The notes under the pieces: generated by a model | Seen by the model: only the letters and a program-made list of their open reading frames with translations | Told to the model about the DNA's origin: nothing | The model's database searches: none | Assembly (NCBI GenBank): GCA_038883795.1 | Contig: JAVZLK010000033.1 | Span: 1-17,656, forward strand | Reading direction: 5' to 3' | Length of the DNA: 17,656 nucleotides | Origin: Candidatus Bathyarchaeia archaeon | Lineage (GTDB): Archaea > Thermoproteota > Bathyarchaeia > Bathyarchaeales > Bathycorpusculaceae | Part shown: in pieces, positions 1 to 17,656 of the stretch | How the letters are laid out: every line of letters begins with the position of its first letter | How positions within the stretch are numbered: position 1 is the first letter of the stretch | Position numbers and translations under genes: made by a program

Positions 1-336
1 GTAGTCCCTGGCGCCGTGATGTGGCTGCTAACTACTAGGCGCACACATTCCCATGACACATATGACTTGATGAAGCCGCCTTTGATAACGTTCGTTCTGT
101 TACTTGTTCTTTTGGCAATTATGCTTCTCCTGAAAGTAAATTTAGTGATAACACTTAAAAGCCCAGCTATCCAAGGGCCACAAGGTCAAACTGATGGACG
201 TCAATGGTCTACCGAGCAGTATTCCCTCATGCAAACAAGTCTACAAACATTACTATTCCAAGGCCTAATACTATCCTTCTTAGGAGCCCTCATTGCAGAA
301 CTGGCAAGCAAACTAAGAAAAAGAATGACACTTTAG
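1..336 (+). CDS. Hypothetical small membrane protein (possibly 5'-truncated; start uncertain)
   Basis: Frame is open from base 1 to TAG at 334-336; two hydrophobic segments (ITFVLLLVLLAIMLLL, LLFQGLILSFLGALIA) and a basic tail (KLRKR). Confidence 0.45.
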   Translation, partial: VVPGAVMWLLTTRRTHSHDTYDLMKPPLITFVLLLVLLAIMLLLKVNLVITLKSPAIQGPQGQTDGRQWSTEQYSLMQTSLQTLLFQGLILSFLGALIAELASKLRKRMTL

Positions 337-451
337 CAGCCAACAAACCTCTTCTATTAATCATCGCTAACAGAATACGCACAGCATAGGCAAAAAATTA
401 AGATGTCAAAGAGCTTTATATGCTAATGCTTACAGGCACGGTGATGCGATT

Positions 452-1078
452 ATGAAAACAAAATTGATGTTGTTATTTCTTGTTTTCTTAGCCGTTGGAA
501 TGAGTTTTGCAATACTTACGCTGGGTCGGGGCCTGTTTATTAAGGAATGTCCTGAATGTGGCGGAGCTGGAAAGGTTACTGTTGCTTGTGACCTTTGTAA
601 TGGCACCAAAACAATAAGTCACACCCTTGCATATCAAGTGTTAGATTACTATGAAGAAAAGGTCAACGCTATTGATGGAGTTTACTTTAAAATTCATATT
701 AAGATTAAAAATACTGATAACTATGGTGGAGACTTCTCTGTAAAAGAAACTGTCAACATAGGTGGTCATGAAAGTTTCCAGACGCAGACAGTTTATCTTT
801 CATCAGGAGAGTCGAGAGAAATAATTTTTCCAACGCAAAACTGGTATTATGCTGGCTTTTCCACATATTCGCATAATTACGCAGTGACTCCATCTCAAGT
901 TTCGGTTACATGCCCAAAATGTAATGGTATAGGAACAATAACGGAAACATGCTCAATCTGTAAAGGTTCAGGATACATAGTTGACACAATAAAACTTTGG
1001 ATTTTAGCCATTTTCGTAGCTTTAGCAGTTTTAGTAATTGGTGCAAGTGCCATCACGTTAACCAAAAAACGATTATAA
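452..1078 (+). CDS. Membrane-anchored protein with four DnaJ-type CxxCxGxG zinc-finger repeats and an inserted Ig/CARDB-like domain
   Basis: GGTGA at 440-444 before the ATG; N-terminal signal/TM; CPECGGAG, CDLCNGTK, CPKCNGIG, CSICKGSG; about 100-aa beta-rich insert; C-terminal TM followed by KKRL. Confidence 0.8.
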   Translation: MKTKLMLLFLVFLAVGMSFAILTLGRGLFIKECPECGGAGKVTVACDLCNGTKTISHTLAYQVLDYYEEKVNAIDGVYFKIHIKIKNTDNYGGDFSVKETVNIGGHESFQTQTVYLSSGESREIIFPTQNWYYAGFSTYSHNYAVTPSQVSVTCPKCNGIGTITETCSICKGSGYIVDTIKLWILAIFVALAVLVIGASAITLTKKRL

Positions 1079-1270
1079 GCTTCAAACACAAAAAGTTAAA
1101 ATGCAATCCAAAATACTCAAAATGCGATGATATTTCTGTTAGTCGCTGATAAACGAAGATAGAACACTTTGGAAAAATAGAAAAAGAGGGGATTTGCGGG
1201 GGGGTCTCCATTATATTCTGTGATGGAATGCACGACTTATTATTCGGATTTATGACATAATGGCGATATA

Positions 1271-1410
1271 CTATTTCCTTTTCCGGAATATCGTGATGCC
1301 ACAAATTCTTGGACAAATTCGAAGCCTACTTCAATGAGTTTCTGCTTCTTTAACAATTTTTGCAGTTTTTGCATATACCGCCACTTGAGTGTTCACATAC
1401 TTCTTCTCGA
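1271..1410 (-). pseudogene. Degraded C-terminal fragment of an archaeal tyrosine integrase
   Basis: With three frameshifts the - strand reads ICK/TAKIVKEA/KLIEVGFEFVQEF/GITIFRKRK*. This matches the recalled Bathyarchaeia integrase tail (K-AK-V-EA-KLIE-GFEYV---DG--IFRKRK) and resembles the GW(Q/E)(F/Y)V tails of the two intact integrases in this window. Confidence 0.6.
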
Positions 1411-1633
1411 TAAATTAAACCTTTACTTTTGAAAGCCAAAAACTAGTAATAGTTCATCTTAACAATTTTTGCGGTAGTTCGACAAGACTCGAACAAGCGA
1501 TCTGTGGAATATAACCGCAAAACTCCATTTTAGCTCATAAATCAATTCATTAGGATTAACATTAATTCTGTATATGAATTAGTCCTCCGAAAAACTAATT
1601 TGCGAAAGTTGAAACATTCAGTGAAGAGAATGT

Positions 1634-2680
1634 ATGATGCAAAGTTGCATTTGCAAGTTTTTCCAAATATTTTGGTTACTGATTTCTGTAATAGTCATGT
1701 GCAATGTTATGGCTTTCTCTGCAAATTCTATAAACGACCCTTTGGTGGCGGATCAGTGGGGCTGGCTGCGAATTCACTGCGACATGGCTTATGATACTGG
1801 GTTTCATGGTTCAGGAGTCATCGTTGCAGTGCTTGATACGGGGGTTGACACAATGCATCCAGACTTAAAGGATAATTTGATAAGTGGTTATAATTTTGTA
1901 GACAAAAACGATAATGTTACCGATCTAGATGGACACGGAACTATGGTGACCGGCATAATCGCAGCTATAGCCAACAACGGCGAAGGCATCGTAGGCGTGG
2001 CGCCTGAAGTTAAGATTATGCCGTTAAAGGTGTTGACAAGCAAGGGAGGCAGCTGGATAGACCTCGATTTGGCAATAATGTACGCAGCTAACCACGGCGC
2101 GAAGATTATTACAATGAGTTTGGGAGGCAGAAGTTCACTGCTTTTTGATGCCGCTACACAAGCTGCTATCAATTTTGCTTATCAGCAAGGATGTGTTTTA
2201 GTAGCTGCGGCAGGTAACGACAATAGTAGCGAGCCCTTCTATCCGGCTGCTTACGATAAAGTTATTGCTGTTTCAGCCGTTGACCAAAGCGACAATAAAG
2301 CATCGTTCAGTAATTTCGGCAGCTACATAGATATATCCGCTCCAGGCGTAAACATTCTTTCAACAATGATAAATGGCACATATGCTTATGGAAGCGGCAC
2401 CTCGTTCGCCGCGCCTTTTGTTGCTGGCGTCGCTGCACTCTTATTATCGAAGCATCCGAATCTTACACCACAGGAAGTTGCAGAAACTCTTTACAACTAT
2501 GCAGAAGACCTCGGAGAAAGTGGATGGGACCCAATTTATGGGTGGGGATTGGTTAATGCCTATTCCACCATCACACAAACACCAATCCCGGAGTTCCCAA
2601 ACCTGTTTTCATTGATGTTACTCATGGCTTTTTTGGGAACATGGTTATACATAGCTATGAAAACTAAGTTTTACGTATAA
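1634..2680 (+). CDS. Secreted subtilisin/thermitase-like S8 serine protease with PEF-CTERM sorting signal
   Basis: Catalytic motifs VLDTG (Asp), DGHGT (His), GTSFAAP (Ser); oxyanion AAAGN; N-terminal signal peptide; C-terminal IPEFP + TM + basic residues. Confidence 0.93.
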   Translation: MMQSCICKFFQIFWLLISVIVMCNVMAFSANSINDPLVADQWGWLRIHCDMAYDTGFHGSGVIVAVLDTGVDTMHPDLKDNLISGYNFVDKNDNVTDLDGHGTMVTGIIAAIANNGEGIVGVAPEVKIMPLKVLTSKGGSWIDLDLAIMYAANHGAKIITMSLGGRSSLLFDAATQAAINFAYQQGCVLVAAAGNDNSSEPFYPAAYDKVIAVSAVDQSDNKASFSNFGSYIDISAPGVNILSTMINGTYAYGSGTSFAAPFVAGVAALLLSKHPNLTPQEVAETLYNYAEDLGESGWDPIYGWGLVNAYSTITQTPIPEFPNLFSLMLLMAFLGTWLYIAMKTKFYV

Positions 2681-2749
2681 AAATGGCAAGGATATTTTAA
2701 ACGTCACTTTGAACGTCACGCTCACTCTGCCTAAAAGGGCGTTTGGTTA

Positions 2750-4030
2750 CTATCCCGAAAACGCGAGAACAACAATTTGTCGGTTGGCTATAGTAACCGT
2801 GTTGCCTGCAAGGTTTGAGAAGAATCTGCCTTTTATAATGTGGAGTCCAGCTGTCACGCGTTCACACCATAATGAAGTGACCGAGTTGGGATAGTTGCTG
2901 CTGTAGGGAGACTGCCATGAGGCGGATGAAGATTTGTCAACTGCATCGATATTTAACAATGTTCCTTTGCCCTCAAAATATTCTGTTGCGCCAGAGTTTC
3001 CAGCAGTATAAACAACTAATAGATCGGAGTCTTTTGATAAGGTGCCAGTTAGAACCGCTTCGATATCATCAACAGGTGTGTCAAGGAGCGTTGAGGTAGA
3101 TATTGAGGATTCCTTAAACCAGAAGGTAACCAGACTTGCCGGGAAGCAAAACACAATCAATTGGCGCTCATCGATTGTCACAGTTTTTCCACTTGCCATT
3201 GAAAAGAACCTTCCTTTAACTGTGTGAGAACCAGGGGCTAAGGAAACAGCATAGACTATGGTAGCCGAGTTAGCCTTGTTGGCGGCGTATGGGGATTGCC
3301 ATTGTCTTGTTGAAATATCTGTTCCATCAATGTTTAGAGTGACACCTTTCGCAGAAGCCTCGGTTGAGCCACGCATGTTTCCTGCGTTATAAATTATGAA
3401 AGCAACAGAATCTTCCGATAGCGTAAACGTAACGGTTGCTTGCGGGTCATCCACGGGCGTAGTGGATTTAGTGCTTACTTGCACAGTCGATCTAACATAG
3501 CCGGCTACAACGTTTGAGAACCAGAAGGCTGCAATCTGCCTTGTATCAACTGTAACACTGTAACCAGGATAATTGGCGAAAAATCTGCCCTTAATAGTGT
3601 GAGGACCAGCAGTTAAGGCGGTTGCATAGGCCACCGTCACTGAATTCGCTTTGTTGTCGCCGTATGGAGATTGCCACGAAAAGGCAACATCTACGCCGTC
3701 TATGTTAATTGCACAGCCTTTACCATCATAGTCCTCCGTTGATCCTGGCTTGTTACCAGCGTTGTAAATTATTAAAATCTGAGAATCCCTTTCGAGGTTG
3801 ATGGCCAGGACAGCTTCGGGGTCATCAACGGGCGTTCCCGAAGTGGTTGAAACGCTCACCTCTGAAGATTTAAACGAGTATCCATACATGAAGTTAACAG
3901 GCGTTATAGTGACTGTTGCAGTATATGACACTAACGAAATTGCAGCTTTGTGAGGAAAGATAAAGAGAAGAATTGTGAGAAATATAGCTAACAATCTAAG
4001 ACTTATTCCACTTTGCTTCCTCTTCAACAA
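2750..4030 (-). CDS. Secreted protein with three tandem ~125-aa beta-rich repeats (putative adhesin or fibre-tip subunit)
   Basis: TTG start after AGGAG; signal peptide; three repeats sharing TPVDD, Y(N/T)AGN, NID, WQSPY, KGRFF and RQ; no C-terminal anchor. Confidence 0.8.
   Translation of the reverse strand: MLKRKQSGISLRLLAIFLTILLFIFPHKAAISLVSYTATVTITPVNFMYGYSFKSSEVSVSTTSGTPVDDPEAVLAINLERDSQILIIYNAGNKPGSTEDYDGKGCAINIDGVDVAFSWQSPYGDNKANSVTVAYATALTAGPHTIKGRFFANYPGYSVTVDTRQIAAFWFSNVVAGYVRSTVQVSTKSTTPVDDPQATVTFTLSEDSVAFIIYNAGNMRGSTEASAKGVTLNIDGTDISTRQWQSPYAANKANSATIVYAVSLAPGSHTVKGRFFSMASGKTVTIDERQLIVFCFPASLVTFWFKESSISTSTLLDTPVDDIEAVLTGTLSKDSDLLVVYTAGNSGATEYFEGKGTLLNIDAVDKSSSASWQSPYSSNYPNSVTSLWCERVTAGLHIIKGRFFSNLAGNTVTIANRQIVVLAFSG
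2753..3877 (-). repeat. Three intragenic tandem domain repeats (~375-380 bp period)
   Basis: TPVDD begins at aa 66, 191 and 318 of the 426-aa ORF; the other conserved motifs recur in register. Confidence 0.9.
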
Positions 4031-4574
4031 TTTTCTCCTTTTCCTCCTCTAACCCGCAAGCAATAGTTTCGTGTTCCGACGTGTTGTTCATCTCGGGAAC
4101 AGCAGCAGGAACAGCAACTTTACAAGCCAAATTTCTTGCATAAATCAAAAAGTCATTTATCAACATTGCGCCGAAAATCATGGCAGCAAATCCTCCATAA
4201 GCGCACACATAACGTGCATACTCCCCGAGCAGATAGTAAAGACCGGATTTTTCAACCCAGTTGAACAAAGCCAGATTAGCCGCCCACAACCCAACAAGCA
4301 AAGTGAATAAGCCAAAAACAAATCTTGCTCTGGGTGGTGGCTTTGGTTGGATTATTTTTTGTTCCAACATCGTCTCCATTTCCTTAAGAATCTTCAACAT
4401 CTCTTCATATTTAGAAAGTTGCGAATCGCTTAGCTTTGGCTTTTCTTGCACATCTGAAGTTTTTTCAGCAGTTTCAATAATTGCTTGTTTATTTTGCTCA
4501 AAGATTTCCGTAATTACCTCCTGTTTGAAGGTAGTTTCTTGAGTTTCAGCGGTCAACGTTCCTATCAGCCTCAC
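3996..4574 (-). CDS. Hypothetical membrane protein (acidic helical N-terminus, two TM helices)
   Basis: 192-aa ORF between two co-oriented secreted-protein genes, overlapping the downstream gene by 35 nt; TMs FVFGLFTLLVGLWAANLALF and YVCAYGGFAAMIFGAMLI. Exact start uncertain. Confidence 0.7.
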   Translation of the reverse strand: MRLIGTLTAETQETTFKQEVITEIFEQNKQAIIETAEKTSDVQEKPKLSDSQLSKYEEMLKILKEMETMLEQKIIQPKPPPRARFVFGLFTLLVGLWAANLALFNWVEKSGLYYLLGEYARYVCAYGGFAAMIFGAMLINDFLIYARNLACKVAVPAAVPEMNNTSEHETIACGLEEEKEKIVEEEAKWNKS

Positions 4575-4599
4575 AGTATGTTGAAGAAAAAATTGGAGC
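4575..4599 (-). terminator. Putative oligo-T terminator or attenuator after the 197-aa gene
   Basis: The - strand reads TAA-GCTCCAATTTTTTCTT directly after the stop codon, typical of archaeal T-tract terminators. Confidence 0.45.
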
Positions 4600-5193
4600 T
4601 TAGAATGAGTTTTGTGGTAGTGGCGTGTACTTGAATGTTACTGTTATTTGAGTCGTTTCGTCGACCAGATCATAGGAGTACGTTACTTTAACCAGGTAAT
4701 ATCTTGTTGTGGATACGTTTTGATGGATGTAGCCAGCGTCTCCTGGTGTTAATCCATTAATGTAAGTTTTTGTTGTTGAGCCTGTAGGGGCATCGTACAA
4801 TGTTTCGTCAGCCCAAGCTGCACCATTCCAGTATTTTACTGTTATTTGAAACTTTGAGAATTTGCTGCTGTTGATTGCTGATGTTAGCTCGATTTTCACT
4901 GCGCAGACTTGATTTGCGTCTGTCACAACCTTAAAAGCGTATGTGTTTGGATTGTTGGCGTCAAACGTTGGTTCTGCAGCGCCTCCAGGTAAGTACCTCA
5001 CTTTGTCCACATCGTTTACGTAGACAGTCCACGAATCTGATGTAGCTCCTATACTGAATTGGATCGTAGGAGTTATAGTCACCGATGCGGTATATGACAC
5101 TAAAGCTAGTGCAATCATTGTCAAGGAAGCAAGGCAAAGAACGCCTTTTACTCCCAATATTGCTCCAATTTTTCTCAAACTCTTCATTTTCAC
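4600..5193 (-). CDS. Secreted beta-rich protein, putative major fibre/pilin-like subunit
   Basis: AAGGAG(A)GTGA RBS, start GTG 5193 or ATG 5187; basic then hydrophobic signal; Thr/Val/Tyr-rich beta-strand body; no C-terminal anchor; shares LVSYTA-VTITP with the 426-aa protein. The fibre role is inference. Confidence 0.75.
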   Translation of the reverse strand: MKMKSLRKIGAILGVKGVLCLASLTMIALALVSYTASVTITPTIQFSIGATSDSWTVYVNDVDKVRYLPGGAAEPTFDANNPNTYAFKVVTDANQVCAVKIELTSAINSSKFSKFQITVKYWNGAAWADETLYDAPTGSTTKTYINGLTPGDAGYIHQNVSTTRYYLVKVTYSYDLVDETTQITVTFKYTPLPQNSF

Positions 5194-5234
5194 TCTCCTT
5201 TGGACATGAATTTTGATTTGAATTCTGAAAACAG

Positions 5235-5265
5235 TATATAAATAATTTATGAACTATTGATTCAT
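5235..5265 (-). promoter_or_regulatory. TATA box of the secreted-protein operon plus adjacent inverted repeat (possible Lrp-type operator)
   Basis: TTTATATA on the - strand at 5242-5235; ATGAA-N7-TTCAT at 5249-5265 immediately upstream, in the spacer shared with the divergent Lrp gene. Confidence 0.45.
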
Positions 5266-5478
5266 TTATGTCTAAATTGGCAGAATTGCACATTATTGAA
5301 GCCAAAAACAGACATACAACTTATTAAATCACCATTACAAGCTATAGATGGAAAAGCCCTCGGTGTGGTTTCAAATTTCTGATTCGTATTGGCATCCGAG
5401 AATCATTGAAACTTAGATTTATTAAAGCGGCTCAAGCCTGCTCAACCAAAAAATGTAAATCTAACCAGAAGAAAACTT

Positions 5479-5970
5479 ATGATTATGCTAAGCGACTTAA
5501 GGAAGAAAGTTTTGAGTGAACTTCTGCGAAATGCTAAAATAAGCGACAGAGGCTTGGCAAAAAAGCTGGGCGTCTCGCAGTCGACCGTGACACGTGTTCG
5601 CAATGAACTTGAACGTGAAGGATACATTAGAAAATATACGATTTTACCTGATTTAGGAAAATTAGGATGCGAAATAATAGCATTCACTTTTGTCAAAATG
5701 AACCCGGAGATCCAGTCTAAAATTGAAGACGTAAAAAAGTATGCTAATCAATGGCCAAATGCGATTTATGCTTCAAGGGGAGAAGGAATGGGAATGACCG
5801 TAGTCATCATCTCTGTGCATAGAAATTATACGGATTACCTTCAGAAACTAACAATTTTTAGGAAAGACTGGGGACAGTATCTTGAAGAGCTACAAAGTTT
5901 CATAACGGCTGTTGGAGAAGGCACAATAAAAGAATTTTCCTTAGAATATATTGCAGAATGTTTCCAATAA
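5479..5970 (+). CDS. Lrp/AsnC family transcriptional regulator
   Basis: wHTH motif LLRNAKISDRGLAKKLGVSQSTVTRVRNELEREGYIRKY, linker PDLGKLG, and a RAM-domain-sized C-terminus. Confidence 0.92.
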   Translation: MIMLSDLRKKVLSELLRNAKISDRGLAKKLGVSQSTVTRVRNELEREGYIRKYTILPDLGKLGCEIIAFTFVKMNPEIQSKIEDVKKYANQWPNAIYASRGEGMGMTVVIISVHRNYTDYLQKLTIFRKDWGQYLEELQSFITAVGEGTIKEFSLEYIAECFQ

Positions 5971-6130
5971 AAGTCCCAGAAGCCTAAAACTCAAACAATG
6001 TGATATTTAGGATACAAATTCTAAATGTTTCTATTAATTGCAGTTAATGGAGCATATCGACGTTATACTGTTCATCGCAGAAAAATGTTAAGAGGTTTTG
6101 GTATTTATACGTTTAATGGATGTGATGTGT

Positions 6131-6514
6131 ATGCAAGAAAAAGAAGTAGGCATTTATGAACTCGCAAAGGCTGTAAGAGAAGAAATAATAAAACTTAGGA
6201 AAGATGAGGCCATCAAAAAGGAGCCAATCCTTTATCTTGATTCGCTTGATTTAGAATTAAATGTTGTTATTTCAGAGGTAGCGAAAGGTGGAATTAAGTT
6301 CTATATAGTTTCTGCTGGGGCGGAATATGAAAAAGAGCGAATAAGCAAAATAAAACTTAGTTTTAAACCTATCTTGAGTCAAGAGGAGTTAGAGGCGCTC
6401 AGAAAATCTGGAGGAACTTTTCTTATGGTTAAAACACAGGGCATCAGATTAGCTCCAGAACAACCATTAAGGAGAAAGAAACGCCATATTCTCAATAAAA
6501 CTAAAACTGAATAA
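6131..6514 (+). CDS. Trypco2 (trypsin-co-occurring domain 2)-like protein
   Basis: GIYELAKAVREEI...LDLELNVV...GGIKFYIVSAG...KIKLSFKP fits the recalled Trypco2 pattern (helix, ELEL-V, GG-KFWVV--G, K-KL-L-P). ATG 6131 after GTGATG preferred over TTG 6098. Confidence 0.7.
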   Translation: MQEKEVGIYELAKAVREEIIKLRKDEAIKKEPILYLDSLDLELNVVISEVAKGGIKFYIVSAGAEYEKERISKIKLSFKPILSQEELEALRKSGGTFLMVKTQGIRLAPEQPLRRKKRHILNKTKTE

Positions 6515-6579
6515 TCATTTTAATGAACCTTCGTTCCCTTTTCTAAACTTTTTTAAACAGAAACTTGAAAGGTTGTTTG

Positions 6580-7887
6580 TTATTGTTTTTTGATTAGGAT
6601 TTTTTGTGAAGGCAGTACGGTAACGAACTGCCATCCTTGTGCCAAGTATTTCTCAAGCTCCTTTTCGTGGATTATCCTTTGTGGGTTATGTTTTCCCTCT
6701 CTAAGCTTTTTCAGCTCCTTCTCGTAAAGCTCCAATTCTTCATCCTTGTTTAGTTCTCTTCCAATCAGCCTTTCCTCTGCAACCTTAACGTCGAGCAAGT
6801 CTATTCCTAGAAGGCTTTTAGCCATGCTTTTCAAGGCTTCAATTTTTGCTTCCTTAATTATGCTCGATTGTTCAAGTGGTTGGGTTGCCGTGCTTAGGAA
6901 GGGCTCGCACTCTTTGTAGGCTTTACGCATGTCCTCAATCATGTCTGGTGGTAGTACGCCTTTGTTTGTGCTATAGCGGGCTTCAATGTCGCCCTTATGT
7001 CCCATAATAAACTGCAGGTATGGGTGGCTGATTTTACCTTTAGACTCGGCTATGATCATGTTTGTATCGCAGTAAGCCCTCAAAACATAAGGCCTCCACT
7101 TGAAGCCGGCCCTCAAAATGGCTTCGCGAATATCCCTCGTCACTAAGGTTGTCCTCAAAAACCTGTTCTTTTTAACCCCTCTAGGATCAAATCCCAACAA
7201 TGGAGAATCCTTACTCAATTCTTCGCCTTGTTTAACTCGCTCCTCCAAATACTCTTGGATGTAGGTTATTGTTTGCTGCGGAACGAATGTGAAGTACTGA
7301 TGCCTAGCCTTGCTGAGGCTTTTCCTTACCACGAGCATTGATGGAATTTTTGCGAATTCTACATCGTCTGGGCGGATTTCAGCCTCAACAAAGTCTCCAA
7401 GCTTGAGGCCGTCGCTTCCATCATAATTGCCTATGCTTTCAGGCCTTAAACCGCTGAAAGCCATAAGGGCTATTGAAACTCTTCCTCTTGGCGTTGCCAT
7501 CCTGAGGATTCTGTCCAGCTCTTCTTTGTTTGGCACACGCTCATCGGCTATCCTTGGCGTGTCAGATTCGCCTCTAATGTTAACCTTAAGCTTGACGTTG
7601 ATGCCATTGTAGGAAAGCCAGCTGTTAAGAACTTTCTTAAACCTGGACAGGTAGGAGCCAGCCTTACCTTCCCTTTCCATTTTCCGGATAAAGTCTGTGA
7701 AGCCGTCCCTGAAAGCCTTGGTTTTGGCGGCTTTAAGAATCGCCTTTGGATCAGTCTTGTTAAGCTCGCAATAAAAACCCAGAGTCCTAAGATACACCGT
7801 AGCGGTCACAATGGATTTAGCGGCCAAATTTTCAAACCAGCGCTTAACATCCGGGTCCTTAAGCAGATGCGCGTACTTAGCCCTCAT
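6580..7887 (-). CDS. Tyrosine recombinase/integrase associated with tRNA-Ile
   Basis: SGLR (Arg), LSKARHQY (Lys), PYVLR (YxxR), MGHKG (His), EARY (Tyr); intact 435 aa; starts 59 nt from the tRNA-Ile 3' end. Confidence 0.93.
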   Translation of the reverse strand: MRAKYAHLLKDPDVKRWFENLAAKSIVTATVYLRTLGFYCELNKTDPKAILKAAKTKAFRDGFTDFIRKMEREGKAGSYLSRFKKVLNSWLSYNGINVKLKVNIRGESDTPRIADERVPNKEELDRILRMATPRGRVSIALMAFSGLRPESIGNYDGSDGLKLGDFVEAEIRPDDVEFAKIPSMLVVRKSLSKARHQYFTFVPQQTITYIQEYLEERVKQGEELSKDSPLLGFDPRGVKKNRFLRTTLVTRDIREAILRAGFKWRPYVLRAYCDTNMIIAESKGKISHPYLQFIMGHKGDIEARYSTNKGVLPPDMIEDMRKAYKECEPFLSTATQPLEQSSIIKEAKIEALKSMAKSLLGIDLLDVKVAEERLIGRELNKDEELELYEKELKKLREGKHNPQRIIHEKELEKYLAQGWQFVTVLPSQKILIKKQ

Positions 7888-7946
7888 ATCCCATCAATTA
7901 GAAGGGAAGATGTTGCAATATTTAAGGATTCACTTAAAAATTTAAG
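7888..7946 (-). promoter_or_regulatory. Integrase-1 promoter and leader
   Basis: The - strand reads AATCC-TTAAATA, 31 nt upstream of the ATG, with TTGATGG three nt before the ATG; same layout as the integrase-2 leader. Confidence 0.55.
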
Positions 7947-8021
7947 TGGGCCGGGCCGGATTTGAACCGGCGACCTTTCGGTTATCAGCCGAACGCTCCA
8001 ACCAAGCTGAGCTACCGGCCC
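7947..8021 (-). tRNA. tRNA-Ile: tRNA-Ile (anticodon GAT), intronless, CCA not encoded
   Basis: GGGCCGG acceptor stem, TAGCTCAG D-arm start, TTCGG-CTGATAA-CCGAA anticodon arm, GCCGG-TTCAAAT-CCGGC T arm, discriminator A. Confidence 0.97.
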
Positions 8022-8053
8022 ACCCACAACACTAAACAGTAAAACAAACAACA

Positions 8054-8080
8054 TTTTTAAGGTTTTCAGAACCCTTTTAT
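8054..8080. promoter_or_regulatory. Back-to-back BRE/TATA promoters of the two tRNA genes
   Basis: - strand GAAAACC-TTAAAAA (TATA 8060-8054); + strand GAACCC-TTTTAT (TATA 8075-8080); each about 31-32 nt from its mature tRNA 5' end. Confidence 0.65.
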
Positions 8081-8111
8081 CCCTTCAAAAGCATTATCTT
8101 CGCAAGGAAAG

Positions 8112-8190
8112 GGGCCCGTGGCCCAGTATGGATTAAGGCGCCGGCCTTCGGAGCCGGAGAACGTGGGTTCAAATCCCACCGGGCCCGCCA
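8112..8190 (+). tRNA. tRNA-Arg: tRNA-Arg (anticodon TCG), intronless, encoded CCA
   Basis: GGGCCCG/CGGGCCC acceptor stem, CCGGC-CTTCGGA-GCCGG anticodon arm, GTGGG-TTCAAAT-CCCAC T arm, G discriminator then CCA. Confidence 0.97.
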
Positions 8191-8247
8191 CCTTTTGGGT
8201 TCGGAACCTTTATATGAGACAACGCGCCTAACATTATTTGATGGTCT
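8191..8247 (+). promoter_or_regulatory. Integrase-2 promoter and leader
   Basis: GAACC-TTTATAT 32 nt upstream of the ATG; TTGATGG three nt before the ATG. Confidence 0.6.
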
Positions 8248-9528
8248 ATGGCGAAAGCCACCTACGCCTATCTGCTTAAGGACGCGGACGTTAAGCGTTG
8301 GTATGAGAATGTGGCGAGGGGTTCAAAGGTTACTGCAGATGTTTATCTGCGCAGACTTGGGTGGGTATGCAAGCACTTGAGCCTAAAGCCTAAAGAACTC
8401 CTCGGGAAGAGTGAGAAAGAGCTTGGGATGCTTCTCGCAGACTTAGTCTCTTATTTGGAGCGTGAAGGCAAGGCTGGAAGCTACATTAAATCGTGTTTGA
8501 AAGCTGTTAAATCTTGGCTTTCCTTCAACATGGTTGAGGTTAAGGTTAAAATTAAGATTAAGGATGCGGATGACACGCCGACTCTCCGTGATGAGCGTGT
8601 CCCAAATCAGCAGGAGCTTAGGAAAATTTTCCTCTGCGGAGACTTAAGGGCTAGAAGCGCATGTGTATTGCTTGCTCATAGCGGACTGAGAATTGAAACC
8701 TTAGGCAACTATGACGGAACAGACGGACTAAGGATTAAAGACTTACCAGAAATGAAGATAGAAAAGGGCGAAGTAGTTTTCGAAAAAGTGCCTACAATGG
8801 TTGTTGTGCGCAAGGAACTGAGTAAAGCTGGGCACCAGTACTTCACTTTTCTAGGCGAAGAGGGATGCGAATATTTGAAAGATTATTTGGAAAGCCGATT
8901 GAAAGAAGGTGAGAAGCTAACGCCAGACTCGCCAGTACTGACGCCTAAGGTTGCGCCTAAGCCCTTCATAAGATCAACAAACATTGGCGACATGATAAGG
9001 GCTGCCATAAGAAAGGCTGGTTTCAAGTGGAGGCCATACGTTTTACGGGCTTACTTTGACACGCAGCTGATGCTGGCAGAGTCTAAAGGCTTAGTGCTAC
9101 GCGATTATAGGCAGTTTTGGATGGGACATAAAGGCGACATAGAAAACCGCTACACAACAAACAAGTGCAAGCTTCCAGAAAACGTCATAGAAGACATGAG
9201 AGAAGCCTACAAAAGAAGCCAAGAATACCTTCATACGACTAAGATTGGAAAAACAAGCGAAGAAGAACTGCGACAAGCCTTTAGGAAGCAACTTCTCTTA
9301 GTTGCTGGGTTTACACAAAACGAAATTGATAAAATGGACATATCAGCAATCAGCGACGAAGAACTACAAACAATAATACGGAAGAGACTTCTGGGAGAAA
9401 AGACAAACGATTGCGTACAGAAAGTAGTGTCGACCGACGAAGTTGAAAACTACTTGGAGCAAGGATGGGAGTATGTAGCAGCTTTGCCAAACGGCAAAGT
9501 AATAGTCAAACTTAAAAGCTCACAATAG
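8248..9528 (+). CDS. Tyrosine recombinase/integrase associated with tRNA-Arg
   Basis: SGLR, LSKAGHQY, PYVLR, MGHKG and ENRY motifs; intact 426 aa; clear paralog of 6580..7887. Confidence 0.93.
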   Translation: MAKATYAYLLKDADVKRWYENVARGSKVTADVYLRRLGWVCKHLSLKPKELLGKSEKELGMLLADLVSYLEREGKAGSYIKSCLKAVKSWLSFNMVEVKVKIKIKDADDTPTLRDERVPNQQELRKIFLCGDLRARSACVLLAHSGLRIETLGNYDGTDGLRIKDLPEMKIEKGEVVFEKVPTMVVVRKELSKAGHQYFTFLGEEGCEYLKDYLESRLKEGEKLTPDSPVLTPKVAPKPFIRSTNIGDMIRAAIRKAGFKWRPYVLRAYFDTQLMLAESKGLVLRDYRQFWMGHKGDIENRYTTNKCKLPENVIEDMREAYKRSQEYLHTTKIGKTSEEELRQAFRKQLLLVAGFTQNEIDKMDISAISDEELQTIIRKRLLGEKTNDCVQKVVSTDEVENYLEQGWEYVAALPNGKVIVKLKSSQ

Positions 9529-9609
9529 TGGCATGCTGCAATGTTAGTTATTTTAAGAGTTTTAAAAACGGATTTATCTACTGCTAAAATCGCTGTTCCG
9601 CCGGGATAG

Positions 9610-12600
9610 TCACTGTGGCTTTTTTGTCTTCTTGGTTGTTTTGCGTTTGATTGTTGTGAAGACTATTGTTAGGATCGTTGCTAAGGTTATGTAGGGTATG
9701 ATTGGTTCTGTCTTTTTGGGAATTTGTATTGGAATTGAGTAGCCTCCGACTGGTACCGTTGTGACTGCTATGCGGGCAGCGTCTGATTGGGCTGTGTTGC
9801 CCTTATCGTCTGTCACTTTTAGTTGCACATAGTATATGCCTGCTGTTGTCGGCGTGAAAGCCCATGAGGCCGATGTTGCCCCAGAAACTGGAGCCCCATT
9901 CAAGAACCATTGGTAGCTGTAGGGTGGGTAGCCTCCTGAAACTGTTGAAGTGAATGTTACGGATTGTCCGACGATTATTGATGTTGATGTTGGAGAGATT
10001 GATGCTGTGAGTTGTGGAGCAACCACTATTGTGGCTGTTTCTGATGTAGCTACGTTTCCTGCATTATCGGTCACCCTTAAATAAACTACATATGTTCCAA
10101 TTGTTGATGGCGCAAAAGTCCAAGCGTTTGATGTAGCCCCAGAAACCGCACTACCATTCAAATACCACTGATAATTATATGGAGTAATTCCACCTGAAAC
10201 TGTTGATGTTAATGTTACCGATTGATCTACAAGTATTAATGCTGAAAGCGGGTTTATTGAAACCAAAAGTTGTGATGGTGCGAGTATAACCTCTAACGAT
10301 ATGTGTATGACGTGGGTTAATGAACCGCTCTTTCCTTCTACATAAAATTCATATGTTCCAGGTGGCATGAGAGGGCCAACATAAAATGTCAAAATTGAGG
10401 AAACTGAGCCGTCAGGTGGCGGCGTAACTTGTTCTGGATCTAATGTTCCTCCAATACCAGTTCCTGGAGGACCAATAATATGCGACAAACTCAATTGAAC
10501 TGGCTGGCTAAATCCGTTTATCGAGGTTATTGTAATTATCAATGACTTTGAACCACCTTGAGGAATGGTCAATGAAGTTGAAACAGGTGACAATGTGAAG
10601 TCTTGAGGTTGTCCATAAACATAAGTGCCTATGATTTGGATGGTATGGGTGCTGTGGGTGTATGTAAAGTATAGAAAGTTATGTGTCTCATTTGCTGTAA
10701 TTGTTAGAGTTGCAGGCGCACCATCTATTAGCAAAGTGAAAGGACCATCCAAAAGTTGCTTTGGAATAGTCACGTTGCAAAATCCAATAGCTTTATCAGG
10801 TCCCGTTACGTTGAAACCAATCTCTTTTTCTGTCTGTACAAAATTGAAGTCAGAAACTGATGAATTGCTCTGAATTGTTACGCAAAAGACTTGTCCATCA
10901 ATTAGTATCTCATAAATCATTGTTTCGGCAATCTGATAGGATCTCGTTTCAGGTTCAAGCTCATAGTCTTTAATTCCATCACCGTTTTCGTCAATCTGCA
11001 ATATATATTCAGCTGTATTTGGATTAAGCTCAAATTGTGCCAGCGTATTGAGTATTACATCAAATGTAATCCCTGAAAAAGTTAACGCTTTTTCCGAAAG
11101 AGGAGTTATGTTTGTTATGGTGCAATTTCCTTCATCATATGCAGTTACATTAATAGTGTAGATCAAGTCTGCCGGAAGATAAACTGTTATTGTATGCGTT
11201 ACATTACAATATTCCATACTTGCCCCTGGGATTTCGCTCACGGTATTAGATAGTATCCTGCCATATTGATCTGTTATTGTAACATTCACGGGGCTTCCAA
11301 AGACGAGAATTCTTTTAGCGCTTATCCATAATGAGTCCAGTAAATCTGAAACTATCTTAGCAATAACATCAGTTGTATAAGGAGCTGGAGTATCAATGTA
11401 AAGCTTTTGTATATTATAAGTAGGCGAATAAATAACATTGTTTTTTAGGTCAAATGTATAGACAATTGACATGCCGGGATAGTTGTTGTCGTAGACTACA
11501 ATATTCTTAATGTCTTCAGAGACACTGTAGGCACCATAAACTGTTACCGCATGACGCCCTCCATCTTTAAATACCAATAACATCATACATGGTTTACTAT
11601 TGCCGAGATTCTCAACCAATTTATCATACTCACGTTTCAAGTCAAAACCAAAGATTGCATCTCTTAAATCCTGTATCATAAATTTCAGGATAAAATATAA
11701 CTGTTCTACTTGATATGAAGCTATATTAGGAGCTGCCTCATCTTTCAGAATATCAAAAGTTAGTTTAGAAACAGGCTTATCTATTGTTCCAGTATAGTAT
11801 AGAATAGACGTTGCTGCCATTCCGTAGCAGTGTCCTGAGGAGGAAACCAATGGATATGACAGCGCAAGTAATGCTGATGCAATAGGGCCTGTCACAAGAT
11901 TGTCTAATAGAATTTTGAGTTGACGCTTTATATCCAATAACTCACTGGTCGAAAGGCCCCAATTGCTAAAAGAGTACCCATCCACATATGTTTCAAAATC
12001 ATATGATTTTAATACATTGACTCCAGAAATATATGCAAAATTGTTTAAAGTGTTGGAATCTGATTTAATTATAACTACTACCTGGAGCCCCTCACCCTTT
12101 ACATTTAGTATTCTTGAGGCGTTCCATGTAACTTTAACGTTGGACTCTGCTCCAGGGGCAATTGGAGGAACTATCTGCAATGACTTTATTGTATATTCGC
12201 CTGCAATGGGGTTAGAAAAACTTGACGTTTGAAAGAAGAAAACGGTCCCTTCTTCCGATACAATGCTTCCAAGGTTTTTTAGTTTCAAGGTAATAGTAGT
12301 TGGTTGACCCTCTATTGGATTTGAATTTGAAATTTCAATGTTTGTGATTGCAATATCAGGAGCTGCACCTGAGAATATGGCTACCAGATAGTGAGGAGTG
12401 TTCATAGCTACAGTGTAAGATGTAGATGCTCCAACATTGATTGAATCTAATTCCCAATGATTGAAAACGTATCCTGTGTTTGGGGTTTCTGTTACCGTTA
12501 CGCTTGTACCTTTATTGTACCAGTATGCGCCTGGTGCCGGATTTGTTGTTCCTGCTCCTGATGGCGATACTCCTATTGTTAATTGGTATTGAGTTGTCCA

Positions 12601-13821
12601 TTCAACAGTGTACGTTGCACTTCCCGTAACTGTGATTGACCTGGGATCTGCGGTGCTCCCGTCGCTCCACTTATTAAATATAAGCCTTGTCCCAGCGCTT
12701 GGTTGATAACCCGAATCTGGATCTAAAATGTGAACCGAATCTTTAGACCAGGTATAGCTGGTTGACGACGTTATGGGCGAACCATCAACATAAACTCTTC
12801 CTCCATTAGGATTAACGGTCACAGTGTACTGGGGCGCAGTAAGAGAAACATACTTTGTCTGAGTGGTCGTTAAGCCATCGCTTTGATAGGCAGTTGCGGT
12901 AACAGTGTAGCCACCATAGCTGCTATAAGTGTGTGATGCTGGAAACCAAGAATCCCCAGAACTTCCATCACCCCAATTCCAGTTTATCCTTGTTATAGTA
13001 GTCCCAGGAGTCCCAGGCGTAACTACACCATTAAATGTTACAGTACGATCACTAATCGAAGGATCATACAAGGTCAAGCTTGGCGGAATATGATACATAA
13101 ATACAGCCTTCAAGGTGCCTGAACCATCAACACTCGCAACGGTCGATTGGATGTCTTCGTACCAAGGGTTAACAGCTCCGGTTGATTCCCAGTGATGAAA
13201 CGAATATCCTGATGGAGGATTAGCACTAATCGTGTGGATTCTCGTAGTTGTTGAGATGGTGGCTGGTAAACTATATGTTATTCCACTCCAAACAATTGTA
13301 CCGACATTCGAAGCTCCAGTATTCAAAACATAACTTGACAACTGAACGAATACCGAGCTAACCATGTTAACCCATCCAATCCTGGTCTCGCTGTCATATT
13401 GAGGATTCCAATCAGTGTCCCAAATGGCAAAAATAACATTGTAACTCCCAGTAGGGACGCCGGTGGGAACGTAGAAATATCTGTTCGCCCAAGAATCGCC
13501 TGGGGATATTGAAACCGTTCTGTCATTGGAGGGGTCACTGTATATGGAACCCCCGATTTGGATACTTGCTCCCAAAATAACATTGATTGAAGTAGGATTG
13601 GGATTATACAAGCGGTACCATAATCTCATATGCCCACCAGGCGTTTGAGTAATAGGCGGCGTAATAGGAACCGAATACTCTTCATAGGAAATTCCAACAT
13701 CAATGATGTAAGGATTCGAAAAAGCCATAACTTTCGGAGTATAAAATGACACAGTAGAACCAATCAACATAAACAATAGTAAAACTACAATTGTTTTCCT
13801 CAATTTTCCCTTCCCCTCCAT
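9610..13821 (-). CDS. Large cell-surface protein: PKD, InlB-B-like and CARDB Ig domains, papain-like Cys-His-Asp domain, PVGG-type C-terminal anchor
   Basis: Signal peptide; PKD motif WNWGDG...SHTYSSYGGYTV; B-repeat-like GYSFHHW and GYVFNHW; CARDB-like PDIAITNI...LKNLG; GHCYGM...HAV...VYDNNYP; two terminal PKD-like repeats; VPVGGYS + TM + KRKTTKK. Confidence 0.88.
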   Translation of the reverse strand: MEGKGKLRKTIVVLLLFMLIGSTVSFYTPKVMAFSNPYIIDVGISYEEYSVPITPPITQTPGGHMRLWYRLYNPNPTSINVILGASIQIGGSIYSDPSNDRTVSISPGDSWANRYFYVPTGVPTGSYNVIFAIWDTDWNPQYDSETRIGWVNMVSSVFVQLSSYVLNTGASNVGTIVWSGITYSLPATISTTTRIHTISANPPSGYSFHHWESTGAVNPWYEDIQSTVASVDGSGTLKAVFMYHIPPSLTLYDPSISDRTVTFNGVVTPGTPGTTITRINWNWGDGSSGDSWFPASHTYSSYGGYTVTATAYQSDGLTTTQTKYVSLTAPQYTVTVNPNGGRVYVDGSPITSSTSYTWSKDSVHILDPDSGYQPSAGTRLIFNKWSDGSTADPRSITVTGSATYTVEWTTQYQLTIGVSPSGAGTTNPAPGAYWYNKGTSVTVTETPNTGYVFNHWELDSINVGASTSYTVAMNTPHYLVAIFSGAAPDIAITNIEISNSNPIEGQPTTITLKLKNLGSIVSEEGTVFFFQTSSFSNPIAGEYTIKSLQIVPPIAPGAESNVKVTWNASRILNVKGEGLQVVVIIKSDSNTLNNFAYISGVNVLKSYDFETYVDGYSFSNWGLSTSELLDIKRQLKILLDNLVTGPIASALLALSYPLVSSSGHCYGMAATSILYYTGTIDKPVSKLTFDILKDEAAPNIASYQVEQLYFILKFMIQDLRDAIFGFDLKREYDKLVENLGNSKPCMMLLVFKDGGRHAVTVYGAYSVSEDIKNIVVYDNNYPGMSIVYTFDLKNNVIYSPTYNIQKLYIDTPAPYTTDVIAKIVSDLLDSLWISAKRILVFGSPVNVTITDQYGRILSNTVSEIPGASMEYCNVTHTITVYLPADLIYTINVTAYDEGNCTITNITPLSEKALTFSGITFDVILNTLAQFELNPNTAEYILQIDENGDGIKDYELEPETRSYQIAETMIYEILIDGQVFCVTIQSNSSVSDFNFVQTEKEIGFNVTGPDKAIGFCNVTIPKQLLDGPFTLLIDGAPATLTITANETHNFLYFTYTHSTHTIQIIGTYVYGQPQDFTLSPVSTSLTIPQGGSKSLIITITSINGFSQPVQLSLSHIIGPPGTGIGGTLDPEQVTPPPDGSVSSILTFYVGPLMPPGTYEFYVEGKSGSLTHVIHISLEVILAPSQLLVSINPLSALILVDQSVTLTSTVSGGITPYNYQWYLNGSAVSGATSNAWTFAPSTIGTYVVYLRVTDNAGNVATSETATIVVAPQLTASISPTSTSIIVGQSVTFTSTVSGGYPPYSYQWFLNGAPVSGATSASWAFTPTTAGIYYVQLKVTDDKGNTAQSDAARIAVTTVPVGGYSIPIQIPKKTEPIIPYITLATILTIVFTTIKRKTTKKTKKPQ
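9763..10269 (-). repeat. Tandem duplicated PKD-like domains (10021-10269 and 9763-10011)
   Basis: QSVT(L/F)TSTVSGG-(T/P)PY-YQW-LNG--VSGATS...L-VTD--GN-A-S occurs twice with a 258-nt period. Confidence 0.85.
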
Positions 13822-14037
13822 CCGCTCGGAACTTGAGAGAATTAGGATTGTTTTTATCGAATATTACTCTTAAATTTTATGGAGAAATCTTCTATTAAGA
13901 ACTGTCTGCATCGTTTTCAGTTTGTGTGTGCATTTAAATTTTATGAAAACTACGTCTACTATGCTTTTGATAGTTCCTGTCTACTGCTTTTATATGGATA
14001 CATGAAACAATTTCACAATCCCATCGAGACCACTTTT

Positions 14038-14745
14038 CTATACTTCCAAATTTTTTAAAGAAATAACGTTCGTATCCTCAGGAAACATAGAAAGGTCAAT
14101 CATCGGCAAAGATGTGATTATAGCTTGCATTTGGAGGTTTTTCATTTCTTTGCAAATTTCTGGGACCATGCGTTTGGGTATTCTGTCAAAAAAGTTGTCT
14201 CCGATAAGGCATCTATAACCTTTTGCGGCATCAAACGGATTTTCCTTATTTACCACAATGTTGATTGAATCTTTGTCTAGAACCAGTTTGAGTGTTATTT
14301 TTCCATTTACTGTTTTGGAAAAGGAGTATTTGTGGCGGATGCCAAACGCCAATAGAATGGCTCTTACAATGGTTGATTTTCCAGAACCGCACGGTCCATA
14401 AATGACGTTTATTGCGTCTTTTTTGAATTTTGCCTCAAACTCTTTAAACGGCCCAACGTTCTCAAGTCTTAACGATTCAATCTGGAATGGCAGAAGATGA
14501 ACTTCGCAGTAACGTGCATCTTCTCGTCCAGCCTCTGCAAGGATTATTTGAAGATAGTCACGGGCTGTCTTAGGAATAGTTACCTTTAAGGCTTCTTTAA
14601 TGGCTTCTTCGATAAGCTTTGAAATATTAAGGTTATCCTTCTTTGCCTTCTCAACTAAATCGCTGTCAAGATACAATAAAGTTTTCTTCTTGATGAGAAC
14701 TAAATGCACATGACCAAATAGAAAAATCTTGCCTACAACCCGCAT
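14038..14745 (-). CDS. Fusion of an RHH/CcdA-like DNA-binding domain and a compact SMC/RecN-type ABC ATPase-like domain
   Basis: KKKTLLYLDSDLVEKAKKDNLNISKLIEEAI (CcdA-like); IESLRLENVGPF...INVIYGPCGSGKST (Walker A); degenerate Walker B CLIGDNFFDRI and QAIITS. True start may be GTG 14709. Confidence 0.75.
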   Translation of the reverse strand: MRVVGKIFLFGHVHLVLIKKKTLLYLDSDLVEKAKKDNLNISKLIEEAIKEALKVTIPKTARDYLQIILAEAGREDARYCEVHLLPFQIESLRLENVGPFKEFEAKFKKDAINVIYGPCGSGKSTIVRAILLAFGIRHKYSFSKTVNGKITLKLVLDKDSINIVVNKENPFDAAKGYRCLIGDNFFDRIPKRMVPEICKEMKNLQMQAIITSLPMIDLSMFPEDTNVISLKNLEV

Positions 14746-14764
14746 TTAGCCTACTTTATGCTAT

Positions 14765-14940
14765 TTAGATAATGCCTTGATCTTTTAATTGCGAGAAGTA
14801 CTAGGCTCTTAAAGCATGGCAGCAGTTTCCAAAGCCTCTTGAGCTAATCGTTATCAAGCCGCTTTTAAATCCTTTAGGCATAAAACAAGTAGCGCCAGCG
14901 TAATCGCAACCCATTCTGCTTCTGCCGAAGATAGGTAGAT
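14765..14940 (-). pseudogene. Possible decayed PIN-domain (DUF3368/VapC-like) gene fragment
   Basis: The - strand reads YLSSAEAEWVAITLA..LCLKDLKAA**RLA, then with frameshifts LVLLAIK/DQGII; resembles the recalled L--GEAEAIALA...DD--AR--A...LL-A---G-I pattern. Confidence 0.3.
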
Positions 14941-15014
14941 TCAGGGGAATTGGAGGGCATCAAATTTTAGTAAAACTATAAATTGGAATATTTAATTTAA
15001 AATTGTGAACAAAT

Positions 15015-15377
15015 ATGGAAAACATAAGACAAGGTAAGGGTGACGCTACCGATATAATCTATTTGTTGAACCTTTTAAGAATATCACTCAAACCACTCAT
15101 TCCCAATGTGAGAGATCCCTTCTCAAGACAATTACATGCTGTTAGAACGTCTGGCATAGAGTCTTGTAAAGCACTGTTATCAAGTATTGATGAAGCGATG
15201 CGCAATCTTGACTTTTCATCTATCAACAGGGAATTGTTCGAAGACTTCATGGAGGGTCGAGATTTGATAAAAGAACTGATGTATAATTTGGAGAGAGCCG
15301 CGGAAGCTATCAAAAATTTAATTGAAACTTATGATAAACTTGATTATTGGACTAACAAAAGTCATGGCAGAGTCTAA
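15015..15377 (+). CDS. Hypothetical alpha-helical protein
   Basis: 120-aa ATG-started ORF after an AT-rich upstream region; amphipathic helical pattern; no recognised motif. Confidence 0.6.
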   Translation: MENIRQGKGDATDIIYLLNLLRISLKPLIPNVRDPFSRQLHAVRTSGIESCKALLSSIDEAMRNLDFSSINRELFEDFMEGRDLIKELMYNLERAAEAIKNLIETYDKLDYWTNKSHGRV

Positions 15378-15419
15378 GGAACTGATTGGAGTTATAGAAA
15401 GCAAATAGAGCTTCAATGT

Positions 15420-15878
15420 TTACCTAAATGGAAAGTTTCTCGTTATTGAGCATACTCCGAGGTCTATAGGTGAGATTCTATTTACTTCTATTTTCCCCGT
15501 TTTAAGAAGCGATTTGTCCAGATAGTCAATAACTCCAGTTCCTTTCTCAGACGTAAGCCACTTATCAGAGGAGGAAACCATCCATAATCTAGCTTTTTCA
15601 AATTTCTGCGAGTACTCTTCCGCTCGTTTCGCGATTCTTCTAGCTTTTTTACTAACCTTAGCGTCCAGCTCAACCTCTATGTATTCAACAACCCTTGTTG
15701 TAGTATTTCTAAAGACCAAGTCAGGTCCTTGCCCACCTCCGTAGTTTGGTCCATCAATTATTTGGAAAATAGGCGAAGATGTAATGTAGTCTAAAATTAT
15801 CTGAATGCATCTGTCATGGTCAGTGTATGTTTTATTTTCTCCTTTTTTTAACAATTTGAGAAATGTTTCCTTATCCAT
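15420..15878 (-). CDS. Small PD-(D/E)xK-fold nuclease-like protein
   Basis: Strong GAGGTGAT RBS; helix with His (DHDRC), then GPDLVF and YIEVE, an E-x-E variant of the restriction-endonuclease fold. Confidence 0.7.
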   Translation of the reverse strand: MDKETFLKLLKKGENKTYTDHDRCIQIILDYITSSPIFQIIDGPNYGGGQGPDLVFRNTTTRVVEYIEVELDAKVSKKARRIAKRAEEYSQKFEKARLWMVSSSDKWLTSEKGTGVIDYLDKSLLKTGKIEVNRISPIDLGVCSITRNFPFR

Positions 15879-16051
15879 TATCTATCACCTCGGCTAAACG
15901 TGCCCTTTCTAATATTAGTTGAATGTGATAATGTATGTGAATGTGAACTTAAACATAAATGTAGTAATGTATAATTTATAAAAGTCATAGCATCCCAGAA
16001 CCATAGCCAATGCATCTCAAAACCCCAAACTTAAATTTTACGCCATATTTC

Positions 16052-16124
16052 GGCTGACTTTCAGCTCGGATAGACGTTGCAAGCGCCAGCGAGCCTTTCG
16101 GCAGAGCGCGAGCGAAAGTCAGCC
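16052..16124. other. GC-rich branched stem-loop (candidate ncRNA or structured DNA site)
   Basis: GGCTGACTTTC-A-GCTCG (16052-16068) pairs with CGAGC-GAAAGTCAGCC (16109-16124); two small inner hairpins. Confidence 0.6.
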
Positions 16125-16279
16125 TCATTTTTTGAGACCTCATTTCTGCGAAAACAATGATCATGAAGCCCTCACTTTGGGAGCCTTCATAAACCTACTT
16201 TACAGAAGAGCAAAAGAAAATGTAAAAGCCATTACCATGTCTTTTAGGAGAGAAGCATGGATAGAATAATCCGCCTTTT

Positions 16280-16479
16280 CTAGGCTTCCTTCTCCAGCCG
16301 CTCCAGCGTTTCCATAAACTTCTCATGGAACCCTTCATCTTAACAAAATATTCTGGCTTTCCAGTTTCATCAAAATTTGTGGCTGCAGACAAGCACTCGT
16401 CAATGAGTTGCCTAAGCTTAATTCTATATTCCTCAGTCAACCTTGCAACTACGCTTTTCGCTTTTTCCAAAATATCCAT
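16280..16479 (-). pseudogene. Small helical protein gene with probable single-base frameshift
   Basis: MDILEKAK...FVKMKGSM continues in a shifted frame as (E)KFMETLERLEKEA* (TAG at 16282-16280); the unshifted tail to 16195 is Trp/Arg-rich and unnatural. Confidence 0.5.
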
Positions 16480-16603
16480 CTAACATCCACATCAAAAAGG
16501 TTGGTATAAAACAAAAACTTTTCTCATTTTTATCATGAACAATTTCGAAAAACAATAAATTTTTAATCCATACTGGAGAAATATAAAAATAAGATTCCGC
16601 AAA

Positions 16604-16912
16604 ATGCTTCACACGCTATTAGATGTTTTAAGTCAGGAACCACCAACTCCAACAACGAATGACACCACAGACATCCTACCAAGCCCAATAATCTTCATAG
16701 CCATCGCCATAATCATTGCTGAGGTGATTGCATGGAAGTATAAGGCTTACCTCCAATTTGCCGCAATAACCTGCGCAACAGTCGGAGGCTTCATAATCGG
16801 GCTAATTTTAACCCCGCCATACGCCAACATCGGATTAGGAACAATGACATCACTAGCCGCACTGTTTCTCTCAACAGCAATAATCATCATAATAAAACTT
16901 GCAAGAAAGTAG
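16604..16912 (+). CDS. Small hypothetical membrane protein (three TM helices)
   Basis: 102-aa ORF with a Pro/Thr-rich N-terminus, three hydrophobic segments and a basic C-terminus. Confidence 0.7.
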   Translation: MLHTLLDVLSQEPPTPTTNDTTDILPSPIIFIAIAIIIAEVIAWKYKAYLQFAAITCATVGGFIIGLILTPPYANIGLGTMTSLAALFLSTAIIIIIKLARK

Positions 16913-16998
16913 AAAGTAAAAACGCTATAAAACGCTTCAACACTCAAGTAAAAACCACCAGAATAAAATTATCATAACGTCAGTGCAAGGCGACTTAT

Positions 16999-17035
16999 GT
17001 AGCGATCGCTACGCTTTTTCGTTGAATGAAAAAGC
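16999..17035. repeat. Two abutting inverted repeats between convergent genes
   Basis: Perfect palindrome GTAGCGATCGCTAC (16999-17012) followed by GCTTTTTC-N7-GAAAAAGC (17013-17035). Confidence 0.6.
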
Positions 17036-17071
17036 TTTGCACTTTCACCAATTTTCTTTCATGTCTCAAAA

Positions 17072-17656
17072 TCAAGTTCGTTCCATCCAATCGCTGTTCA
17101 TTACGTAGTACATGTCTGTTTGTGTGAATATTAGGTTGAAGATTATGTTGGCGAGGGTTTCTGGACTTGCTGAGTTCCAGAGCCTTTGCCAAATTATTGT
17201 TCCGAGGCGTGGGTCTCTGGGAAAGTATATGAGGAAAACGTTTTTGGACCAATTAAATAGGAAGTCATCTCTCTGCTTGTCCGGCCGCTTAAAAAACTTA
17301 AACGTCTTAATAAGAAACGGCAAGTTAAGACCAAGATCTGAATACTCATTATCCAAATCCAAAATTATTTCATCCATATCCTGCCAACTCGCCTTACGAA
17401 CATTCATCTTCAAATCCCACCAAGATTTACTGAACAAAAACACCCAAAGCCGCTTATACGTATTCTCAAACCAGAAAACCTCCACCTCACATGGACGACT
17501 CAAACACATCTCCCTCTGATACCTTCCAAAAATAAATACCGATTTCCCCTTCAACTCAACCTCCCGCCTATAAGCCTCAACAAACTCACGCACATACTGA
17601 CCCATGCCCATCCACGTAAAATCTTCCTTAACCAAACCAACAACACCCTCCAACAA
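17072..17656 (-). CDS. Hypothetical protein, probably the 3' part of a gene starting beyond the window
   Basis: Open for 194 codons from the window edge to TGA at 17074-17072; no recognised motif. Confidence 0.6.
   Translation of the reverse strand: MLEGVVGLVKEDFTWMGMGQYVREFVEAYRREVELKGKSVFIFGRYQREMCLSRPCEVEVFWFENTYKRLWVFLFSKSWWDLKMNVRKASWQDMDEIILDLDNEYSDLGLNLPFLIKTFKFFKRPDKQRDDFLFNWSKNVFLIYFPRDPRLGTIIWQRLWNSASPETLANIIFNLIFTQTDMYYVMNSDWMERT

Follow-up and report, generated by a model that had tools for sequence, protein, structure and literature searches.

How did two tRNA genes that diverge from each other come to have an outward-facing integrase gene behind each of them, and do the two halves of such a locus act on each other? 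The question is raised by a 17,656-nt contig of a hot-spring Candidatus Bathyarchaeia archaeon (JAVZLK010000033.1, assembly GCA_038883795.1), which as a whole is referred to here as the window. Judged from sequence comparison, it is quite probable that two different integrative elements were inserted independently, one at each tRNA 3' end of the divergent pair. The insertion event is of an ordinary kind, which happened twice at one spot.

The divergent tRNA pair and its two integrases

According to the initial annotation, tRNA-Ile and tRNA-Arg diverge 90 nt apart, each followed by an outward integrase, and ARAGORN, Rfam and the ORF coordinates agree with this (Table 1). The integrase start codon follows the discriminator base at 59 nt for tRNA-Ile and at 60 nt for tRNA-Arg. 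Also the T-loop GGTTCAAATCC common to both tRNAs and the 3' acceptor strands CCGGCCC (Ile) and CGGGCCC (Arg) were found as described there. In relatives from other genomes the tRNA-to-integrase spacing is mostly 54-67 nt, and because the same spacing recurs in them the arrangement is not due to chance. The divergent tRNA pair is present in every relative examined, with neither, one or both sides occupied, and the spacer can be aligned with those of G147, G101, L114, G136, C10 and C18 (working labels for the relatives compared). Going by such alignments, the divergent pair is the ancestral arrangement, with a conserved chromosomal core of about 245 bp (7947-8190), and the junctions are mirror images because the two target tRNA genes diverge. 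The spacer block AACCTTAAAAAT may have a promoter role.

Both integrase ORFs have zero internal stops, and the proteins can be aligned from end to end with 45% identity (BLASTP 2e-127), including the long common blocks already quoted in the initial annotation. Both show the motif R..K..YxxR..H..Y, which is of the pNOB8-type. R148, K193, R267, H294, and Y302 (Int2 numbering) are invariant in an alignment of 23 homologues, and Y occupies the His-I position in at least 90% of it (YVLR in both Int1 and Int2). With Pfam PF00589, Int2 reaches 23.2 bits, below the gathering cutoff of 27.1, and Int1 gives no match at E≤1; protein-database homologues are likewise without a precomputed Pfam domain. The scores are below the cutoff because the family is too divergent for the model, while fold and motifs still give the superfamily. 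With an AlphaFold (AF2) model of Int2 (mean pLDDT 83.4), Foldseek returned 36 PDB matches at E≤0.001, all of them tyrosine recombinases or repressor relatives, with archaeal XerA (4a8e, 5hxy; E 1e-7), IntI, lambda Int, and Cre at the top, and a search of a viral structure library with the integrase model returned integrases. As modeled, the proteins belong to the tyrosine recombinase superfamily, with predicted core-binding helical and catalytic domains. The best NCBIfam match is the XerA model NF040815, for which the scores are 40.8 and 39.6 bits and the cutoff is 220. Furthermore, both proteins have an extra C-terminal region of ~100 aa ending in a conserved GW beta-domain, for which a PDB sequence search and an ESM Atlas feature search (best score 0.83) gave nothing usable.

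Table 1. Positions of the features in the window, from left to right
Feature	Position	Strand	Evidence or content
Left arm, putative proximal part of the Int1-type element, running off the contig start	1-6579		
Int1, intact 435-aa tyrosine integrase, Ile/Val-targeting clade	6580-7887	-	R148, K193, Y267xxR270, H297, Y305
Int1 leader, putative P' arm of attP	7888-7946	-	17-nt repeat arm TTAAGTGAATCCTTAAA at 7921-7937; TATA-like TTAAATAT
tRNA-Ile(GAT)	7946-8021	-	ARAGORN; Rfam RF00005 7947-8021, 71.8 bits
Int1-type att core CGGCCCGGCCCA	7947-7958	-	T-stem end, acceptor 3' strand, and discriminator of tRNA-Ile
Spacer between the divergent tRNA genes, chromosomal, 90 nt	8022-8111		Conserved block AACCTTAAAAAT
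tRNA-Arg(TCG)	8112-8190	+	ARAGORN; Rfam RF00005 8112-8187, 64.4 bits
Int2-type att region TGGGTTCAAATCCCACCGGGCCCGC, the 3' 25 nt of tRNA-Arg	8164-8188	+	Repeats in C10, G008
Int2 leader, putative P' arm of attP	8188-8247	+	CCACCTTTTGGGTTCGGAACC then TATA-like TTTATATG; conserved in C10, G008, G042
Int2, intact 426-aa tyrosine integrase, Arg-TCG clade	8248-9528	+	R148, K193, Y264xxR267, H294, Y302
Right arm, proximal 8.1 kb of the Int2-type element, running off the contig end	9529-17656		Pfam, collinearity with G008

Attachment sites and mobility of the two element types

The attP of each element would be a short mimic of a tRNA 3' end, situated between inverted-repeat arms that probably bind the integrase. 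Recombination of attP with the tRNA gene would rebuild a complete tRNA and leave a P' arm of 57-60 nt, with the integrase promoter, and the outward integrase gene directly 3' of the tRNA, so that the 59/60-nt spacing would represent the P' arm of attP as a constant of the family. The Int1 clade uses tRNAs ending in ...CCGGCCCA (Ile, Val), and the Int2 clade tRNA-Arg(TCG).

For the Int2-type, the 25-nt att recurs with one mismatch at a distance of 41,447 bp in C10 (repeats at 481-505 and 41928-41952) and of 40,187 bp in G008, a genome of two contigs. Compared with the empty site C18, C10 has a 41.4-kb insertion, both flanks being common to the two at 84-88%. Since the sequence after the tRNA-Arg acceptor stem is GCATCC in the empty C18, but GCCA in all five copies adjoining an integrase, the encoded CCA (8188-8190) comes from the element side of the junction; GCCA is also found after tRNA-Arg in L050, with a leader remnant and no integrase. 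The Int2 leader, which presumably functions as the P' arm, forms a partial inverted repeat with the distal P arm (CGAACCC/GGGTTCG). The right arm corresponds in gene order to the 40.2-kb G008 element over its first ~10 kb (collinear), and some modules of the arm are also found in the 41.4-kb element of C10. Among its genes are those for a 1403-aa PKD/Ig surface protein and an ATPase (ribbon-helix-helix N-terminus, AAA_23), besides small unknown ORFs. The C10 integrase has 97% identity with Int2, and integrases from two other genera have 95% and 92%. The integrase gene of G008 has an in-frame TAG. Since the Int2 relatives carry ~40 kb of anti-virus defence genes and integrases 92-95% identical occur across genera, the family is a plausible vehicle of defence-gene exchange among hot-spring archaea.

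For the Int1-type, the same 12-nt core CGGCCCGGCCCA is present at the distal junction in G000:C46 (9916-9927), where it stands between a P arm and a flank that matches the G147 empty site at 98.9% identity, and the Int1 P' arm forms a perfect 17-nt inverted repeat with this P arm. G101 has a 10-nt version of the core at its distal junction, and there a ~6.1-kb insertion separates tRNA-Ile from a flank gene that is directly 3' of the tRNA in G147 and G053. A search for 25-nt repeats within 5-20 kb downstream of Int1-like genes in G101:C4, G102, G103, G136, and G005 gave none; the true Int1 repeat is only 10-12 nt long. The Int1 leader, for which promoter and binding-site roles can be assumed, is conserved 3' of the tRNA in about 23 of 29 listed loci (read by eye). 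The left arm encodes a DnaJ-type zinc-finger membrane protein, an S8 subtilase, a winged-helix regulator, and a Trypco2-domain protein according to Pfam, as well as secreted repeat proteins. It has no similarity to the native tRNA-Ile flank that is conserved in 10 other genomes, and because this flank is absent there, the arm is, on this sole basis, assigned to the element; compared with the other Int1-bearing loci it has nothing in common except one wHTH match. An integrase 96% identical to Int1 adjoins tRNA-Ile in another genus (G136, contig of 240 kb), and an Int1-type junction is present in five of 91 tRNA-Ile(GAT) copies (86 genomes with entries among 151 family genomes scanned).

The direct repeats of the tRNA 3' ends that the initial annotation had suggested to look for, together with empty sites, are therefore found in relatives of both types (C10 and G008 versus C18 for Int2; G101 and C46 versus G147 for Int1), but not in the window. 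The window contains no second copy of the Int2-type 25-nt att, and TGGGCCGG occurs in it only in tRNA-Ile itself. With up to four mismatches in 25 nt, neither tRNA 3' end has a second copy in the window, nor a linked one in the other 80 contigs. A match of 13 nt (TTCAAATCCCACC, 17408-17420) was considered as distal att, but it is inside an ORF with no native flank after it and was taken as chance. C46 may or may not be linked to the window: the sequences do not overlap, and identity to G147 is 94% for the tRNA region of the window and 99% for the C46 flank. Mobility, as read from these sequences, is evident in the relatives and not within the window itself, whose own two elements are presumably complete and still mobile, with the far ends of both beyond the contig.

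The tRNA-Ile of the window is a GCCGG/CCGGC T-stem variant, which is natural in many family genomes without an integrase. Among 23 copies whose 3' end is exactly GCCGGTTCAAATCCGGCCCGGCCCA, five have the Int1 leader, and among 31 GAGAG copies none has it. In a first sample, all three occupied copies had GCCGG/CCGGC and all five empty ones GAGAG/CTCTC. A chimeric tRNA-Ile, with the element replacing the T arm, was dropped, since the GCCGG variant was common without the Int1 leader in the 151-genome scan.

Alternative readings of the double junction

The integrases might be intact on stranded remnants, with one or both elements immobile or without a distal att and slowly decaying, which is conceivable but rather unlikely. 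No distal att is visible for the elements of the window, and decayed copies are frequent in the family: integrase fragments (residues 1-97, 1-145, 1-269 etc.) occur beside tRNAs, in G101 Int1 is frameshifted and tRNA-Arg retains no more than a leader remnant, and G005 has a leader without integrase. However, neither ORF of the window is truncated or lacks a catalytic residue, and the contig ends before a 40-kb element could finish.

It is still less likely that an assembly chimera, a possibility the initial annotation had itself raised, joined Int1-at-Ile and Int2-at-Arg populations via the tRNA sequence, no cell having both. Single occupancy is common (Int1 only in G136 and L114; Int2-type only in C10, G008, G042, and G071), the genome bin contains three versions of the tRNA pair, and the double junction is absent from the JGI metagenome contigs scanned, with no match to the strict pattern and two to a relaxed one (one with Int1 only, one empty). 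In addition, all four runs show high copy numbers for the tRNA and integrase bins, and in run X2 the exact-match unitig depth is 16.6 for the left arm versus 6.4-8.3 at 9526-13861, and 67.6 at 14485-16361. With arms of such unequal depth, the two may not always share one molecule; yet depth differences are also expected from mosaic elements common to several strains. Moreover, tRNA-Ile, the spacer and the 5' half of tRNA-Arg form a host-like backbone of a single lineage type, with G147 and L114 as its nearest relatives, which speaks against a join, and an exact repeat common with Int2-bearing loci would comprise only ~46 nt of the tRNA-Arg 3' half, less than the presumable final k of a usual assembly. 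The only other double case, G101/G128, is decayed, but has remnants on both sides in an independent assembly. Both arms are presumably on one molecule, their co-linearity resting on one short-read contig; the unitigs (Logan) are too short for circles, empty sites, or long-range linkage. Where unitigs end loosely at the tRNA borders, this is due to other organisms with the same tRNAs.

The initial annotation had further proposed that the inverted att-like sites are cross-recognised, so that the central 200 bp (7960-8180) would invert, hybrid tRNAs would arise, or the elements would mobilise each other. The sites are indeed inverted, have the 11-nt T-loop block in common and agree at 19 of 25 positions, the integrases are paralogues, and integrase-driven inversions are known in Thermococcales (PMC8371274). 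Nevertheless, the proposal found no support and is highly improbable. The acceptor-strand cores deduced from attL/attR differ (CCGGCCCA versus CGGGCCCG), the inverted repeats of the attP arms are unrelated between both types, and the integrase clades are target-specific. Tyrosine recombinases such as lambda Int, Cre, and XerCD need identical overlap regions. An inversion would also put mismatches into the acceptor stems as well as the T stems, and none of the relatives examined departs from the divergent order. Among the unitigs placed on the window there is no inverted form, which is a weak test with such short unitigs.

That the genes are domesticated host recombinases fixed beside tRNA genes, as both are intact and the window has no visible att repeat, is the least probable reading and already refuted by the empty sites. 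The patchy occurrence (a homologue at E≤1e-20 in 17 of 101 family genomes, the Int1 junction in few tRNA-Ile copies) and the low XerA scores also speak against it. The refuting condition set in the initial annotation, both integrases fixed at this locus across relatives, does not apply.

The integrase family and known systems

Occupation of both tRNA genes by one integrase family, as initially suggested, agrees with the phylogeny, since the clades of the integrase tree track the target tRNA (Ile/Val clade, support 99/99; Ala clade; Arg-TCG clade, 100/99). Genes of this archaeal family are nearly always found some 55-65 nt 3' of a tRNA gene; of 46 loci scanned, at least 29 have a same-strand tRNA just 5' of the integrase match. 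The family comprises at least 2840 proteins at E≤1e-10 among 8000 candidates scored, and integrases 92-96% identical were found in other genera.

In the available parts of the sources, pNOB8-type integrases (She et al., 2002, 2004, as cited in PMC8371274 and PMC3293823) have the consensus R..YxxR..Y (PMC8371274), target tRNA 3' ends with flanking direct repeats, and are encoded by a gene that remains unsplit by integration and adjoins the rebuilt tRNA on the same strand (PMC3293823). The window has the same motif and target and unsplit integrase genes on the strand of the adjoining rebuilt tRNA, with att outside both intact ORFs. This differs from the SSV-type (class I), in which attP is inside the integrase gene and integration splits it into N and C parts. 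The assignment to the pNOB8-type (class II) is thus by motif and gene arrangement rather than by kinship to the pNOB8 integrase sequence; the review delimits integrase families at 30% identity over 60% of the protein (PMC8371274). In contrast to the att identity of 40-50 bp and the Sulfolobales hosts described there, att identity here is 9-25 nt, the hosts are Bathyarchaeia and other hot-spring archaea, and the C-terminal region with the GW beta-domain is additional. By description, the integrated elements of Thaumarchaeota (Krupovic et al., 2019, PMC6563490) are also similar, as they are mostly found at tRNA 3' ends, have short att (median 17 bp), occur several per genome, and carry cryptic or defence-related cargo; a case with both members of a divergent tRNA pair occupied was not found in the accessible part of that paper. 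The Thermococcales inversions (pTN3 integrase, TKV2/TKV3; Cossu, 2017; PMC8371274) likewise involve paralogous integrated elements in opposite orientation, but, as far as described there, their integrases are of the SSV-type and split on integration, or require no less than 104 bp of identical sequence as substrate. In the window, by comparison, no inverted match near the tRNAs is longer than 53 nt (85% identity), and no inversion was seen. XerA (4a8e, 5hxy), although the best structural match, is a chromosomal, single-copy dif resolvase of ~270-280 aa that is not tRNA-linked, whereas the genes here are patchy, tRNA-linked, and far under the NF040815 cutoff.

In bacterial tRNA-targeted islands the element supplies a replacement tRNA 3' end, and Williams reportedly distinguished sublocation classes of such islands in 2002, with integrase subfamilies tracking tRNA sublocation and sequence. 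The present case differs from them in being archaeal, in the integrase family, and in a crossover apparently at the extreme 3' end. No paper on this integrase family in Bathyarchaeia was found in the literature searched, though supplementary tables of the 2019 and 2021 papers may list relatives; a paper on Bathyarchaeia viruses mentions integrases, in its available part, for two viruses only (PMC10848311).

We tentatively consider an undescribed, Pfam-invisible pNOB8-type clade, in which the C-terminal GW domain might read 12-17-nt inverted repeats ~36 nt apart around a 9-12-nt acceptor-strand mimic, changes of the mimic alone might shift it between Ile/Val, Ala, Arg, and Gly tRNAs, and the elements might move between phyla (Bathyarchaeia, Nitrososphaeria, Odinarchaeia) with 40-kb defence islands; this is possible, though doubtful. 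Apart from this, the locus shows cleanly how tRNA genes serve archaeal mobile elements as landing pads, and it yields usable att definitions for a very large family of integrases missed by standard domain models. For genome curation it is relevant that such short contigs are mostly mobile DNA on a 245-bp chromosomal core and are easily mis-binned.

The tRNA pair and its integrases

The source bin, of which the window is the entire contig C33, comprises 81 contigs and 2.18 Mb (87% complete, 3.4% contaminated). The divergent tRNA-Ile and tRNA-Arg genes 90 nt apart, each followed after 59 and 60 nt by an outward-facing integrase, were confirmed by ARAGORN, Rfam and the open reading frames, and the protein motifs, T-loops and acceptor strands that the initial annotation had given all match as well. 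The two integrases, Int1 beside tRNA-Ile and Int2 beside tRNA-Arg, are 45% identical end to end.

tRNA and integrase genes of the window
Feature	Coordinates	Strand	Basis
tRNA-Ile(GAT)	7947-8021	minus	ARAGORN and Rfam
tRNA-Arg(TCG)	8112-8187, encoded CCA to 8190	plus	ARAGORN and Rfam
Int1	6580-7887	minus	Uninterrupted ORF, 435 aa; start 59 nt past the Ile discriminator
Int2	8248-9528	plus	ORF, 426 aa; start 60 nt past the Arg discriminator

With the Pfam profile Phage_integrase, Int2 scores 23.2 bits, under the cutoff of 27.1, and Int1 gives no match, while the NCBIfam profile XerA yields about 40 bits for the integrases against a cutoff of 220. For Int2, AlphaFold modelling from an alignment of 23 sequences gave a structure with a mean pLDDT of 83.4; its top matches in the PDB are archaeal XerA, IntI, lambda Int and Cre, and the leading matches in a viral library are viral integrases. 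R148, K193, R267, H294 and Y302 are unchanged throughout the alignment, and a tyrosine occupies the position of the first histidine (YVLR). Judged from the alignment, the motif containing it is the consensus R..YxxR..Y that PMC8371274, a review on tyrosine recombinases of archaea, gives for pNOB8-type integrases. C-terminal to the catalytic tyrosine, alignment and model show about 100 further residues, which close with a small beta-domain bearing an invariant GW. This domain (Int2 residues 385-426, window 9400-9525, and likewise in Int1) is preceded by a variable helical linker and is present in 23/23 homologues; searches of the PDB and the ESM Atlas led to no family or fold assignment for it. 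Among 8000 candidates scored, at least 2840 proteins belong to the family at E<=1e-10. Members carry no precomputed Pfam domain and, where named, the NCBI label "site-specific integrase", and the records of relatives are hot-spring MAGs of Bathyarchaeia and Nitrososphaeria.

Two types of integrated element

Comparison of related loci indicates that Int2-type elements are mobile. Two further contigs of the source bin contain the tRNA pair, which is without integrase in C18; in C10 an orthologue of Int2 (97% identical at the protein level) adjoins tRNA-Arg. The tRNA-Arg-side flank of C18 (18329-18828) is found again at C10 15-505 with 88% identity, and the tRNA-Ile side is directly in common (84%). 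Copies of the 3' 25 nt of tRNA-Arg at C10 41928-41952 and 481-505 (one T-loop mismatch) enclose 41,447 bp; in G008, which belongs to another genus and is assembled in 2 contigs, both 25-nt copies are present 40,187 bp apart, and the integrase is 95% identical to Int2 but has an in-frame TAG. Next to an integrase, the tRNA-Arg copies read ...GCCA and then a CCTTTTGGGTTCGGAACC-like sequence in 5/5 cases, as also at locus L050 (leader remnant only), and the empty C18 site reads ...GCATCC. Since the right arm of the window is collinear with the initial ~10 kb of the G008 element and has modules in common with C10, it is the proximal part of an Int2-type element, whose far junction lies beyond the contig end and would be expected to contain TGGGTT(T)AAATCCCACCGGGCCCGC, some 40 kb further right. 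The 13 nt at window 17408-17420 (TTCAAATCCCACC) are identical to part of the T-loop region of tRNA-Arg, but they lie within an ORF and are not followed by native flank; the match is probably due to chance and was rejected as distal att. The C10 island (506-41925, L109-L111, 41.4 kb) is a defence island: it encodes two BrxC/D-like ATPases, each near a TGT-family (possibly DpdA-like) gene, HerA, a DNA methylase, UvrD with a PD-(D/E)XK nuclease, two serine recombinases, AbiJ and a CAP12/Pycsar-type TIR protein, and capsid genes were not recognised in it. In another genome, a sequence similar to the Int2-type leader, CTCCCTTTTGGGTTCGGG, comes after tRNA-Ile(GAT) (G095:C15 10712-10785), and an Int2-clade relative may use tRNA-Ile as well.

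The Int1-type elements likewise appear to be mobile. Close relatives of Int1 (79-96% identical) lie downstream of tRNA-Ile(GAT), all three tRNA-Val and all three tRNA-Ala genes, and a conserved leader, CTTAA(A/T)TTTTTAAG(T/C)GAATCC, was read by eye in 23 of the 29 loci listed. In at least 29 of 46 integrase loci ARAGORN found a neighbouring tRNA on the same strand as the integrase; in 13 it found none, its bacterial mode overlooking intron-bearing tRNAs, e.g. at L036. G136 carries an Int1 relative (96%) next to tRNA-Ile, on a contig of 240 kb, and its tRNA-Arg side is empty. In G101, ~6.1 kb separates tRNA-Ile from the gene that comes immediately after it in the empty G147 and G053, and the distal junction is GGCCGGCCCA followed by native flank. 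Contig C46 of the source bin terminates in ...TTTAAGGATTCACTTAATTTTTTAATTGCATA-CGGCCCGGCCCA-TTTTCAGCG... (9873-9927, L126), which are P arm (the distal counterpart of the leader), 12-nt core and flank, the last matching G147's empty site at 98.9% identity. From these two junctions it follows that the Int1-type direct repeat is only 10-12 nt long and lies at the extreme tRNA 3' end. The direct repeats of tRNA 3' ends that the initial annotation had proposed to search for are present in relatives, with 25 nt in C10 and G008 and 10-12 nt in G101 and C46. Between the C46 P arm and the window leader there is a perfect inverted repeat of 17 nt, TTTAAGGATTCACTTAA / TTAAGTGAATCCTTAAA, and the Int2-type arms have another, weaker repeat, CGAACCC / GGGTTCG; the GW domain is a candidate binder of the repeats TTAAGTGAATCCTTAAA (Int1) and GGGTTCGGAACC (Int2). 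The window itself contains neither the distal Int1 junction, TGGGCCGG being found solely in the tRNA, nor a native tRNA-Ile flank. No link from C46 to the window was found; C46 is one candidate for the far end of the left element. The C46 element end also codes for a ParB-like protein and an 821-aa beta-helix protein.

Within the window, two secreted proteins (2750-4030 and 4600-5193, minus strand) have the N-terminal signature LVSYTA(T/S)VTITP in common; the larger contains the domain three times, and both adjoin an S8 subtilase. Just within the Int1 junction a Trypco2-domain protein (PF19631, 3.7e-8; 6098-6514) adjoins a winged-helix regulator, and the two may form a small conflict module. 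Int1-like integrase fragments also adjoin tRNA genes of long contigs whose labels name other phyla or classes (L051, L060, L074, L081). At L051, on a 1.05-Mb contig of an Odinarchaeota MAG, identity is 89% over residues 1-269 and an Int1-type leader follows tRNA-Ala(CGC), which suggests either spread across phyla or mislabelled bins.

Phylogeny and target choice

A maximum-likelihood tree was calculated from 28 integrases, leaving out a duplicate record (L014 = L035) and two in-frame-stop loci. Int1 and the Ile- and Val-linked proteins form a clade of 8 (support 99/99) with three Ala-linked integrases as sister group, and Int2 groups with the remaining Arg-TCG proteins in a clade of 3 members (100/99), so that the integrases group according to their target tRNA. 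Together with the att repeats and the empty sites, the tree upholds the initial proposal that one integrase family has occupied both tRNA 3' ends. Domesticated genes, fixed at this locus without att repeats, are contradicted by the empty sites of C18, G147 and L113, by the att repeats of relatives and by the distribution of Int2 homologues (E<=1e-20), which occur in 17/101 sampled family genomes and in 8/58 high-quality ones. The integrase identity of 92-96% between genera points to recent transfer.

A first small sample had suggested that the Int1 element replaces the T arm of tRNA-Ile, which was ruled out by a scan of 151 family genomes, 86 of which contain the 91 copies of tRNA-Ile(GAT). 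Their T stem has two forms, GAGAG/CTCTC and GCCGG/CCGGC, differing in four compensated pairs, and the latter is a natural variant found in many genomes without leader. Among the 91 copies, Int1-type junctions were observed at the GCCGG/CCGGC form only: five copies have the Int1-type leader, none of them among the 31 GAGAG-type copies. All five share with tRNA-Val an exact 3' end, which 23 copies possess. This distribution fits a sequence-based target choice and not T-arm replacement.

Origin of the mirror image

The divergent Arg/Ile pair has the same orientation where neither side is occupied (C18, G147, L113), where one is (C10, G008, G042, G071, G136, L114) and where both are. Since orientation is independent of occupancy, the mirror symmetry can be attributed to two insertions of an ordinary kind, one into each of the diverging genes. 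The spacing of 59/60 nt is the P' arm of the integrase family, the leader between tRNA 3' end and integrase start, and a TATA-like box in it precedes each integrase gene as putative promoter. The data also allow a chimeric assembly join of the two arms, as exact-match unitig depth in sequencing run X2 is 16.6 for the left arm, 6.4-8.3 for 9526-13861 and 67.6 for 14485-16361, and a search of JGI metagenome contigs did not find the double junction. However, the unequal depths fit mosaic modules common to several strains, tRNA-Ile, spacer and the tRNA-Arg 5' half are all of a single lineage type, and G101 and G128 have a decayed Int1 and an Int2-type leader remnant at the same tRNA pair. Inversion of the centre or mutual mobilisation through cross-recognised sites, as also proposed initially, is highly improbable: heterology in the overlap region blocks exchange by tyrosine recombinases, and the stretch common to attL and attR, in the acceptor 3' strand, differs between the types, which disfavours cross-type exchange; the 25-nt att sites agree at only 19/25 positions, the arm repeats are unlike, after a swap both stems would be mispaired in two tRNAs that are probably essential, and no inverted form was seen in the short unitigs that were the sole read data.

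The system works in the manner of pNOB8-type (class II) integrases, which insert at tRNA 3' ends (PMC8371274, PMC3293823), and of the integrated elements of Thaumarchaeota, as described in PMC6563490, which also have short att sites. A literature search, supplementary tables aside, found no description of this integrase clade in Bathyarchaeia. The observation holds and is tidy, and this kind of system is already known.

The bin contains three versions of the divergent pair (C33, C10 and C18), which are 82-91% identical over common stretches, and it is therefore a composite of related populations at this locus. C33 and C46 resemble the G147 lineage, which is another genus in the grouping of the tool, and these small element-rich contigs are probably mis-binned or derived from co-binned relatives. 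Next to the tRNA-Arg flank, tRNA-Ala(CGC) is intron-less in C10 (57-132), and the C18 copy (~18366-18461) has an insertion of ~20 nt within the anticodon region, which by its position would be intron presence/absence between sister loci.
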